A DNA stretch of 55,909 bases. Source: a virus. Its lineage: Duplodnaviria > Caudoviricetes. Positions within the stretch are counted from its first letter, which is position 1, and each line of letters opens with the position of its first letter. The notes under the pieces are model-generated. The model was not told the DNA's origin. It did no database searches and was given only the letters and a program-made list of their open reading frames with translations. Of the stretch, positions 1-55,909 are shown in pieces. A program made the position numbers and the translations under genes. Location of the stretch: IMG/VR virus record IMGVR_UViG_3300030106_002604, positions 1-55,909 of that record; one strand, written 5' to 3'.

Positions 1-141
1 ATCCAAGTAGCATCACCCTGCATCCATCCTTTCTCTCCAGCTGTATTTTTAAACTCAAGGCATATCGAATCAGCACGTTTCTTTCCTTTAACGTCAACGC
101 CTAGTGTTTCATCTGGACCATGCCAAAAGTCTACGTGCCTA
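1..141. repeat. Terminal direct repeat (circular-assembly overlap), copy 1
   Basis: 1-141 equals 55769-55909 except T78 vs C55846; a minus-strand ORF reads through the junction. Confidence 0.95.
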
Positions 142-266
142 TACCTGTCTGTTTTATAGTCTGTTTTTATTGCATCAGGATGTATGCGAAGCCACCTCTC
201 CTCTGAAAGCTGACCGTTATCCCAAGAATCTTTTAGCTTAGACTTTCTTACTTTCAGAATACTCAT
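1..266 (-). CDS. 5' part of a junction-spanning PD-(D/E)XK-like nuclease (192 aa joined with 55768-55456)
   Basis: Manual translation from ATG 266: MSILKVRK...HVDFWHG...GVDVKGKKRADSICLEFKNTAGEKGWMQGDATW, continuing into the 55456 ORF; VD...VDVK...E pattern. Confidence 0.7.
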   Translation of the reverse strand, partial: MSILKVRKSKLKDSWDNGQLSEERWLRIHPDAIKTDYKTDRYRHVDFWHGPDETLGVDVKGKKRADSICLEFKNTAGEKGWMQGDATW

Positions 267-459
267 CTAGTGATTCTTTAATAATAGATAACTCTTCATT
301 AATAACATTAGACACAGCCTCAATAGAAGATTCTATTATACTGTGGTCAATGATAGGCTGTCCATCTTCATCATGAAGGGACTCATATAAGTCATCTAGT
401 ATTTTGTGAGATCTATCACAAGCTAAATGATAATAAAAAGATAGTTTAGATTTCTCCAT
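238..459 (-). CDS. Hypothetical protein (73 aa, acidic)
   Basis: ORF tightly packed in the leftward operon. Confidence 0.7.
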   Translation of the reverse strand: MEKSKLSFYYHLACDRSHKILDDLYESLHDEDGQPIIDHSIIESSIEAVSNVINEELSIIKESLDEYSESKKV

Positions 460-898
460 CTTTAATTGATTGTATTATTTCTTGAATGCATTGATCAACC
501 TGACCTTTATTCTTTGCTAAAAATACAATGTAATTATCCTTCAATCCAACTAAATGTCGTAAAAAAAGTTTCCACCTCATTGGAAAGTCATGATGTGATG
601 GTAGATAACCTTTTGTTTCTATAATCCAGTTATGTTTCTTACCCATAAAGTCTGGAGTATATTTTATAGGAAGCACTACGGATCCCGTCCTATCCGTCAT
701 GTGCTTCTTTTTGGTTGTCATTTTAAAGTACTTGTTAGGGAATCTAAATTTTGGCATGAGCTCAAAACTTGTTTGCTCATAGTCGAAAGCTATCCCGTAT
801 TCTTTTAACTGGTCAGCGCAATACTTTTCAATAGAACTAGCGTACTTACCTAATTTTTTTTTGCTTTTAGCAGGACGCTTTCTTTTATTTCGCTTCAT
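446..898 (-). CDS. T7 endonuclease I-like nuclease / Holliday junction resolvase
   Basis: S-x-E...FDYE...YTPDF...IIETKG motif. Confidence 0.8.
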   Translation of the reverse strand: MKRNKRKRPAKSKKKLGKYASSIEKYCADQLKEYGIAFDYEQTSFELMPKFRFPNKYFKMTTKKKHMTDRTGSVVLPIKYTPDFMGKKHNWIIETKGYLPSHHDFPMRWKLFLRHLVGLKDNYIVFLAKNKGQVDQCIQEIIQSIKDGEI

Positions 899-902
899 AT
901 AA

Positions 903-934
903 CGAAGTTACTATACAAAATCTCACTTGTCAAG
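903..934 (-). promoter_or_regulatory. Bacteroidota-type promoter CTTG-N20-TAACTTCG
   Basis: Boxes at 934-931 and 910-903, 4 nt before ATG 898. Confidence 0.55.
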
Positions 935-2725
935 TAAAAAATTAAAATTCATTGTAACAGCGTTATCTGAGTTAATATCAATAGGTTGGAACAGACTACG
1001 TGAACTAATCCATGAAGTAAACCCAGTGTGATCTATCCCCATAGTCAGTCGATATGGCTCTTCAATAGGCGTTGGCATGCCACCCGTCTCAGTCTCTCTA
1101 ACTTTCCTAACGTGTAACTCACTCATTTTGCGTGTGTTATGGTCAGGTGATTGAACCTTTCGATGAATTGTAAGGAAGCAATCTGCTCTGTTTACGAACT
1201 TTCCGCCACCCTCTGTATCTTCTGCATAAGGTGCAACAGGTAGTCCATCAGGTCCTTTTCTTCTTTGAGCTTCTGTAACTGCGTGCATGTTTAGCCACAC
1301 TGCTACATTGTTTGCATTGCTAAATGTAAGAAACTCACTAGCAGCTTCATAGTGATAGTCATGTGTACTTATGTTACTTTTACCCATGTCTAACCTAAGA
1401 CTATTGTATGGATCAATAAATATAGCATCGACAGGTTTTTGCTTCATTATCTTTTCCATAAATATTAGTAGGTCTGAGTAGCTATACACCTGATTGTTGC
1501 TTATAACAGTGAAGTGTTCTTCTACCCACTTGTAAGCTTTCTTTCTTTGAGCGTAAGTCATGTCTGCTACTTTTCTGTTAACAGCGAACTGCATCAAGCT
1601 CATCTTAACTGATGCGGTTTTATTCTCTGAAGAATATATAACCCACTTCCAGTTGTGTCGTATTGCAGCATTGACTATGAGGTATAGAGCTGTCGTTGTT
1701 TTACCTACATTACTATGACCATTGATAATAAGAAACTCTTTCTTGTATCTAAAATATTCATCAAGATTTACATCACCTGTATCTAAACCTATATCAACAT
1801 TACCCTGAGCAAAATCATCTATCCACCTGAAGTCTTCATCGTCAGAAGATATGAATGACATGTCTCCATCATTGATAAGTATCTGTCTTTGAGCAGCTTT
1901 TTCGTTCTCAATAACCTCACGTATAGGCATCATCTTGCCTTTTTCTATGCCGTCTCTGATAGCTGTCTTAGCAGACTCCTCAGAGTCTATGTCACGTTTA
2001 GTTATCTCTCTGAATAAAACTCTTACAACTTCATCCTCCTCCATTCTACCAGCAGCGATATATCCACCACATAACTTAGAGGCCTTTATCAAAGTGTTAT
2101 GCTTTTCTCCGTCTTCACAGTTACGTATCATGCGAGCCGCAAGGTTCAGCTTCATGTAATCTGTGTACTCGTATGCATCATTCGTTGTTGTTTGGGCTTC
2201 AGCAAACTCACTAGAAAACGCACCAAACTTTTTGTAATCATCCTTAATAACTATGTCAGGATCGTGAGATTCAAAGCATGCACGAGATTCGTTTATACCA
2301 GATTCATCTAGCTCAAGTCCATATTGCTTATAAAAGTATGTTCGTAATGCTCTGAAGTGATCTCTATGCCTTTCTGGATTTGTTATTTGAACGAGCGCTT
2401 TGATCCCGTCACCAGACGGAGATATCCAGCAAGCATATACGTAATCGTCAGTACTAAGGGCAGTCTTGACCGTATCAACTTCAACGTGATCAAAGTCCAG
2501 AACAATGTATCCAGAGTGTTCAAACAGCGCCTCGTCAGATCGTTTAGAAAACTCACCACTAAACAATACAACTGGGAGAGACAGCTTTTTATCCTTATGA
2601 CCATCTCGTACCTGAGATATTATCGAACCAGACTTCCCCGCTTGAATCCTGTTCAGAGCTGTTTCCATTTGTATGTGATGAGGATTCTCCTTCTCGTACA
2701 CATTTTTGAATATCGTTACTTTCAT
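923..2725 (-). CDS. Primase-helicase (VirE-N/BT4734-like primase + DnaB-like helicase)
   Basis: LDFDH and SPSGDGIK primase motifs; Walker A GHSNVGKT; IFIDPYN Walker B; ATG 2725 preferred to TTG 2737. Confidence 0.85.
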   Translation of the reverse strand: MKVTIFKNVYEKENPHHIQMETALNRIQAGKSGSIISQVRDGHKDKKLSLPVVLFSGEFSKRSDEALFEHSGYIVLDFDHVEVDTVKTALSTDDYVYACWISPSGDGIKALVQITNPERHRDHFRALRTYFYKQYGLELDESGINESRACFESHDPDIVIKDDYKKFGAFSSEFAEAQTTTNDAYEYTDYMKLNLAARMIRNCEDGEKHNTLIKASKLCGGYIAAGRMEEDEVVRVLFREITKRDIDSEESAKTAIRDGIEKGKMMPIREVIENEKAAQRQILINDGDMSFISSDDEDFRWIDDFAQGNVDIGLDTGDVNLDEYFRYKKEFLIINGHSNVGKTTTALYLIVNAAIRHNWKWVIYSSENKTASVKMSLMQFAVNRKVADMTYAQRKKAYKWVEEHFTVISNNQVYSYSDLLIFMEKIMKQKPVDAIFIDPYNSLRLDMGKSNISTHDYHYEAASEFLTFSNANNVAVWLNMHAVTEAQRRKGPDGLPVAPYAEDTEGGGKFVNRADCFLTIHRKVQSPDHNTRKMSELHVRKVRETETGGMPTPIEEPYRLTMGIDHTGFTSWISSRSLFQPIDINSDNAVTMNFNFLLDK

Positions 2726-2978
2726 TGTCGTTTGCAATCATTAATAGGACCATGTATCCAGCACAGTCCAATAGTGTATCCTCTGTCTCATCATTGAGAC
2801 CTACATTAGCTATTCTTTTTAGCTTATCGTCAAGTCTTATCCTTATAGCTTCGGATGCTTTGAGGGAAGAAAAAATGCCTACAGGGTTCAAAGCTGAATC
2901 CCCGTAAGCATCGTTCTTCTGTATAAGCAAGTCCTCAATCTCTTGACATTTTAATTTTATTTTTTCCTTTGTGTTCAT
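2595..2978 (-). CDS. DUF1599/Nmad1-like protein
   Basis: KNDAYGDS...RLDDKLKRI...EDTLLDCAGY motif. Confidence 0.75.
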   Translation of the reverse strand: MNTKEKIKLKCQEIEDLLIQKNDAYGDSALNPVGIFSSLKASEAIRIRLDDKLKRIANVGLNDETEDTLLDCAGYMVLLMIANDNESNDIQKCVREGESSSHTNGNSSEQDSSGEVWFDNISGTRWS

Positions 2979-3210
2979 CTGTTGTTACTTGAGATCGTGA
3001 TAACTCCACACTCTCCAATATCTCACGTATGATAACCTCTTTATTCTTTGCCTTTGGTGTAAAGTATTTATCACGTAGGCGGTGCATAGTTCTGTCATCG
3101 TAGCGCATGATATCGGATGGTGTGTCGAATACAGTGACTATCCACTCTCTACGCTCGTGTACAACCTTCCGTTTCTTGAAGGCGACACGAACATGAGAGT
3201 GTTTAATCAT
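2935..3210 (-). CDS. Hypothetical protein
   Basis: ORF in operon; ATG 3210 lies just after the upstream stop at 3215. Confidence 0.7.
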   Translation of the reverse strand: MIKHSHVRVAFKKRKVVHERREWIVTVFDTPSDIMRYDDRTMHRLRDKYFTPKAKNKEVIIREILESVELSRSQVTTDEHKGKNKIKMSRD

Positions 3211-3214
3211 GGGT

Positions 3215-3517
3215 TTAGAATGGCATGTCATCTACCGTCTCAGTAGCCGCCTGTTTTGCAGCTCTTTTCTCCTTAGCAGCAGCGCTGTTAGGATCATAGC
3301 ATCGGCAACAAGGCTTACCATTTTTTGACATAAACTGTGTCAGATAGATGTTACCTCCCTGACCTTGTTCATTACGCTGTGTAGCGTACTTGTCGATCAT
3401 TTCTTTGAGCTCATGATCTTTGAAGCGGACGCTCCAGCTCATCAACTCTCCTGCCTCATTGTAACGAGGCTCCTCAGCGTACCCAACTAGCACGCTATCG
3501 TATTTAACTTCACTCAT
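3215..3517 (-). CDS. Putative single-stranded DNA-binding protein
   Basis: Acidic DDMPF C-terminus; next to recombination genes. Confidence 0.6.
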   Translation of the reverse strand: MSEVKYDSVLVGYAEEPRYNEAGELMSWSVRFKDHELKEMIDKYATQRNEQGQGGNIYLTQFMSKNGKPCCRCYDPNSAAAKEKRAAKQAATETVDDMPF

Positions 3518-3577
3518 ATGAAATAAATTAAAGGTTAAAAAATAACTACGTTAAAAGGTAGTTGTAAATAATGTGGT

Positions 3578-3609
3578 CAAATGTAAAAAATAAAACCACG
3601 TAAAACAAA
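3578..3609 (-). promoter_or_regulatory. Bacteroidota promoter TTTG-N20-TACATTTG
   Basis: Full consensus, intergenic, upstream of the SSB-like gene. Confidence 0.75.
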
Positions 3610-3621
3610 ATTTTCAATGTT

Positions 3622-4383
3622 TTATACTGTGAATTCTGCATAATAATTTTGTGTTGGAGCTCCTTCTGTCAACCACTTACGTATGTTAGCTAGAGCTTCA
3701 TTGAACTTCATTTCTCCTCTGAATAGAGTTTCATCAGAGCACTTTACTAAGGCTGGGTAGAATGGGTATGCTTTTTCTTGCACAACCCAGTAGTAATCCT
3801 TGATCCCAAACACTTGTGTATATATGTAGGCTTGGATGTCATAACACCAGCTGTTTACGTCATAGCGAAACTTATCTATGCTACGTGATGACTTGCTGTC
3901 TGTTATAAAACCATCCCCCAAGCAGTCAAGGAATCCTCTGACGGGTACGCCGTCAATCTCTTCATTAAATTCTACTTGATACTCTCCAGATAGATAGCTA
4001 CTAAGTAGACCGCAAGCTTCAAGCCTGCCGATCATCTCAACCGCTTTCTTCCAGTCTTCTTGTGTGACGAGCGTCTTACCCTCATTCTCCTTAGCAATCT
4101 CTGTCTTCCATTCTCGGTAGCGTTTAGTATTCCTAGGATATTTACCACCAATATCGGCGACAATATCGCCGTCATCCAAACGATAAAATTGATCATCTAA
4201 TTTTTCTGGTTCAAACAACATCATGTCGTAAAGGCTACCAAATGTCAAGGCATCTGATTCTTTCTTTAGCTGACCCCTCATGTACATTTCCCAAAGACGC
4301 ATATCTCCAAGAGCGTACTTGATAGACGAGTAAGAAAGGTGTCCCTTACCTACATATTCTGTTAACTGTTGTCTCAATGTCAT
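3622..4383 (-). CDS. RecE/exonuclease VIII-like PD-(D/E)XK exonuclease (DUF3799-like)
   Basis: LSYSSIK, FGSLYD, RGFLD...DSKS, YDIQAYIY motifs. Confidence 0.8.
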   Translation of the reverse strand: MTLRQQLTEYVGKGHLSYSSIKYALGDMRLWEMYMRGQLKKESDALTFGSLYDMMLFEPEKLDDQFYRLDDGDIVADIGGKYPRNTKRYREWKTEIAKENEGKTLVTQEDWKKAVEMIGRLEACGLLSSYLSGEYQVEFNEEIDGVPVRGFLDCLGDGFITDSKSSRSIDKFRYDVNSWCYDIQAYIYTQVFGIKDYYWVVQEKAYPFYPALVKCSDETLFRGEMKFNEALANIRKWLTEGAPTQNYYAEFTV

Positions 4384-4898
4384 CTTACAAACTTCTTGAG
4401 TCCAGCTACTTGTTTTTCAGTGAGTTGCTCACCATACTTAGATACTACAGAGTCAAATGCCTTATGCTTATCTGTCGATGTCTTGATGTAACCGACTGCC
4501 TTGTCCATGATATTCTCTACACGTGCAGATGAATCTGCAGACTGCTTCGCAATAGCATCATTTACTTCATTTGCTGATGCAATAGAGGTATCAATACCAA
4601 TCCCCATCATTGCTAATGCTCTACCAATAGCTGATGTTTCACAGTTTTCTACATAGCTAGTCTTGTTGATATGACTACCAGACTTCTCTTCATGTGCGTG
4701 TCCTGTAGCAATTACACGCTGATCTGTGTCAGCTATGATGCATTTACATACACACATTTCTGAATCCAACGCTGTGAACTCTGTTGATATTGTCCAGTTT
4801 TTGTACTCATCTTCTTGACGGAAGAACTTGATACGCTCGTTTACTTCGACGTATTGTTTGCCACGTATGTTCGTGGTCTTAAACTTATACTTACTCAT
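4380..4898 (-). CDS. ssDNA-annealing protein (Sak/Rad52-like recombinase)
   Basis: GKQYVEVNERI...ATGHAHE...ENCETSAIGRALAMMGIG; paired with the exonuclease. Confidence 0.7.
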   Translation of the reverse strand: MSKYKFKTTNIRGKQYVEVNERIKFFRQEDEYKNWTISTEFTALDSEMCVCKCIIADTDQRVIATGHAHEEKSGSHINKTSYVENCETSAIGRALAMMGIGIDTSIASANEVNDAIAKQSADSSARVENIMDKAVGYIKTSTDKHKAFDSVVSKYGEQLTEKQVAGLKKFVR

Positions 4899-4921
4899 TA
4901 TACATTAAATTATATTGTTTA

Positions 4922-4953
4922 CAAATTTACTTATTAAAAATATTCTAAGCAAG
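4922..4953 (-). promoter_or_regulatory. Bacteroidota promoter CTTG-N20-TAAATTTG
   Basis: Boxes at 4953-4950 and 4929-4922. Confidence 0.65.
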
Positions 4954-5329
4954 AAATTTCTCGCTTAATCTTGAGATACATGCCAAGACTCTGCATCATC
5001 TTGACTGCGCCTGCTTTCATACCGTAAGCTGCTCGCTCGTAGTCTACCTTAAAGGTCTGCTCTGATCCGAGTAGCTCTTCGATCAACTCCTCACCCGCAT
5101 AGCTTGATGCAAGTTCTGTGAGTAGTTCGTCCATTGTGGAATCGGTTACCTCTATAAATATCTTTATGATATCCTCTGGTGTCCATTTCTTCCACTCATC
5201 GTACCCAAACTTCTGTATGTCTATCTTGCACAGATTACCTGCACAATCTACTATGTCGAAGTCATCATCATCTTCACAATCATCCATAAAGATGTCTATG
5301 TATCGTAGTGCTTCCTCGTCTGTAATCAA
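4934..5329 (-). CDS. Hypothetical acidic protein (131 aa)
   Basis: TTG start overlaps the upstream TGA; D/E-rich N-terminus. Confidence 0.7.
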   Translation of the reverse strand: MITDEEALRYIDIFMDDCEDDDDFDIVDCAGNLCKIDIQKFGYDEWKKWTPEDIIKIFIEVTDSTMDELLTELASSYAGEELIEELLGSEQTFKVDYERAAYGMKAGAVKMMQSLGMYLKIKREISCLEYF

Positions 5330-5499
5330 AATCCAAAGTTTTTACATTGATGATAAAAAGGATCTAAAATCTCTGGTCTATAATAAAGGTTTGTATCCTC
5401 ATATTCTCTAACAAACAGCTTGATAAGGTGCATAGCATCTACATGTTTAGGTGTGAGGTGCATGCTTGGTGGTATTAAATGTTCTGTTGTTTTACTCAT
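5326..5499 (-). CDS. Small hypothetical protein (57 aa, MSKTTEHL...KNFGF), not in ORF track
   Basis: Manual translation; start and stop overlap both neighbours. Confidence 0.6.
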   Translation of the reverse strand: MSKTTEHLIPPSMHLTPKHVDAMHLIKLFVREYEDTNLYYRPEILDPFYHQCKNFGF

Positions 5500-5573
5500 G
5501 GTTTATTGTTTTGATAGGTTAAATAAAATGCTGTTACTATATAGAATAGTGCAACTGGTATTAGTATTGTCAT
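5496..5573 (-). CDS. 25-aa membrane peptide MTILIPVALFYIVTAFYLTYQNNKP
   Basis: Manual translation; ATGA overlap with next ORF; hydrophobic. Confidence 0.5.
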   Translation of the reverse strand: MTILIPVALFYIVTAFYLTYQNNKP

Positions 5574-5591
5574 GTGAATTTGTATGTTTGA

Positions 5592-5861
5592 TTATTTTTT
5601 GGTAGAATTTAGTAGATCTCCAACAGCCCATCCAGCTTCTAGGTCGTCTAACCATATCTTTTTTTCTTTTTTAAGAAAATCCCAAGCAAACTCTATAAAG
5701 CTGTCCTCATTTAGGGAACTTCCTTCAAGTTTCCACCACTTGTCAAATAGTTTATTGCAATGTTCGTATGGAGCGTTTTGTATATCAAAGGAAAAATTGC
5801 ATTGATAAGCTTGAGTGAACCAGAAATAAGCTTTGTCAGTTTTGTCAAATCGTATTTTCAT
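5592..5861 (-). CDS. Hypothetical early protein (89 aa)
   Basis: ORF with AT-rich leader. Confidence 0.7.
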   Translation of the reverse strand: MKIRFDKTDKAYFWFTQAYQCNFSFDIQNAPYEHCNKLFDKWWKLEGSSLNEDSFIEFAWDFLKKEKKIWLDDLEAGWAVGDLLNSTKK

Positions 5862-5890
5862 TATGTGAATTTATTCATGTTAATTAAATT

Positions 5891-5988
5891 TAGTGTGAGC
5901 AAGAGGAATCGAACCTCAATGCATAACCAATAAAAGCAGTCAATCGGGTAGGGGCATCACACCCTAGCGGATCTTGCCAGACGCTCAC
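5891..5988 (-). ncRNA. tRNA-like element without canonical D/anticodon arms (98 nt)
   Basis: Acceptor GUGAGCG/UGCUCAC, T-arm GAGG-UUCGAUU-CCUC, discriminator A then CUA; intergenic. Confidence 0.7.
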
Positions 5989-5999
5989 TAGGTATGTCG

Positions 6000-6182
6000 T
6001 TACATACCAATCAATATCTCAAACGCTTTATCCATTGCATAGGTGCGTTGCTGTGTTATCGTGCCGCACACTTGTGGTGTCGGTAACATTATGTGTGTTG
6101 ATTCTAACGTGTAGAAATCTTCATGTCTTTGTATAGCATTAGCTATTTGTCTTTGGTGGTATAGTCTTTCTTGTGTAGTCAT
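6000..6182 (-). CDS. Hypothetical early protein
   Basis: ORF, operon strand. Confidence 0.65.
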   Translation of the reverse strand: MTTQERLYHQRQIANAIQRHEDFYTLESTHIMLPTPQVCGTITQQRTYAMDKAFEILIGM

Positions 6183-6214
6183 GGTGTGTTATTTTACTTT
6201 CATATATCCAACGC

Positions 6215-6451
6215 TTAGTCTTCGACTGACGTTCCTGTTTCGGTGTTATCATAGGCATCATCCTTTGGAACTTCACTATGCTTTGCTTTATGTAAATCAT
6301 TTAGTTGAAGTTGTAGTTGCTCTGCTATAATGCGCCAATGCATTGCTGATTTTAACAGACTCGACTTTGTATTTGCTTTTAGGGCAGACTTAATCTGTTC
6401 TTTTGTCCACCCTTCTAGTGGGTTAAATTCTTGTTCGTTACTCATACTCAT
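6215..6451 (-). CDS. Hypothetical early protein
   Basis: ORF, operon strand. Confidence 0.65.
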   Translation of the reverse strand: MSMSNEQEFNPLEGWTKEQIKSALKANTKSSLLKSAMHWRIIAEQLQLQLNDLHKAKHSEVPKDDAYDNTETGTSVED

Positions 6452-6632
6452 CTGCTTTTATACCCCATAACATATCACGTGGCATCTCATCGAATACCAC
6501 CATGCTACCTTTATGCATTTCGCTAGGGGAGTTTTGTACTATTGTTTGTGCTTCTTCTCTTGTTAGAGAATGGTATAGGATATCCTTATCAAAGTTATCT
6601 CTATACACTCGGTATACTGCGTAATTTTTCAT
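6438..6632 (-). CDS. Hypothetical early protein
   Basis: ORF overlapping neighbours. Confidence 0.65.
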   Translation of the reverse strand: MKNYAVYRVYRDNFDKDILYHSLTREEAQTIVQNSPSEMHKGSMVVFDEMPRDMLWGIKADEYE

Positions 6633-6801
6633 CGTTTGTTATTTCTTTTATTGCGTCAATTAACATATCTCTAGCGTGTGTCGGATCGGATAGCACCGCT
6701 TGTACTAGCCATTCAAATTCATCTGCTAAGTTTTGTCCGTCATATCCTGAACTTAGAATATCAACGTATCTTTCTGCTCGTTTGTGTAGTTCGTAACTCA
6801 T
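6601..6801 (-). CDS. Hypothetical early protein
   Basis: ORF overlapping neighbours. Confidence 0.65.
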   Translation of the reverse strand: MSYELHKRAERYVDILSSGYDGQNLADEFEWLVQAVLSDPTHARDMLIDAIKEITNDEKLRSIPSV

Positions 6802-6904
6802 TTTGTTTTGGTTTAATTGGTTTTGTAATTAGCTCTGCTAGTTCATGCATACTGAATGATGCGAAACCTGTTTGTGTTTTTGGTTTACGTTGTTTGTCCT
6901 TCAT
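6761..6904 (-). CDS. Small hypothetical protein (47 aa, MKDKQRKPKT...)
   Basis: Manual translation; fills a gap in the operon. Confidence 0.45.
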   Translation of the reverse strand: MKDKQRKPKTQTGFASFSMHELAELITKPIKPKQNELRTTQTSRKIR

Positions 6905-7031
6905 ATTTATTAAAATTACTTACTATTATCTCGCACATAGTTCTCAAAGTGCGGTCTGGCATGTCGTCAAAGTGTGTAAGCAAGTCCTCTTGCACTCGCT
7001 CTCTTAGTTCTCGTAGTTGATGTATTGTCAT
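6885..7031 (-). CDS. Small hypothetical protein (48 aa, MTIHQLRELRERVQEDLL...)
   Basis: Manual translation; ATGA overlap with the upstream gene. Confidence 0.6.
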   Translation of the reverse strand: MTIHQLRELRERVQEDLLTHFDDMPDRTLRTMCEIIVSNFNKYEGQTT

Positions 7032-7216
7032 ATCATTGTAATGTTTCCGTCTGTGTCTATGTAACCTGCTTCAATTAGGGCTGATGCAGTTCGCCCGTAA
7101 CTACCTTGTAGTGTCCATGCCATGCCATTGCTGATTAGTTCAGCGAATAGTTCTAGCACTCCCGTGTCATCTAAAAGACCACACTCGAAGTCAATTATTT
7201 TGTCTGTTATATTCAT
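7028..7216 (-). CDS. Conserved small phage protein (62 aa)
   Basis: LFAELISNGMAWTLQGSYGRTASALIEAGY motif; ATGA coupling at 7213-7216. Confidence 0.75.
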   Translation of the reverse strand: MNITDKIIDFECGLLDDTGVLELFAELISNGMAWTLQGSYGRTASALIEAGYIDTDGNITMI

Positions 7217-7452
7217 TGGTTTACTTTTGCTTTTACGGTTAGTATTTCTGTGTCGCATTGCTCAAGCTCTGCTTCGCCTAGCGTATCCCATATGTCGTCG
7301 TATAGGTCATATTCAAGCTCTTTCGTGTAGAACTGTCCCAAGTCATCACCTAGCGTTATTCTTTCAACGGCTGATGGCGTTAGGTTGTCAGGTAAAGCTA
7401 CCTCGATTGTTGTGGTGTATGTGCGCACCACTTCTATTTCAAATGTTTTCAT
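7213..7452 (-). CDS. Hypothetical early protein (79 aa)
   Basis: MKTFEIEV start just after the upstream stop. Confidence 0.7.
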   Translation of the reverse strand: MKTFEIEVVRTYTTTIEVALPDNLTPSAVERITLGDDLGQFYTKELEYDLYDDIWDTLGEAELEQCDTEILTVKAKVNQ

Positions 7453-7454
7453 GA

Positions 7455-7580
7455 TTATTGGTTTTTTGTCCATGTTTCGTATGCAAAGTCTATTGCATCG
7501 TTGATTTCTATTGCCTCTTCACGAGTGATTGTGTACCCTTCTATTCGGTACACTTCGATAATGTTATCTATTACGTCCAT
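7455..7580 (-). CDS. Small hypothetical protein (41 aa, MDVIDNII...)
   Basis: Manual translation; first ORF after the 7620 promoter. Confidence 0.55.
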   Translation of the reverse strand: MDVIDNIIEVYRIEGYTITREEAIEINDAIDFAYETWTKNQ

Positions 7581-7619
7581 GATGTATTAATTGGTTTTCG
7601 ATTGGTTTGAATCGGACTG

Positions 7620-7651
7620 CTAATATACAACAGACTTTTCCAAATTCCAAA
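7620..7651 (-). promoter_or_regulatory. Bacteroidota promoter TTTG-N20-TATATTAG
   Basis: Near-consensus boxes, intergenic. Confidence 0.7.
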
Positions 7652-7675
7652 TTTATTTTTCTAATAACGTAGTTA

Positions 7676-8011
7676 TTACTTGTATCTATTGACCTTCTTA
7701 GCGTTGTCATCATAGATATTTCTTACCACCATACCTAGATGGTCGGCTACATAGCTAATGTGCTTTGATGTAGTGGGTGAGTGCCACTTGGGTGCGACTA
7801 GCGTGCCTACATGCTCCCAACCCCATGCAACGTCAGTATTGTAGCTTTTAACGATGATTTTCCAACCATTTGAGCCACAAAATTCTTTGCGCACAGAAAG
7901 ATTCTGCTTGTACTTTGGTAAATCGACTGATTTCGTATACGGTACACCCCACAAGTGTCCGTCATCACGATACATTTCGTAGTCGTGGTCTGCTTTTTCT
8001 AATAGTCCCAT
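7676..8011 (-). CDS. Conserved early phage protein (111 aa)
   Basis: SYNTDVA...WHSPTTSKHISY motif typical of small early phage proteins. Confidence 0.7.
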   Translation of the reverse strand: MGLLEKADHDYEMYRDDGHLWGVPYTKSVDLPKYKQNLSVRKEFCGSNGWKIIVKSYNTDVAWGWEHVGTLVAPKWHSPTTSKHISYVADHLGMVVRNIYDDNAKKVNRYK

Positions 8012-8023
8012 GTTTATTGGTTT

Positions 8024-8173
8024 TTAAAAGTTAATATCTAATTTCGCTTGTTCGCAAAATGCGTCTGCTACGAGGTTTGCGCCTTCTGTATCCTCACACC
8101 ATGTGAAGTACTCGTATGCTAGTTCTAGCTCTTCAAAGCTAAAGCCTCTATATGGGTTGAATATTCTACTCAT
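8024..8173 (-). CDS. Small hypothetical protein (49 aa)
   Basis: ATG 8173 (MSRIFNPY) follows the upstream stop at 8184. Confidence 0.6.
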   Translation of the reverse strand: MSRIFNPYRGFSFEELELAYEYFTWCEDTEGANLVADAFCEQAKLDINF

Positions 8174-8183
8174 TATGCGTGGT

Positions 8184-8354
8184 TTAGTGTATGATTGTGT
8201 TATCAAAATCGTGAGTCATAAATTCGATATCCTTTAGCCTAAAGCCTTGTTCATCTATCCACTTTTCAACGTCCTCTATTTGAGCGCCTACTAGGTGTTC
8301 GGGCAGGTTATACTGATGCACCTTACCACTTGCGAAGTCTAAGATTGTAATCAT
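8184..8354 (-). CDS. Small hypothetical protein (56 aa, MITILDFASGK...)
   Basis: ATG 8354; the longer start in the ORF track falls inside the ribozyme. Confidence 0.7.
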   Translation of the reverse strand: MITILDFASGKVHQYNLPEHLVGAQIEDVEKWIDEQGFRLKDIEFMTHDFDNTIIH

Positions 8355-8374
8355 AATGTGTAAATTTTTAAATT

Positions 8375-8504
8375 GACATAGACTACCCTCTGCAAACACC
8401 TTCAGATTTTTTTACACGTTAGGCAAACAGGGATACAAGTGATATGTTTGCGTGTGCTTGTCTGCGTTGGGTAGTTTCGACTAATCGAGTCTCATCAGTA
8501 TGCC
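8375..8504 (-). ncRNA. Type I hammerhead ribozyme with extended stem III
   Basis: GGCAUA-CUGAUGA-GAC(UCGAUUA)GUC-GAAA-CUACCC-[~80 nt]-GGGUAG-UC-UAUGUC; all core residues and three stems present; predicted cut between 8381 and 8380. Confidence 0.9.
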
Positions 8505-8929
8505 TATAATAATATTTCTTTCTGGTTTTTACAGTCATAAATTGCGATTTCGCCGCGTTTTTTCGCTATGTCCGTAGCTACGTCTAGGTTATACAGGTGT
8601 TGCACAAGGTCGAAGTATATCTGTCCTTCGTGTACCCATGTGCCTACACCCATGCCTGCCTTGTACAAGTTGCTTGTGTAATCGCCAAGTTTTAGTTGAT
8701 ACTTATCCCATAGCTTTTTGAACGCTTTGAAGTGTGTGCTCACATCAGGGTATGCGCTCCCGTCAACCTCTGCGTACATAGTGGTTGGTTCAGTTAGACC
8801 ACCTACGATGTAACCTTCGGTTGGGTTGGTTTTGCCGTCTGCAAGGCTTGTATACCCACCGTCTATGAGCGTATTGGCGTACGGTATACGCTTCTCGTAT
8901 TCTTTCAGTAAGTTCATAGAATAATTCAT
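8504..8929 (-). CDS. Early protein (141 aa), function unknown
   Basis: GTW...YFD...A...EIAIYD pattern; its stop codon abuts the ribozyme. Confidence 0.8.
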   Translation of the reverse strand: MNYSMNLLKEYEKRIPYANTLIDGGYTSLADGKTNPTEGYIVGGLTEPTTMYAEVDGSAYPDVSTHFKAFKKLWDKYQLKLGDYTSNLYKAGMGVGTWVHEGQIYFDLVQHLYNLDVATDIAKKRGEIAIYDCKNQKEILL

Positions 8930-8952
8930 GATGTATAAAATTTTGGTTTGTA

Positions 8953-9006
8953 AGAGGGTTTATATACTACTCTCATAAATGAGAGGAGTAGTATATTAAA
9001 CCTTCT
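8953..9006. other. Long imperfect inverted repeat (hairpin)
   Basis: AGAGGGTTTA-TATACTACTC...GAGTAGTATA-T-TAAACCTTCT. Confidence 0.8.
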
Positions 9007-9011
9007 AAAGG

Positions 9012-9060
9012 TTAGAGCCAAGAGGGGATTCGAACCCCTTCGCACCCTGTGTGCTTGGCT
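9012..9060 (-). ncRNA. Minimal tRNA-like element (acceptor stem + T-arm, 46-nt core)
   Basis: AGCCAAG-CACACAGGGUGCGA-AGGGG-UUCGAAU-CCCCU-CUUGGCU-CUAA; perfect 7+5 bp; intergenic. Confidence 0.8.
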
Positions 9061-9068
9061 TGTGTGTG

Positions 9069-9464
9069 TTACGCCACCTGTGGCGCACCGTCCATGAGCG
9101 CCTTGCAGTAGCGAACAGCATCTTCAACTGAGTAACCTATCGAACGAAGTTCGCTGAATTCAGGTAGCGTATTCACCTCTGCAACGTCTTCGGGTATGAA
9201 GTTCTCAGCTATCGCTGATTGCTTTTGCGCTTGCGCCTCGAGCTTTTGGTTTTTCGAAACCTTTCGCTTTGCCTTGCGCTTTGGCTTGCGCTTTGGTGTA
9301 GGTGCTACTTCTTCGAGGTTAGACACAAAGTTGGCTAAAGTCTCCATAGACTCTGACAGCTCCCTAAGGAGCTTCACAGCGTGTGCCTTGCGCTCTGCTG
9401 TAGGGTTGAACTTCGCTTGATTAAAGGCTTTCTTTGCCTGCTTGATGAGTGTGCTTGTAAGCAT
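9069..9464 (-). CDS. First early gene, basic hypothetical protein (131 aa)
   Basis: ATG 9464 downstream of the promoter; KRKPKRKAKRK patch. Confidence 0.75.
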   Translation of the reverse strand: MLTSTLIKQAKKAFNQAKFNPTAERKAHAVKLLRELSESMETLANFVSNLEEVAPTPKRKPKRKAKRKVSKNQKLEAQAQKQSAIAENFIPEDVAEVNTLPEFSELRSIGYSVEDAVRYCKALMDGAPQVA

Positions 9465-9512
9465 GATGTAAGATTTTTGGTTTGTACCCTTCGATTTTCG
9501 AAAAGCATACCA

Positions 9513-9544
9513 CAAAGATAGGGAAATAAAACACCGATGTCAAA
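9513..9544 (-). promoter_or_regulatory. Major early promoter TTTG-N20-TATCTTTG
   Basis: Perfect Bacteroidota consensus at the head of the leftward arm. Confidence 0.85.
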
Positions 9545-10298
9545 TTTTTTAGGGATTAATTTCGTGCGCGATTTCTCCCGCAGGAAGGTTACGAAGTAAC
9601 CCGCGTGGAAACAGGCGAAAATTTGGGCTATGGCGCGAGCGCTTGCGAGTGCATGAGGCGCACATGAGGCGAGGGGATTTTGTACTGATAATTGAATTGT
9701 CAATACAAAGCTTAATACTAAGCTACGCTTAGTATTATAATTGTCAATACTAAGTAGGAATTATCAATAGTAAATCCCCTGAAAGGGGAACGTATATTTA
9801 AAGCAAAGGTTTAGGTAGGTGATTGTCCCACGCTTACAATCATTGCAATACGTGCTGCGTTGTGAAGCTATGCTTTAGGTAGATTTACTTAAGTGACTGG
9901 TTTACAGCAGAGTAAAAAGCTAGAATGTATGCGCAAAACTGCAACTTTGTTGCAGGGGGTGGTCAAAAAAAGTCGTTTCGGGTGCGCTACGCTAGCGTCG
10001 TGTAATATATATAATCCCCATCCTCTACATTTCTGGCATTTTTTTCGAGATTGCCTACAGATCTGCCGAAATCTAGCAGGATTCTACACTTATATCAATC
10101 ACGCTAATTTACTTTAGAGGCCATAACGCTGTGATTTGCAACTTTTTAGATGCTGTTTCTTAAATAATCTCTTTAATCTTGACTTTTAAAAAAAAAGTTT
10201 ATACCTTTACGGCATCGACAATGAAGATGATAGGCTGTTCAGATGTATTTTTGTATGTACTGAAGAGTCTATTGTAGTTTAAACGCAAGAATAGTTGT
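9545..10298. other. Divergent non-coding control region (candidate origin / genome end)
   Basis: Longest gap, strand switch, direct repeats AATTRTCAATAS x3, palindromes, G-run at ~9955. Confidence 0.55.
10178..10209 (+). promoter_or_regulatory. Putative rightward promoter CTTG-N20-TACCTTTA
   Basis: Near-consensus with 20-nt spacer. Confidence 0.45.
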
Positions 10299-10592
10299 AT
10301 GCGAGTAAAAAAGAGAGACCCTAAGGTAGGTACTGGGAAGAAACCCAAAGGATCTGGTAGAAGACTCTACACAGACGAGAATCCTAAGGATACTGTCCGC
10401 ATTAAGTTTGCTACACCAGCAGATGCTAGAGCTACTGTTGCTAAAGTTAAGAGAAGTGGGAAACCATTTGCAAGAAAAATACAGATTCTTACTGTAGGAG
10501 AACAGAGAGCAAAGGTGATGAAGAAGAATGAAGTGGTGAATATATTTAAAAAGGGTAAAGACTCTATACGTCGTGAAAGTAAAAAAGAATAA
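10299..10592 (+). CDS. Small basic phage protein (97 aa)
   Basis: GTGKKPKGSGRRLYTDENP; first ORF of the plus arm. Confidence 0.75.
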   Translation: MRVKKRDPKVGTGKKPKGSGRRLYTDENPKDTVRIKFATPADARATVAKVKRSGKPFARKIQILTVGEQRAKVMKKNEVVNIFKKGKDSIRRESKKE

Positions 10593-10692
10593 ATTTGTAG
10601 CTAGCGAAATAAAAAAGCTAATGAAGAAGGGTAAGCCTATGAAACAGGCTGTTGCCATAGCTCTGAGCATGTATGAAAGGAAAAATAAATAA
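10573..10692 (+). CDS. Small basic protein (39 aa, MKVKKNKF...KQAVAIALS...)
   Basis: Manual translation from GTG; QAVAIALS motif also in the 27682 ORF (QAAIAIA). Confidence 0.6.
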   Translation: MKVKKNKFVASEIKKLMKKGKPMKQAVAIALSMYERKNK

Positions 10693-10695
10693 CCT

Positions 10696-10703
10696 TATAT
10701 TTG
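10696..10703 (+). promoter_or_regulatory. -7 box TATATTTG
   Basis: Intergenic, 4 nt before ATG 10708. Confidence 0.55.
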
Positions 10704-10707
10704 CATC

Positions 10708-11370
10708 ATGCCACACACGCCCGATCATAAAGGACTCTTGAAGACAGATAGATTGTCAGCTTCAGAAAGAAGTAGACTTCGTACCTTGAGGAGAAAGAAA
10801 AAAAGTGGATCTTTATCTGGCAGTCAGCTTGCAGAGCTTAAAGGTTTAAGAAAACAAAGAAGAAAAGCTATAGGTAAAGACTTATTAAAAGCAGGTGCAT
10901 TAGTTGGAGGAGCAGCTTTAGCAGCACCAGCCTTAGCTGGAGGAGCAGCAGCAGCAGCGGGAGGTACAGGTGCAGCAGGTGCAGGAGGTGCAGGAGCAGG
11001 TAAATTACTAGGGTTAGGTAAGTTGGGTAAGTTAGGTAAGGCTATTGAGGGTGCAGATAAGCTAGGTAAAATAGGTAAAGCTGTTGAGGGTGCAGATAAG
11101 CTAGGTAAATTAAAAAAGGCTGTTGATGTTGTAGGCGACGTTAAGGAAGTTGCAGAAGGTGTAAAAGAAGTAACAGGAGCATTAGGTGATGTTAAAGATT
11201 TAGTAGCTCCTAAGCCTTTAATGGAAGATATGATTGGAGAACCACAACCTATACAGCCTACACAGCTACCTCAGATAGACAATACTGTACAAGGTGGTGG
11301 GCTTGCTGGTTTAGCAAATACTTTTAAGTATGGCGGTAGAGTTAGAAAGAAAAAGAAAAAGAAAATATAA
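10708..11370 (+). CDS. Gly/Ala-rich putative internal virion protein
   Basis: Basic N-terminus, Gly/Ala tract, 13-aa tandem repeat, KYGGRVRKKK tail. Confidence 0.7.
   Translation: MPHTPDHKGLLKTDRLSASERSRLRTLRRKKKSGSLSGSQLAELKGLRKQRRKAIGKDLLKAGALVGGAALAAPALAGGAAAAAGGTGAAGAGGAGAGKLLGLGKLGKLGKAIEGADKLGKIGKAVEGADKLGKLKKAVDVVGDVKEVAEGVKEVTGALGDVKDLVAPKPLMEDMIGEPQPIQPTQLPQIDNTVQGGGLAGLANTFKYGGRVRKKKKKKI
11035..11112 (+). repeat. 39-bp tandem repeat x2 within CDS
   Basis: GKA(I/V)EGADKLGK(I/L) encoded twice. Confidence 0.85.
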
Positions 11371-11801
11371 TGGCAACATTAAACGTAACCATAACAGAAG
11401 ACTTAACATTAAGTGGTCAAACAATAGGGAGTAGTAATACAGCTTCTTATAGTGTCACATCTGTCGATCATAGAATTATTACATGCACTGTAACAGAACA
11501 AACAGTTCTTTTGTTTAATAGTGCTGATGCAGCTGGAACAATAAAAGATGCAACTCTTAAATACTTAAGACTTACAAACCTAGATACTACAAACTTTATA
11601 GTTATAAGAGTAAAAGGAAACAGCGAAGAATACTTTCAAAAGGTTCCTGCAGGATCTAGCTTTTTGTTAACTGACAGTCAAATGGACGCTAATGCTACAG
11701 GAGGACAGAGTTTATCACTAGCCAATATAGATGAAATATCTATTGATGCAGATTCAGCTTCTGTAGATGTAGAAGTTTATGCAGCGTCAGACCCATCATA
11801 A
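11370..11801 (+). CDS. Putative virion structural protein (beta-rich)
   Basis: MATLNVTITE..., YLRLTNLD; similar to the 28462 and 28860 ORFs. Confidence 0.7.
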   Translation: MATLNVTITEDLTLSGQTIGSSNTASYSVTSVDHRIITCTVTEQTVLLFNSADAAGTIKDATLKYLRLTNLDTTNFIVIRVKGNSEEYFQKVPAGSSFLLTDSQMDANATGGQSLSLANIDEISIDADSASVDVEVYAASDPS

Positions 11802-11810
11802 TTATATAAT

Positions 11811-13490
11811 ATGAAAATAAAAAAATTCGGACACGGGGGAATGATGAGCGACAACGGTAAGCTCGCTATCATGATTAAAAGATTTCTAAGCGGAGGAAAA
11901 CTCTATAGGCATGGTGGTGAGTTTCATAACGCTCAAGGACAACCTACTAACGAAAAAGGAGAGCGTATACCAGATGATCCGCTTGTAGCAGTTGCATCTG
12001 ATGCGGAACGTAGATCTGGAGCAGCTGGTGATGATGGTTCTGCACAAACAGGTAGGATAAGAGGGGGAACAACACGACCTGAGCAACAAACAGGTAGCAC
12101 TATAGCTACTCCAGAGCAAGCTGAATTAATGACTCAAGGAACAGGTGAAGGAACTGTGGCATCTTTTAATACAGAGCCTATATCTCCAGACATGTCTCAA
12201 GATCAGTTTGAACTAGCTATGCAGTCTCCGTTTGTTGCTGAACAGTTTAAAGGAATGGATATCCAAACTCCACAGCAGCTTGCAGAAGCTTACGAAGGTT
12301 TTAAATCTCAGGCAACTTCAGCCATCAGAGAAAACGAGGAAGGAGTTGCTAATGCTGCAAGAGAGCTTGCTAAGACTAATGAGAACTTTAGAATAAAATT
12401 AGAAACCTTAGGTGACAACCCAACAGATAAAGAAATAGCTGATTTAATGATACAGCAAAATACTGATGGCTTGCTTGGTGATCTACACGGAGCAGTTGTT
12501 GATCAGTTCTTACCTGCAACGCAACTTAACGCATTTTATTTCCCCCGCTATCAAGAAGTAGGTAAACGCTTTGTAACCGAGACTACTATTAATGGTCAAA
12601 AAGTAGCTGCAGATAAACCTATTTTTACTAGCATACAGGATAAAGGAATAAAGACTAAAGCTGGGATGGAAAAACTTTTCCAAGATGCAACCGACGCTGG
12701 AGTAGACTTAACAAAAAACATAGCTGCAACAGAGGATTTTTTAAGAACTTGGTTTACAGATTCAGCCAATGAAGAATTTATTTCAACTGCACAAGGCGTT
12801 GAAAGAATGATTACGGGAGGAACTGGTATAAACGATATAAAACGTCCAGAGTTTATTAAGACGATGTTTATGGATGCCATGAAGAAAGAGAATTCAACAG
12901 TTCCAACATTTGACCAAATGGGTGAATACCGTCAACTCATAAAGCTCAGGGGTCAGGAGGCAGCCGATGCATTTGCTGAAAGGGAAGGTTTTGATCCAAC
13001 TCGTCAATTGGGTAAAAGTGAAAATTTCAAAGTTATTAAGAACGGAGATAAAACTAAACAAGATACTGAGGCAGCTTTGCAATCTAGATCGGATCAAGCA
13101 GAAGAAAAAGCAAGGGAGAGATACAGAAGTATGAATCCTAATTTCGATGCTCGAATGACCGAAATGGAACAGATAGAGGCTTATAACGAAAAGGAAGGCA
13201 CAAACTTTAGGAGCTATTCTGCCATGATGGAGGATATGCAAAGAAAAACTAAAGATGCTTTTCAAGAGAGAAAGAGAGAGGGGATGGAGAATATTAAGGA
13301 AGAGAGGAGACAAGAATTCTTAGACGAGTATTTTAAAAGTAGAGGAATAAACCGTACAGAGGCTACTGAATTTCAATTGGCGTTAGCAGATAGGGCTTTT
13401 GAAAGATCATTTGGTCAGGGCGGAATGAGAGTTCTTAAACGTGCAGGTAAATCTCCTATAGGTGCGTTATCTGCATTGTTTAAAAAATAG
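11811..13490 (+). CDS. Putative internal virion protein (559 aa, helical)
   Basis: Long ORF; xxGG motifs at both termini. Confidence 0.7.
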   Translation: MKIKKFGHGGMMSDNGKLAIMIKRFLSGGKLYRHGGEFHNAQGQPTNEKGERIPDDPLVAVASDAERRSGAAGDDGSAQTGRIRGGTTRPEQQTGSTIATPEQAELMTQGTGEGTVASFNTEPISPDMSQDQFELAMQSPFVAEQFKGMDIQTPQQLAEAYEGFKSQATSAIRENEEGVANAARELAKTNENFRIKLETLGDNPTDKEIADLMIQQNTDGLLGDLHGAVVDQFLPATQLNAFYFPRYQEVGKRFVTETTINGQKVAADKPIFTSIQDKGIKTKAGMEKLFQDATDAGVDLTKNIAATEDFLRTWFTDSANEEFISTAQGVERMITGGTGINDIKRPEFIKTMFMDAMKKENSTVPTFDQMGEYRQLIKLRGQEAADAFAEREGFDPTRQLGKSENFKVIKNGDKTKQDTEAALQSRSDQAEEKARERYRSMNPNFDARMTEMEQIEAYNEKEGTNFRSYSAMMEDMQRKTKDAFQERKREGMENIKEERRQEFLDEYFKSRGINRTEATEFQLALADRAFERSFGQGGMRVLKRAGKSPIGALSALFKK

Positions 13491-14078
13491 TTAATTAGAA
13501 CTCCATCCGTGGTACGGCTCGTCAGTAAAGCAGTTGTACATGTATGTGTTTTTCCCATCTATGCTTAACCCGCAGTGCTTTTGACCAGCTTCAAGCTTGA
13601 TGTTTCTTCTTATACCTAAAGTATTTCTGTAGTAAAAGCCCTCACCAATATTAGCAGCTGTTGCACCTAACAACTCTCCAGTTTCTTTATTACGAGCGTA
13701 TACGTGGTATATACCAAACCCATTACATTCAAAGGTCATAATGATTTGACCATCATGCTCCGCAGTTTGAACTCTGTTACTCTCTATTGATCTGGCAATA
13801 AACTCATCATCAATAACTGGGTCGTACCTGTATGATCGACGAACTCTTTCATCGTAAGGGGTTGTCCAGTAGTATGTATTGTCACAATCTGTACAATTAG
13901 GGTCATGAGGAGCATCGTAGTTAGGATCTTTCCAAACCTCCCACATGATTAAAGACCTGTCAACTCCACCTTGATTAAAAGCACAGCTTATAACTACAGT
14001 GCTACCTCTTGTTGGTTCGTCTTGCGCATTTACTGTTATGGATAGTAATGCTGCAGTAAATAAAAATAAATTTCTCAT
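13491..14078 (-). CDS. Exported protein with Sec signal peptide (195 aa)
   Basis: MRNLFLFTAALLSITVNA-Q; opposite strand with its own promoter. Confidence 0.75.
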   Translation of the reverse strand: MRNLFLFTAALLSITVNAQDEPTRGSTVVISCAFNQGGVDRSLIMWEVWKDPNYDAPHDPNCTDCDNTYYWTTPYDERVRRSYRYDPVIDDEFIARSIESNRVQTAEHDGQIIMTFECNGFGIYHVYARNKETGELLGATAANIGEGFYYRNTLGIRRNIKLEAGQKHCGLSIDGKNTYMYNCFTDEPYHGWSSN

Positions 14079-14131
14079 AACGTATAAATTAAGGGTTAAC
14101 AAATCAGTCGTATATTTGGACTGCTGATCTC

Positions 14132-14160
14132 AGTATACGATAAAGTTTTCGTAAAAACAA
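14132..14160 (-). promoter_or_regulatory. Promoter TTGTTT-N17-TATACT
   Basis: Sigma70-like geometry upstream of the exported-protein gene. Confidence 0.45.
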
Positions 14161-14167
14161 ATTTTGA

Positions 14168-14299
14168 TTGAAAAAAAAATATTTCAACGCTAAGAAAAAA
14201 CGTAAGGAATCATCAGTAGAAGCTGAGAAAATAAGACTGAATAAATTAAAAAATGAAACTAGAAGTAATAAGATTCAACAAAGGGAAAGATTCAACTAA
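14168..14299 (+). CDS. Possible small basic protein (43 aa)
   Basis: TTG-start ORF MKKKYFNAKKKRK... overlapping the next gene. Confidence 0.3.
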   Translation: MKKKYFNAKKKRKESSVEAEKIRLNKLKNETRSNKIQQRERFN

Positions 14300-14771
14300 C
14301 GGTATATTATTCGATATAACAGATGGACCACGAAGATTTCTATGCTACACGCTGGAAGACGAAAGTCGCAAGGAAAAGGTTTACGGAGAAACTTGTATAC
14401 CTGAAGGAGAGTATAATATCGGCTTTAGAACTGTGGGTGGATATCACGCCAAGTACAGTAAGAGATTTGCTGACATACACAAAGGTATGCTTCATGTCTT
14501 GGATGTGCCAAACTTTGAATATATTCTTCTTCACTGTGGTAATACTGATGAGGACACTGCGGGATGTTTACTGCTGGGTGACACGCAAGAAAACAACAAC
14601 ACAAAAAAAGACGGTTTTATAGGAAAGAGTACTACTGCCTACAAGCGTGTATACCCGCCTATAGCAAAAGCATTAGAAGACGGAGAGGAGGTAACTATCG
14701 TATATAGAGATTTTGCAGAAAGCCTTATATTGCAACCGTCGGATATAACTGAATTTTTAGGAGAATGTTAG
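14253..14771 (+). CDS. DUF5675-type L,D-peptidase-like lysis protein
   Basis: CYTLED...TCIPEGEY...ILLHCGNTDEDTAGCLLLG (His/Cys motif). Confidence 0.8.
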   Translation: MKLEVIRFNKGKDSTNGILFDITDGPRRFLCYTLEDESRKEKVYGETCIPEGEYNIGFRTVGGYHAKYSKRFADIHKGMLHVLDVPNFEYILLHCGNTDEDTAGCLLLGDTQENNNTKKDGFIGKSTTAYKRVYPPIAKALEDGEEVTIVYRDFAESLILQPSDITEFLGEC

Positions 14772-15526
14772 GATTAGGAACAAGTATATTATCACCATAT
14801 GTAGGAGGTGAAACTCCTTATACAAACACTCACTCTCTTAGTCTTGATGGAGCAGGAACTGGATCAGACGTAGATATGCTCTCTACAAACACTCCACTAC
14901 AATCTCAACTAAGAAACAGCTTTAGTTTTTCCATGTGGGTTAAGCTAGACGAAGGACAACCTTCTCAAAGTAAGTATTTTATTGCTGCTTCATCAGGTAC
15001 GGATATCATAGGTTTTGCAGTTGGAAACACAGGCAAACTTAGCTTTCTTATGATTACATCTGGCGCAGGATCAGTTGGTCGTGCTATAATTAACTCCAAT
15101 GCAGTTGTTTTTAGTTCTGGAGCTAGTGATTGGACTCATTTAGGGGTTGTTACAACTGAAACTGGAGGAACATCAAGCCATAAAATGTATGTTAATGGTC
15201 AAGAAGAAGCTTCAACTTTAAGCTTAGGCTTAAGCGCTGCTCAACACAGTGGATATACCAGCAGCACTAATGTTGCATTTGGTGGGTTCAATACCACAAA
15301 TCCCTCAGGAGGAATTGACGGTTTGATTGATGAGTGTGCATTTTTTGATGATGCCCTTACAGATGCTGAAATGTTGGCTATAGGTGGTGGTGGAGCTCCT
15401 ACAGATATTACGGGGCATGATCACTTATTTCTTTACTACAAGTTGAATAACACCACTACTGATGAAGTAGGAAATAGTAATGGATCGCTTTTAGGTCAAG
15501 CTGCTTTCTCAACCACAACACCTTAA
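14765..15526 (+). CDS. Concanavalin A-like/LamG domain protein
   Basis: SFSMWVK, WTHLGV, MYVNG, GLIDECAFFDDALT. Confidence 0.8.
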   Translation: MLGLGTSILSPYVGGETPYTNTHSLSLDGAGTGSDVDMLSTNTPLQSQLRNSFSFSMWVKLDEGQPSQSKYFIAASSGTDIIGFAVGNTGKLSFLMITSGAGSVGRAIINSNAVVFSSGASDWTHLGVVTTETGGTSSHKMYVNGQEEASTLSLGLSAAQHSGYTSSTNVAFGGFNTTNPSGGIDGLIDECAFFDDALTDAEMLAIGGGGAPTDITGHDHLFLYYKLNNTTTDEVGNSNGSLLGQAAFSTTTP

Positions 15527-15528
15527 CG

Positions 15529-15756
15529 ATGGCTATATACACAATACTTACCGAAGAAGAACTTTTGTCTCAAACAGATTCAGATATACAAGATTTTATT
15601 TTAAATAACTTTGCTGACAACGCAGCAAGCCCAAATAGAATCATGCTTAAGTTTGATGATTCTTTACCAGCTAGTTTAAGTTCTTACGATTCTTACACAG
15701 AGTCTGAAGTTCAAGCAATGCAATCAGACTCTAGTAGCGATTGGTATTTAGGTTAA
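15529..15756 (+). CDS. Hypothetical protein
   Basis: ORF directly following the LamG gene. Confidence 0.65.
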   Translation: MAIYTILTEEELLSQTDSDIQDFILNNFADNAASPNRIMLKFDDSLPASLSSYDSYTESEVQAMQSDSSSDWYLG

Positions 15757-16175
15757 TTATCAAGCTCCCTATAGAAAGACTGAACTAGCAATCTAGCCTT
15801 TTGTGTCAAGGCATACCTTACTCTATAGTTCATTTTAGTTTCTTCTCTGAAGATGTGGTCTTCAAATGTTTGAGATGGTGTTAACCTTTCAAAGTGTTTG
15901 TAAACGTAGCCCTCTTTTGCTAAAGGAAATACTATTCTTTCGCCAATATGTTTTTTAGAGTAATCGTAATCTTTGCTTGCAAAGTCTAAAGTCCAAAATT
16001 CTAAATCGTATGCCCAAAGCATAAACATAAGTTCTTTTTCAAAAATATCATACCTTCTACAGAACTCGTTTATTTTTCTTTTTAAATTTTTAAGGTAGTT
16101 TCTTTTTACGTATCTTTGGTTTAGTTTAGAAAAATCTCTAAACATTTTTTTCTTTTCTACTCTGCTTTTAGGCAT
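15753..16175 (-). CDS. Putative winged-helix (MarR-like) DNA-binding protein
   Basis: LAKEGYV...RYALTQKAR pattern; own TATATTTG box at 16198-16191. Confidence 0.55.
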   Translation of the reverse strand: MPKSRVEKKKMFRDFSKLNQRYVKRNYLKNLKRKINEFCRRYDIFEKELMFMLWAYDLEFWTLDFASKDYDYSKKHIGERIVFPLAKEGYVYKHFERLTPSQTFEDHIFREETKMNYRVRYALTQKARLLVQSFYRELDN

Positions 16176-16197
16176 AAATTAAACTTTCAACAAATAT

Positions 16198-16488
16198 ATG
16201 GACGAAACATCCTTTTTCCTAGAGCTTCAAAATAAATACAAAGAGATTGAAGAAATAGTATCTAGATACGAAATGGATAGTAAGTTTGCATGCATTTTAG
16301 TTTCTGGAATATATGATGATCAAGATCAGTATTTTAAAAAGTTTAAGGGCCTGTACAATATTTGTGTTGAAAACAATACAGAGTTAGATCAGTTAGTTGA
16401 TTTTATATATAACACTCATGCCAGCAATAATGATATTGATAGAGGGCTAGACGACTTACTTAACGGAACTGGCATTTCACTTAATTAA
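16198..16488 (+). CDS. Hypothetical protein
   Basis: ORF. Confidence 0.65.
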   Translation: MDETSFFLELQNKYKEIEEIVSRYEMDSKFACILVSGIYDDQDQYFKKFKGLYNICVENNTELDQLVDFIYNTHASNNDIDRGLDDLLNGTGISLN

Positions 16489-16489
16489 A

Positions 16490-16726
16490 ATGGAAGGAAT
16501 TATTAGGAAAATTATTATCGGAAGAGATCCGAAAGATGCCATGGCGTATTATATTGGCATGAGAGCAGGTGGAGGTAAGGTATCCACTATACTGCTAGAC
16601 GAGAGACATCTTGCACATTACAATAAAAAAAGATATCTTGTATATATTAATATTGACGATTCACAAGTATTGTGGAAAGCCATTGATGATATGTCATGCA
16701 TAGTTGAATTTGATTTAAACTTTTAA
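16490..16726 (+). CDS. Conserved hypothetical protein
   Basis: IIRKIIIG.DPKDAM.Y.IG motif; packed in operon. Confidence 0.7.
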   Translation: MEGIIRKIIIGRDPKDAMAYYIGMRAGGGKVSTILLDERHLAHYNKKRYLVYINIDDSQVLWKAIDDMSCIVEFDLNF

Positions 16727-16727
16727 A

Positions 16728-17321
16728 ATGAAAACCCTAAATTTATTTATCGTAGAGTTAGAGAAAACTCTTAACGATACTATTAAAACTGAATCTGGAT
16801 TAGAGCTATATGTAGATAACAGGTTTGATGAGTTTGAGCATAGAGTGACGGAGGGTCCAGTAGTTTGCGCTCCGATGAAATATAACACAGGAGTTAAGGA
16901 AGGTGACACATTATACTTTCATCACTTGGTAGTAATTAATGAAGGTCAAGCTTTAACTGGATTTGAAAATCATTACCTTATAAGGTACGATGATGTTCAT
17001 ACGGTGAACAATCAAGCTATTGCTTATAAGTGTCAAGAAACAGGCAAAATACACCCTCTTGCAGGATGGTCTTTGCTAAAACCTATAGAACAAAAAGCTG
17101 AGGTCCACTCAGATATTATAGAGGTTATAAACACTGAGGATGAAAAGCTACCCACTAAAGCTGAGGTTGCATTCGACGCCCCTTGGCTTGAAGAGCTTGG
17201 AGTTAAAAAAGGTGATATTGTAGGCTTTGAAAAGAATAGAGATTACCGCATAAAGATAGATGGTCAGGAATACTACCGTACTCGTGCAGAAGATTTGTTA
17301 GGAGTATATGTCGAAGCGTAA
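16728..17321 (+). CDS. groES: Co-chaperonin GroES-like protein, two tandem domains
   Basis: KTESGLEL...VKEGDTLYF and PLAGWSLLKP...VKKGDIVGF...IDGQEYY. Confidence 0.75.
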   Translation: MKTLNLFIVELEKTLNDTIKTESGLELYVDNRFDEFEHRVTEGPVVCAPMKYNTGVKEGDTLYFHHLVVINEGQALTGFENHYLIRYDDVHTVNNQAIAYKCQETGKIHPLAGWSLLKPIEQKAEVHSDIIEVINTEDEKLPTKAEVAFDAPWLEELGVKKGDIVGFEKNRDYRIKIDGQEYYRTRAEDLLGVYVEA

Positions 17322-17598
17322 ATTTACTACAGTAGAAGCTGCACAAAGGCTCATGAATAGCATGGAGGTTGCTATCAATAATATGATTGACGAAATTAAA
17401 AAGCCTGTTGATCCTGAAATAAATGGTAGTGCAAGAAAAGCAGAACTTCAATCTATAAAGCAAACTGCTACAGATGCTAAAGAACTTCTTGTTGAAAGGC
17501 AAAGACTAGAGCAAATGATTAAGGATTTACAAACAAACGGAGAAATAGAATCTGCCAAAGATTACAGTGGAGGTTTTGCTGAGAGATTTTCTAAATGA
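17308..17598 (+). CDS. Putative terminase small subunit
   Basis: Helical 96-aa ORF coupled to TerL. Confidence 0.55.
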   Translation: MSKRKFTTVEAAQRLMNSMEVAINNMIDEIKKPVDPEINGSARKAELQSIKQTATDAKELLVERQRLEQMIKDLQTNGEIESAKDYSGGFAERFSK

Positions 17599-19718
17599 AC
17601 AACTTACTAAACTTAGAAGAGTACAATGAACCTGCTATCAAAATTTGTCCCAACGGTTCGGAAGGTGAGGTTATTGAGCTCGGTGGGATACTCATTTGTC
17701 TTCCCAAAAGGCCCGCTAAAAAACAAATTTTCGGACATCAAAAGTCAAAGTTTATGCAGGTGTGGGAGAGGGTATCTATGCCTGAAGAACTGTCTCGTGT
17801 TAAATCTATGGATGAGTGGGCGGAGATGCCAAGGGAGTTTAGAGAAAAGTTTCGCCCATATATCGAAGAAGAGTTTAGGCGTAGGCGTGAGGGCTTTTGG
17901 TTTTATAATAACGGTACACCTACATATATTACGGGGCGGCATTACATGATGCTACAGTGGACTAAACTAGATGTAGGATACCCATACTTTTTAAATTTTC
18001 AACGTGAAATATTTTTACACATGGCTGCGTGCGAGTCTGATCCTCGTTGTATCGGTCAGCTATATACTAAGTGTCGCCGTTCTGGGTACACTAATATCTG
18101 TGCTTCTGTTCTTGTGGACGAAGCTACACAGGTTAAAGATAAGCTTTTGGGTATACAGTCAAAGACTGGTAAAGACGCTCAGGAAAATATCTTTATGAAA
18201 AAGGTTGTCTACATGTTTAGACACTACCCTTTCTTTTTTAAACCTATACAAGACGGTACGACAAACCCACGTATGGAGCTGGCTTTTCGTGAGCCTTCAA
18301 AACGTATTACAAAAAACAACAAAACATCTCAAACTGGTGAAGCTTTAAACACTGTCATTAACTGGAAGAACACAACTAACAATGCATATGATGGAGAGAA
18401 GCTACACATATTATATTTAGACGAAGCAGGAAAATGGGAAAAACCAACAGACATAAGAGACGCTTGGAGGATACAGAGGACTTGTTTGATCGTAGGGCGA
18501 AGAATCGTAGGAAAGGCTCTAGTAGGAAGCACGGTAAATCCGATGGACAAAGGTGGAAAAGAATACAAGGATCTTTGGATGGATTCGAGTCCGACAGAAA
18601 GGAACTCGAATGGGAGGACTAGATCTGGATTGTACAGGCTGTTCATACCCTCATACGAATCATTAGAAGGTTTTTTTGATAAGCACGGACATCCAGTAAC
18701 AGAGGATCCTACAAAAGTTATAGATGGTTTAGATGGCGATGACATTATTTTTGGAGCCAAGACATATCTTAAAAATGAAAGAGACAGCCTGAAAGGAGAT
18801 CCATCTGAATTAAACGAAGTAACAAGACAGTTTCCTTTTACTGAGGACGAAGCGTTTAGAGATAGTATAGCTGGTAGCCTATTTAACATAGGTCAGATAT
18901 ATGAACAGATACAACACAACGATGACTTGTTTCCTAATCCTATTGTTAAAGGAAACTTTATATGGAAAGATGGAGTAGCTGACACAGAAGTTGTGTTTAA
19001 GCCAGACCCTACTGGAAGATTTAAAATAAGTTGGATGCCGCCCCCAGAGTTAAGAAACATAAAAAAATATGAAAGAGGAAAACTTATACCACCAAATGCA
19101 GAGCTAGGAGTAGGCGGGGTCGACTCGTATGATCTTGATGCCACCGTCGACGGACGAGGATCTAAGGGTGCGCTTCACCTATACAATAAATTTCATATGG
19201 AATACCCATCAAATATGTTTGTATTGGAGTATGCATCCCGTCCACCTCTAGCTAAAATATTTTATGAAGATGTTTTAATGTCTGCTGTTTTTTATGGGTA
19301 TCCTATACTTATAGAGAATAACAAGTATGGTATAGCAAGACACTTTGAATCAAGAGGTTATGATGGATATCTTTTATCTAGACCAAAACATTTATCGTCT
19401 CCAAACTCTAAGGTAAATGTAAAAACAAAAGGAATACCATCTAACTCACAGGATGTTATTCAAGCTCATGCTCATGCTATAGAATCTTATATTCACAACC
19501 ATGTAGGCTTTAATAGAGATACTGGAGATATGGGGAGTATGTATTTTAATAAAACTTTAGAAGACTGGATATCGTTTGACATAAACAACAGAACTAAGTT
19601 TGACTTAACTATAAGTTCTGGTTTAGCTTTACTTGCTGCGCAAAAAGTTAAACAAAAAAAGAAACAAATAAATTTTTCTGAAAAGAAATTTTTCAGGAGA
19701 TATAAACCTATATCTTAA
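17595..19718 (+). CDS. terL: Terminase large subunit
   Basis: KCRRSGYT Walker A, LYLDEAGKW Walker B, GGVDSYD nuclease motif. Confidence 0.9.
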   Translation: MNNLLNLEEYNEPAIKICPNGSEGEVIELGGILICLPKRPAKKQIFGHQKSKFMQVWERVSMPEELSRVKSMDEWAEMPREFREKFRPYIEEEFRRRREGFWFYNNGTPTYITGRHYMMLQWTKLDVGYPYFLNFQREIFLHMAACESDPRCIGQLYTKCRRSGYTNICASVLVDEATQVKDKLLGIQSKTGKDAQENIFMKKVVYMFRHYPFFFKPIQDGTTNPRMELAFREPSKRITKNNKTSQTGEALNTVINWKNTTNNAYDGEKLHILYLDEAGKWEKPTDIRDAWRIQRTCLIVGRRIVGKALVGSTVNPMDKGGKEYKDLWMDSSPTERNSNGRTRSGLYRLFIPSYESLEGFFDKHGHPVTEDPTKVIDGLDGDDIIFGAKTYLKNERDSLKGDPSELNEVTRQFPFTEDEAFRDSIAGSLFNIGQIYEQIQHNDDLFPNPIVKGNFIWKDGVADTEVVFKPDPTGRFKISWMPPPELRNIKKYERGKLIPPNAELGVGGVDSYDLDATVDGRGSKGALHLYNKFHMEYPSNMFVLEYASRPPLAKIFYEDVLMSAVFYGYPILIENNKYGIARHFESRGYDGYLLSRPKHLSSPNSKVNVKTKGIPSNSQDVIQAHAHAIESYIHNHVGFNRDTGDMGSMYFNKTLEDWISFDINNRTKFDLTISSGLALLAAQKVKQKKKQINFSEKKFFRRYKPIS

Positions 19719-19733
19719 AAACGTGATATTTAG

Positions 19734-19741
19734 TATATTTG
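19734..19741 (+). promoter_or_regulatory. -7 box TATATTTG before portal
   Basis: Intergenic consensus. Confidence 0.55.
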
Positions 19742-19759
19742 CAAAAATAGAAAACCCTG

Positions 19760-22216
19760 ATGTATAATAGTAAGAATAAAAAGTCAGGTTTCCCAGATCC
19801 GCTTGCACCTCAGCAAATGAAGGAATCGGAAGCCTATGGCCTCCAATATGCCAAGGCTATAGAATCACAGTGGGGCAAAAGACACAACTCTAGTTCCATG
19901 ATTAGCAAAAGGAATAAAACTTTTGATAGGAATAGAGATTATTCAAACGGAACTCAAGACACAAACATATACAAACAAATACTAACAAACCTAGATGCCA
20001 ATAATGCAGATGGTAGTTTAGTTAATCTCGATTATACACCAGTTCCTATTCTACCTAAGTTTGCAAGAATAGTTACAAATAAAATACTATCAAGAAATCC
20101 TTACCCAAACTTAGAGGCTGTCGATCCTCTATCTTCATCGGAAAAAAATAAAGAGAAGCAGAGGATAAGAACTCAGGTTGCAATTAAGGATCAATTAATG
20201 AAACTTAAAGAGGATACTGGGGGATTAGTATTAGATGAAGATCCTGAAAACCTGCCAGATACTTTAGAGGAAGCAGATATTTTTCTTGAAACAAATGTTA
20301 AGACTGATGCAGAGATTGCTGCTCAGATTGGAACCAATCTAACTTTAACTTGGAACAACTTTAACGACAATATATTTAGAAGAGCTGTAAAAGATTTAGT
20401 TGATATAGGTATCTGTGTTGTTAGAAGAACAAATGATCCAAGCTACGGTATTAAGACAGACTATATTGATCCTTCTACTTTTGTTCATAGCTATACTGAA
20501 GACCCTAGTTTTTCTGATTTAGTATATGCTGGGCATGTAAAAAACATGACTATATCTGAACTAAAGAGAATAGCTGGAGATACTTTTACAGAAGAACAAT
20601 ATAAAGAGATAGCAAAAGAAGCTGCTAAAAGTAAAAACTACGATACATCTAACTTCTATAACTCAAGATACGATTCTGTAAATAACAGAACAATATATGG
20701 TTATGACGAATACAGGATAGAGGTTCTTGACTTTGAGTTCCTTTCTGTTGACTGTATGCATTTTGAAGAGAAAGAAAATAGATTTGGAAATGTTAACTTC
20801 TTCTACGAAGGATTTAACTACAAAGAAAAAACTGGTGGTGTTTTTGAAAGAAAGCCACACAGGATGGATCTTGTTACTGTATACGGAGGTATGTATATTA
20901 TGGGTGCAGGAAAGTTATTTAACTACGGTCTAAAAAATAACGTACCTAGAAATGTTCATGATATAGGTAGAACAACGATGGGCTACTCTGTTGTTGCTAC
21001 TAACTTCAGAAACATGATGCCTAAATCTATGGTAGACAGCTGTGTTGGATTTGCTGATATGTTGCAGATTACACACCTTAAAATACAGCAGGCCATAGCT
21101 AAAGCAAAACCTGATGGATTGATTATTGACATCGAAGGTTTAGAAAACGTACAGTTAGGAAAGGGTGGTGAGCTTCAACCATTAGAGCTTCATGATATAT
21201 ACGAACAAACTGGTGTCTTCTACTACAGAAGTAAGAACCCAGAGGGAGGCTTTCAAAACCCTCCAGTGCGTGAGATAGGAAACAGCATACGTAATATAAA
21301 CGAACTGATAGGAATCTATAATCACTACTTACGTTTGATAAGAGATACAACAGGAGTTAACGAAGCTATGGATGCTTCTACTCCAAAAGGAGATGCTCTT
21401 GTTGGTGTTAGAGAACAAGCTATAGCTGCAGGAAACAATGCTATATATGATATAACAAATGCTTCCATGATATTGTTTAAGAAGGTTTGTCAAGATATAG
21501 TTAAGTGTTTGCAGATTATACCGCCAGAGTCAGTAATAATGAAGGCTTATAAAAATGCAATAGGAGATTCTAACATGGATGTGTTAAGCTCCTTTGGAGA
21601 TTTGCCTATGTTTAACTTTGGAGTTACTGTTCAAAAAGAAATGGAAGATAAGGAGAAGGCATACCTAGAGCAGAATATACAAATGTCATTACAACAAAAG
21701 GAGCTTGATCTGGAAGACGCAATGGCAATAAGAAACCTAAAGGATATTAATCAAGCAGAAAGACTTTTAGTTGTTAGAAGAAAAAAGAGAATACAGAGAA
21801 TGCAACAGCAAGCTCAACAAAATTCTCAGATGCAGGCGCAACAAGCTCAGCAAGCTGCCGTAGCTGCCTCTCAAGGTAGACAGCAAGAGATGCAAATGGA
21901 AGCTCAGATAGAAGCTCAAAAGATGCAGATGAAGGCTCAGCTAGAAATACAAGTTGCTCAAGCTAGACACGAACTCCAAAAAGAAATAGAAACAATTAAG
22001 GCTCAGGCTACACTAGGATTTAAAACTGACGATCAAGAATTTAAAGAAAAGATCGAAGTACTAAAAGAAGACAGAAAAGACGGCAGGGTTAAAAAGCAAG
22101 CCGCAGAACAGAGTAAACTTATATCTCAGAGAAAAGGTCAGAGAGGAGAACTTGTAGAAGATATACAGGAAGACTCTTCACAAGAATCAATAATAGATGA
22201 CATATTAAGACAGTAA
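19760..22216 (+). CDS. Portal protein
   Basis: Follows TerL; 818 aa; PVPILPKF, IRDTTGVNEA, Gln-rich C-terminal coil as in crAss-like portals. Confidence 0.85.
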   Translation: MYNSKNKKSGFPDPLAPQQMKESEAYGLQYAKAIESQWGKRHNSSSMISKRNKTFDRNRDYSNGTQDTNIYKQILTNLDANNADGSLVNLDYTPVPILPKFARIVTNKILSRNPYPNLEAVDPLSSSEKNKEKQRIRTQVAIKDQLMKLKEDTGGLVLDEDPENLPDTLEEADIFLETNVKTDAEIAAQIGTNLTLTWNNFNDNIFRRAVKDLVDIGICVVRRTNDPSYGIKTDYIDPSTFVHSYTEDPSFSDLVYAGHVKNMTISELKRIAGDTFTEEQYKEIAKEAAKSKNYDTSNFYNSRYDSVNNRTIYGYDEYRIEVLDFEFLSVDCMHFEEKENRFGNVNFFYEGFNYKEKTGGVFERKPHRMDLVTVYGGMYIMGAGKLFNYGLKNNVPRNVHDIGRTTMGYSVVATNFRNMMPKSMVDSCVGFADMLQITHLKIQQAIAKAKPDGLIIDIEGLENVQLGKGGELQPLELHDIYEQTGVFYYRSKNPEGGFQNPPVREIGNSIRNINELIGIYNHYLRLIRDTTGVNEAMDASTPKGDALVGVREQAIAAGNNAIYDITNASMILFKKVCQDIVKCLQIIPPESVIMKAYKNAIGDSNMDVLSSFGDLPMFNFGVTVQKEMEDKEKAYLEQNIQMSLQQKELDLEDAMAIRNLKDINQAERLLVVRRKKRIQRMQQQAQQNSQMQAQQAQQAAVAASQGRQQEMQMEAQIEAQKMQMKAQLEIQVAQARHELQKEIETIKAQATLGFKTDDQEFKEKIEVLKEDRKDGRVKKQAAEQSKLISQRKGQRGELVEDIQEDSSQESIIDDILRQ

Positions 22217-22653
22217 TGGCAAAAGTAAATTTTGATATATCTAAAAAACTAGACATCACTTGTAGAAAAGGTGATTCATTTAGCTTAGAACTTACGTTGA
22301 AAGACTCAAGTGGAAATCTTTTAAATTTACATGGAGACACATTTCACTTTCTTGTAACGGGAACAAATCCACCTTCATTTCCAATAGCAACTGAAGGCCT
22401 TCAGCCGAGCCCTGTTGCGCAGGCAACGATAGCACAAGCTTTAACAGATGATGAAAGCACAACAGCAGATACAGCCACAGGTAAAGTAAAATTTGAACTA
22501 ACGGCAGCACAAATGAAATTTATTCAAGCTGGTTCTTATCAATATGATATTCAGCATGTTGATTCTAGTGATCTTGTTAATGGAGAAGCAAATGCTAGAA
22601 CAATACTTACAGGTAAGTTTATAATTAATAAAGATAGCAGCATACTTGCATAA
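22216..22653 (+). CDS. BppU-N-like structural protein
   Basis: DITCRKGDSF...G.YQYDIQ...TILTGKF pattern. Confidence 0.6.
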   Translation: MAKVNFDISKKLDITCRKGDSFSLELTLKDSSGNLLNLHGDTFHFLVTGTNPPSFPIATEGLQPSPVAQATIAQALTDDESTTADTATGKVKFELTAAQMKFIQAGSYQYDIQHVDSSDLVNGEANARTILTGKFIINKDSSILA

Positions 22654-22655
22654 CA

Positions 22656-22814
22656 ATGTCTACAACGATAACAATAAGCAATAGCAGTTTATCTGTAACC
22701 AAACCATCTGCTATATTATCAAAAGCAACAGCTCCTTCTGCTAATGTTGCTACATCAACAGCTCCTTCTAAAATTAATGTAGAGGTTACTCTTAATTCAA
22801 AATCTTTAACATGA
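22656..22814 (+). CDS. Small Ser/Thr-rich protein (52 aa)
   Basis: Manual translation; ATGA overlap with 22811. Confidence 0.55.
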   Translation: MSTTITISNSSLSVTKPSAILSKATAPSANVATSTAPSKINVEVTLNSKSLT

Positions 22815-25288
22815 GATACGTATTATTATTTATATTTTTTTTACCATCTCTTCTCGTTGCTCAACCTAGTTTTGATAGCATACCTCCTATTGAATGTGGA
22901 GTTCAAGGGCTTCAAGGTCAAATAGATTGTTTTCCTTTTGCTCCAAACCAAGGACAGCTTCAAGTTATGTGGGAACCTGTTTCTCCAAACTGCGAGCCAA
23001 TAGGATTTTATAGGGGTGACGATTTAGACAACTTACAGTTTGTACCATATGGTCAGTGGTTTTTCAATAGTTTTTATGGAGGAGTCCCATCTTCACCTGT
23101 ATCTAATGATGAGTATTATTTTATAATAGAATCTCCTAACGGCATTATGGATACTTTAATTTTAGAAAATCCTAACTGCGGTATAGGCTGTCTAGATTCC
23201 TTAGCTACAAACTACAATCCTTTTGCTGGTATAGAAAGTGAGTTTGGAGAGTCTTGTCAATACGGTGAAGTATCAGAGTGCGGAGATCTATTTACACAAA
23301 AAGTATATGTAAGCATTACAGCAGATACATATTCTCAGTGGGAGACAAGCTGGGAGATAGTTACAACAGATAGTATACCAATAGTATTAGCTAGTGAGGA
23401 AGTAGGTTTTTACCAGACAGAGGGGCTTACTGTAACGACAGAATATTGCATACCGCTTGGAGTAGAGTTTACCTTTAATATATATGATACGTTTGGAGAT
23501 GGACTCGCAGGATCTACAACAGGGGGATTTACTGATGGAGATGTTTTAGTTTACACAGAGTGTGGTAACACAATATACAGCATATTGCCATTTGAAGGTC
23601 AGAATCCTGACTACGGATATGAAGCTATCAGTCAACCTAACCTGCTAAACCCATGTCCGCCAGACAATCCGCCATTTGGTTGTTTAGATCCAGACTACTT
23701 AGAGTTTAACTCTCTTGCTACAAACAGTGATTCTAGCTTATGTGTAACTCCTGCAGTCGCTGGATGTCTTAATGAGAACGCATTTAACTACGATCCAGAA
23801 GCAAACATCATGGACTACATCCCTGAGTGTGAATACACGCTTATGCTGTTTGACGGAGGTGGTGACGGATGGGACGGGTCTTACCTAGGTGTTGTTCAGG
23901 ATGGCGAGCCTATTGGTGCATTTACATGCACAGAGGAGCAAGCCTTCTATAATATAACAGTAAGTTCTCAAACACATGTAGAGTTTAAGTTTTACGAAGT
24001 GGAGTTTGGTAGTTTCTTTGGGGAGGGAGGTACAAGCACTGATGTATCACAGTGTGGATTTAAACTAATAAGCCCTAATGGTAATATAGTCTTTGAAAAG
24101 GGAACTAATCCATGGCTGGACCCAATAGATCCTGACGAGCTATACACCCCTTACTTAAGATGTGGCAACTACTGCGAGCCTTACATATACGGATGTACAG
24201 ACGAAGCCGCACAGAACTATGACTCTACTGTTAATACAGAGGATGGTAGTTGTTACTATCAAGCTGGCTGTGCACAAGCTGGTTACTTAGAGTATTACAC
24301 TCAGGGTTATGAAGCTGACTATGATGACGGTAGCTGTGAAACAATAGCTGTTTTTGGCTGTATGGATGAGGATGCCTTTAACTACAACGAAGAAGCAAAT
24401 GTTGACAACGAGGGTTGTGTGCCTGTGGTGCTAGGGTGTATGAATCCTTTAGCATATAATTACCTACCATCTGCTAATGTAGATGATGATAGCTGTATAC
24501 CTTATATATACGGATGTATGGACCCAGCCGCTTACAATTATGATGAGAGTGCAAATATAGATGACGGAGAGTGTGAACCATTTGTATATGGGTGCACTGA
24601 CAATACTATGTTTAATTATAATCCTGCTGCAAATGCCGAATACGACCCTTCTAATTGTGAGCCTTACGTCTATGGTTGCACTGACCCTAGCATGCTTAAC
24701 TATAACTCATCCGCTAACACAGAAGATTTTAGCTGTATTCCTTATATCTATGGTTGCACTGATCCTGATGCCCTTAATTATGATGAACTGGCTAATACAG
24801 ACAACGGCTCGTGTATTGAAGTTTTAATTGATTGTATGGACCCTAATGCATTTAATTACAATGAATTAGCTAACACCTCTGATGAGGAATCTTGTTTGTA
24901 TGATGCAGGCTGTATTACTGGCGCTGGAGAACCATACTGGTTAAACGATGGTTGTTATGCTTGGATTATAGACATCGACCCGTACTGCTGTGAGGTTGCA
25001 TGGGATGAAACGTGCGTAGATCTTTACTCATACTGCGAGCAAGGGTGGCCGCAGGGAGTACTAGAAACAACAAGAGATATAAATGTATATCCTAACCCTG
25101 CAAGTATGATATTAAATGTGCAGGCCCCCGTAGGAGCTGTTACAAGCTTATATAACGCATTTGGTCAGCTTGTAGTGGTTGGGACTATAAATAACATAAT
25201 AGATCTCTCACAGCTTTCTAACGGCGTGTACGAGGTTGTAATACAATATAACGGAATAATTATTAATAAGAAAATTATAAAATCATGA
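22811..25288 (+). CDS. T9SS type A sorting-domain protein with Cys-rich repeats
   Basis: Signal peptide ending VA-Q; ~12 GCxDxxAxNYxxxAxxDDGSC repeats; C-terminal VYPNP...GVY...KKIIK. Confidence 0.85.
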   Translation: MRYVLLFIFFLPSLLVAQPSFDSIPPIECGVQGLQGQIDCFPFAPNQGQLQVMWEPVSPNCEPIGFYRGDDLDNLQFVPYGQWFFNSFYGGVPSSPVSNDEYYFIIESPNGIMDTLILENPNCGIGCLDSLATNYNPFAGIESEFGESCQYGEVSECGDLFTQKVYVSITADTYSQWETSWEIVTTDSIPIVLASEEVGFYQTEGLTVTTEYCIPLGVEFTFNIYDTFGDGLAGSTTGGFTDGDVLVYTECGNTIYSILPFEGQNPDYGYEAISQPNLLNPCPPDNPPFGCLDPDYLEFNSLATNSDSSLCVTPAVAGCLNENAFNYDPEANIMDYIPECEYTLMLFDGGGDGWDGSYLGVVQDGEPIGAFTCTEEQAFYNITVSSQTHVEFKFYEVEFGSFFGEGGTSTDVSQCGFKLISPNGNIVFEKGTNPWLDPIDPDELYTPYLRCGNYCEPYIYGCTDEAAQNYDSTVNTEDGSCYYQAGCAQAGYLEYYTQGYEADYDDGSCETIAVFGCMDEDAFNYNEEANVDNEGCVPVVLGCMNPLAYNYLPSANVDDDSCIPYIYGCMDPAAYNYDESANIDDGECEPFVYGCTDNTMFNYNPAANAEYDPSNCEPYVYGCTDPSMLNYNSSANTEDFSCIPYIYGCTDPDALNYDELANTDNGSCIEVLIDCMDPNAFNYNELANTSDEESCLYDAGCITGAGEPYWLNDGCYAWIIDIDPYCCEVAWDETCVDLYSYCEQGWPQGVLETTRDINVYPNPASMILNVQAPVGAVTSLYNAFGQLVVVGTINNIIDLSQLSNGVYEVVIQYNGIIINKKIIKS

Positions 25289-25473
25289 AAGTAAATTGGA
25301 TTAACAGTTGGAACTCTTATAATAAAAAAGAGAAGTATGAGTTAAACTTTAGATTAGGTACAGTAAGTGTGCTTGAAATTTCGTTTTGCCCATGTCCAGC
25401 ATGTAGTAAAAAAAAGAAAGGTGCGTGCCCAAGATTTAGGTTTATGATACTCAACTTTGGATTTGAATTCTAA
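25285..25473 (+). CDS. Small Cys-cluster protein (62 aa)
   Basis: CPCPAC...C; coupled to both neighbours. Confidence 0.65.
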   Translation: MKVNWINSWNSYNKKEKYELNFRLGTVSVLEISFCPCPACSKKKKGACPRFRFMILNFGFEF

Positions 25474-26546
25474 TGACACAGAAGAAAGATTTAACTGTAG
25501 TTCTCTATGCTTTCATTATGATTGTGGTCTTTATATTAGGTACATCACTTGAGGCAAAAGGACAAACATTAAAGAAGACATTTAAGTATGCTACATTCTA
25601 CACTGCATTTAGCGGCGGTAACTCTGTGGCTGACGACAACATCTATTCTGTAACGAATGGTTTACAGACTGATATTGTTGAAACTCCATTCGACTATTCT
25701 ATTACAGCTGGTGTTCGTAAGATTGCTAGGTTTGGATATGAAAACAGGGCTAATGTATTCTATGATGGTACAGAAAAGTCTTACAGCGATGCAGCAAACA
25801 TCGGTAAAGTAAAAGGCTTTGAGTTTTTGTTTGAGGCTGACTGGCGCAGACAACAAGGTAGAAACTTTTTAGATCAAGACTATTTCTTACGTTATGTAGC
25901 TAAGAACTGGATAGCCAAGGTTGAGTACCTGCAAGATGGTTTTGCTGATGTGGAATACTTTGAGGGATCTCAAAGATTTAGACTTCACGCAAATGATCGT
26001 CTTAGTTTTAACGTAGGTGTAGCTCAACGTATATCAGAGCCTTACGGTTATAATCCTCTAGAAGAGTGGGTGTTGTCAAACAACAATATACATTACACAA
26101 GCTTAGCTATACAAGAGGGATATACAGTTGATGTGCAAGCAGGAGAATACTTTCAACCAGATGGAACGCTTGTAGCAAACAGTGTTGATGTTTGGGAACA
26201 GATTGTTATACCACAAGTTATCAATGACTACGTATCTAAAAAAAGAAGTGAGTTGCCAAGCGTATGGAACTACTCTTTAGTATTAGGGTATGATTACTAC
26301 AAATACTCTAAAGATTTTTGGTTACACAGCTGGGCTAGTGTAATGCCATATCATATTAAAACTGAAGATGAGTATTCATACTTTCAGACTACCGAAGGAG
26401 GGCAATGGACTGATTATGGATTAGGTCTTATCTTTGGCTGGAGATTAAATAAAAGTCTTGGTGTATTCTTAGAAGGTAAATACAATAAGTATTGGAATCG
26501 AGAATGGCATGACTTTTCTGTCGGACTAAACTATGTAATACTGTAA
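25473..26546 (+). CDS. Putative outer-membrane beta-barrel protein
   Basis: Signal peptide (AKG-Q); amphipathic aromatic strands; ends FSVGLNYVIL. Confidence 0.65.
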   Translation: MTQKKDLTVVLYAFIMIVVFILGTSLEAKGQTLKKTFKYATFYTAFSGGNSVADDNIYSVTNGLQTDIVETPFDYSITAGVRKIARFGYENRANVFYDGTEKSYSDAANIGKVKGFEFLFEADWRRQQGRNFLDQDYFLRYVAKNWIAKVEYLQDGFADVEYFEGSQRFRLHANDRLSFNVGVAQRISEPYGYNPLEEWVLSNNNIHYTSLAIQEGYTVDVQAGEYFQPDGTLVANSVDVWEQIVIPQVINDYVSKKRSELPSVWNYSLVLGYDYYKYSKDFWLHSWASVMPYHIKTEDEYSYFQTTEGGQWTDYGLGLIFGWRLNKSLGVFLEGKYNKYWNREWHDFSVGLNYVIL

Positions 26547-26830
26547 TGGCTAAACAAATTGGAGAGGATACTAAAGTAACATTAGACCTAAAAACAATAG
26601 GGATGGGTGCGGCTGGGCTTGCAGCCTTAATAGGTATGTACTTTACTTTACAGGCTGATATAGCTTTAGCTAAAGAATTACCAGAACCAGCAGACCCAGA
26701 GATTACACGTATGGAGTTTGATATGAAGGACCAGTTAGTAAGACAGACTATTATGACTACGCAAGAAGATGTATCAGAGCTCAAAGAAGATCTTGACCGC
26801 ATCGAAGAAAAAATAGATAAACTGCAGTGA
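26546..26830 (+). CDS. Single-pass membrane protein with C-terminal coiled coil
   Basis: TM IGMGAAGLAALIGMYF; heptads VSELKEDLDRIEEKIDKL. Confidence 0.7.
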   Translation: MAKQIGEDTKVTLDLKTIGMGAAGLAALIGMYFTLQADIALAKELPEPADPEITRMEFDMKDQLVRQTIMTTQEDVSELKEDLDRIEEKIDKLQ

Positions 26831-27165
26831 AGAATTTAATCTACATATGTTTGTTCGCATTTATATCTCTTGGTATGAATATACCAGATTTGGGGGTATG
26901 TGTTGTTGAGTTTAACGCAAGCTTTAACTCTGCTAATAGTGTAGATTGGATTGACAAGTTGACCGACTGTGAAGGCAAGAGAGTAGACATAGCTGCTGAG
27001 CCAGCACTACAAAAAGAACATAAGATTGTTGTAGTTCCAACAGTCATTGTATTTAATGATGGGGAGGAGGTAGAAAGATTCCAAGCTAATATTATGATGG
27101 AACTTGAAGCTACACAAGATGAAGTTCAAGAAGCTGTCGATGAAATTATAATGAGTGATTTCTGA
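26827..27165 (+). CDS. Exported thioredoxin-fold protein lacking CxxC
   Basis: Hydrophobic leader; VVEFNASFN replaces FxAxWCxxC; VPT..VFNDGEEVERF. Confidence 0.75.
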   Translation: MKNLIYICLFAFISLGMNIPDLGVCVVEFNASFNSANSVDWIDKLTDCEGKRVDIAAEPALQKEHKIVVVPTVIVFNDGEEVERFQANIMMELEATQDEVQEAVDEIIMSDF

Positions 27166-27473
27166 TGGCAAAGAAGAAAGATCCAAGATTAGCAAGAGCA
27201 GGAGTAAGCGGCTACAACAGAGCTAAGCGTACTCCTAATCATCCTACTAAGTCTCATGTTGTTGTGGCTAAAGAGGGAGATAAAATTAAACTAATAAGGT
27301 TTGGACAACAGGGTAAAAAAGTGGGTCAGCTAAAAGGAACTGCAGGAAAAGCAAAGTCTGGTGAGTCTGCAAGAATGAAAGCTAAACGCAAATCATTTAA
27401 AGCAAGGCATCGTAAAAATATAGCAAGAGGTAAAATGTCTGCTGCATGGTGGGCAAATAAAGTAAAGTGGTAA
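27165..27473 (+). CDS. Small basic phage protein (DUF6321-like)
   Basis: KLIRFGQQG...RKSFKARH...SAAWWANKVKW. Confidence 0.75.
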   Translation: MAKKKDPRLARAGVSGYNRAKRTPNHPTKSHVVVAKEGDKIKLIRFGQQGKKVGQLKGTAGKAKSGESARMKAKRKSFKARHRKNIARGKMSAAWWANKVKW

Positions 27474-27682
27474 TGAAGGTATCTAAGTTTAAAAAGGGTG
27501 GTAAAAATGTAAAAAGCGGAAACTTTTCTGTTCTTAATAAATCTATGTCTATAGACCCGCCTAAAGGTTTTCACTGGATGGAAGAGTCTGGAAGATACTA
27601 CCTTATGAAAGGAGACTATCAACCACACGCAGGGGCTGTGGCAAAGGCTAAATTTAAAATGGCAGATCACCCAAAGAAATAA
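27473..27682 (+). CDS. Small basic protein
   Basis: MKVSKFKKGG...PPKGFHWM; ATG overlaps the upstream TAA. Confidence 0.7.
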   Translation: MKVSKFKKGGKNVKSGNFSVLNKSMSIDPPKGFHWMEESGRYYLMKGDYQPHAGAVAKAKFKMADHPKK

Positions 27683-27951
27683 TGGCTAAGTCACCAGCGC
27701 AACAAGCAGCAATAGCTATCGCTATGAAGAAAGCAGGCAAGAAACCTAAGTCTGCTAAGAAGGGTATGAAGTTCCCTAGCAAGTATACTGCAGGTAGCTC
27801 TAATGTTGGCAAGAGAAAAAAACTTATGACTGAAATAAGCAACATATATAAAAAGTATAGAGGCACTAAAGCGAAAAGAAAATCAAAAGGTTTTCCTCCA
27901 GCTGTTGCAGCTAGACTAAAACAGCTTATGAAGCAAAGAGATAAAATATAA
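27682..27951 (+). CDS. Small basic protein
   Basis: QQAAIAIAMKKAGKKPK. Confidence 0.7.
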   Translation: MAKSPAQQAAIAIAMKKAGKKPKSAKKGMKFPSKYTAGSSNVGKRKKLMTEISNIYKKYRGTKAKRKSKGFPPAVAARLKQLMKQRDKI

Positions 27952-27970
27952 ACTTTTTAAAACAATAACT

Positions 27971-28210
27971 ATGGACCACGGAAAAAAGAAAATGATGCAT
28001 GGCGGAAAGCACATGTATGGCGGTAAGATGAAAGTAAAGAAAATGATGAAAGGCGGTAAGATGATGGGCGCTGGATTACTAATGAAAAAAGATAAGCCTA
28101 TGTTTATGGCAGGAGGCAAAGTCTTTAAAGATGGAGGTAAGCTTATGGAAGCTTTACTTAAAAACCCAGAGCAAAGAGCTAGAGCGAAAAGAATACTTGG
28201 AATGAAATAA
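27971..28210 (+). CDS. Lys/Met/Gly-rich repeat protein
   Basis: Five xxGGK units. Confidence 0.7.
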   Translation: MDHGKKKMMHGGKHMYGGKMKVKKMMKGGKMMGAGLLMKKDKPMFMAGGKVFKDGGKLMEALLKNPEQRARAKRILGMK

Positions 28211-28431
28211 TGAAAGTCAAAAAGTTTAAAAAGGGCGGCAAAAAAGGCGGAGGAATGTCTGGCCTTGATGCCGCTCAAAAACAAGTATACAAGCGTGGCC
28301 TTGCTGCTTACATGAGTTCTGGAAACAGACCTAAAGTATCTCAGCATGCTTGGGCTATGGCTCGTGTGAAAAGTGACTTTGGTAGAAAGGAAGCTGCTAA
28401 GATCAGAGCTGGAAAAGGTAAAAAGAAATAA
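28210..28431 (+). CDS. Small basic protein (DUF5824-like)
   Basis: VYKRGLAAYMSSGNRP...WAMARV. Confidence 0.7.
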   Translation: MKVKKFKKGGKKGGGMSGLDAAQKQVYKRGLAAYMSSGNRPKVSQHAWAMARVKSDFGRKEAAKIRAGKGKKK

Positions 28432-28435
28432 TTCT

Positions 28436-28443
28436 TATATTTG
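28436..28443 (+). promoter_or_regulatory. -7 box TATATTTG heading the capsid operon
   Basis: Intergenic consensus. Confidence 0.55.
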
Positions 28444-28461
28444 CAGAAATAACTATAAATC

Positions 28462-28860
28462 ATGGCAACAACAACCGCAACATTAACTTTATCTAGTGCT
28501 GATTTAACAGGAGATGCTTTAGCATTAACTACAACAGCGACGCTAACAAAGGCTGGAACAGTTACTGGACTCGATCAGTTTACTGGTGTAGCTAGACAAA
28601 CATTTACTCAAAACACTATTCTTACTCTAATTGATAAAACTTTGTATGATGCTGATGGAGCTCACAAAGTTTACATTAGAAACACAAGCACAACTCCAAG
28701 TGAGAATATTATTGTAACGATAGAATCTCAAGCTTTAGGAAGGCTTTATGCTGGTGACTGGGTGTTACTACCTTTCAATGGTGAGCAGGATATTAAAATT
28801 ACTCCAAGCGTAAGCACAGCGATGACTATTGAGTACGCTGTAATTTATCAGCAAGTATAA
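28462..28860 (+). CDS. Putative virion structural protein
   Basis: Thr-rich beta protein; VYIRN motif. Confidence 0.7.
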   Translation: MATTTATLTLSSADLTGDALALTTTATLTKAGTVTGLDQFTGVARQTFTQNTILTLIDKTLYDADGAHKVYIRNTSTTPSENIIVTIESQALGRLYAGDWVLLPFNGEQDIKITPSVSTAMTIEYAVIYQQV

Positions 28861-29267
28861 TGGCTACACTCACTGTTGGTTTAAATATAAACTCTCTTGA
28901 TGTATTAAGCACTACGCTTGACTTGTCTTTACAGAAAAGCATAACTGTAGATAGCGGAAACATTATAAGAGCTAAAGTAAAAGGTACAGCAAAGGACACT
29001 AATGACCTAGCTGTATACATAGAAAATCAATGCAGTGAAAGAGCTTATCTTTATCTCAAAAACTTATCTGAAGATTTAGAAGACTACATTTATATACATA
29101 ACGATACTGACACTGGAGAAGTTGCCAAAGTAGGTGGGGGTGAATTTTTATTCCTACCTTTAAATCCAACTAAGAAGTATGAAGCTTATGGAACAAAAGT
29201 TGATCAGCTTATAGAGTATGCTGTATTTGGAAATGATGATTCTACTAATCAATACGGAGGGTCTTAA
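28860..29267 (+). CDS. Putative virion structural protein
   Basis: YLYLKN motif; paralog-like of 28462. Confidence 0.7.
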   Translation: MATLTVGLNINSLDVLSTTLDLSLQKSITVDSGNIIRAKVKGTAKDTNDLAVYIENQCSERAYLYLKNLSEDLEDYIYIHNDTDTGEVAKVGGGEFLFLPLNPTKKYEAYGTKVDQLIEYAVFGNDDSTNQYGGS

Positions 29268-29277
29268 TAAATAAAAC

Positions 29278-29655
29278 ATGAACTTACACAATCAATTACC
29301 AAGTAATATATATGTTATTAGTGCAACAACTACTGACGTAAGTGCTACTCCTATAAGAGGAAAGTTTTTTGCAATTAACTGCACGGTGGCTGGAACTGTT
29401 AAAGTAAAGGGTGGTGGTGTATTTCAATATGTAGACGTAAGTGATGCAACTGACGTTCATACAAACTTTATTGATGCAGACACTGGATTAGCTTACACTG
29501 CAGATAGCGACATGAATAGTGACGGTGATGGTTTTTTTCAGACTGTAAGTGGTACTGAAGTTGACCTACCTATGATTGCTGGTCAAACTATATACGGAAG
29601 ATTCGATAGCCTAAAGAGTGATGGAACATTCACTGGCTTTGCGTATGCTGGATAA
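29278..29655 (+). CDS. Putative virion structural protein
   Basis: AGQTIYGRF C-terminal motif; capsid operon. Confidence 0.65.
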   Translation: MNLHNQLPSNIYVISATTTDVSATPIRGKFFAINCTVAGTVKVKGGGVFQYVDVSDATDVHTNFIDADTGLAYTADSDMNSDGDGFFQTVSGTEVDLPMIAGQTIYGRFDSLKSDGTFTGFAYAG

Positions 29656-29676
29656 TAAAATAATAATTAAAATATA

Positions 29677-30780
29677 ATGGAAGAAAAAGACACTATTGCG
29701 GGTTTCAAAGTATTTGACAACCCCCAAGACTTAGCTGCGTCTATGAACGCACAAGAAGAGAACACAACAAGCGAGGCTCCAGCACAGGAGTCTCAACCTG
29801 TTCAAGAGCCTGTTCAATCTGAACCAACTGTAGAACCTCAATCAGAGCCTACATATACAGAAGAACAGCCTCAAGTAAATACTAATGATCAACAGCAAGT
29901 TGTTCAACAAGATACTGTTGAATATTCTGATGAAGATGTTGAGGGAGCCGTGTTTCAATATTTAAGCGAGAGGCTTGGTAGAGACATAAATTCTTTAGAT
30001 GCTTTTTCAGAACCTCAACAAACCGCTCTCGATGAGAGGGTTGAAGCAATCTCTAGGTTCGTACAAGAAACTGGTAGAGCTCCACAAGACTGGTTTACAT
30101 ACCAGCAGTTAAACACAGCCGAGATGGATGATATGACTGCTATTCGTGTAGATATGGCTGGGCAATACCCTGATCTTTCTAGAGAAGAACTTGACCTTTT
30201 AATTGGAAGCAAATACAAGCTTGATAGAGATCTTCACAGCGAAGAAGAAATCAAGTTGTCTACATTACAAATGAAAATTGATGCTCAATCTGCTAAAGAA
30301 AATATAGAAGAACTGAGACAGGACTTCCAAGCACCAGAGTATGAGAATTCAGGAGTACAAGACATAATAGATGATCAGTGGGTAGCTGAGATGTCAAACG
30401 AAGTTAACCAAATGGAAGGGTTAGAATTTGACCTAGGCAATGGTAAAAGCTTTACGTATGGTATTGATGATAACTACAGATCTCATCTAATTGAAAAAAA
30501 CACTCAGTTAGAAAATTATTTTGATCCTTACGTCCGTGATGACGGTAGTTGGGATTATGATAAGCTGTCATCTCACCGCACCGTTGTTGACAACATTGAT
30601 AAGATTGTTTCGTCTGCTTACAGACAAGGAATCAGCGATGGTCAAAGAGGTGTAGTTAGTAATGCAGCAAACATATCATCTGGGACACCGCAACAGGCTC
30701 CTCAATCAGAGAATCCTCTGCAGTCTCAAATGAAAAATATTTTACGAGGTAATAACTCAAAACTAACTTTTAAAATCTAA
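29677..30780 (+). CDS. Putative scaffolding protein
   Basis: Acidic, P/E/Q-rich N-terminus; directly before MCP. Confidence 0.65.
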   Translation: MEEKDTIAGFKVFDNPQDLAASMNAQEENTTSEAPAQESQPVQEPVQSEPTVEPQSEPTYTEEQPQVNTNDQQQVVQQDTVEYSDEDVEGAVFQYLSERLGRDINSLDAFSEPQQTALDERVEAISRFVQETGRAPQDWFTYQQLNTAEMDDMTAIRVDMAGQYPDLSREELDLLIGSKYKLDRDLHSEEEIKLSTLQMKIDAQSAKENIEELRQDFQAPEYENSGVQDIIDDQWVAEMSNEVNQMEGLEFDLGNGKSFTYGIDDNYRSHLIEKNTQLENYFDPYVRDDGSWDYDKLSSHRTVVDNIDKIVSSAYRQGISDGQRGVVSNAANISSGTPQQAPQSENPLQSQMKNILRGNNSKLTFKI

Positions 30781-30792
30781 AACTAGAAAACA

Positions 30793-32202
30793 ATGGCTAC
30801 TATTGCTGCGGCGGCAGGTGGTGTGGACGGAGCTCCAGCTAACTTGCGATTAACGCCCGAAACTTATACAACTATTGGTACTCTACTAGACCATAACAAG
30901 GATTTTGTAATCCCTGAATTAGTAGAAGTATACGGTGATCAAGGTATCACAGGTATGCTTAAAATGACAGGTGCTATCAACTCTGGTGGTACTTCTGACG
31001 AAGTACGTTACCACGAGGTAGGCCGTCGTCACAGACTTGTAACTGGTGTTACTGACAGTGCTGATGACGATCAAATTACTCTTTCTGTTACTGCTGATTC
31101 AACTGATGGTACTGCTATCGGTCCTAACGATGTGGTTATGGATAGTGCTAACGGTCAGCGCTTCGTTGTTATCTCTGCAGATGGATCTCCAACTGCTGCT
31201 GATGACTACGTATTAATGACTCTTGATGGTGCAGCTGCATCTAACAACTCTACTTCACGTAGCTTTATCGTACTTGGAAACATGTACGGACAAGGTACTG
31301 AGCAGCCAACTCACTTCACTGATGCTGACATTGTTAAGCGTCAGAATCCATTTATGATTGTTAAGGATCGTTTCCAAGTAAACGGATCTCAAGCAACTAA
31401 CATTGGATGGGTTGACATAGGCGGAGGAGAGTTCCGTTGGTTCATGTACGGTGAGCAAGAGGCTCGTAAGCGCTTCGAGGATCGTCGTGAAATGATGATG
31501 CTATTTGCTCAAACAGGAAACGATAACAACAACACTCAAGCTACTTCTGCTATCTACAACGGTAACGCACAGGCGCACGGTGTAGGTTCAGAAGGTTATG
31601 TTTCTGCTGTTGAGAACAGAGGTATCGTTGTTTCTAACGCTAACGCTAACCCACTTGATTCATTTGCTGAGTTGGATGATATCATTCTTGAGTTAGATAA
31701 GAACGGTGCTGTTCCTGAGTACGCTATGTACTTAAATAGAAAGCAGGACCTAGCTATCGACGACATGCTTGCTTCAGGTGTTTCTACTGGTGTTACTGCT
31801 GGTCTAAGTGGACAGTTTGGTGCATTTAACAATGACGCTGATATGGCTGTGAAGCTTGGATTTAAGTCGTTCACTCGTGGTGGATACACTTTCCACAAGC
31901 ATGACTGGAAGCTTCTAAACGATCCAACTCTTCTTGGTGCTACTAATTTCTTACAAGGAGCTATGGTTCCTCTTACACAAGTTGCAGACCCTAAGACAGG
32001 ATATAAGTCTCCTGCTTTATCTATGTACTACAAAGAGGCTAACGGATACTCTCGTGAGATGGAGCACTGGGTAAGTGGTGGTGGAGTCTTAGGACACACT
32101 AACAACGGTGACGCTGGTCGTGACGTTGCTACGTTCCACTACCGTTCAGAGATTTGTCTTGTAACTCGTGCTGCTAACCAACACGTTCTTATCAAAGGAT
32201 AA
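30793..32202 (+). CDS. Major capsid protein
   Basis: 469 aa after scaffold; strong codon bias; LGFKSFTRGGYTFHKHDWKLLND. Confidence 0.85.
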   Translation: MATIAAAAGGVDGAPANLRLTPETYTTIGTLLDHNKDFVIPELVEVYGDQGITGMLKMTGAINSGGTSDEVRYHEVGRRHRLVTGVTDSADDDQITLSVTADSTDGTAIGPNDVVMDSANGQRFVVISADGSPTAADDYVLMTLDGAAASNNSTSRSFIVLGNMYGQGTEQPTHFTDADIVKRQNPFMIVKDRFQVNGSQATNIGWVDIGGGEFRWFMYGEQEARKRFEDRREMMMLFAQTGNDNNNTQATSAIYNGNAQAHGVGSEGYVSAVENRGIVVSNANANPLDSFAELDDIILELDKNGAVPEYAMYLNRKQDLAIDDMLASGVSTGVTAGLSGQFGAFNNDADMAVKLGFKSFTRGGYTFHKHDWKLLNDPTLLGATNFLQGAMVPLTQVADPKTGYKSPALSMYYKEANGYSREMEHWVSGGGVLGHTNNGDAGRDVATFHYRSEICLVTRAANQHVLIKG

Positions 32203-32229
32203 TATTAATCTTATAAACAATTAGAAATT

Positions 32230-32625
32230 ATGGCTTTAAAAGGAGAAAAATACTTATACTTTAGAACAGTTACAGCTGCAGGCGATGACGATCAGGGTCA
32301 AGACTCTGTTTGCTACCCATTAAGCAAGTTTGTTGGATTTGAAATGGGTTCATTCGGCGATGCTGATGCAACTGCAGATGAAGATTTGTTTACTATGGTT
32401 TTTGAATCTCTACACAATAACACTGCTGGAGATGATGCAAACTATGACACTATTGCTATTAACATTACAACAGACAACAATGCTAAAGCTGTTTGGCAAG
32501 GTTTGATTGAAGCTTTCAATTTAAGCAAGCAATCTTTCCTAGTTGTAGGTGATGATGTTACTGGTGAATACTTACATTCTGATATTGAATCTGTTGGTGC
32601 AATTACATTGGTTGACGCAGGATAA
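32230..32625 (+). CDS. Putative auxiliary capsid protein
   Basis: Follows MCP, before a terminator. Confidence 0.6.
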   Translation: MALKGEKYLYFRTVTAAGDDDQGQDSVCYPLSKFVGFEMGSFGDADATADEDLFTMVFESLHNNTAGDDANYDTIAINITTDNNAKAVWQGLIEAFNLSKQSFLVVGDDVTGEYLHSDIESVGAITLVDAG

Positions 32626-32645
32626 TATATCTTACACTACACAAG

Positions 32646-32668
32646 AAAGGGGCTTCGGCCCCTTTTTT
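32646..32668 (+). terminator. Intrinsic terminator
   Basis: AAAGGGGC-TTCG-GCCCCTTT plus T-run. Confidence 0.9.
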
Positions 32669-32677
32669 ATTTGTTCG

Positions 32678-32685
32678 TATATTTG
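32678..32685 (+). promoter_or_regulatory. -7 box TATATTTG
   Basis: Immediately after the terminator. Confidence 0.55.
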
Positions 32686-32701
32686 TGCGTAATTTAGTAC
32701 A

Positions 32702-34009
32702 ATGAAAAAGTTTTTTTTATTCAATAGAGAGTCTTTAAAAAAGACTAGCTCTAGAGCTTCTGATACAGGAGTTGGTCTTAGCACTTTTGCTGTGCCTGCA
32801 GACAACCTATCTTTTATTACAGCAGCTAAAGGAGCTATAAATATTACATTTAGTAATACATCTTTATATGAAGATCACAACCTTTTAGAAGGTGAAGCTA
32901 TAGAAAAGACTAACGTAACAGTATCATGCAACGAAGGTGAAGAGGTTGCATTTATCGAAAACATTCTTTCATTTATTGTTGCTGATAATGCAGCTAGTAT
33001 TATGCGTTTTGATGCGTCAACTGGAAAGTCTTCATTTGATAAGGCTGTCTTGGTTTCTCCTACTGATATACTTGCAAAAGTAAAAACAACTCCAACAGTT
33101 ATGACTACTGGAGAAAGGAGTAAAGGAACAGACTCCACTGAGTTTCAACGATCTATAGGAGATATATTTTTTGGAGAAAACTTACCTACCTTAGATTTTA
33201 ATCATGAGGGTTTAAGTATATACTCAAATAATGATGAAGTAACTTCTTGGAATAACGCAGGGACAAAAGGAGTAACTCACTCTATTGCAGCAAATGTAGG
33301 GGATCCAAGAATGAAGGTTTCTGCTGCAGCAACAGGATTAGCTAAATCTTCTGTACTTATTAGTCTTGATGATTATTTTGTAATTCCTAATTCATTTACA
33401 GCTAAAGAAGATTACACTTTATATGTAGCTTATAAACCATCACCATCGAGTTTCGGTCAGGGAGTTCTTTATGGTGATGATGACGGAGAGACTGTTGGTT
33501 TTTGTTTTGGCAAAACTGTTGAAGACGAAGTAACTGCAGGTATTGGAAAAGCGGCAATGGCAAAAAGCACGTTTAAAGTTCGTCACGATGGTAGAACTGG
33601 AGAAATAGCTTCAGTTAGAACTGATAATGTAAATGAAGATACAATTAGTTACGTATTCCCAGAGAATGCAGATAACAATTCTACCGATGAAACATGTCAT
33701 GTGTTTGTTATACGTAGAGATAAATCTTCTAATATGTACTTACATAACAGATCTGGAGAGCTGGTTGCATTTATCAAGGGGTTTGATATCTCTCAAACTG
33801 CTGGAGGCAAACAAACTGGTGCAGCCAGAATGACTGACGGAGATCTTCTAATTCAACAGCTTGGTAGTGCTAATGAAATGGTTGCAACTTCTGGAACAAA
33901 CTTAAGCTTTAAAGGTCATCTAGCTAGATTTGGAGTAATAGAAAAAGATATTGGACCTGCTGCAGCTTCACAGCTAGCACAGGATCTTTTTAAGTTATAT
34001 AATTTTTAA
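32702..34009 (+). CDS. Structural protein with C-terminal LamG-like domain
   Basis: WNNAG...YTLYVAY...FKGHLARFGV pattern; N-terminus resembles the 32230 ORF. Confidence 0.6.
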   Translation: MKKFFLFNRESLKKTSSRASDTGVGLSTFAVPADNLSFITAAKGAINITFSNTSLYEDHNLLEGEAIEKTNVTVSCNEGEEVAFIENILSFIVADNAASIMRFDASTGKSSFDKAVLVSPTDILAKVKTTPTVMTTGERSKGTDSTEFQRSIGDIFFGENLPTLDFNHEGLSIYSNNDEVTSWNNAGTKGVTHSIAANVGDPRMKVSAAATGLAKSSVLISLDDYFVIPNSFTAKEDYTLYVAYKPSPSSFGQGVLYGDDDGETVGFCFGKTVEDEVTAGIGKAAMAKSTFKVRHDGRTGEIASVRTDNVNEDTISYVFPENADNNSTDETCHVFVIRRDKSSNMYLHNRSGELVAFIKGFDISQTAGGKQTGAARMTDGDLLIQQLGSANEMVATSGTNLSFKGHLARFGVIEKDIGPAAASQLAQDLFKLYNF

Positions 34010-34020
34010 TTTATTTTAAT

Positions 34021-34878
34021 ATGGAACAAAAAACAAGAAGGGCTCCTGAGCGCCCTACAACTACTGAGTCTGTTGTAGCAGAACCAGTGGTAGCTAAGGA
34101 AACAGTGGTAGAGGTGTCAAAGCCTAAATCAAAAAAAAGAACGATTAAAAGATCGGAAGAAAAGCTTACACACTCTGAGTATGAAATTATTAGAGGTGGA
34201 GGCATTGTATTTATGTTACCTCAAAAAGGTGTAACTATATACGACTCTGAAAAGGATTCTGTAAGAGAGATAAGGTACTGCCCTAACGAGCCGTCTATAT
34301 TTGTTGATGAACAAAGCAACAATGCCTTAAAACAAACTGTAGCTTTTAGAGACGGTAGATTGTTTGTACCAAAAGAAAAGCCAAATCTTAGAAAGTTTTT
34401 AGAGCTTCACCCTGCTAATCAGGCTAATGGAGGTAGCACATTTAGAGTCGTTGACAAAAGAAAAGAAGCAACTGTAGAACTAGAAAAAGAGTTCTTAGTT
34501 TCAGACGCTGTGTCTATCGTAAGAGATAGAGAGATCAATGATCTTCTTCCTATAGCTATGTACTTTGGTGTAAACATAAACTCTCCAGTATCAGAGATTA
34601 GGTACAATCTATTAAGGATTGCAAAGTCTAAGGCTAAAGAATTTTTAGAGTGTCTTGATTCACCTCAAGTTGCTTGTAGATCTACAATTCAACAAGCAAA
34701 AGATTATCAGATACTAAAGATGAAGTCTGACGGAGTATACTGGCATGATTCTAATAAGCTTATAGTGTCTGTTGCTGTAGGGCAAAACGCTCTTGACACC
34801 ATGATTAGATTCTGTTTAACAGAGAAGGGAGCATCCACCCTTTCTCTTATAGAAGAACGACTAGATAAACTGTCATAA
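34021..34878 (+). CDS. Conserved virion-module protein (285 aa)
   Basis: REIRYCPNEPSIFVDEQ...FLELHPAN motif of crAss-like structural genes. Confidence 0.65.
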   Translation: MEQKTRRAPERPTTTESVVAEPVVAKETVVEVSKPKSKKRTIKRSEEKLTHSEYEIIRGGGIVFMLPQKGVTIYDSEKDSVREIRYCPNEPSIFVDEQSNNALKQTVAFRDGRLFVPKEKPNLRKFLELHPANQANGGSTFRVVDKRKEATVELEKEFLVSDAVSIVRDREINDLLPIAMYFGVNINSPVSEIRYNLLRIAKSKAKEFLECLDSPQVACRSTIQQAKDYQILKMKSDGVYWHDSNKLIVSVAVGQNALDTMIRFCLTEKGASTLSLIEERLDKLS

Positions 34879-34910
34879 AGAAAGGCCCTGAAAGGGGCCT
34901 TTTTTCTTTT
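34879..34910 (+). terminator. Intrinsic terminator
   Basis: AAAGGCCC...GGGCCTTT plus T-run. Confidence 0.85.
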
Positions 34911-34912
34911 TG

Positions 34913-34920
34913 TATATTTG
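34913..34920 (+). promoter_or_regulatory. -7 box TATATTTG
   Basis: After terminator, 4 nt before ATG 34925. Confidence 0.6.
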
Positions 34921-34924
34921 TATT

Positions 34925-35689
34925 ATGATCAGCGTAATAGAAGTATATAATACAGTAAGGGATCTTTGTAACAAAGACCAAAAGGGTTTCGTAACGCCCA
35001 ACGTATTTAACTCTTTTGCAGAGGTAGCACAACAAAACATTTTTTCTGAAATGTTTAAAGAGCTTGTAGCTGCTAAACAACTAAGAAGATCTAACTTTGA
35101 TTCTGAGGGTAAAGACTCTATATACAGAGGAGTGCAAGATGACCTATCTAATTTTGTAGAGCAAGATGTTGTTAACTCAACTTCTTTAGGTCAAACATTT
35201 GCCGACTCAAAGGTATTTAAAAGACCAGACAATACTGCAAGAATTATCTCTATTGTAGTTAATGACTCAGACAGGACTCCAGTTGAACTAATCTTTGATA
35301 CTGATAAGATTACACACATACTTAATAGTAAGCTGTCTGCTCCTACTGCTAGCTACCCTGTAGCTTTAGTGTCTAGACTTATCGAGATATTCCCTACAGA
35401 TATAGATAGTGTGGTTGTTAATTACTACAGACAGCCTGCTGGGCTTTACATAGCATCAATAGGAGGTTTTAGCAGTGGTGATGTAGATAGAGATTCTGGC
35501 CCTAGAATAGTAGCTCAGTCTAACGACATATCTGGATTTATTATACCAGACGTTTTGGCTAGTAGAAACTTCGAGTTACCTGAGCATTATAAAAATGAAC
35601 TTATATCTGAGATTGCTAAAATGATTGGAATTAGATTAAGAGATGATTTTCTAACCAAGTATAGCCTCACACAAACAACTAACGAATAA
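34925..35689 (+). CDS. Tail ring / head-tail connector protein
   Basis: NKDQKGFVTP..FN..A..AQ; YYRQP; FELPEH. Confidence 0.7.
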   Translation: MISVIEVYNTVRDLCNKDQKGFVTPNVFNSFAEVAQQNIFSEMFKELVAAKQLRRSNFDSEGKDSIYRGVQDDLSNFVEQDVVNSTSLGQTFADSKVFKRPDNTARIISIVVNDSDRTPVELIFDTDKITHILNSKLSAPTASYPVALVSRLIEIFPTDIDSVVVNYYRQPAGLYIASIGGFSSGDVDRDSGPRIVAQSNDISGFIIPDVLASRNFELPEHYKNELISEIAKMIGIRLRDDFLTKYSLTQTTNE

Positions 35690-36534
35690 TGGCGTACCAA
35701 GACGTATCTTCTAGCGGAATGAACTATGTTACCTTAAGTCAACTTTTAGGTGACTATAAAATTACTGTGGATACAGATGACTATGGTGCTAATGTATCTG
35801 ACGCAGCATTAAGAAACTTTGCGTTAAGAGGTATCAGAGAGTTTGGTTTTGACGTTACTAGCAGGATAAAGTCTGTTAAGCTAGATATAGATACATCTAA
35901 CAATACCGTTGCTTTGCCTGATGACTATGTGGATCTTTTGAAGATAGGGGTGGTAAGTGATGATGGTGTTTTAAGAACACTAGGGCAAAACAAACATATT
36001 AACTATAGCAGAAAGTTTGAATCAAACTCAAATGATTTTGACAGTCAGGAGGGTCCTTTGAACATTGATGCTAATCTAGTTAAAGACAAAGAAGACGACA
36101 AGACAGCTACAAGTTCTAGTAACGAAAACTATGACTACTATATATTTGAAAACTATCTGTACCAAGGCGGGGTAGGTAGGCTATATGGTGTAGGAGGTGG
36201 AGCTAGAGCTGGTGACTATAGAATAAATTTAGACCAGAACAGAATTGAAATAGATACAAACTCAAACAGCTCTAATGTAGTAATAGAGTATGTATCTGAT
36301 GAGGCTAGATCTACAAACCCAGTTATACATGTGTATGCTGAAGAAGCTTTGCGTTGTTACATACATTACAAGATCTGTGAAAGAAAGTCAACAGTTCCTG
36401 CTAACGAAAAAGCAAGAGCTAGATCTGAATACTACAACGAAAGGAGAAAAGCAAAAGCTAGACTCAACAACTTTAGCAAAACAGAAGCACTAAGAACTAT
36501 TCGCAAGAACTTCAAGTTAGCACCTAAGTATTAA
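35689..36534 (+). CDS. Tail ring / tubular protein
   Basis: LPDDYVD...IEYVSD...AEEALRCYI. Confidence 0.7.
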   Translation: MAYQDVSSSGMNYVTLSQLLGDYKITVDTDDYGANVSDAALRNFALRGIREFGFDVTSRIKSVKLDIDTSNNTVALPDDYVDLLKIGVVSDDGVLRTLGQNKHINYSRKFESNSNDFDSQEGPLNIDANLVKDKEDDKTATSSSNENYDYYIFENYLYQGGVGRLYGVGGGARAGDYRINLDQNRIEIDTNSNSSNVVIEYVSDEARSTNPVIHVYAEEALRCYIHYKICERKSTVPANEKARARSEYYNERRKAKARLNNFSKTEALRTIRKNFKLAPKY

Positions 36535-39500
36535 TGATTAATAAAGTAGTACCTAGAAAACTTAACCAATCTTCAGACTCAAAGATTAGGAGTAAAGAAG
36601 ATATGATAGATGCTCTTAACGTATCTATATCCTCTGATGAAAGAAACTCAGAGGGTAATGAAGGTGTTATAAAGCCAGTAAAAAGCAATGTGAATATATC
36701 TGGGACAGCTTTTGATTCTGACGGATCTAAGACTGTGTTGGGTAAATTAGAGGATACTAAGAATGATGTAGTGTATTTCTTTGTGCACTGCACTGATCAG
36801 AACAAAAGCGGTGTATACGCATACGATCCTAATAACTACTTTACAGGACACAATCCTGATGAGATTATCGAGTTATTTACAAATGCTGAGTTTAACTTTG
36901 ATCAAACTTCTTTTGTTAAAGGAGACGTAACCTATATACAAACTAAGAGAGAGCACGACGGCGTAGTGTACGAGGACACTCCGCTATTGTTCTTTACTGA
37001 TAATATAAATGAGCCTAGAAAACTAAATGTTTTAAGAGCTTACTACGAAGAGTTTGTTCAAGACTATGTTGTCGGAACTAATTCTATCAAAGATTTTATA
37101 ACAGCTTGCCCAAAGGCTCCATCTTTTCCTATAACTTTTGAGTTTGTAGCAGATGAAAATCTGCCATACAGTGAGTTTAGAAATATTAACGGGTTTCAGT
37201 TTGCTTACCAAATGATTTACAAAGATCAAAATGTAAGCGCTATATCAACTATATCAGAGATAGCTGTACCTCCATCTTATATTACTCATGGGGCTAGTGA
37301 GCTTCCAATGCCTTTAAATCAGCATAATGTTTGCAGGTTAACAATACCTATTGACGATATGTCATTTGAGGTAGAGAAAGTTAAAATATTAGCACGTAGA
37401 GGTAATGATGGTCAGTTTTTTGAAATACAAGAAGTTGACACCACACCAGCTGGCATTACTCTTTTAGGAGTTCCTCCTGACGCTATTTTAGATTTTCTTC
37501 AAAACAACAACCCTTTAAATTTAGGAACTAATACGGAGTTAGTTTTTGATTTTAAAAACGACACAGTAAATAAAATAGTTTCTAGTGAAGATCAGTCAAA
37601 ACAATTCGACACACTTCCTAAACGTGCAGAGGCTCAATCTATTGTAGACAACAGATTATTTTATGGAAACTATGTTGAGGGATTTGACAATGTAGAAACA
37701 GATGCTACTATAACTCCTGTATCTTTTGAAAGAAGTTTAGACTTTACAGACTACGAATTAAAAGTACTTCCAGCTACATGTGCTTCAGAGGTTTTTTCTG
37801 ATACAGCAACTGAAGAACAACTAACAGGTCCTGTGCTTACAAAAGTAAATAAAAACTCTGCATTTGTTTTAGACCCAATAGACATACCTGAGGTTGGAAT
37901 TCAAGCTGGAGATAAAATAAATTTTTCTTTTTCAATAACGCCAAATCAAAACTGGCACGTTTATAATGTTGAGGATGATGAAGATGATGGCAATATTCTT
38001 CATAACACGCGTCAGTTAGGAGATAGATTTAATAAGCCAGAATCTCCTGAAAGCGGTAGTCCGTTTTATGTTGAAGAATTAGGAGCAAACTATGATAAAT
38101 TCTGGCAGTCTAGTATTTCAGATGGTGGTAGCGCTGATCCAGAAGATCAATTTTCCGTTAGAGATACAGATGGTGTATCTAAAAACGATAGCGTCGACTT
38201 TCCTATAACGTGGAAAAGTGCAGATGGTACTTCAAGAGCGGCTACATATGGCACTTGTGTTTCTAATCCTTTAATTATCAAGGGAGGAGAGATAACTATA
38301 TCAATAGTTATTGAAGCTACAACTACTGTATCAAGAACTGGCATAGTTGACTACATAACACATTTAATAACTGGAGCAGATTTACCTGCAGGTTTGTCTT
38401 CAAGTGCGTTCACGGTATTAACAAATAATATAAACAACACTTATACTTTTGATTTAGATCTTGAAAGTGGACAAGAGTTTCCTATGTCTTCACAGTTTGG
38501 AAAACTAATAACTATTTGTGGTGATAAAGTAACTGCTGGTACTTCAGGTAAACAACAAGGCTGTTTTATCGTAGACAAAGCTACTGTTGAAATGGGATTC
38601 TTTAAAGATAATTTATACAACCAGCCCCTTGACACAACCCTCAACGTCAGTAATGGATTTAGAGGAGAGGGTAGCGGATGGGACAATGATTTAGGTGAAC
38701 CTATAAAAAGAAGAATAGGTGTTTACATAAAAAATATAACACAAGCAACTACAAAAACTTGTTTAAGAAGTGTGGTTCCAAACAGTCTTTGGAGAGCATT
38801 TGATTTTAATACAAACCAATTTTTTACTCCTGTTTTAAATCATGGAGCTGGATTACTTCCAGAGGACTCAAGTCAATTTGAAACTCAACAACAATTAATA
38901 GCCGATCAGTTTACTGAATCAGGGCCATTTACAAGGTTTATAGGAAGACTAGAGGGTTTTAATTTTAACGGAGAAGACTCTGAAGGTAGGTCTAGATTTA
39001 GTTGCTTAGACGGTCTTGGTTGTTTAGGTGGGTCAGACGGAGCTCAATTTGATGATCCAAGTGAAGACAACCCGTCTGGCGGGTTTAATGTAGTAGATGG
39101 GCAATTTTCAAACGATAGTGACTATGATCTAACAGACGTAACTTTAGGTTTTGATGGTATTTTTCCTATAATTGGTTCTGGAGGTCAATTACTAGGATCT
39201 GCACAAATGAGAAGAATCGTTGTTTCTAACGCTAACGCTAATGCATTCACAGCTAATACAGGCGCTATAATAGATAACAGTTTTCCAATAATTCCATTTA
39301 TAAGAGAAAATAATATAGGTCTTATACAGGACGCTTCTACTCTTATTTTTACAGGGTTTGTCAATAGAGTTGCATCTATTTTTAATATTACCTTCTTTAC
39401 ACAACTACAATCAGATAGCTCATTTAGATCATTTAAAAGTGGAGCTAGCCATGCGTTTGGTGTAGTGTACTACGACCAAAGAGGTAGATGTAGTAACGTA

Positions 39501-41306
39501 TATCCTATAGGTACAGCACTTTCACCACCATACTACTTGAGACAAAATGATCAGTACGGCAGGGTTGCTATGCAAATACAAATAAACCATGACGCTCCCG
39601 ACTATGCTGAGACATTTCAAATAGTATATGCAGGAAACACATCTGTTTCTGATTTTGTTCAGTACAGTACTGCAGGAGCTTTTGTAGCAACAGATGATAG
39701 TTCAGAAAACAAAGGAAATATATTTGTATCTCTTAATCACTTGCAAGTAAACGATGATGTATCTTATACAGAGGCAAGAGGTAATAGATCTCCAGAGGGT
39801 GCAAGAGATATATACACTTATAAAGAAGGGGATATCCTTAGAGTAATATCATATTATGAATCATCAGACCCTGTTGAAGGTAGAATATTTGTAGATGATA
39901 GTCATGACTTTGAGGTTTTAGACTACAGGGTTCTTGGTGCAGATCCTCAAGAAAATCCTTTGTACGATTCTAACATCACTGATCTTGCTGGGGATTCTTT
40001 TGAAGCGCACAAAGCAAAACAAGGTGCGTTTTTAGTCCTTAAAAACAATCCAACTGCTTTAGGGTTTAATTTTGAGTCAGTAAAAGCTGGTGAGGGAGCT
40101 ATTAATGCTCAATCTCACAACTGGAACAAAAGAACAGTAGTCGAGATATTTTCTCCTAAAGATGTAGCAGAAGAAGATGAATTATTTTTTTATGAGACAT
40201 CTAATGTATTTCCTATATCAGAACACAACAATCAAATAACTATAGATAACGGAGATGTTTGGTGGAGAAAAGTTGCCGTTAATATGCCTAATGTTGCTTT
40301 CGATTTGTCTTCAGGTCTATTTAGCAGTATTATAGGAAACCCTGTATCGGCGGGCGGCGATGGTTCTGAGGCAAACTTTGTTTCTTACTCACTTGAAACT
40401 CAAGCATTTAACGATTCAGTTAGAAATGCAGATGTAACAGGAAAGGGTAAGACTAAAGTTATCGTACCTAATGACCAAGAGGTAAGAAGAACAGCATCAA
40501 TATCCTTTTCAGATAAAAACAATCCAGCGTCTAAGCTGTTTACTATTACATCATTTAACCCTATTAAGGCTCAGTTCAAGGATTTACCTGCAGCACATGG
40601 AAGTATAAATTACTTAGTTGATCAGCAAGACTCGTTGTTTGTTTTGCAGTCTGACAGAAGTTCATCTGTTCCAGTAAACAGAAATATTATTACAACAGCG
40701 TCTAACGATCAGTCTTTAGTAGCAGCATCAAATGTTCTTGGCGTGCAAAGATACTATGCAGGTCAGAATGGGTGTGACGATAACCCAGAGTCTGTATGTG
40801 TCGTGGGAAACAATATATACTTTGCTAACAAAACATCTAGAGAGGTTTATAAATTTAATCCATCTAGTGGTGTTTCTGTTATATCTGAACAGGGAATGAA
40901 GTCTTTCTTTAGACTTTTATTCAAAGAGTTAGAAAATCAAGAGGGGTTGTCTAAGGTTGTCGGTGGATACGATCCTATAAAAGACGAGTTTATACTTAGC
41001 GTCTACAAACTTAATGTAACTGAAGATCAAGAGGTTGTTGAAGATCCACCTGATGTGGGAACTCCAGCAGCTGGAGCTCAAACTTTAGCAGAGGTTTTAG
41101 CTACTGAGGGTATTAGCCTTGAAGAGTTGGCAAGCATATTGTCTGAATTATCTCTTATTTCTAGTGTTGATCAACAAAATTTAAAGAGAGTTAGATTTAA
41201 TTTTAACAATGATAGTGTTGTAGGCAGTGTAGATCTTTTAGCTTTTCTTGCTGTTCTTGAAAGTAATGTAGAAACTAACGATACAAAAGTACAAATTGAA
41301 ATATGA
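36534..41306 (+). CDS. Tail stabilisation/muzzle (nozzle) protein, N-terminal part
   Basis: DALNV, LFFTDNINEPRKLN, NRLFYGNYVEG, GVVYYDQRGR, GGYDP motifs. Confidence 0.8.
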   Translation: MINKVVPRKLNQSSDSKIRSKEDMIDALNVSISSDERNSEGNEGVIKPVKSNVNISGTAFDSDGSKTVLGKLEDTKNDVVYFFVHCTDQNKSGVYAYDPNNYFTGHNPDEIIELFTNAEFNFDQTSFVKGDVTYIQTKREHDGVVYEDTPLLFFTDNINEPRKLNVLRAYYEEFVQDYVVGTNSIKDFITACPKAPSFPITFEFVADENLPYSEFRNINGFQFAYQMIYKDQNVSAISTISEIAVPPSYITHGASELPMPLNQHNVCRLTIPIDDMSFEVEKVKILARRGNDGQFFEIQEVDTTPAGITLLGVPPDAILDFLQNNNPLNLGTNTELVFDFKNDTVNKIVSSEDQSKQFDTLPKRAEAQSIVDNRLFYGNYVEGFDNVETDATITPVSFERSLDFTDYELKVLPATCASEVFSDTATEEQLTGPVLTKVNKNSAFVLDPIDIPEVGIQAGDKINFSFSITPNQNWHVYNVEDDEDDGNILHNTRQLGDRFNKPESPESGSPFYVEELGANYDKFWQSSISDGGSADPEDQFSVRDTDGVSKNDSVDFPITWKSADGTSRAATYGTCVSNPLIIKGGEITISIVIEATTTVSRTGIVDYITHLITGADLPAGLSSSAFTVLTNNINNTYTFDLDLESGQEFPMSSQFGKLITICGDKVTAGTSGKQQGCFIVDKATVEMGFFKDNLYNQPLDTTLNVSNGFRGEGSGWDNDLGEPIKRRIGVYIKNITQATTKTCLRSVVPNSLWRAFDFNTNQFFTPVLNHGAGLLPEDSSQFETQQQLIADQFTESGPFTRFIGRLEGFNFNGEDSEGRSRFSCLDGLGCLGGSDGAQFDDPSEDNPSGGFNVVDGQFSNDSDYDLTDVTLGFDGIFPIIGSGGQLLGSAQMRRIVVSNANANAFTANTGAIIDNSFPIIPFIRENNIGLIQDASTLIFTGFVNRVASIFNITFFTQLQSDSSFRSFKSGASHAFGVVYYDQRGRCSNVYPIGTALSPPYYLRQNDQYGRVAMQIQINHDAPDYAETFQIVYAGNTSVSDFVQYSTAGAFVATDDSSENKGNIFVSLNHLQVNDDVSYTEARGNRSPEGARDIYTYKEGDILRVISYYESSDPVEGRIFVDDSHDFEVLDYRVLGADPQENPLYDSNITDLAGDSFEAHKAKQGAFLVLKNNPTALGFNFESVKAGEGAINAQSHNWNKRTVVEIFSPKDVAEEDELFFYETSNVFPISEHNNQITIDNGDVWWRKVAVNMPNVAFDLSSGLFSSIIGNPVSAGGDGSEANFVSYSLETQAFNDSVRNADVTGKGKTKVIVPNDQEVRRTASISFSDKNNPASKLFTITSFNPIKAQFKDLPAAHGSINYLVDQQDSLFVLQSDRSSSVPVNRNIITTASNDQSLVAASNVLGVQRYYAGQNGCDDNPESVCVVGNNIYFANKTSREVYKFNPSSGVSVISEQGMKSFFRLLFKELENQEGLSKVVGGYDPIKDEFILSVYKLNVTEDQEVVEDPPDVGTPAAGAQTLAEVLATEGISLEELASILSELSLISSVDQQNLKRVRFNFNNDSVVGSVDLLAFLAVLESNVETNDTKVQIEI

Positions 41307-42169
41307 GGACAATAGCATTTAACAATACAAAAAACTATTGGTCTACAAGATATAGCTTTATAGCTTCTTGTATAGCTTCTATTAAAGATCACATGGTTAC
41401 AGCAAGGGCTAATTCTAGTGATCAGAATATTATATGGAAGCACGATGAATCTGGTAATGGTAACAATAACTTTTATGGGGAACAGTCTACATCTTTAGTA
41501 GGCGTTACTTTTAATGATAATCCTAGCCAGAATAAACAATATAAATCTTTATCTATAGAGAGCTCAGATGCTGTTAATGTACAGGGTATCAATACGTTCA
41601 CTACTAACGGAGGGCCAGCACTAGACAAGTCAGCCGTCGTAAGAAGACTTACAGAGAGAGGTGGAGTTGTGTATGGTAATATAGGTACGGAAAGCAGAAT
41701 AACAAATTCTAATGTTAGATTTTTAGGAATCGTAGAGTCTGTATCAGATCTTACAGATGTTTTTTCTTCAGATGTTATAGAGCAATTGGGGTTTGATGGT
41801 ATTCCAACTGCTAAGTTTATTAAACTAAATAATATAGAGCATAGCGCATATAGCGCATCTAATGTATCTAGACTTTTACAACAAGATCAACTTCAAGAAT
41901 TTGAATTAGATCCAACTGCAGGGCTACCTTTTGGTGGTCCTGATGGAGGTGGTGGTTTCTTTGTCACAATATTTAATGGAGGTGTTATTACTCCTCAACC
42001 ATTTGCACCTGCTGAAGGAACTCCTTTGTTTATAGGGTATGTAGACATCAATGGAGAAGCGCCTAAAGGTCAAATAGCTGACTGTTTTGTTACGTTAGGT
42101 AGTAACGACTTTGAAGTGTTTGCGCTAAATGTTGAATATTCACCAACAGAATTAGACCATAGTAAATAA
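41303..42169 (+). CDS. Tail stabilisation/muzzle protein, C-terminal part
   Basis: Starts TIAFNN..NYWSTRYSF; NNFYG; FNDNPS.NK.YKSLSIES. Confidence 0.65.
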   Translation: MRTIAFNNTKNYWSTRYSFIASCIASIKDHMVTARANSSDQNIIWKHDESGNGNNNFYGEQSTSLVGVTFNDNPSQNKQYKSLSIESSDAVNVQGINTFTTNGGPALDKSAVVRRLTERGGVVYGNIGTESRITNSNVRFLGIVESVSDLTDVFSSDVIEQLGFDGIPTAKFIKLNNIEHSAYSASNVSRLLQQDQLQEFELDPTAGLPFGGPDGGGGFFVTIFNGGVITPQPFAPAEGTPLFIGYVDINGEAPKGQIADCFVTLGSNDFEVFALNVEYSPTELDHSK

Positions 42170-42177
42170 TATTTTAG

Positions 42178-42185
42178 TATTTTTG
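42178..42185 (+). promoter_or_regulatory. -7 box TATTTTTG
   Basis: Intergenic, 4 nt before ATG 42190. Confidence 0.55.
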
Positions 42186-42189
42186 TAGA

Positions 42190-43170
42190 ATGAGTGAAGC
42201 ATTAAAAAAGATTGGAGATTTTTTAAAGTCAGAAGAAGGAAAGAAGGGCATACAAGCTGTTCTTGCAGGTGGTGCGGATTTTTTTGCAAGCAGAGGTGCA
42301 GGAAGAGCAGGACAGGAAAGACTACAAAAAATAGGAAAGAAGCAGAAAAGAGAGGGTAGAAAACTTTATGAGGCTATGCTTGACAAGCTGCGTAAAGACG
42401 ATTTTGTAAGTCAAGCTCAAAGAGATGTTGCTGAAGATACAAAACAAGCTGCTGAGGCATTTATAGATCAAACAAGAAGAAGGGGTGAAGGAACTGCAGC
42501 TGCTACTATAGACGCTCTTAGGGCTGACCCTAGGATGGCAGCGTTAGCTCCAAAACTTGCATCAAGCTTAGAAAGCAGCCTACAGGATGCAGAGCTAGCG
42601 GCTCTAGATAAAAGAACTGCAGCAGATGCTGCTGTTGCTGATTTAGAGCAAGAAGGTAGAGCGTTCCAGAGAAAATTAGATATGGCAGAAATGCAGAGAG
42701 GTGCGTTGGCTGCAGAGTCTGGCAGGCAGACAGAGCTACAAGCGATGCTCAATCAAGCTCAAGCAGGACCTCAAGCTGCTCGGTCAGGATTGCAAACTGC
42801 AATTAGTACTCTTGCTGCTTTAGCTGATCCAAAGGTTGACGATGATAATGATAATGATAATGAACCTACTACTGAAACTACTCCTGAAACTACTTCTGAA
42901 GTTGGTGGACTTTTAGGCTCTTTAAATGAGGTAGATGTACCCGCTGGTGAAGAAGGGATGAAAACAAATGGTGAGTTTAGTCACGACAGAAACCCTAAGG
43001 CTATTATAGATGAAGATACTGGAATAAAAGAAGGGGAAGTTACAGGGGGGGAGCTTATCTTTAACCCTGACCAATCTGAGTCTATGGAGAGTTTTATTGA
43101 AAAAGATGATGCAGAGGGACTTCTTAATTACATGAAAGATCTTCTATCTAAACCACAATTCCAACAATAA
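42190..43170 (+). CDS. Internal virion/ejection protein 1
   Basis: Ala/Gln-rich helical; GEFSH..NP...EVTGGELI module; position after tail genes. Confidence 0.65.
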   Translation: MSEALKKIGDFLKSEEGKKGIQAVLAGGADFFASRGAGRAGQERLQKIGKKQKREGRKLYEAMLDKLRKDDFVSQAQRDVAEDTKQAAEAFIDQTRRRGEGTAAATIDALRADPRMAALAPKLASSLESSLQDAELAALDKRTAADAAVADLEQEGRAFQRKLDMAEMQRGALAAESGRQTELQAMLNQAQAGPQAARSGLQTAISTLAALADPKVDDDNDNDNEPTTETTPETTSEVGGLLGSLNEVDVPAGEEGMKTNGEFSHDRNPKAIIDEDTGIKEGEVTGGELIFNPDQSESMESFIEKDDAEGLLNYMKDLLSKPQFQQ

Positions 43171-44816
43171 TGTCTAACGGATTCGTATTTACACAAGGAC
43201 TACCTCAAGCTGGTGGACAAGCACCTGATGCTCAGTCGGGCTTAGGTGACACCATACTACGAGCTGCAGCTTTAGTAGAGAGTAAAAAACAAGAAGCACA
43301 GCGTCAGTTTGAAAGAGCTCAAACTATGCTACGAAATGACTTAAATACGTTAGCTGGATTTGATTTATCTGTCGCAGGAACTGGACAAAGAGCAGACATG
43401 CTTAGACAGCTGGCTGAACAGGCTAGGCAAGACTTAAGAAATGCATCAGACCCTGTTGAAGCTGGAGATATAATTAATAATTTTCAAACTACGTACGATC
43501 GTTTTGTTGAGATAGAAAATAGTGTTGCCGACTCTAGGACAAACTATAATAATATAGCTAAAGCAACTGCAAACGAATTAGTTGCGTTTAATAGTGCGCT
43601 ACCTTATAACCAAGAGTATGCTGTCCCAGACATTAATGCACAGGTTGCTGCAGAAGAAAAATGGAACAATCCATTTAATGATTACAAAGTTGGGGATAAT
43701 GGTGAAATACTTGTACAGGTAGAAGAGGGTGGAGATTTTGTAAATGTTTTTGAAGCAGAAGCTTTACTTGATACATCCATGTTTCAAGTACAAACAAAAG
43801 AAGTAGAGGGTGGAGACTTAGACGAGTGGGCTAAAAGTTCAGCAACAAAAACAAAGATTGGATTTAAAGACGGTACTTGGAATGAGTCTGAAGCTATCAG
43901 GCTATTTGATACTCTTATAGATGACACAGAAACAAAATCTAACAAGTTTGATACTGGTCAATACCACAGACTTCAAGTTCTTAACTCTTTAAAAAGTAGT
44001 GGAAACGACTTATTACTTACTGATGAAGATAAAGCAAACTTCCTTGCAGGAAACTTTGATGCTATAGATGGGGAGACCCTTAATCAAGTGTTAGACTATG
44101 GTAGAAATGAGTTTGTTAGACTCTCTAAGTTTGAAACAAAAGGTGAACAAACACAAGCTGTAGATGACCAACAAGCTCAGCTTGATATGCTGTCTATCTA
44201 TGGTGTAGATGCAGACGGAAGACCTCTCGGTAAACTAACTATTCAAGAAACAAATACTAAAGGTGAGGTTGTAGATATAGCCTTATACACAGCAAAGGAG
44301 CCTATAAAAGTTGAAGGCACTAAATACAGCGATGACGGAGAATATAGAGTTATTGGAGGTGGTGTAAATCTTAACGGAGATCTTATAGCTTCGGTAGAGA
44401 TGACAACAGATAAAATTCTTTACGATGTTGTAGATGCAAACAAAAATGTTCTTGCAACATTTAGTAGTCAAGAAGAAGCCGAGGCGTATAAAAATAGTAA
44501 AGACGACAAAGACTTTCTTTCTGTAGCTATAAAGGAGGACACTGTAACGAAAACAGAAGAGATTGTTGTGTCTCCTTCTGGGTCTGGCGTTAGTAAAGAA
44601 GTGTATGCTCAAATACTGACTCAAGACCCTACACTCTTAAACTTAATGATTAACGAACAAACAACAATTAATCAAAGCATAGTTGCTGCAAGTCTTAAAG
44701 AGGTTGAAAACAAACAAAGCGAAAGTTTACTACCTATTGACAATCCAGATACTCCTTTATTTATGCTTTCTGAAGAAGCTCAGGAGGAAAGAAGACAAAG
44801 AGAACTTAATAAATAA
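43170..44816 (+). CDS. Internal virion/ejection protein 2
   Basis: Position and composition. Confidence 0.6.
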   Translation: MSNGFVFTQGLPQAGGQAPDAQSGLGDTILRAAALVESKKQEAQRQFERAQTMLRNDLNTLAGFDLSVAGTGQRADMLRQLAEQARQDLRNASDPVEAGDIINNFQTTYDRFVEIENSVADSRTNYNNIAKATANELVAFNSALPYNQEYAVPDINAQVAAEEKWNNPFNDYKVGDNGEILVQVEEGGDFVNVFEAEALLDTSMFQVQTKEVEGGDLDEWAKSSATKTKIGFKDGTWNESEAIRLFDTLIDDTETKSNKFDTGQYHRLQVLNSLKSSGNDLLLTDEDKANFLAGNFDAIDGETLNQVLDYGRNEFVRLSKFETKGEQTQAVDDQQAQLDMLSIYGVDADGRPLGKLTIQETNTKGEVVDIALYTAKEPIKVEGTKYSDDGEYRVIGGGVNLNGDLIASVEMTTDKILYDVVDANKNVLATFSSQEEAEAYKNSKDDKDFLSVAIKEDTVTKTEEIVVSPSGSGVSKEVYAQILTQDPTLLNLMINEQTTINQSIVAASLKEVENKQSESLLPIDNPDTPLFMLSEEAQEERRQRELNK

Positions 44817-44831
44817 AACAACTGCTAAATA

Positions 44832-47800
44832 ATGAACGGAGATCAAAACATAAGTACTTTAGGTACGACTCTAGAACAAACTTATTCAGCGCTAGAAGGC
44901 AAGTATGAGCCACAAAAAATTGTTGAGCTTATGACTTCAGTTGGTTTTGAAGGGCAAGATGTTGTTAATTTTGTTAACAACAAATATGAAGAGGAAAGGA
45001 TTAGACAGTTAGAAGAGCTAGAAAATCAACAGAAACTAATGGAAGAGCAGAGAGCTCTGTACGACTCCTTAAAAAAAAAAGATGGTGCATCAGAACTAGG
45101 TGGGGAACCTTCTGGTTTGCCGCAGGATGGTATGGCGCCTCAAGAAGTTCAGGAGCAGAAAAAACAAGAGGAACAAGCGAAGATTAAAGAGGAAGATGCT
45201 GTAGGTATTTCAGATATTAATGTACCTGAGCTAGTTGCTGACCCAAATGTATTCATTGAAACAGAGGCTATTAGAGGGGAGCTTGACGAACCAAATGTAA
45301 CTCAATTCAAACAAGACCTATATGAAAACAGGTCTGATCTTATTAAAGAATTAGACGATCAACATCAGACAGCTTTTGATGCGGTAGGTATTAATAATTC
45401 TTTAACTGAGTTAAAAAAAATTTCAAATGAAATACTTTCGGGTGATGGAGTTATTGGTCTTCAAGATCCTGAATTTAATAAAGTAACAGAAAATTTAAAA
45501 TACCTTCAGTCTAAAGGTCTTTTAACAGACATACAAATTAGAGACGAAAAGAGCGTTCCAGTTTATAGCGAAGTTAATTTTGAAAATATTATTGAGTCTA
45601 TTGATGCCGCTTTACCTGAAAATATTTCAAACATATCTGGCATTCTTGATAGAGCTAATAACTTTAACGAAAGTATAGGTAGTGAGATAAGATACAAAAC
45701 AGATAGTGATATTGATTTAAACCTATACTTGCAGTCTGCCTTTGATTATAGACAAGCTGAAGAGGAAGATATAGAAAATCAAGTAGCGAGTTTTTTATCT
45801 ACATTTAGTGGAGAAGAAATAGAAGACTATAATAAAGGGACAGCTTTAAAAGTGCCTTTTTTTGGAAAGATTGTTGCTGATGCTATTGATGATATTCGTA
45901 TTAGTTCTGTAGGTGTTGGTCAGTTTCTTGTAAATACATCTAGAGGCATGTATTCAGTTCCTTTTGAAGCAGGAGAAAATGTTGTTTCTGAAATGTTAGG
46001 TGAAAGTTTTGATCGTCTAGAAAGAAGAAAAGAAGAAAGAAGTCGTAGGCAAAGGGAATTGTTTAATATAACAGATGAGTTTGGAGCCCTATCTATGAGA
46101 GAAAAAATTATAGAGGGTTTTGTAAATGATGATATTTCTGCTGGTGAAGTTTTTGCTGGAGTATATACAGACGTTCAAAGAGACGTTGGATCTGCTATTA
46201 AGTCTATAGCTGAATTTTATATAGGTAAGGGAGTCCCTCTTGCGGTAGATGTTGCGGGTAGTAATTATGCTTACAATGAAAAGTACAACCCTCATATTAG
46301 TCACACGGAAAATACAATTACTTCTATATTAAAAGGTGGTGTTGAGATAGCAATGAATAAAGCTCTTACAAGGGTTGGCATTGGTGCTGAAGCAGCTGCA
46401 GGTAAGATAGGATCTAAAATTAAAGGTAGGTTTAGTAAAAAATCTGCGCTAGATAATGCTAAAAAAGAACTTAAAAACTCTGTAAAAAAAGTAAAAAATC
46501 AGAATCTTATTCAGGGTGTTGCTGGAGAGTTTGTAGAAGAGGCTATTGTAGAGCTTACTGGTCAGGTAATTGATAAGTCAGGAGATTTAATTACTGGTAG
46601 AGATGCAAGAGATATAAATATATACGAGATAGTAGATGCTGGTTTATCTGGAGCTATAGGAGGTGCTCCGATAATTGGTATAAGCAATATAGGTCATAGC
46701 AGAAAATTAAAAGAAAGACAAATTTATGTAGAGGCTATAGGCAGGCTGAAGAAGGAGTATAGGGAAGAAACAAACCCTAAATTAAAAGAAGTAAAAAAAC
46801 AAGAACTTATCAAAGCGATGGTAGATATGCAGGTTATATCTACGGAAGAACAAGCTTTATATGATACTTTAAACGAAGAGGAACAGGATACTGTATTAGG
46901 GCTGAATCAAGAGCTATCTAGAATACGAGAGATCGTAGCCAGAGGTAAGTACTGGACAGGAGAGAAAGCAACTAAAGAAGAAATAAAATCTTTAGAAAAA
47001 AGATTTGCTTCTATTCTAAAGCAGAAAAAATCTATTGAAGATGTAGCCATCAAAAGGGCTGAAGATAGAGCGTCAGAAAAAACTGAAGTTGCTCCTGATG
47101 CAACCAATAAAGAAGCATCAGCTAAAACAAAAACAGAAAGTAAAAAGGACGCAGCAGAAAGAGCTAAAACTCCTGCAGCTACAGAAGGTGAACAACTTAG
47201 TTTGTTCGATGATGTAAGCGAGCTTGAGAACTACGACGAAACAAAAGAAACAGAAGTAATACCAGAGCAAAAAACAGAGGAGGTTGAGAAAGAAAGTGTA
47301 GACTCTAAAGAAGAAGTAGAGGGTTCTTCGTTTGATATAAACTCTGAGGACGTAGAAAACATTATAGAAGATACAGAAAATGTAGGAGACGGTAAAGGTA
47401 AAATGAAGTTATCAGTAGCCGCTGCTATAAAAAGATTCTTTACCTCTGACGCTGTTAAGCAGAGAGTTAAAAAGGTAAAGTACTTTAAGACTTACGAGGA
47501 CATGGCTAGCTACAATCCAGAGGTAGCACGTATGATGAAAGAAGCTGAAAAAGATGGTAATGTAGTTGCAGGTTATTTTGATCCTTCTACTGGAACTATT
47601 CTTTTAAATGAATTTAGTGATACCTCTGATATAGCGGAAGAAGTTTTATCTCACGGATTGCTTATAGATGTTATAGGTAAAGAGTCTTCAGAAAGAACTA
47701 GGTTATTTAATGAGTTAAAAAAATTAGCTGAAACAAATAAAAAAGTTGCGCAGCTTATAAAAGATGTTGAAGATAATCCAGTTTATAAAGAGCAAGGTCA

Positions 47801-50800
47801 AGAGGCTATTGAGGAAGAGGCTGTCGGTAAGTTCTTTACACAGTATGCTGCGAATCCAGCTGCTTTTGATAGCCGTGTTAAACGTGCTATTATTGATTTA
47901 TTAAATAAGATATCTCAAGCGTTTGGAGGTCCAGCAAACGCAATCAATAGTGAGGACAGCCTACTTCAAATGGCTAGAAAATATGAAGCAGCATATAGAG
48001 GTGTAGAAACTACAGTTGATGTACAACAAAAGACTGAAGAAGACATAGCTGAAGAGAAGACTGACGAGGGTAGGTTCTCTATAAAAAGAAAAAAAGAATT
48101 TACATATTTAAAAGACACAGAGCTGTTCTATACGGATTCTGAATATAGAATGTCTGAATTTACTGGTGAAGATAGATTGGTTAGCAGTAAGGAAAAGTCT
48201 GTAAAAGTAAATGACTACTTCCACTACAGAAACTTGTGGGCTAAACTTACTGGTAATGGTAAAGAGCTTGGTAGGATGGAGAATGTATTTTTTATTAAGG
48301 ATGGTAAGAGATACAATGTTAAACCACCTAAACCTAAAACAGACAGAGATGGCAATATAATAAACATGCGTACTCAACCCACTATAATTCAAAGAGTTGT
48401 TCAATCTAGGTTGAGGGAAAAGGAGTTATATACTGAGTTGAGACTTCAAGTTATAAGTGCAGAGAATGACATGTTTGATTTATGGGAATCTTCTGGCCTC
48501 TCTAGTTTTACTAATGCTAGCAACTTCAAACCAGACATTGAAGAGGGGTCTATTAAGCCTACACTGGAAAGAAAGTTAGAGGCTGCTGTAATAGCTATGA
48601 AGAATATTCAAGCACTTATAGATATGGGTGTGACAAAAGAAGACTTAGAACCTTTAAGATCAGGTAGATTTGGAGTGATATCTAAAATTGATCACCCTGA
48701 GCTCTTCAATGCTAGTGGTTTAAAAATATTTCCAGACAACACAATAGATGGTGCTGAGCCAACAACAGGCAGATTCTCTATAAAGGAAAGACCAGCAGAT
48801 ATATTAACACCAGCTCAAGAGGATGCTATAAATTCTAGAGAGGGTGCTATGGTTGTTTCTATTACGGCATTTGAAGGCAAGCCTGCGCTAGTTATAGGGT
48901 ATGATTCCTCAAACACAGATCAATCTGGTGTTAGAACATTAGAAGGAACTGCAGATGTAATATCACATAGAAACGCATCAAGTGCTGGAACAAGTGAATC
49001 TCTAATATCAGGACTTATGTCTAAGGAGATAGAGAATAATAAAATGCAAGAAGGAGACTCTGGAACTGTAGTTATTGCTTTTACAACTCAAGGATCAAAA
49101 AGTCTTGCAGGTAATCCTTACATATTTGATCAGGAAGGTAAGAGTCTTGTAGAAACTGTTGCTAATCTAGATCAAAATACTCAATCAAAAGTTATAGAAT
49201 CTATAAATGAAAGTTTAGCAATTAAAAAAGGTGAGAGAACTCAAATAACAACAACTAAAAAAGGAAAGGGTACAGTAAAAAAACTTACACTTAAAAGCAG
49301 AGCTGTTAGAGTTTTACGTCAGTCAAGTGCCATTCGAGACAATGAAGACTTTAGAATTAGAATCATTGATGACAATAGAGCTTACAGAGAGGGAGGTAGA
49401 ACCACTGGAGTTCAGCTAGAAAATATACAGGATTTAAAAACACTAATGTCTGCACTAGCATCTAAGACCTTAGAGGAAGAAACTGATGAAGCTAACGATA
49501 CTTCTTTTCAGTTTAGAACTGAAATTTTAGATGTAATACTAAGTGAAGAAACAAGAAGCATTTTATCAGATGCGGGTGTTACTAGATATAATCAGTCTGT
49601 AGAAAGCATGATTACTGAACAGTATGCAGATAACGAAATAGTAAACTCTAAGTCTGGTGCTATAGTTGCGGTGAAGGAGGTTCCTTTTGTTGTGGGTAAA
49701 AACAGGAGGCCTACGAAGGATAGCATAGTCAGATATGATAGACCTAATCCTAACGAGGCTTTTAGCTACAAACTAAGCAGCCCTCTAATTAAAGAGGCTT
49801 TATCTAAAAAAAACAAAGGAGAAGCACTAGACAGCTTTGAGCAGAAAGCTGGTTTACTCTTATATGTTAAGGAGCAAGCTCTTCTTGAAGATGCCATGAC
49901 CGATGTTAAAAAAGGAGAAAGTGGTCAGGTAGCAAGAGCTGCTACTATGCAGAGATTTGAAACAACTTTAGAAATAACCTCTGAAAATCAAGATACTGGA
50001 AGAGGATCTATAAGAAGAGATCCTAGAATTAAAAGAGTTAGAACAGATGTTGGAGAGTTCAACCTCAAAGACATGAGTAGGTTCCAACAAATAAGAAACT
50101 TCTTTTTAAGAAAGTTTGTAAGAAAGTATGAGAACATATATAGAATACAAGATGAAATAAGAAAAGGTTTAGATGGCTCTTTACCTGAGTCTCAAGACTT
50201 TAGAATGGCTGAAACTTTAATGTATGGTAAAGCTGCTAATGCTTTAGAAAAACTAGAAGAAAGGGTGGATGCCATAACAGCATTAATAAAAGAAAAAAAT
50301 CTTTCTATAGAGGAGGTTGAAAATTACATGTACGCTTTGCACGCAGCTGAACGTAATGCTGTGATACAAGATCGTGATGGTAAGGATGAAGGTAGTGGTA
50401 TGTCTAATGAAGAAGCTAAACAAATTTTAGACGAAGTTGAGGAGTCAGGTAAAACAAACGATATTCAGGAGGTTGTTTCTTTAATTAGAGAGATACAACA
50501 GGATACAAGAGATACAATGGTTAAGTTTGGACTTGAGTCTCAAGAGACTGTAGATGTGTTCCAAAATCAATTTGAGTTTTACGTACCTCTTGGTGGTATA
50601 GCTACTGATCAGCCAGACTCTGCAAAAAATCCATACCCTACTGGTGGGGCTGGAATGCACGTTGAAGGTCAAACATTTAAAAGGGCTGAAGGTAGAAAAA
50701 CAAAAGCGCCTAATATACTAGCACAAATAATATCTCAAAACTCCGCTGTTCACATTAAAGCTAGAACAAACGAAGCTTTACAGCCTTTGTATAATTTGGT

Positions 50801-52709
50801 AAAAAACAATCCAGTAGAAGATTCTAAAGGTAAACCAGTATGGTATATTGTTCAGAAGCCAAAAGAGAAAGACCCTCACGTTGTAGGAGTTAGAGTAGAT
50901 GGAGTTCAAAAGTTTATAAGATTTAAAGATCCTAGTTATGCTGAGGCTCTAAAAGGCATGGGTATGCAGCAAACAAACACATTTGTTAAAATGCTTAGAG
51001 TGCCTAACGCTTGGTTAAGAGCTTCGTTTACATCTCTATCTCCTGAGTTTATTATTACAAACTTTGCTAGAGATATTCAAGCTGCTATTATTAATGCTGC
51101 CGCAGAAACAGACAGAGAGGACAGCAGGATAAACGGTGAGAAAATACACAAAGATTTAAGAAAACTTGTAATGCCAGTTCTTAAGTCTTTAGGTAAACAA
51201 GCAATAGGCAAAGAGGATAAAATGGATCCTGTAATTAGAAGGTATTACAATGAGTTTAAAGAGGATGGTGGTAAAACTGGATGGGCATACACTAAAGATC
51301 TTCAAAGAATAGCTGCAAGTTTAGAAGCAGATTCTAAAGAAAAGTCCAAGATGCAGAATGTGTTTGGAAAACTTAATAACTTTAAGACAGCTATAGAAAA
51401 TATAAATGATTCTGTTGAAAACAGCATACGTTTAGCTGCTTATATAGCTGCTAGACAGGCTGGTGTGTCTAGAGAAAAAGCTGCTGAGTTTGGTAAAAAT
51501 GTTACTGTAAACTTTAATCAGCATGGAGAGTGGGGTCAAACCTTAAATGGCATATATTTATTCTTTAACGCTTCTATACAAGCCACTTCAGTTTTTGCTC
51601 GGAGTATGTTATTCCTTAAACCTAAGGTTGATCCTGAAGGATATCAAAGAAACTTTATAGAAAGAGTTAACGGAGCTCAAAAGATGGCGTTTGGTTTCGC
51701 TGTCTTTGGAGGTATGCTTACTCTACTAAATAGAGCAACGTCTGATGAGGATGAAGATGGAGTTTTATTTTACGATAAAATTCCAGACTACATAAAAGAA
51801 AGGAACATTATTATTATGAGACCTGATGGTAAAAACTATTTTAAGATTCCTTTGCCATATGGCTACAGCTTATTCCATACGGTTGGGGTTACAGCTACCG
51901 AGTATGCTGGTGGAGGTAGAACTTTTGCTGAGTCTACTCTGTTTATGGCTCATTCTTTTATAAATGCGTTTGTACCTATTTCGTTTGGGCAAGCTAAAGA
52001 CTTAACAACAAAAACATTTAAGGCTGCACTCCCAACAGTTACTAAGCCAGCCATGGACATAGCAACGAATACCACTTACTTTGGCTCTCCTGTAACAGGC
52101 GAACAGATATCTTTTAATGAAGTCCCTGAATCTGAGCTAGCGTTTAGATCTCCTAAAGCTGTTCAAGATTTTTTTAAGTGGATGAATGAAGCCACAGGAG
52201 GCTCTCCTGTAGACTCTGGATCTATAGATCTAAACCCTGACAAGGCTTGGTATTATTTAGAATACTTTTTAGGTGGTACTGGCAGGTTTTTACAAAGAGG
52301 TTTAATAACACTGCCATTAAAACTGAAAGCGAAAGCTGAAGATAACGATTATAAGTTTGAGGCAAACGATATAATATTTTTAAGAGCATTGTATGGTGAG
52401 CCTTCTAAATTCTATGATGTAAATAAATACAACGAAAACGCAAGAAAGATTCAGGTGTTGTTTAAAGAGATAAAAGATCCTAGCGTAAGGCCATCTAGTC
52501 CAGCTGAAGGAAGATACAAAAACGTATCTACTCTTGAGCAAGTGAGAAAAGACATAGAGAAAAAGTTAAAGATGCTTAGAGCGGCAGAGAGAGAAGCTAG
52601 AAAGATAGAAGACTTTACTGAAAGAGGAGTAAGGATTCAAGAAATAAGAAATAAAAAGAATAAACTTTACATGCAGTTTAATAAACTGTATGATCAATAC
52701 AGAAAATAA
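44832..52709 (+). CDS. Large polyvalent/ejection protein with LPD38-like C-terminus (2625 aa)
   Basis: PEFIITNFARD, TVNFNQHG, YLFFNASIQ, KIPLPYGY; degenerate zincin motif EEVLSH. Confidence 0.75.
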   Translation: MNGDQNISTLGTTLEQTYSALEGKYEPQKIVELMTSVGFEGQDVVNFVNNKYEEERIRQLEELENQQKLMEEQRALYDSLKKKDGASELGGEPSGLPQDGMAPQEVQEQKKQEEQAKIKEEDAVGISDINVPELVADPNVFIETEAIRGELDEPNVTQFKQDLYENRSDLIKELDDQHQTAFDAVGINNSLTELKKISNEILSGDGVIGLQDPEFNKVTENLKYLQSKGLLTDIQIRDEKSVPVYSEVNFENIIESIDAALPENISNISGILDRANNFNESIGSEIRYKTDSDIDLNLYLQSAFDYRQAEEEDIENQVASFLSTFSGEEIEDYNKGTALKVPFFGKIVADAIDDIRISSVGVGQFLVNTSRGMYSVPFEAGENVVSEMLGESFDRLERRKEERSRRQRELFNITDEFGALSMREKIIEGFVNDDISAGEVFAGVYTDVQRDVGSAIKSIAEFYIGKGVPLAVDVAGSNYAYNEKYNPHISHTENTITSILKGGVEIAMNKALTRVGIGAEAAAGKIGSKIKGRFSKKSALDNAKKELKNSVKKVKNQNLIQGVAGEFVEEAIVELTGQVIDKSGDLITGRDARDINIYEIVDAGLSGAIGGAPIIGISNIGHSRKLKERQIYVEAIGRLKKEYREETNPKLKEVKKQELIKAMVDMQVISTEEQALYDTLNEEEQDTVLGLNQELSRIREIVARGKYWTGEKATKEEIKSLEKRFASILKQKKSIEDVAIKRAEDRASEKTEVAPDATNKEASAKTKTESKKDAAERAKTPAATEGEQLSLFDDVSELENYDETKETEVIPEQKTEEVEKESVDSKEEVEGSSFDINSEDVENIIEDTENVGDGKGKMKLSVAAAIKRFFTSDAVKQRVKKVKYFKTYEDMASYNPEVARMMKEAEKDGNVVAGYFDPSTGTILLNEFSDTSDIAEEVLSHGLLIDVIGKESSERTRLFNELKKLAETNKKVAQLIKDVEDNPVYKEQGQEAIEEEAVGKFFTQYAANPAAFDSRVKRAIIDLLNKISQAFGGPANAINSEDSLLQMARKYEAAYRGVETTVDVQQKTEEDIAEEKTDEGRFSIKRKKEFTYLKDTELFYTDSEYRMSEFTGEDRLVSSKEKSVKVNDYFHYRNLWAKLTGNGKELGRMENVFFIKDGKRYNVKPPKPKTDRDGNIINMRTQPTIIQRVVQSRLREKELYTELRLQVISAENDMFDLWESSGLSSFTNASNFKPDIEEGSIKPTLERKLEAAVIAMKNIQALIDMGVTKEDLEPLRSGRFGVISKIDHPELFNASGLKIFPDNTIDGAEPTTGRFSIKERPADILTPAQEDAINSREGAMVVSITAFEGKPALVIGYDSSNTDQSGVRTLEGTADVISHRNASSAGTSESLISGLMSKEIENNKMQEGDSGTVVIAFTTQGSKSLAGNPYIFDQEGKSLVETVANLDQNTQSKVIESINESLAIKKGERTQITTTKKGKGTVKKLTLKSRAVRVLRQSSAIRDNEDFRIRIIDDNRAYREGGRTTGVQLENIQDLKTLMSALASKTLEEETDEANDTSFQFRTEILDVILSEETRSILSDAGVTRYNQSVESMITEQYADNEIVNSKSGAIVAVKEVPFVVGKNRRPTKDSIVRYDRPNPNEAFSYKLSSPLIKEALSKKNKGEALDSFEQKAGLLLYVKEQALLEDAMTDVKKGESGQVARAATMQRFETTLEITSENQDTGRGSIRRDPRIKRVRTDVGEFNLKDMSRFQQIRNFFLRKFVRKYENIYRIQDEIRKGLDGSLPESQDFRMAETLMYGKAANALEKLEERVDAITALIKEKNLSIEEVENYMYALHAAERNAVIQDRDGKDEGSGMSNEEAKQILDEVEESGKTNDIQEVVSLIREIQQDTRDTMVKFGLESQETVDVFQNQFEFYVPLGGIATDQPDSAKNPYPTGGAGMHVEGQTFKRAEGRKTKAPNILAQIISQNSAVHIKARTNEALQPLYNLVKNNPVEDSKGKPVWYIVQKPKEKDPHVVGVRVDGVQKFIRFKDPSYAEALKGMGMQQTNTFVKMLRVPNAWLRASFTSLSPEFIITNFARDIQAAIINAAAETDREDSRINGEKIHKDLRKLVMPVLKSLGKQAIGKEDKMDPVIRRYYNEFKEDGGKTGWAYTKDLQRIAASLEADSKEKSKMQNVFGKLNNFKTAIENINDSVENSIRLAAYIAARQAGVSREKAAEFGKNVTVNFNQHGEWGQTLNGIYLFFNASIQATSVFARSMLFLKPKVDPEGYQRNFIERVNGAQKMAFGFAVFGGMLTLLNRATSDEDEDGVLFYDKIPDYIKERNIIIMRPDGKNYFKIPLPYGYSLFHTVGVTATEYAGGGRTFAESTLFMAHSFINAFVPISFGQAKDLTTKTFKAALPTVTKPAMDIATNTTYFGSPVTGEQISFNEVPESELAFRSPKAVQDFFKWMNEATGGSPVDSGSIDLNPDKAWYYLEYFLGGTGRFLQRGLITLPLKLKAKAEDNDYKFEANDIIFLRALYGEPSKFYDVNKYNENARKIQVLFKEIKDPSVRPSSPAEGRYKNVSTLEQVRKDIEKKLKMLRAAEREARKIEDFTERGVRIQEIRNKKNKLYMQFNKLYDQYRK

Positions 52710-53146
52710 TGAGTAAGAAAAAAATTAAAGACACCAAGCTTGGATCTTGGTTAGCAGAAAAAGCACCACAAGTGTTGGGTGTTGTTGGAGATTTACTTCC
52801 AGATAGCGGAGGTTTAGGTGTAGTTAAGAACCTTATAGATAAAGATGATACTGTAGACTCTGGAGAAGCTCAACAGCAGATTGATGCTGAGGTAAGATTT
52901 CAAGAGAATGTAACAGAGCGTTGGAAAGCTGACATGGGTAGCGACGTAAAGTTAGCCAAGCTTATACGCCCTGTTACACTTATATGTTTGATGGCTATGT
53001 TTATGATCACCATGATGATTGACAGCATGGATAATATAGCATTCAATGTTAAAGACTCTTATGTGTCTCTTCTTGAGTTACTTATGCTTACAGCATTTGG
53101 TGCATACTTTGCTGGAAGAACTATCGAGAAGAAGGGGAAGAACTAA
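52709..53146 (+). CDS. Putative holin (3TM family-like)
   Basis: RWKADM.SD..L...IRP, two TM helices, AYFAGRTIEK. Confidence 0.7.
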   Translation: MSKKKIKDTKLGSWLAEKAPQVLGVVGDLLPDSGGLGVVKNLIDKDDTVDSGEAQQQIDAEVRFQENVTERWKADMGSDVKLAKLIRPVTLICLMAMFMITMMIDSMDNIAFNVKDSYVSLLELLMLTAFGAYFAGRTIEKKGKN

Positions 53147-53534
53147 TCCTATCCCTTTCTTCTTTAAGTTGTTGTATTTTTTCCTCATACTGAGATATAC
53201 GCCTGTCTATAACTGATATGTCATAGTCTCTAGCTACGTTGGTCATGTACATTTCACATATACCTTGTGCAGTATTGTACTTCTGAGCGTAACCTTTCCA
53301 ATGAGTCATATTGTTTTCATGGTTTCTAACATAATAACAAACCGTACTTCTGTCTCTACCCAAAACTTTTGATGTGTTTGTGTCAGACATGTAGCCACGT
53401 AGAACAGTTCCAATAGCTGCTCTTACTTGTGTTTGCTCTGGATTTCTTTTATTTGTAGGTTCAATGTTAAGAGCTTTGTAAATTTCTTGGGCAGCTATAG
53501 CTCCCACATTCTGTAGTTGTGTTGACTTTCTCAT
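53121..53534 (-). CDS. DnaA C-terminal-like HTH protein
   Basis: LGRDRSTVCY resembles DnaA GRDHTTV; ATGA overlap with the RNR stop. Confidence 0.6.
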   Translation of the reverse strand: MRKSTQLQNVGAIAAQEIYKALNIEPTNKRNPEQTQVRAAIGTVLRGYMSDTNTSKVLGRDRSTVCYYVRNHENNMTHWKGYAQKYNTAQGICEMYMTNVARDYDISVIDRRISQYEEKIQQLKEERDRISSSPSSR

Positions 53535-55420
53535 CGTACTGGGCATGCGCCTCCTGCGCAATCTTGAATTTCTATATCGTTAATATTTAGTGAATTTAAA
53601 GATGTTATAGGTGTAACCTCTTTGACCATCTTATTGTATGTCTTTTTATCAATAGCTTCTAGAGGAGCTTGATCAAAGCCATGATCGTTGTGAAGTAAAA
53701 AGCTGACACTCTTTACGTTAACGTAATTGTTTTCAAGCCATTCTTTAATAGAGTCTAGCTCTTCCTTTCTGTAATAGATAGTTACAGATACAGCATTGTC
53801 ACTCCACTCTTGTTGAAGTCTTTTAATTACTTCTAGTTGATCAATAGCTGACATCTCATCAGCAAGCATTGTACCTTTAGGGAACTTGCATGGAAAACTA
53901 ACAACCACTGTAGAGTGATCTTCAGTACCATCAAAGTTTCTTACGTACTCTATGCCATACCCATTGTTCCTGCAAACGCTGACAAGCTCGCTATCTGCAG
54001 CCATTCTGATTCTTCTAATGTATTGTTGAGCATATGCGGGGTGAGCGCCTGATGTAACGCCAGCAAGTAAACTAAGCGTTCCAGATGGTTTAACTGTTGT
54101 AAGCTTAATAGATCGTGGAAAACCACAACTCTTTGAGTATTCTTTATCATATTCGCGAAGATATAAATAACAATCCGATAACCAAAATCTTTGTTCTTCA
54201 GTAGCTTGAAGGTATCCAGTAACACCAATACCCATCCTCATGTTCTTGTGAACTATATCTTCAGTCTCTTTTAACGAGCATGGTATTGATAAGCTGTGCT
54301 TATTTATTCTATACAATAATGTTGCCACCTTCTTTAACTCTTCATAACTATCTATGTTTGGCAGAAATATCTCTGCAAGACAGCATGTTTCGTAAGGAGC
54401 TAGTGATTGCTCCGCACACGGATTGAATCCCATTACATCTGGATCAGGGTATTGTACTTCACCTATCCTACCCATACGTCTTGATGCTTCTAGGTTTATC
54501 AAACCATATGGCTCTCCATTACCTTCATAGCCTTGCCAGAACTCATCTGGTAATTCATTAACATCAGAACATATAACAGAGTTATTAGACATAGCCCTCC
54601 AGTTAGGTATACCTCCTAAGTCCCAACGCTTTGCACGTAGATATTCTAGGTCATCGTGATCACCCAACGCAATCTGAGCCGACCTTCTTACATTACCTGC
54701 GACAACAATCTTACCTATTATATTCATGATATCTAAGCAGTCTACAGGTCTTAATCTTTTGCCTGATCTTGTGTTTAGAATGGTGTTTATTTCTTTCATA
54801 CCCCAAACTAAATCCTGAGGACCACTAGCTGTACCGCCGAATCCCTTAATCTTAGACCCCTTAGATCTAATTAAATGAGTTGCGAATGTAAAACCCTCAC
54901 CAGTTATAAATGAAGCCTCTAAAACTCTTCTAAGTAGTTCTACCCAACCTTCTCTTGAGTCAGGAACAATAAAGTCAGCATCATTTACATCATCTCTAAC
55001 AACCTTAACTTTCTTTTTTACTTTAGGTAGCTGATAAACATTCTCTCTTTGTATGTTAAATCCTACACCTGATCCTAGCATAAGCATTTCAAATGCCCAT
55101 GTAAACGGTCTAACAGGTTCGTCCACCACTGTGAATGCACAGTTTTGAAGAGAAGGCAAACCTAATTTGTCTACAGTTTTTGTGCCAAGCTGCCAAAGAA
55201 ATCTACCAGCAACAGTTCCTTTAAGTCCCATCATCATATTCCTGATGTCGTCTTCTTGAGATTTAGTAAAGCCGCATCCCAACTGTTTGTCGCATGCAGA
55301 TATTACTCTTTCAATAGTCTCAGGCCATTCCTCTGTCCTGTCTTTTGTCGGGCGAGAATATGTACGCTTGTAAGTAGCGTAGCCAACCTCACCCCAAGGT
55401 ATATCCTTAGGTGTTGTCAT
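53531..55420 (-). CDS. nrdJ: Class II (B12-dependent) ribonucleotide reductase
   Basis: NCAF, GNVRRSA, NPCAEQ, TTVKPSGT, C-terminal CAGGACP; no beta subunit gene. Confidence 0.9.
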   Translation of the reverse strand: MTTPKDIPWGEVGYATYKRTYSRPTKDRTEEWPETIERVISACDKQLGCGFTKSQEDDIRNMMMGLKGTVAGRFLWQLGTKTVDKLGLPSLQNCAFTVVDEPVRPFTWAFEMLMLGSGVGFNIQRENVYQLPKVKKKVKVVRDDVNDADFIVPDSREGWVELLRRVLEASFITGEGFTFATHLIRSKGSKIKGFGGTASGPQDLVWGMKEINTILNTRSGKRLRPVDCLDIMNIIGKIVVAGNVRRSAQIALGDHDDLEYLRAKRWDLGGIPNWRAMSNNSVICSDVNELPDEFWQGYEGNGEPYGLINLEASRRMGRIGEVQYPDPDVMGFNPCAEQSLAPYETCCLAEIFLPNIDSYEELKKVATLLYRINKHSLSIPCSLKETEDIVHKNMRMGIGVTGYLQATEEQRFWLSDCYLYLREYDKEYSKSCGFPRSIKLTTVKPSGTLSLLAGVTSGAHPAYAQQYIRRIRMAADSELVSVCRNNGYGIEYVRNFDGTEDHSTVVVSFPCKFPKGTMLADEMSAIDQLEVIKRLQQEWSDNAVSVTIYYRKEELDSIKEWLENNYVNVKSVSFLLHNDHGFDQAPLEAIDKKTYNKMVKEVTPITSLNSLNINDIEIQDCAGGACPVR

Positions 55421-55455
55421 TGTTGTAAAAATTTTTGTTTTTAAAAAAAGGGTTG

Positions 55456-55909
55456 CTAAGATAGTTCATAAATCATAATCTCGCCAGTATTTGGGTGATT
55501 ATATTTTACGGAGGTCTTAGCTCCTCCTGACGCTGTTATATCCTCCTCGTTCCAAGGTATATACACCATGCTTGACAGGTCGTCTAAGTCGTGTAAAGTA
55601 ACGCTAGTTATAACATCTTTCTTACCCCACTTAGCTCTAGTGTATAGTTTTTTGTATGCTTTTTTGTAGCTATCTACATAATCTTTAGATATGTTTGATC
55701 TACACCAATCCAAGCATTCTTCTCTATCAAATCTAAAAAAACCACATAGATCTTCTATCTCCATAGCAATCCAAGTAGCATCACCCTGCATCCATCCTTT
55801 CTCTCCAGCTGTATTTTTAAACTCAAGGCATATCGAATCAGCACGCTTCTTTCCTTTAACGTCAACGCCTAGTGTTTCATCTGGACCATGCCAAAAGTCT
55901 ACGTGCCTA
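55456..55909 (-). CDS. 3' part of the junction-spanning nuclease gene
   Basis: Frame is open to the window end and matches 1-141. Confidence 0.7.
   Translation of the reverse strand, partial: RHVDFWHGPDETLGVDVKGKKRADSICLEFKNTAGEKGWMQGDATWIAMEIEDLCGFFRFDREECLDWCRSNISKDYVDSYKKAYKKLYTRAKWGKKDVITSVTLHDLDDLSSMVYIPWNEEDITASGGAKTSVKYNHPNTGEIMIYELS
55769..55909. repeat. Terminal direct repeat, copy 2
   Basis: 140/141 identical to 1-141. Confidence 0.95.

Follow-up and report, generated by a model that had tools for sequence, protein, structure and literature searches.

A hammerhead ribozyme, a tRNA top half and a long hairpin as RNA modules at gene junctions of a phage early operon, with a possible role in setting mRNA boundaries

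How does a phage divide a long early transcript into messages for its single genes? Bacteroidota hosts have no Shine-Dalgarno-led initiation and use unusual promoters, and to our knowledge the shaping of early mRNAs by their phages is almost unstudied. The question was raised by a leftward early operon of an uncultured marine phage, in a viral DNA stretch of 55,909 nt (the window), for which an original prediction had proposed that a tRNA mimic, a hairpin, a gene of 141 aa and a hammerhead ribozyme form one RNA-processing cassette. The positions given there for the promoter, the genes, the mini-tRNA, the hairpin, the hammerhead and a second tRNA-like element were all borne out by the sequence, on the minus strand, and the layout is as follows.

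9513-9544, minus strand: early promoter of the Bacteroidota type (-33 TTTG, -7 TAnnTTTG), TTTGACATCGGTGTTTTATTTCCCTATCTTTG, by pattern match
9478-9512, minus strand: hairpin at the 5' end of the primary transcript, then leader AAACCAAAAAUCUUACAUC-AUG, by folding
9069-9464, minus strand: gene 1, 131 aa from its ATG, from the ORF list
9016-9060, minus strand: mini-tRNA of 45 nt, by a strict acceptor/T-arm descriptor
8953-9006, minus strand: 54-nt hairpin with a conserved base AGA-A-GG / CC-C-UCU containing an A.C mismatch, and a variable upper stem
8930-8949, minus strand: leader AAACCAAAAUUUUAUACAUC ahead of the AUG of the 141-aa gene, by pattern scan
8504-8929, minus strand: 141-aa gene, phrog_17808, from the ORF list and a PHROG match
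8375-8504, minus strand: type I hammerhead, by core, stems and covariation
8184-8354, minus strand: next gene, 56 aa, from the ORF list, starting 26 nt downstream of the predicted hammerhead cut
5891-5988, minus strand: 98-nt tRNA-like element with a 7-bp acceptor including a G.U pair, a T-arm loop UUCGAUU, a non-tRNA interior and an A-CUAA tail
3621-3518: promoter-bearing intergenic gap of 104 nt, from the gap list

The TTTG...TAnnTTTG pattern was found at 5 sites in the window versus 3.2 expected, and is therefore not significant by itself. The site at 9544-9513 was also the best sigma-70-like site of 3000-10800 (10/12), and its sequence recurs 5' of gene 1 in two relatives, L002 and L005. 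The hairpin that follows it had a folding energy of -13.1 kcal/mol and a z of -4.6, which none of 200 shuffles equalled; L002 carries a hairpin of other sequence at the equivalent place after the promoter, its z of -1.8 being weaker. Gene 1 matched no Pfam or PHROG family significantly, and relatives of the 141-aa gene were encoded in 8 viral and 44 metagenome loci. The leader pattern of the 141-aa gene occurred four times in the window, always on the minus strand in the early region, and this leader was also found 3' of the hammerhead in two relatives (L008 and L004). From 9464 to 3622, upstream of the promoter-bearing gap, only three intergenic gaps reached at least 100 nt, and each held one element. 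The mini-tRNA starts 8 nt and the 98-nt element 11 nt after a stop codon, and the ribozyme overlaps its stop, in agreement with the originally noted distance of at most 11 nt. A blastn search of 8100-9700 against 50,697 deposited phage records gave no match, and no phage-encoded RNA-processing enzyme was seen among the ORFs scanned. A search for RNA sequencing runs covering 8150-9560 listed none.

The element that follows the 141-aa gene is a genuine type I hammerhead, for which self-cleavage is predicted. Its parts are given below.

8504-8499 and 8380-8375, minus strand: stem I, GGCAUA/UAUGUC, its first G being the last base of the stop codon
8498-8492, minus strand: core motif CUGAUGA
8491-8479, minus strand: stem II
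8478-8475, minus strand: core motif GAAA
8474-8469 and 8388-8383, minus strand: stem III
8389-8468, minus strand: 80-nt structured insert in stem III, defined by alignment and missing from compact relatives
C8381/U8380, minus strand: GUC with the predicted cut between these two nucleotides

Every core position (C3-U4-G5-A6-N7-G8-A9, G12-A13-A14, A15.1-U16.1, H17) was present, with A8475 paired to U8382 and C8381 at the cleavage site, and the core was identical in all six aligned variants. The three helices, stem I being the open one, were backed by covariation: 95 of 95 cells were paired, five pairs were compensated (four in stem I and one in stem II), and the covariation score was reached by 0 of 500 shuffles. 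Stem III pairs were invariant across the six variants, the invariance of stems II and III being partly owed to the search pattern that found three of the six sequences. The fold energy of the window copy was no better than that of shuffles (z = -1.3). The descriptor gave seven distinct matches in 313 kb versus 0-1 per shuffle; a looser pattern run on five whole records returned mostly chance matches, with stem II visible by eye only in the three known copies. The window hammerhead reached no Rfam gathering score, and Hammerhead_1 (RF00163, 34 bits) gave no match to it, the compact relative L004 scoring 17.1 bits with that model. The best Rfam model was the RAGATH-1 hammerhead (RF03152), and the alignment with it takes in the core, stem I, stem III (CUxCC) and the GAC at the beginning of stem II. 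L004 scored 29.2 bits (E = 0.0017, model positions 26-77 of 77) and the window copy 16.2 bits with an 80-nt insertion (positions 27-76 of 77); model positions 1-25 have no counterpart in these hammerheads, and both scores lie below the gathering score of 56.3 bits for the full-length model including its 5' part.

Among relatives, the inserted unit was bounded precisely by the two strands of stem I, with TA(G) before it and the leader after it, and the hammerhead was found at three different gene junctions, with 0-1 copy per genome. One gene pair carried the ribozyme in L069 and was joined by an ATGA overlap in L002 and others; in L005 the 141-aa and 56-aa genes are separated by a spacer of 21 nt that contains no ribozyme.

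The junction after gene 1 carries the mini-tRNA. It consists of a 7-bp acceptor (AGCCAAG/CUUGGCU) that continues into a 5-bp T stem with the loop UUCGAAU, which fits the UUCRANN form of a tRNA top half, a 14-nt linker containing a small CAC/GUG hairpin, and a single-stranded 3' tail with discriminator C at 9015 followed by UAA. With the strict descriptor it was the only match in the window, whereas 100 shuffles gave 0.01 on average; the relaxed descriptor was unspecific (1-9 matches per shuffle), and only the strict one was used. Pattern scanning yielded 10 stretches, from which 5 relatives were kept and 5 unrelated coding sequences (L017, L018, L019, L021 and L023) were dropped. In the alignment of eight variants, 116 of 120 cells were paired and two pairs were compensated, an acceptor A-U changed to U-A in four variants and a T-stem G-C changed to A-U in three, the latter with a matched 1-base lengthening on both sides; some variants had a sixth T-stem position, paired or U.U. 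This covariation is thin, since two pairs could stem from a small number of events and were reached by 413 of 500 shuffles as well. The UUCGANU loop was kept in all eight variants, and the linker was more conserved than the stems, with at least 13 of 14 positions kept in seven of eight.

Neither the mini-tRNA nor its longer forms are tRNAs, as no cloverleaf with a D arm and a 7-nt anticodon loop was present. ARAGORN found 0 tRNA genes in the window and in seven related loci, the Rfam tRNA model had no match in 5500-9800 at E up to 10, and no Rfam family matched the window at gathering scores. The mascRNA-menRNA model (RF01684) gave 20.0 bits to the mini-tRNA (E = 1.4), short of its gathering score of 42.5, and the likeness is one of shape only, with no family membership. 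In three relatives, the same junction held a form of about 101 nt that shared the acceptor, the T arm and the N-CUAA tail and differed in an interior of about 66 nt, only its T arm matching the Rfam tRNA model (12.8 bits). The acceptor/T-arm stack is thus constant across a family whose interior varies from 14 to about 66 nt, and since the acceptor and T arm stay the same around different interiors, selection appears to act on the tRNA top half. RNase P, RNase Z and the CCA-adding enzyme recognise their substrates by this stack, the minihelix, so that the part kept in the long form is the part recognised by tRNA-processing enzymes. The mini-tRNA begins with A1-U72 and encodes no CCA, which makes it a less than optimal substrate for bacterial RNase P.

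The 98-nt element at 5988-5891 had near-identical copies in seven other viral contigs, some with different flanks. Its interior folded no better than shuffles (z = -0.3), no pair was compensated among the copies, and two substitutions broke predicted loop-closing pairs. Covariance model R1 recovered neither this element nor further copies. The N-CUAA tail is common to the two otherwise unlike tRNA-like elements. It is common for a phage attP core to duplicate the T arm and the 3' acceptor strand of a tRNA gene, and such tRNA-like pieces could on that ground be attachment sites derived from the 3' end of a tRNA gene in the host. We regard this origin as highly improbable: both acceptor strands are present and covary, the 23-nt 3' half of either element had 0 exact matches in one genome each of 185,579 species, and no integrase was seen among the ORFs scanned.

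Downstream of the mini-tRNA lies the long hairpin. The 136-nt stretch holding both had a folding energy of -41 kcal/mol with z = -6.8, a value that none of 200 shuffles attained, and RNAalifold on six variants of the hairpin gave 20 pairs, seven of them compensated. About 23 pairs were predicted in the fold, against the roughly two turns of dsRNA expected of an RNase III site. A small ORF from the AUG in the hairpin loop to the AUGA of the gene was considered and rejected, as it was not conserved (no AUG in L004, an early stop in L042). The stem is near-perfect, and its strength and its place directly downstream of gene 1 would suit a terminator or attenuator ending the gene 1 transcript, with the mimic as a structure protecting the 3' end; models of plastid psbA 3'-UTR stem-loops also matched it at 33-36 bits, below the gathering score and thus in shape only. 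Such a role is nevertheless very unlikely. The stem is A/U-rich, unlike the G+C-rich stem of an intrinsic terminator, and is followed by UACAAACC and no U-tract, and a scan of 3000-10800 reported 10 terminator-like sites and passed over this hairpin. Moreover, the conserved translation leader and a gene come immediately after it, and hairpins of this type also precede other genes where gene 1 is not upstream.

We further investigated if the parts belong together as one cassette. A hairpin of this type was found in 30 loci, 16 of which had the mini-tRNA, three the long form and 11 neither. At the junction after the 141-aa gene, 46 related loci showed an ATGA overlap (39), a short spacer (5) or a hammerhead (2). 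A mimic directly before and a ribozyme directly after the 141-aa gene were seen in the window only, among the loci compared. The proposal of a single RNA-processing cassette was therefore not upheld, as the parts assort independently in relatives, and the co-occurrence anticipated for related phages failed in the same counts. The anticipated covariation was found, with five compensated pairs in the hammerhead, seven in the hairpin and two, a thin number, in the mini-tRNA. These data support the hammerhead, mini-tRNA and hairpin as conserved, structure-constrained RNA modules of the coding strand at gene junctions, and our comparisons show that they act as interchangeable junction modules with structures under selection. 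Close relatives do without each of the three, and the operon therefore depends on none of them.

Interchangeable parts could also be mere passengers, the hammerhead as a selfish or drifting element and the tRNA-like pieces as what decay has left of a larger gene of that kind; they would be spread by recombination at the conserved leaders with no help to gene expression. Their presence is indeed patchy at identical junctions, with 0-1 copy per genome, the mini form resembles the long form with two internal blocks taken out, and the DNA contigs of four runs carried variants that lacked the 141-aa gene and the ribozyme or had a compact ribozyme at the equivalent place. However, all three elements have compensated pairs and perfect stems, in relatives the modules were always in the coding-strand orientation and sat precisely where a stop codon is followed by a leader, and keeping the acceptor and T arm while losing the interior is the opposite of random decay. 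We therefore consider it unlikely that the modules are passengers.

We slightly favour the interpretation that, in this leftward early operon of a marine Flavobacteriia-type phage, three separately movable RNA modules set the boundaries of mRNAs, and the elements between the genes probably cut the long early message into pieces. Each module would act from its position with a stop codon on one side and the following gene's short A/C-rich leader on the other. The hammerhead would cut the transcript between C8381 and U8380, giving the 141-aa mRNA a 3' end made of the folded ribozyme and a 2',3'-cyclic phosphate, and the next gene a 26-nt leader with a 5'-hydroxyl. The tRNA top half, which has no anticodon arm, would most likely be excised by the host, RNase P making the 5' cut and RNase Z, or an enzyme like it, the cut after the discriminator, and this excision would separate gene 1 from the downstream message. 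The 54-nt hairpin would then head the downstream mRNA, much as another hairpin heads the primary transcript after the promoter, and might serve there as a 5' stabiliser or an RNase III site. We infer every cleavage event, RNase P and RNase Z cutting included, and its effect on mRNA stability or translation from the sequence.

A broader proposal about the top half is more tentative. The mini-tRNA and its longer forms may constitute an undescribed family of top-half RNAs in marine Flavobacteriia phages, 45 to about 101 nt long, with a constant acceptor, T arm and N-CUAA tail and a dispensable interior; they might enlist the RNase P and RNase Z of the host for punctuating early polycistrons, interchangeably with hammerheads and hairpins at stop-codon/leader junctions, and the freed mini-tRNA might perhaps be a decoy for acceptor-end enzymes or defence nucleases. 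The conservation of the linker above that of the stems counts against a pure processing signal, which would not need it. Indeed, the nearly invariant 14-nt linker and the N-CUAA tail common to two otherwise different elements would fit a mimic that acts mainly in trans, as a small stable RNA that lures away, or competes for, the host enzymes or defence nucleases working at the tRNA acceptor end or T arm, with cutting only as its route of release. The mimic is also optional at a junction where the hairpin stays, so that the operon can be expressed without it. This trans role seems improbable as the main one, given that the mimic is present in one copy per genome and has no anticodon loop and hence cannot imitate the substrate of an anticodon nuclease.

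The preferred reading, that the modules set mRNA boundaries, has several parallels. The early transcript of phage T7 has RNase III processing sites, and like them the hairpin is long, stands between early phage genes and lies directly ahead of a gene; unlike them it is nearly perfect (one conserved A.C mismatch and a bulged A) and belongs to a phage of a Bacteroidota host, and it is a candidate RNase III site only. If the top half is cut as proposed, it would resemble mitochondrial tRNA punctuation, plant mitochondrial t-elements and MALAT1/mascRNA, where mRNA ends are set by RNase P and RNase Z, brought to the transcript by an internal fold with the shape of a tRNA. It differs from these in its phage operon and in being either reduced to the acceptor/T-arm half, at 45 nt, or built around an interior unlike that of a tRNA, at about 100 nt, and is a member of none of those families.

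Clustered hammerheads that flank genes in prophage operons and cleave in vitro and in E. coli have been described (Perreault et al. 2011, PMC3088659), and that report reads phage-operon hammerheads as processing a long transcript into shorter mRNAs. As there, a canonical hammerhead on the coding strand stands between the genes of a phage polycistron, and its neighbours vary. The present case differs from those clusters in having one ribozyme per genome, in an 80-nt structured stem III insert (the supplements of the paper may hold similar or marine cases), and in a hammerhead that shares its role with tRNA-like and hairpin modules. Theta (HDV-like) ribozymes abut real, decoding phage tRNAs (PMC10879173); both systems combine a small self-cleaving ribozyme with tRNA-shaped RNAs in one phage transcription unit, whereas here the ribozyme is a hammerhead, lies a whole gene apart from the mimic, and the mimic cannot decode. 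No description of tRNA-like or minihelix punctuation, or of top-half tRNA mimics, in phages was found in the literature accessible to us. The observation is thus confirmed as real and is partly new: the original claim that nothing of the kind had been described has to give way for hammerheads flanking phage-operon genes, which are published (PMC3088659), and stands for top-half tRNA mimics as far as the accessible sources go.

If the interpretation holds, a phage marks out its mRNAs by means of small RNA devices of three exchangeable kinds, one of which borrows the tRNA-maturation machinery of its host as in mitochondria and MALAT1, extending tRNA punctuation to bacterial viruses, and phage hammerheads would gain a natural function, a role open since 2011. 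Being short and portable, the modules could serve as insulators between genes in synthetic Bacteroidota operons. The mini and long forms at one junction amount to a natural deletion series, from which the selected part of the fold can be read.

The stem III insert was considered separately. An independent element was rejected, as an exact 23-nt piece of the insert was found only in the hammerhead of the L008 contig, and a promoter inside it was likewise rejected, 0 of the 5 TTTG...TAnnTTTG sites of the window being located there. The 80-nt insert is a candidate regulatory extension of the ribozyme, and its inner helix GCAAACA/UGUUUGC carries a compensated change from C-G to U-A between the window and L008.

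The window, 55,909 bases long, was an entire IMG/VR virus record with a completeness of about 90%, and the public runs in which the stretch occurs were marine metagenomes. The proteins nearest to its primase-helicase came from Maribacter (34% identity) and Cellulophaga (30% identity) phages. On the minus strand, from about 10,670 down to 1, lay small early genes together with those for a PD-(D/E)XK-like protein and the primase-helicase; structural genes, portal among them, followed on the plus strand. Every element of the original prediction was confirmed from the sequence at its predicted place, in the following transcript order.

Elements of the module-bearing early operon
9544-9513, minus strand: promoter of Bacteroidota type
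9512-9478, minus strand: 5' hairpin directly after the promoter, heading the primary transcript
between 5' hairpin and gene 1, minus strand: leader, AAACCAAAAAUCUUACAUC
9464-9069, minus strand: gene 1, then an 8-nt spacer to the mimic
9060-9016, minus strand: acceptor/T-arm element of 45 nt (the mimic, or mini form)
9006-8953, minus strand: hairpin of 54 nt
between 54-nt hairpin and 141-aa gene, minus strand: second copy of the leader
8929-8504, minus strand: 141-aa gene
8504-8375, minus strand: hammerhead, its first G being the final base of the 141-aa gene stop codon
beginning 26 nt past the predicted hammerhead cut, minus strand: next gene (56 aa)

Between gene 1 and the promoter-bearing gap at 3621-3518, genes overlapped or nearly abutted except at three gaps of 139, 149, and 138 nt, which were occupied by the mimic with the 54-nt hairpin, the hammerhead, and a 98-nt tRNA-like element (5988-5891), respectively. 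ARAGORN, and Rfam at gathering scores, returned no match to the RNA elements of the window. The 104-nt gap (3518-3621, minus strand), where the early operon containing the RNA modules ended, held a second TTTG...TAnnTTTG promoter (3609-3578) upstream of the replication genes. In the related genome G001 (L002:4297-4568), a promoter-bearing gap that measured about 200 nt in other relatives was extended by about 70 nt. The 5' hairpin after the promoter (9478-9512, minus strand; L002:2420-2441) differed in sequence among relatives and kept its fold.

The core of the window hammerhead was complete: it had CUGAUGA and GAAA, paired A15.1 with U16.1, and placed C17 of its GUC at 8381. Its stem III was split by an 80-nt insert (8468-8389). 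Relatives were gathered via the 141-aa protein and a DNA pattern, and six distinct versions were aligned, four of them compact (50-58 nt). All 95 of 95 cells were paired, with double-sided changes in four stem I pairs and one stem II pair; since the search pattern itself dictated both the first stem II pairs and stem III's 5' strand, the inner stem II pair and stem I are the only independent evidence. The covariation score was reached by 0 of 500 shuffles. A structural descriptor found seven distinct hammerheads in 313 kb, the window's among them, versus 0-1 in each of 10 shuffles. The compact copy in the related locus L004 scored 29.2 bits (E = 0.0017) against RAGATH-1-hammerhead and 17.1 bits against Hammerhead_1, and the window copy 16.2 bits against the former with the 80 nt taken as an insertion, all below gathering scores. 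The insert folded by itself, and an inner-helix pair changed from C-G to U-A between the window and locus L008. The predicted hammerhead was thus upheld by its complete core, full pairing, and covariation in relatives; we are highly confident that it is a true ribozyme, and it probably cuts the transcript in vivo. In a DNA contig of the marine run X1, 8388-8489 was replaced by 26 other letters, giving a compact ribozyme (minus strand) with yet another stem II.

Perreault et al. 2011 (PMC3088659) described hammerheads that flank genes in prophage operons, showed that they cleave both in E. coli and in vitro, and interpreted them as processing long phage transcripts. The window hammerhead is a fresh example of this kind, unusual in the insert of its stem III. 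Another viral contig, L011, carried two type I hammerheads (593-654 and 1302-1359) about 700 nt apart with differing stems I and III, recalling the clustered arrangement described in 2011.

A strict mimic descriptor (UUCRANN loop, five paired T-stem positions, seven paired acceptor positions directly after, linker of 3-90 nt) matched once in the window versus 0.01 times per shuffle. Among eight distinct variants, 116 of 120 cells were paired and the 14-nt linker was nearly invariant. At the fifth acceptor pair, A-U and U-A occurred in four variants each. Five variants had G-C at one T-stem pair, and the other three, with A-U there, had a T stem longer by one position per side. Because a count of two doubly changed pairs was matched by 413 of 500 shuffles, support for the mimic lies in its paired cells and not in many independent pairs. 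The mimic is a conserved structure, borne out by the descriptor match and the paired cells more thinly than the hammerhead. A covariance model built from the eight variants found one copy in the window genome and one in G001, and none in the related genomes G002, G003, or G009.

Three metagenome loci carried a long form of about 101 nt, in two distinct sequences (L051:78-178, L056:1152-1252, L057:1152-1252), at the junction used by the mimic, after the same upstream gene and ahead of the same hairpin. It kept the acceptor stem (AGCCUAG/CUAGGCU), the T arm, and the C-UAA tail around an interior of about 66 nt, and when aligned without two internal blocks it equalled the mini form. The interior contained a GUGYG/CGCAC hairpin. 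As a tRNA the long form was rejected: ARAGORN found none, and the Rfam tRNA model matched the T arm alone. The 98-nt element of the window was another long form with a different acceptor and interior. In both tRNA-like elements of the window (tails 9015-9012 and 5890-5887, minus strand) and in the long form, one discriminator base was followed by CUAA (or CUAU). The 98-nt element (5891-5988, minus strand) was near-identical in seven other viral contigs, with differing flanks and neighbour genes (L073, L077); its few substitutions fell in loops or loop-closing pairs, one of them turning G-C into G.U. None of these copies showed a compensated pair, and the interior folded no better than shuffles.

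Across this top-half family, the sequences indicate that the acceptor/T-arm stack and N-CUAA tail are retained and the remainder is free. This stack is recognised by RNase P, RNase Z, the CCA-adding enzyme, and T-loop modification enzymes, and its retention is our best argument, though an indirect one, for processing by RNase P/Z. We regard excision of the mimic by these enzymes as possible, if somewhat short of probable. In such a scheme, cutting would remove the 3' part of the gene 1 mRNA and leave it unprotected by any structure; a hairpin would cap the 5' side of the 141-aa mRNA, whose 3' side, in the window phage, would be capped by the folded ribozyme bearing a cyclic phosphate; and the next gene's mRNA would start with a 5'-hydroxyl leader. 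A literature search for tRNA-like, minihelix, and tRNA-punctuation elements in phages found no description in listings and abstracts; theta ribozymes that adjoin phage tRNAs are described in PMC10879173. The predicted novelty applies to the top-half family, whose mini and long forms seem undescribed, and not to phage-operon hammerheads, which PMC3088659 had already reported.

Six variants of the 54-nt hairpin had 20 consensus pairs, seven of them altered in both partners. The upper stem was variable; the base AGA-A-GG/CC-C-UCU, which includes an A.C mismatch, was constant, as were the flanking UU/UA. No U-tract lay downstream, and a terminator scan gave no call. In every case a leader and AUG followed within about 25 nt, and in some loci other genes took the place of the 141-aa gene downstream or of gene 1 upstream. 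The hairpin may stabilise the downstream mRNA at its 5' end, or it may be an RNase III site; either reading could hold, and the parallel with the hairpin behind the promoter leans towards the stabiliser.

The original prediction had one cassette of mimic, hairpin, gene, and hammerhead segmenting the early polycistron. Conserved structured modules at gene junctions were supported by covariation and paired cells; the single cassette was not, as the modules assorted separately. Upstream of the hairpin, in 30 loci including the window (22 distinct upstream contexts), the mini form was present in 16 (one clipped by the locus edge), the long form in three, and neither in 11, seven of which had a gene 1 homologue upstream and a 20-25-nt spacer where the mimic would be. 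Among 46 related loci reaching the end of the 141-aa gene, an ATGA overlap with the next gene followed in 39, a spacer of 11-21 nt in five, and a hammerhead in two (L007, L069). Each genome in the group had at most one copy of each module; the punctuation is sparse, not gene by gene.

An identical gene pair occurred with the ribozyme (L069) and without it (L002), and one ribozyme with identical stem I stood behind three different genes (window/L007/L069, L008, and L004). The hammerhead module had the same exact limits every time: the two strands of stem I formed its ends, with TA(G) before it and the leader after it. The marine DNA contigs of runs X1 and X4 also included a form (window 8354-8925) in which the leader of the 141-aa gene was joined to the 56-aa gene, with gene and ribozyme absent. 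Given these interchangeable ribozyme junctions and gene-skipping contigs, the conserved leaders look like seams where genes and modules may reshuffle or recombine. The leader, AAACCAA...ACAUC-AUG, lay ahead of four early genes (9483-9462, 8949-8927, 7597-7578, and 6823-6799, minus strand). Preceding it were the promoter, the hairpin, or a second promoter-like site (7650-7622); in relatives the hammerhead could precede it too. Sister phages with neither mimic nor long hairpin repeated a 17-nt palindromic hairpin, TGTCCACCTAGTGGACA, with a CUAG, UGAG, or UUAG loop, at several early-gene junctions (L003 and L007, e.g. L003:1899-2016, 2542-2615, and 2919-3012; L029, L033, L035-L037, L040, L043, and L052).

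Follow-up and report, generated by a model that had tools for sequence, protein, structure and literature searches.

Type I hammerhead ribozymes of phages and prophages (RF00163, Hammerhead_1) share a catalytic core, three stems and an open stem I, and they lie between short genes; where arrays of them flank single phage genes, this has been read as operon processing, in which long transcripts are cut to gene-length mRNAs (Perreault et al. 2011, PMC3088659, accessible text). The functions of bacterial ribozymes are described as still undefined in the available part of a review (PMC6765202). The same source describes the mammalian Clec2 hammerhead in a 3' UTR (Martick et al. 2008), which is split by several hundred nucleotides, and discusses this long insertion between the two halves as a possible control handle. 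In engineered type I aptazymes, an aptamer is carried on stem III in a bacterial 5' UTR just before the start codon, and cleavage alters access to the initiation region (PMC7445771, accessible text). Candidates with very long insertions were kept in PMC10085705 only if the insertion formed a hairpin; thus, long hairpin insertions are an accepted possibility, though, as far as the accessible part of that paper goes, an unstudied feature. Self-cleavage in 5' UTRs of RNA viruses was described in 2026 to enable eukaryotic translation initiation (PMC13725137, accessible text), which is an analogy to the present case and not evidence for it. Our literature search, mostly of openly accessible papers, found no hammerhead reported in phages of Flavobacteria and no bacterial or phage hammerhead with a conserved, structured domain in loop III; similar cases may exist in the alignments of PMC3088659 and PMC10085705.

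The DNA analysed here, referred to as the window, is IMG/VR record IMGVR_UViG_3300030106_002604 at its full length of 55,909 nucleotides, a 55.9-kb virus with an estimated completeness of 90%. PHROGs calls in the window include a primase/helicase, an exonuclease, a terminase, a portal protein and a ribonucleotide reductase. Among 99 records close to the terminase, 68 belong to Flavobacterium phages, the nearest group, and 15 to Cellulophaga phages, with identities below 60%. Start codons in the window are not preceded by a Shine-Dalgarno motif, and the G+C content is 37.7%. Bacteroidota mostly dispense with the Shine-Dalgarno motif, and both features therefore fit a host from this phylum. The replicon is best explained as a marine podophage of about 56 to 62 kb with Flavobacteriia-type hosts, in which the ribozyme described below is part of an early minus-strand operon. 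The genes flanking the ribozyme are both on the minus strand. Their products and those of their neighbours belong to no Pfam family and, in PHROGs, only to families without known function, and a blastn search of 2 kb around the ribozyme against the phage GenBank collection gave no match. Elsewhere in the window, a 102-aa open reading frame (27165-27473, plus strand; no Pfam family) is 98% identical in the insert-bearing record G006 and absent from G001 to G003; among five records only the window and G006 have it, a sample too small for a link to the insert.

The original prediction had placed a hammerhead with a structured insert in stem III on the minus strand at 8504..8375. Indeed, this element of 130 nt reads as a complete type I hammerhead, and we have little doubt that it represents a real ribozyme. 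Its parts and neighbours are as follows.

8504..8929, minus strand: upstream 141-aa gene (PHROG 17808, no assigned function; stop codon TAG 8506-8504; homologues in eight related loci)
8499..8504, minus strand: stem I 5' strand GGCAUA; G8504 doubles as the last base of the stop codon of the 141-aa gene
8492..8498, minus strand: core CUGAUGA (C3 to A9), invariant in relatives except at N7 (CUGACGA in L021)
8479..8491, minus strand: stem II hairpin GACU-CGAUU-AGUC, 4 bp, loop CGAUU; U-A changed to C-G in L008
8475..8478, minus strand: core GAAA (G12 A13 A14 A15.1), invariant in 13 of 13 sequences
8469..8474, minus strand: stem III 5' strand CUACCC, pairing with GGGUAG 8388-8383; with A8475-U8382 the stem has 7 bp
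8389..8468, minus strand: loop-III insert of 80 nt with the three helices P-a, P-b and P-c
8465-8459 with 8398-8392, minus strand: P-a, GCAGACA/UGUUUGC, two compensatory pairs
8457-8454 (or 8455-8452) with 8417-8414, minus strand: P-b, ACAC(G)/(C)GUGU, ambiguous register
8451-8445 with 8429-8423, minus strand: P-c, GCAAACA/UGUUUGC, closing a 15-nt loop (8444-8430), one compensatory pair
8422-8418, minus strand: 5-nt bulge in the insert fold
8413-8399, minus strand: A-rich strand of 15 nt in the insert fold
8383..8388, minus strand: stem III 3' strand GGGUAG, pairing with CUACCC 8474-8469
8381..8382, minus strand: U16.1 and C17; predicted scissile bond 8381/8380, its position taken from the hammerhead consensus
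8375..8380, minus strand: stem I 3' strand UAUGUC, pairing with GGCAUA 8504-8499
8355..8374, minus strand: A/U-rich leader without Shine-Dalgarno motif, a degenerate version of the leader AAACCAAAA(A)UUUUAUACAUC that precedes other genes of the phage group
8184..8354, minus strand: downstream 56-aa gene (MITILDF...) with its real start ATG at 8354; L005 has the same gene directly after the 141-aa gene

We judged the core by the criteria of Perreault et al. (PMC3088659) as given in the accessible text. C3 U4 G5 A6 N7 G8 A9 is present as CUGAUGA at 8498-8492, G12 A13 A14 lies in GAAA at 8478-8475, the A15.1-U16.1 pair is A8475-U8382, and H17 is C8381. The pairs next to the core, U8380-A8499 (N1.1-N2.1) and G8491-C8479 (N10.1-N11.1), are intact, and the stems have 6, 4 and 7 bp. 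The topology is that of type I: stem I is open, stem II is closed by its loop and stem III by the insert. Thus, the intact CUGAUGA/GAAA/GUC core that had been claimed was found, with the GUC ending at C8381, as was the start of stem I within the stop codon of the 141-aa gene. The predicted cut at 8381/8380 leaves a leader of 26 nt before the next ATG (8354-8352), exactly the distance given beforehand, and the three pairings named for the insert exist, at 8465-8459/8398-8392, about 8455-8452/8417-8414 and 8451-8445/8429-8423.

A descriptor consisting of CUGANGA, stem II of at least 3 bp, GAAA, stem III of at least 4 bp with a loop of up to about 400 nt, UH and stem I of at least 5 bp gave a single match on both strands of the window, namely 8504..8375. 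Any match was found in 3 of 300 dinucleotide-preserving shuffles of the window, and an equally strong one, as judged by stem lengths, in none. CUGAUGA followed by GAAA occurs five times in the window, with 1.45 expected. As a side observation, CTGATGA on its own occurs 19 times against 8.7 expected, a number reached in 0 of 100 shuffles; only one of the occurrences belongs to a ribozyme.

Folding thermodynamics gave no support beyond shuffled sequences for either the element or the insert. The whole element has a minimum free energy of -29.8 kcal/mol (z of -0.90; 44 of 200 shuffles were as good), and the insert alone has a z of +0.61, with 148 of 200 shuffles as good. Nor did curated models recognize the element: the search with hammerhead models that had been proposed as a check returned no hammerhead at the Rfam gathering score in the window, and at E<=10 within 8250-8650 (401 nt) it returned neither a hammerhead nor an aptamer but just a chance match to a snoRNA. 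The long loop III is likely the reason why Rfam misses the copy in the window; RF00163 has a short loop III, whereas loop III here is a conserved 80-nt domain of three helices. Relatives with a minimal loop III also stay below the gathering scores (29.2 versus 56.3 bits and 17.1 to 29.3 versus 34 bits), and the whole subfamily scores under the Rfam gathering thresholds. The best Rfam model for the minimal relatives is RAGATH-1 (RF03152; L004 29.2 bits, L036 36.4 bits, gathering score 56.3), which has a similar stem II, GAAAC and stem III. Unlike a full RAGATH-1 match, however, L004 aligns only to positions 26-77 of the 77 in the model, with the 5' part absent, and the copy in the window does not match the model at all.

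Relatives gave good support for the ribozyme scaffold. A search with the 141-aa protein led to eight related IMG/VR loci, and in the fetched flanks of three of them (L004, L007 and L008) there was a hammerhead with the same stem I. The copy in L008 bears an insert, that in L007 is of the window type and interrupted by the end of the contig, and that in L004 is minimal (stem III CUACC-UAAA-GGUAG) and sits at a different intergenic place; it shares stem I with the window and stem II with L008. A search of IMG/VR for the core pattern gave six loci, of which L012 (= L008) and L015 (= L007) are insert bearing and L013 (= L004), L010, L011 and L014 are minimal. From seven copies we built the covariance model R1, in which the insert was modelled as an insertion. 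R1 scored 67 bits on the window, which was among the training members, and 60.6 and 67.1 bits on the unseen copies L021 and L023; four more unseen copies, in G009, scored 51 to 69 bits. In the related phage loci, R1 gave 14 matches with 13 distinct sequences. In the alignment of these 13, 204 of 204 cells were paired while slid registers reached at most 40%, a large margin even though an alignment fitted to R1 favours structure. Both sides changed in 10 of the 16 pairs. Across the wider family, covariation was seen in five of six pairs of stem I and two of four pairs of stem II. The stem I pair 16-147 changes from G-C to A-U in L021 and L023. The core of the original prediction, a hammerhead with a structured stem III insert, is thus borne out by covariation of the scaffold in 13 distinct sequences and, within the insert, by compensatory changes in P-a and P-c among four variants.

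The hammerhead at 8504..8375 is, judged from these sequence comparisons, most likely active. An element may, of course, retain the consensus and yet fail to cleave in vivo, for example, for want of a contact between stem I and loop II. Stem I is just 6 bp long, and when loop II and the flanks were inspected in 13 copies, no conserved stem I/loop II complementarity, pseudoknot or loop-loop partner came to light; in addition, stem II of a related copy, in Flavobacterium phage elemoF_6-3D, contains two mispairs. Since the core is invariant, compensatory changes preserve all three stems across 13 distinct copies and the element keeps its place between stop codon and leader, we regard an inactive relic as very unlikely. 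A candidate pseudoknot between GAUU of loop II and AAUC of the A-rich strand fits the window, L021 and L023 but fails in L008, which has UGAAU, and it was therefore dropped.

R1 found one ribozyme in the whole record G003 and none in G001, G002, G004 and G005, where matches reached at most 14 bits. Since most relatives are without it, the ribozyme is dispensable. No match was obtained in G011, G012 and 151 sampled genomes of the phylum of G011. A weak R1 match in the window itself (14539-14574, 11.2 bits) lies in coding sequence and is repeated by relatives at about 14 bits. Several other copies were seen. In the first ~4.4 kb of the phage fragment G009 (L036, L039), hammerheads and Pistol ribozymes alternate with short genes in a dense array, with six hammerheads of the window's subfamily in ~3 kb and three Pistol ribozymes scoring 65.9, 57.9 and 42.4 bits against an Rfam gathering score of 34.5. 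The cultured Flavobacterium phage vB_FspP_elemoA_7-9A contains an unannotated hammerhead of the subfamily (NC_055852.1, 17290-17347, minus strand; 48.6 bits; L061, L063) between gp67 and gp69, beneath the 35-aa plus-strand CDS gp68, which is probably spurious.

In L005, the 141-aa and MITILDF genes are adjacent, with the leader alone between them and its first bases overlapping the stop codon, and thus this locus represents an empty site; the window has exactly the 130-nt element between the 141-aa stop codon and the leader. In L024, an identical element follows the gene that precedes it in the window, but the gene after it is another one, and L008, L021 and L023 have yet other neighbouring genes. 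The presence or absence and the changing neighbours argue for a dispensable cassette that is exchanged at gene boundaries. The longest upstream frame stops -3 to +7 nt from stem I in 8 of 10 ribozymes examined (the window and L024 share this gene), the exceptions being L008 (-36) and L023 (+21), and the distance from the cut to the next AUG is 26 to 29 nt across copies. Because the stop codon overlaps stem I, a ribosome that terminates there would be expected to cover the 5' half of the ribozyme, and translation of the upstream gene could in this way affect its folding. The family resembles the phage hammerheads of PMC3088659 (accessible text), which also lie between short genes and, as in the relative G009, form arrays flanking single genes; in keeping with the role proposed there, operon processing is the probable function of the hammerhead.

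Other elements of this region deserve mention. The leader occurs as AAACCAAAA(A)TTTTATACATC directly before the ATG of several early genes (8927-8950 and 8355-8374 on the minus strand of the window; also in L002, L005, L006, L008 and L009). The hammerheads abut this shared leader, and the G009 copies are followed by a similar (A/T)AACCC string. Directly after the stop codon of a 148-aa open reading frame, the window has a tRNA-like element (9060-9012, minus strand), in which GCCAAG/CUUGGC forms an acceptor-like stem and GGGG-UUCGAAU-CCCC a T-arm; there is also a small hairpin but no anticodon arm. ARAGORN and Rfam made no call at 9060-9012. The element is kept in L002, L006, L008 and L009, with a compensatory change from A-U to U-A in L008, and has a z of -1.95; it may be a processing signal or the remnant of an attachment site. 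Between it and the 141-aa gene there is a long, nearly perfect hairpin (9006-8954, minus strand; z of -6.2), whose relatives give weak sub-threshold matches to Plastid-psbA-2 (36 versus 55.8 bits) that we put down to a mere resemblance between hairpins. The minimal hammerhead of G003/L004 precedes the 141-aa gene and there takes the place that the hairpin and the tRNA-like element have in the window and in other relatives.

The insert itself is known in four variants (window = L024; L008 = L012 = L025; L021; L023) with identities of 81 to 91%, which precede at least three different downstream genes. They were aligned in five rows representing four different elements, the window and L024 being the same element. 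In the alignment of the insert-bearing copies, 98.9% of 175 cells were paired, and slid controls reached at most 43%. Changes on both sides were seen in one pair of stem I, one of stem II, two of P-a and one of P-c. Among 500 shuffles, none reached the paired fraction or the covariation score, and 21 reached the number of covarying pairs. P-a differs in four of seven pairs between two groups of variants with pairing kept, and P-c has an exchange from C-G to U-A; no compensatory change was found in P-b across the four variants. RNAalifold independently gave the same insert helices, with P-b in the register GCAC/GUGU. Because there are four variants only, the window and L024 being the same element, the covariation in the insert amounts to few events. 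Conservation is uneven: invariant columns number 51 of 62 in the insert centre (P-b, P-c, loops and A-rich strand), 43 of 50 in the ribozyme, 9 of 20 in P-a and the junctions and 7 of 25 in the flanks, and of the 40 unpaired columns of the insert centre, 31 are invariant. The flanks are no neutral yardstick, however, since the neighbouring genes differ between copies, and the evidence for selection on the insert centre is suggestive only.

The distribution of the insert is narrow. A metagenome scan for any loop III of 62 to 92 nt on the ribozyme scaffold of the window returned five loci, of which L021, L023, L024 and L025 are true, all with the same insert family; the fifth, L022, was a false match. 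In IMG/VR, an exact 20-nt string of the insert matched only L012, and the central insert pattern matched L012 and the unrelated L026, so that no insert was seen outside the ribozyme family of the window. All seven matches of the central pattern in GTDB genomes were unrelated, and no second copy of the insert was found by blastn-short in the window or in any fetched locus. L004, which combines stem I of the window and stem II of L008 with no insert, indicates that the insert is an addition and not a requirement for catalysis.

Such rarity, with a single lineage found in IMG/VR, the metagenome scan and GTDB genomes, would also be expected if the insert were a functionless passenger, that is, DNA tolerated in a loop III that accepts any hairpin and spread with the cassette by recombination. 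Minimal ribozymes with the same stems exist, the folding energy of the insert is unexceptional, and the variants are closely related, so that their conservation may reflect young age. A neutral passenger would, however, hardly be expected to keep P-a paired while four of its seven pairs differ, to exchange C-G for U-A in P-c and to have a centre whose conservation equals that of the catalytic core even as the flanks and adjacent genes turn over. We therefore consider neutrality unlikely and selection on the insert as an RNA domain somewhat the better-favoured assumption.

A promoter or operator lodged in the ribozyme has to be weighed as well. The -7 box of Bacteroidota has the consensus TAnnTTTG. 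The plus strand has TATGTTTG at 8443-8450, which fits this consensus; similar strings precede several genes of the window, and a sigma-70-type scan around 8336-8379 gave seven sites against 2.4 expected from shuffles. If the box were the conserved feature, the RNA pairings would be incidental. Instead, L008 and L023 have an A in place of the G of the box, together with a compensating change in the base that pairs with it, which is what an RNA structure predicts. Moreover, there is no TTTG 19 to 21 bp upstream of the box at 8443-8450; the TTTG strings of the sense strand are without TA and 23 nt apart, the second being TTCG in L021 and L023; and the sigma-70-like matches are downstream of the insert. 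The compensated change and the location of the sigma-70-like sites outside the insert led us to reject the promoter reading, and a DNA-level function of any kind appears exceedingly improbable.

A third possibility is that the insert senses a ligand, be it a small molecule, an RNA or a protein of phage or host, and thereby toggles cleavage. The switch would then determine how much of the early mRNA is joined and how much separated, or how well the downstream gene is translated. The unpaired centre of the insert is kept (31 of 40 columns) while P-a covaries, which is typical of binding domains; the location, stem III of a type I ribozyme shortly before a start codon, is that used in engineered aptazymes (PMC7445771, accessible text); and regulated cleavage of phage hammerheads is raised by Perreault et al. 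(PMC3088659, accessible text). A specific switch had in fact been proposed, in which the duplicated UGUUUGC allows alternative pairings. This did not hold: in L021 and L023 the 3' strand of P-a is UAUUCGC, which cannot pair with GCAAACA and pairs instead with GCGAGUA or GGGAAUA. The alternative pairing is thus not conserved, and no other conserved competing fold was seen. Stem III has 7 bp, four of them G-C, and a 3x3 internal loop lies between it and the insert; it should therefore form regardless of the state of the insert, which argues against allostery by simple helix stability. Structures with all three stems are predicted in similar proportions with and without the insert (0.11 to 0.60 and 0.20 to 0.59, respectively), no Rfam aptamer was found at E<=10 within 8250-8650, and with four close variants only, the conservation pattern is compatible with a binding domain but not specific for it. 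Unlike the element in the window, the engineered aptazymes (PMC7445771, accessible text) are artificial and have short, tuned communication stems and a known ligand, whereas stem III is long and stable here. The Clec2 hammerhead (PMC6765202, accessible part) is likewise different, with its insertion of several hundred nucleotides in a eukaryotic 3' UTR compared to a compact, conserved fold of 80 nt in a phage operon. Conditional cleavage through the insert, and with it control of the joined-to-separated mRNA ratio or of downstream translation, thus seems rather unlikely.

Taken together, we favour, with fair confidence, constitutive processing of an early operon by a hammerhead whose accessory RNA domain, itself under selection, stays at the 3' end of the upstream product; that the RNA cleaves, that it does so constitutively and what the insert does are all deduced from sequence. 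During synthesis of the polycistronic early RNA, stems I, II and III would form and the RNA would cut itself after C8381, a position predicted by established hammerhead chemistry at C17. The 141-aa gene and the genes downstream of it would thereby come to lie on separate mRNAs. Of the two fragments, the upstream one would end in a 2',3'-cyclic phosphate, with stem II, stem III and the insert forming its 3' portion, and the downstream one would begin with a 5'-OH followed by the unstructured A/U leader of 26 nt. The insert would be a separately evolved three-helix rod with conserved loops that was gained by, or lost from, an otherwise identical minimal ribozyme, and catalysis should proceed without it. 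Known hammerhead structures show coaxial stacking of stems II and III. The extension of stem III should therefore point away from the interface of stems I and II and should not hinder catalysis, which is consistent with the similar predicted shares of competent structures with and without the insert. As an accessory module on the upstream fragment, the insert could be a 3'-terminal structure that protects the end or a platform for the binding of protein or RNA; that it acts mainly in one of these ways rather than as a switch is a tentative proposal.

What is known here is the kind of ribozyme, a hammerhead; what is new is its conserved, rare accessory domain in loop III. Curated models miss hammerheads with long structured loops, which are therefore probably under-counted. 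Closely related phages show three states, with the ribozyme absent (L005), minimal (L004) or carrying the 80-nt domain (window, L008, L021, L023), and these natural states offer a ready-made comparison for the roles of cleavage and of the added domain. The cultured phage vB_FspP_elemoA_7-9A, with a ribozyme of the same subfamily, provides a laboratory system. It is quite unlikely that cleavage depends on the loop-III domain as a natural sensor of a metabolite or of a protein from phage or host; if it did, the element would be a natural counterpart of the engineered stem III aptazymes and the first phage hammerhead shown to be regulated, timing the separation of early mRNAs in infection.

What the first reader, a model, noticed from the sequence alone, without database searches (positions are those of the whole stretch)
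9012..9060. 46-nt minimal tRNA mimic
Seen: perfect 7-bp acceptor and 5-bp T-stem with UUCGAAU loop; the D and anticodon arms are replaced by 14 nt holding a tiny CAC/GUG hairpin; CUA follows, as in the 98-nt element. Both stems being perfect argues for selection rather than decay. Known analogues: mascRNA, Y RNA and tmRNA tRNA-like domains, minihelix RNase P substrates. tRNA finders would probably miss it.
Basis: partly seen in the sequence, partly recalled or inferred. Interest (0 to 1): 0.78.

Follow-up and report, generated by a model that had tools for sequence, protein, structure and literature searches.

The report
Conserved minimal tRNA mimic in phage
A 45-base stretch between two early genes of a marine phage folds like the top half of a tRNA and has been kept that way by selection in related phages, most likely as a cutting signal for the host's tRNA-trimming enzymes.

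Summary
It lies on the minus strand, window 9060..9016 (45 nt): a perfect 7-bp acceptor-like stem, a 14-nt linker, a 5-bp T-stem and the canonical T-loop TTCGAAT. It sits 8 nt after the stop codon of an early gene and just before a long conserved hairpin and the next gene. ARAGORN and Rfam do not call it.

It is neither a unique remnant nor an attP fragment. I found 24 complete copies (11 distinct sequences) at the same place in related marine phage contigs.
- All 77 acceptor-stem cells are Watson-Crick paired, and two positions changed on both sides.
- The T-stem varies by a compensated one-pair indel.
- Only T-loop position 59 varies.
- Diversity in the element (0.065-0.09) matches codon positions 1-2 of the neighbouring gene (0.05-0.08), against 0.38 at position 3.

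Longer versions (61 and 101 nt) keep the same acceptor/T-arm bracket. The window holds a second bracketed element of 94 nt at 5988..5895. No integrase, no host tRNA match and no true tRNA were found.

Best reading: a selected tRNA "top-half" mimic co-transcribed with early genes and recognised by RNase P and RNase Z, like plant mitochondrial t-elements. The structure and the selection are shown. The processing is inferred, because no RNA data were available.

The parts
9054..9060 (-). Acceptor-like stem, 5' strand (AGCCAAG)
   Evidence: In 11 distinct family sequences, 77 of 77 acceptor cells are Watson-Crick paired. Position 5 is A-T in 4 and T-A in 7; position 2 is G-C in 10 and A-T in 1.
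9040..9053 (-). 14-nt linker replacing the D and anticodon arms. It contains a conserved GG and a possible 3-4 bp mini-hairpin.
   Evidence: Diversity is 0.065 over 14 haplotypes, against 0.363 at codon position 3 of the neighbouring gene. The hairpin is not established. The same site holds 28 nt in L064 and 68 nt in L060.
9023..9039 (-). T-arm: 5-bp stem (AGGGG/CCCCT) and 7-nt loop TTCGAAT
   Evidence: Family stem cores are GGGG/CCCC (4 distinct sequences), GGAGG/CCTCC (6) and AAGGG/CCCTT (1). Loops are TTCGAAT (6), TTCGACT (4) and TTCGATT (1), so only position 59 varies.
9016..9022 (-). Acceptor-like stem, 3' strand (CTTGGCT)
9015..9015 (-). Discriminator-like C, first base of the CTA that follows
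   Evidence: The CTA is also present in relatives without the element.
9061..9068 (-). CA-rich spacer (CACACACA) between the stop codon and the element; the presumed 5' leader
   Evidence: spacer variants listed.
9069..9464 (-). Upstream early gene, 131 aa, function unknown. Its stop codon TAA lies 8 nt before the element.
   Evidence: No Pfam or PHROG family. No usable hit in the protein atlas.
8953..9006 (-). Long conserved hairpin directly downstream, a separate module
   Evidence: RNAalifold on 8 distinct versions: 7 of 20 predicted pairs have changes on both sides. It is present in relatives that lack the tRNA-like element.
8504..8929 (-). Downstream gene, 141 aa (phrog_17808, unknown function), preceded by an unpaired A-rich leader without a Shine-Dalgarno sequence
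5895..5988 (-). It has a 7-bp stem GTGAGCG/TGCTCAC (one G-U pair), a 66-nt core, and a T-arm GAGG-TTCGATT-CCTC flanked by a T.T mismatch.
   Evidence: It is identical in two relatives whose flanks are 89-92% alike. Only 5 variable positions occur in six full copies. It is not called as a tRNA.

Best explanation
The element is a functional, selected RNA structure that copies the 'top half' of a tRNA. It has the coaxial acceptor/T-arm helix with a canonical T-loop. A short GG-containing linker may stand in for the D-loop at the elbow. There is no anticodon arm, so it cannot decode.

It is co-transcribed with the phage's early minus-strand operon, 8 nt after the first gene's stop codon. The most likely mechanism is that the host's tRNA end-processing enzymes treat it as a pre-tRNA. 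RNase P would cut at its 5' end (before 9060). RNase Z or an equivalent would cut after the discriminator (about 9015). This would split the polycistronic early transcript. The upstream mRNA would end just past its stop codon. The downstream mRNA would start at the long 5' hairpin plus unstructured leader. A ~45-nt tRNA-like RNA would be released and could receive CCA.

Shown: the structure, the strand, conservation, compensatory change, purifying selection, and modular presence or absence.
Inferred: transcription, cleavage by RNase P and RNase Z, CCA addition, and the effect on expression.
For: 1. Homologues. The element occurs at the same place after the same gene in 5 IMG/VR contigs and in 19 of 38 metagenome loci with a full-length gene match. 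That gives 24 complete copies and 11 distinct sequences. One more complete copy (L142) was not counted.
2. Pairing. Acceptor cells are paired 77 of 77, with both-sided changes at 2 positions. The T-stem differs by a compensated one-pair indel and by AAGGG/CCCTT. On the model-fitted alignment, 95.1% of cells are paired and 6 of 13 pairs changed on both sides. 0 of 500 shuffles reach the observed percentage paired, pairs and cells changed on both sides, or covariation score. 38 of 500 reach the count of further pair types. Slid partners pair in 43-66% of cells.
3. Purifying selection. Diversity is 0.091 (acceptor strands), 0.077 (T-loop) and 0.065 (linker), against 0.379 at codon position 3 and 0.080 and 0.052 at positions 1 and 2 of the adjacent 120 nt of coding sequence (18 haplotypes).
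4. tRNA-type constraint. Only T-loop position 59 varies.
5. Sense-strand G-U pairs (junction of L064; pair 7 of the 94-nt element; the long hairpin) fit an RNA made from the minus strand.
6. The bracket is kept while the core varies (14, 15, 28 and 68 nt). A second bracketed element lies in the same operon.
7. Each element lies directly upstream of a gene leader or of the 5' hairpin. The whole intergenic region folds into two separate modules and leaves the leader unpaired (z -4.87, 0 of 200 shuffles).
8. Precedent. Plant mitochondrial t-elements carry the GGTTCRANYCC motif and mark mRNA ends made by RNase P and RNase Z (PMC1920247, passages read). A 7-bp 'acceptor stem' made a bacterial Y RNA an RNase P substrate (PMC4201824, passages read).
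Against: - There is no RNA evidence at all, so transcription and cleavage are inferred.
- The element is dispensable. 10 of the 38 loci have the gene and the downstream region without it, and at least 6 gains or losses are needed on the gene tree.
- No CCA is encoded, and the first pair is A-U rather than G-C.
- The stacked helix is 12 bp in the window type but 13 bp, or 12 plus a T.T mismatch, in others. That is looser than a real tRNA.
- Part of the 'compensation' may reflect recombination between two allelic forms rather than repeated mutation. The pair-5 state changes at least 7 times on the tree.
- The alignment used was fitted to the model, and it mis-places the 5' strand of the long variants.
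Confidence: 0.5

Rival explanations
1. It is a trans-acting small RNA, and processing is only its way of being made. The acceptor/T-arm bracket would be a natural 'tRNA scaffold' that stabilises and releases a variable cargo (14 to 68 nt). The minimal form would act as a decoy or sponge for a host factor that binds the tRNA acceptor end or elbow. Candidates are the CCA-adding enzyme, T-loop modification enzymes, or a tRNA-end-targeting defence toxin.
For: - The linker is as conserved as the stems (diversity 0.065), which a mere cleavage signal would not obviously need.
- The 66-nt core of the second element is almost invariant.
- The core size varies inside a constant bracket.
- Bacterial and phage Y RNAs show that tRNA-like modules can serve non-decoding roles (PMC4201824).
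Against: - No partner is known.
- No Ro60/TROVE gene and no nucleotidyltransferase gene is present in the phage.
- The element is missing in close relatives.
- There is no own promoter upstream, because coding sequence runs to 8 nt before the element.
- No paper describing such a phage decoy came up in five literature searches (listings only).
Confidence: 0.2
2. It is a structural 3'-end cap. After cleavage elsewhere (for example in the long hairpin), the compact tRNA-like fold simply protects the upstream mRNA from 3' exonucleases, without RNase P being involved.
For: Relatives without the element have a 6-bp stem-loop overlapping or just after the stop codon instead, with different sequences that still pair: L055, L058, L059 and L070 (read by eye). 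So some structure at this gene's 3' end seems to be the constant feature.
Against: A plain hairpin would do this job. It does not explain the canonical T-loop with tRNA-like variation only at position 59, the 7+5 geometry, or the second element lying in front of a start codon.
Confidence: 0.12
3. It is a DNA-level feature: inverted terminal repeats of a miniature mobile element, or a protein-binding or recombination site.
For: - Presence/absence and length polymorphism among close relatives, with at least 6 changes of presence on the tree.
- Mirrored changes in the two 7-nt arms would also be expected of terminal inverted repeats.
Against: - There is one copy per genome, always at the same locus.
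- No target-site duplication is visible.
- The spacing of the arms ranges from 31 to 87 nt.
- G-T pairs work only on one strand.
- An internal canonical T-arm is unexplained.
- No transposase or recombinase family was found among those searched.
Confidence: 0.04
4. It is a decaying remnant of a phage tRNA gene, or an attP-type copy of a host tRNA 3' half, with no present function.
For: The T-arm and 3' strand look like the part of a tRNA that attP sites carry. Phages often carry tRNA genes.
Against: - Purifying selection as strong as at non-synonymous sites.
- 0 mismatches in 77 acceptor cells.
- The 5' strand is present and co-varies.
- 0 exact matches of the 23-nt T-arm plus 3' strand in genomes of 185,579 species.
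- A degenerate pattern gave 19 hits, 7 of them in tRNA-Leu or tRNA-Cys genes of unrelated phyla.
- 6 of 401 Bacteroidia genomes matched a looser pattern, against 4 for the reversed control. One match was a tRNA-Arg with a different acceptor stem.
- No integrase or recombinase was found.
Confidence: 0.03

Closest known systems
t-elements of plant mitochondria (tRNA-like processing signals; PMC1920247, passages read)
   Same: - Non-canonical tRNA-like folds built around an acceptor stem and a conserved T-arm motif GGTTCRANYCC.
- They lie at the borders of mRNAs.
- Their ends coincide with mRNA 5'/3' ends attributed to RNase Z and RNase P, and the released element gets non-encoded C/A.
- The position of the phage elements (after a stop codon, before a leader) matches this logic.
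   Different: - The system here is a phage of bacteria, not an organelle.
- The element is much smaller (45 nt, against 74 nt for the cox1 t-element; the passages read do not give its arm structure).
- t-elements are a functional class, not a sequence family.
- Cleavage has not been shown here.
mascRNA / MEN-beta tRNA-like RNAs (Rfam RF01684)
   Same: A tRNA-like structure inside a longer transcript. From recall, its RNase P/Z processing makes the 3' end of the upstream RNA and releases a small CCA-tailed RNA. It is the only tRNA-like Rfam model that aligned over the whole element.
   Different: It scores 20.0 bits against a gathering score of 42.5. mascRNA is vertebrate, has a cloverleaf with a reduced anticodon stem, and shares no sequence ancestry.
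tRNA-like domain of tmRNA, including the reduced tmRNAs of jakobid mitochondria (recalled; mentioned in the abstract of PMC3590771 listed)
   Same: Acceptor stem plus T-arm, with a D-loop-like single strand and no anticodon arm. The variable part leaves the structure at the same junction as the variable core does here.
   Different: Pair 3:70 is C-G, not the G-U needed for alanine charging (this identity rule is recalled). There is no tag reading frame and there are no pseudoknots. ARAGORN's tmRNA search and the Rfam tmRNA models do not call it.
Bacterial and phage Y RNAs (YrlA) with a tRNA-like domain (PMC4201824, passages read)
   Same: A non-decoding tRNA mimic with a T-arm and D-like features, also found in phages. 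The version with a 7-bp acceptor stem is cut by RNase P RNA and gets CCA.
   Different: Y RNAs are encoded next to Ro60 and carry a Ro-binding helix. No TROVE/Ro60 gene is in this genome, and the topology is different.
Acceptor-T-arm minihelices as model substrates of RNase P, the CCA-adding enzyme and some synthetases (recalled; PMC4201824 cites the 7-bp stem as a major RNase P determinant)
   Same: A 12-bp coaxial acceptor/T helix with a T-loop is the minimal unit that these enzymes accept.
   Different: Those are laboratory constructs. Here a natural, conserved version carries an extra 14-nt linker at the junction and lacks an encoded CCA.

Membership tests
tRNA (Rfam RF00005 / ARAGORN) | Cloverleaf with D-arm, anticodon arm and anticodon | tested here: not met
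   ARAGORN finds 0 genes. There is no tRNA-model match in the window-wide scan (E up to 1) or the local scan (E up to 10). The 14-nt linker cannot hold either arm.
tRNA (Rfam RF00005 / ARAGORN) | 7-bp acceptor stem stacked on a 5-bp T-stem with the T-loop T54 T55 C56 R57 A58 and a closing G53-C61 pair | tested here: met
   The pattern is kept in 11 distinct relatives, with variation only at loop position 59.
tmRNA tRNA-like domain | G3:U70 pair, tag reading frame, pseudoknots | tested here: not met
   Pair 3:70 is C-G in 11 of 11 distinct sequences. ARAGORN -m finds nothing. No Rfam tmRNA match.
mascRNA-menRNA (RF01684) | Score at or above the curated gathering score | tested here: not met
   20.0 bits against 42.5, E 0.11.
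Bacterial Y RNA (YrlA) | Encoded beside a Ro60 (TROVE) gene and carrying a Ro-binding stem | tested here: not met
   PF05731 has 0 matches in the genome, with the control positive in 2 reference genomes. No Rfam hit.
t-element-like processing signal (functional class) | Conserved T-arm motif GGTTCRANYCC within a non-canonical tRNA-like fold at an mRNA border | tested here: met
   GGTTCGAATCC is present. The element lies between a stop codon and the next gene's leader. The motif definition is from PMC1920247.
t-element-like processing signal (functional class) | RNA ends at the element's borders made by RNase P and RNase Z, with non-templated C/A added | not testable with these tools
   No RNA run holds the region. 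Only DNA contigs could be laid on it.
attP / tRNA 3'-half integration site | Identity to the 3' part of a host tRNA gene, plus a phage integrase | tested here: not met
   0 exact matches in genomes of 185,579 species. Degenerate hits are at chance level. PF00589, PF00239 and PF07508 are all absent.
Intrinsic terminator | GC-rich hairpin followed by a run of U | tested here: not met
   The scan of 5000-12000 lists no terminator-like site at 8950-9065. The element is followed by CTAACC.

The most novel reading that the evidence does not exclude
These marine phages may carry a family of natural 'tRNA-scaffolded' small RNAs. A constant acceptor/T-arm bracket would recruit RNase P, RNase Z and the CCA-adding enzyme to excise and stabilise a variable cargo: 14 nt in the window, 28 and 68 nt in relatives, and 66 nt in the second element of this genome. 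The 45-nt form would be the bare scaffold, retained because the CCA-tailed top half itself acts in trans. For example, it could be a decoy for host factors or defence toxins that recognise the tRNA acceptor end or elbow.
Probability: 0.15. Interest if true: 0.85.

Novelty: new variant of a known kind. Interest (0 to 1): 0.62.

Why it matters
tRNA-like structures used as RNA processing or mimicry devices are known from plant mitochondria, vertebrate long non-coding RNAs, plant RNA viruses, herpesviruses and bacterial Y RNAs. I found no description of a conserved anticodon-less acceptor/T-arm element in a DNA phage operon (literature searches, listings only), and no Rfam family covers it.

If the host's tRNA-maturation enzymes do cut here, 'tRNA punctuation' of polycistronic mRNAs would extend to phages of bacteria whose mRNAs lack Shine-Dalgarno sequences. 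The result would also give a compact natural processing cassette of 45 nt.

The natural series of variants amounts to a ready-made mutational analysis of what the minimal tRNA shape must keep. It includes compensated stem changes, a one-pair T-stem indel, cores of 14 to 68 nt, and relatives without the element. tRNA finders miss such elements, so they may be more common in viromes than annotation suggests.

Tried and rejected
- RNA evidence. The look-up of sequencing runs listed 20 marine DNA runs and no RNA holder. Read laying on four DNA runs (X3, X5, X8, X9) gave contigs only. X3's contig spans 8800-9298 with 18 differences, and all 16 that the table lists lie outside 8892-9137. X8's contig shows A>T at 9020; its two further differences were not listed, so the compensating change could not be checked. 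X9 laid nothing.
- Relaxed ARAGORN settings gave only implausible calls with introns of 30 to 2172 nt, or mitochondrial-type calls.
- Rfam on the longer relatives and on the 94-nt element gave no tRNA or tmRNA match. The long hairpin weakly resembles plastid psbA 3'UTR stem-loops, below their cut-offs, which I take as chance likeness between AU-rich hairpins.
- Linker hairpin. The register CAC(3-5)/GUG(9-11) has one both-sided change (79 of 500 shuffles as high). The register CAC(1-3)/GUG has none. Undecided.
- Pairing between the CA-rich spacer and the GGGTG of the linker was rejected by eye, because spacer variants do not co-vary with the linker (one search list).
- A sigma-70-type promoter reading (TTGGCT-17-TAATAT across the element's 3' strand) does not hold in relatives with other spacing (by eye).
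- Neighbouring proteins have no Pfam, PHROG or atlas function.
- The gene downstream of the 94-nt element has no relatives in IMG/VR.
- The 127-nt bracketed element of the distant relative L076 had no second copy in IMG/VR, so it remains a lead only.
- Pattern hits L012, L014 and L141 are chance matches inside coding sequence.

Full report
WHAT IS THERE

The window is a whole phage contig: 55,909 bp, 37.7% G+C, one contig. It encodes a large terminase, a portal, a primase/helicase and a ribonucleotide reductase. The nearest GenBank relatives of the primase are phages of Maribacter, Cellulophaga and Flavobacterium, all below 60% identity, with the best at 33.8%. A Flavobacteriia-type host is therefore a lead, not a finding. 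The public runs that hold the region are marine metagenomes.

The finding lies in the early minus-strand gene block. Read on the minus strand, it consists of:
- acceptor-like 5' strand, 9060..9054;
- a 14-nt linker, 9053..9040;
- T-stem, 9039..9035;
- T-loop TTCGAAT, 9034..9028;
- T-stem, 9027..9023;
- acceptor-like 3' strand, 9022..9016;
- then C-T-A.

Both stems are perfect. The T-arm carries GGTTCGAATCC, with a G-C pair closing the loop. The element starts 8 nt (CACACACA) after the TAA of a 131-aa gene (9464..9069). It is followed by a long hairpin (about 9006..8953) and then an unpaired A-rich leader and the ATG of a 141-aa gene (8929..8504).

The 149-nt intergenic stretch folds into exactly these two modules, at -41.1 kcal/mol with z -4.87, and 0 of 200 shuffles fold as well. 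The 45-mer alone is unremarkable (z -1.82).

ARAGORN and Rfam do not call it. The best tRNA-like model is mascRNA-menRNA at 20.0 bits, under its cut-off of 42.5.

IS IT MORE THAN CHANCE?

Within one genome the evidence is only moderate. The full pattern appeared in 11 of 300 simulated genomes. The comparative evidence is decisive.

Using the flanking proteins as anchors, which lie outside the element, I fetched 8 IMG/VR loci and 70 metagenome loci. Of the 38 metagenome loci with a full or near-full match to the upstream gene:
- 19 have the element at the same place (18 complete; L063 is cut by the contig end);
- 10 have the region without it (L046-L049 have another small ORF there; L051, L055, L058, L059, L070 and L071 go from a short stem-loop to the long hairpin);
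- 6 are distant relatives with other sequence;
- 3 end before the site.

The other 32 loci are partial matches, and the covariance model finds no element in them.

Together with the window and 5 IMG/VR contigs this gives 24 complete copies and 11 distinct sequences. A further copy, L142, is identical to L069's variant. It turned up later and is not counted. Some copies are probably the same phage assembled twice, so I count distinct sequences.

PAIRING AND SELECTION

In the 11 distinct sequences all 77 acceptor cells are Watson-Crick pairs. Pair 5 is A-T in 4 and T-A in 7, and pair 2 is G-C in 10 and A-T in 1. No half-changed form was seen.

The T-stem core is GGGG/CCCC (4 sequences), GGAGG/CCTCC (6) or AAGGG/CCCTT (1). 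This amounts to a compensated one-pair insertion plus compensated substitutions. The pair at the junction with the acceptor stem is A-T (5), T.T (5) or T.G (1). The stack is therefore 12 bp in the window type, and 13 bp or 12 plus a mismatch elsewhere.

T-loops are TTCGAAT (6), TTCGACT (4) and TTCGATT (1). Only position 59 varies, which is the position that is free in tRNAs.

On the model-fitted alignment, 95.1% of cells are paired and 6 of 13 pairs changed on both sides. For percentage paired, pairs and cells changed on both sides, and covariation score, 0 of 500 shuffles reach the observed value. For the count of further pair types, 38 of 500 do. Partners slid by 1-3 columns pair in only 43-66% of cells. 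That alignment leans towards the model and mis-places the 5' strand of the long variants.

Nucleotide diversity over 18 haplotypes is 0.379 at third codon positions of the adjacent 120 nt of coding sequence. It is 0.080 and 0.052 at positions 1 and 2. In the element it is 0.091 in each acceptor strand, 0.077 in the T-loop and 0.065 in the linker. The element is thus as constrained as non-synonymous sites.

On a tree of the upstream gene I used 32 rows. I left out L047 and L048 (same downstream context as L046), the truncated L063, the distant relatives and L142. The pair-5 state needs at least 7 changes, the T-stem type 5, and presence or absence 6. Such homoplasy probably reflects recombination among co-circulating phages. 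Even so, mismatched recombinants are not seen.

G-U pairs that work only on the minus-strand transcript point to RNA rather than DNA. These are the junction of L064, pair 7 of the second element, and three pairs of the long hairpin.

A WIDER ARCHITECTURE

The same bracket encloses larger cores in relatives:
- 28 nt with an extra TTCG-capped hairpin in L064/L065 (61 nt, z -3.04);
- 68 nt in L060/L068 (101 nt).

The covariance model also picked up a second T-arm in the window.
- a 7-bp stem with one G-U pair;
- a 66-nt core;
- a T-arm GAGG-TTCGATT-CCTC flanked by a T.T mismatch;
- a position again between a stop codon and the next gene's short leader.

This second element is identical in two relatives whose flanks are 89-92% alike. 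It shows 5 variable positions in six full copies. Neither ARAGORN nor Rfam calls it a tRNA. None of the six phage contigs scanned has a true tRNA.

The long hairpin is an independent module. It is present with or without the tRNA-like element, and it is absent after the element in L066. In 8 distinct versions, 7 of its 20 predicted pairs have changed on both sides. The CTA that follows the element also precedes this hairpin where the element is missing. It is therefore not a degenerate CCA.

WHAT IT IS NOT

- Not an attP or tRNA fragment. The 23-nt T-arm plus 3' strand has 0 exact matches in one genome each of 185,579 species. A degenerate version gives 19 hits, about what chance predicts. Seven of those are in tRNA-Leu or tRNA-Cys genes of Planctomycetota, Verrucomicrobiota, a methanogen and a Methylophilus. 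A looser pattern hits 6 of 401 Bacteroidia genomes, against 4 for the reversed control. The one tRNA among them has a different acceptor stem.
- No tyrosine or serine recombinase is encoded.
- Not a Y RNA: there is no Ro60 gene.
- Not a tmRNA domain: pair 3:70 is C-G and there is no tag.
- Not a terminator: there is no U run.
- Not coding: copies differ in length by 1, 2, 3, 16 and 56 nt.

HOW IT MOST LIKELY WORKS

The parts that are kept are the acceptor/T-arm stack, the T-loop and a GG-containing single strand at the junction. From established knowledge of tRNA biology (recalled), these are the parts that RNase P, RNase Z and the CCA-adding enzyme read. The part needed for decoding is absent.

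Each element sits directly upstream of a gene leader or of a 5' hairpin. The closest worked-out analogues are plant mitochondrial t-elements. They were found through the same T-arm motif, and their borders coincide with mRNA ends ascribed to RNase P and RNase Z, with C/A added to the released piece (PMC1920247, passages). A 7-bp acceptor stem sufficed to make a bacterial Y RNA an RNase P substrate with CCA addition in vivo (PMC4201824, passages).

I therefore commit to a cis-acting processing signal. It would split the early transcript after gene 1 and release a small tRNA-like RNA. My confidence is about 0.5.

The rivals are:
- a trans-acting scaffolded small RNA or decoy (0.2), favoured by the strong conservation of the linker and of the 66-nt core;
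- a plain 3'-end cap (0.12), favoured by the short stem-loops that replace the element in relatives;
- a DNA-level repeat (0.04);
- a functionless remnant (0.03).

The remainder is left to chance or to something I have not thought of. No RNA data could be obtained, so every step after 'it folds and is selected' is inference.

NOVELTY

Five literature searches returned no description of such a phage element (listings and abstracts only, and supplements were not available). No Rfam family covers it. It is a new variant of a known kind: tRNA-like processing or mimicry structures.

UNEXPLAINED

Four near-identical contigs of HMO-2011/CRP-type marine phages carry an exact 25-nt match to the element's 5' half, inside a conserved coding region (..KPSTQGAK..). 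The homologue in Roseobacter phage CRP-603 encodes the same peptide with other codons. The coding sequence is therefore old in that lineage. The match is either a coincidence or a sign that a piece was captured in the other direction.

Noticed in passing
window 5895-5988 (minus strand): A second, 94-nt element bracketed by a 7-bp acceptor-like stem and a T-arm (loop TTCGATT). It lies between the stop of gene 6182..6000 and the start of gene 5861..5592. It is almost invariant in relatives (5 variable positions in six copies), and no tRNA or Rfam tool calls it.
   Followed up: partly
window 8953-9006 (minus strand): A long hairpin of about 24 bp, unique in the genome and conserved in all relatives, including those without the tRNA-like element. 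7 of its 20 predicted pairs have compensatory changes. It has no U-tract. It could be an RNase III-type site or a 5' stabiliser of the downstream mRNA.
   Followed up: partly
window 9465-10268: About 800 nt without a convincing gene at the head of the early operon. It holds three TTGACA-containing repeats (two are GTATTGACAATT), several hairpins (for example 9775-9789 and 9713-9737) and a terminator-like stem followed by a T-run near 9940-9965. It is probably the early promoter and regulatory region, and may encode small RNAs.
   Followed up: no
window 8930-8955 and 9465-9490 (minus strand): Two early genes share nearly the same leader (ACAAACCAAAA, then a few bases, then ACATCATG) with no Shine-Dalgarno sequence. 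Relatives keep it as well. This fits a Bacteroidota-type host.
   Followed up: no
window 1-141 and 55769-55909: The first and last 141 nt are 99.3% identical. This is a terminal overlap, as in a circularly assembled or terminally redundant, essentially complete genome.
   Followed up: partly
L013 (minus strand, about 8716-8740), also L016, L017, L018: An exact 25-nt match to the 5' half of the element (variant of L061) lies inside a conserved ORF of HMO-2011/CRP-type marine phages. The CRP-603 homologue encodes the same peptide with different codons. Whether this is coincidence or sequence capture is open.
   Followed up: partly
L076 1745-1871: A more distant relative has a 127-nt element with a perfect T-arm (GGTGG-TTCGACT-CCACC) and a 7-bp closing stem with two G-U pairs. 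It folds well (z -2.94). A TTGCAA-17-TAATTT promoter-like site precedes it, and a leader plus ATG follows it. No second copy was found.
   Followed up: partly
L055, L058, L059, L070 (end of the upstream gene): Relatives that lack the tRNA-like element have a 6-bp stem-loop at or over the stop codon instead. Different sequences keep the pairing (AACAGC/GCTGTT, AACTTC/GAAGTT, ACCTTC/GAAGGT).
   Followed up: no
window 7028-7258 (minus strand): This is the only neighbouring small early protein with a Pfam family: DUF7417 (E 3.8e-24).
   Followed up: no
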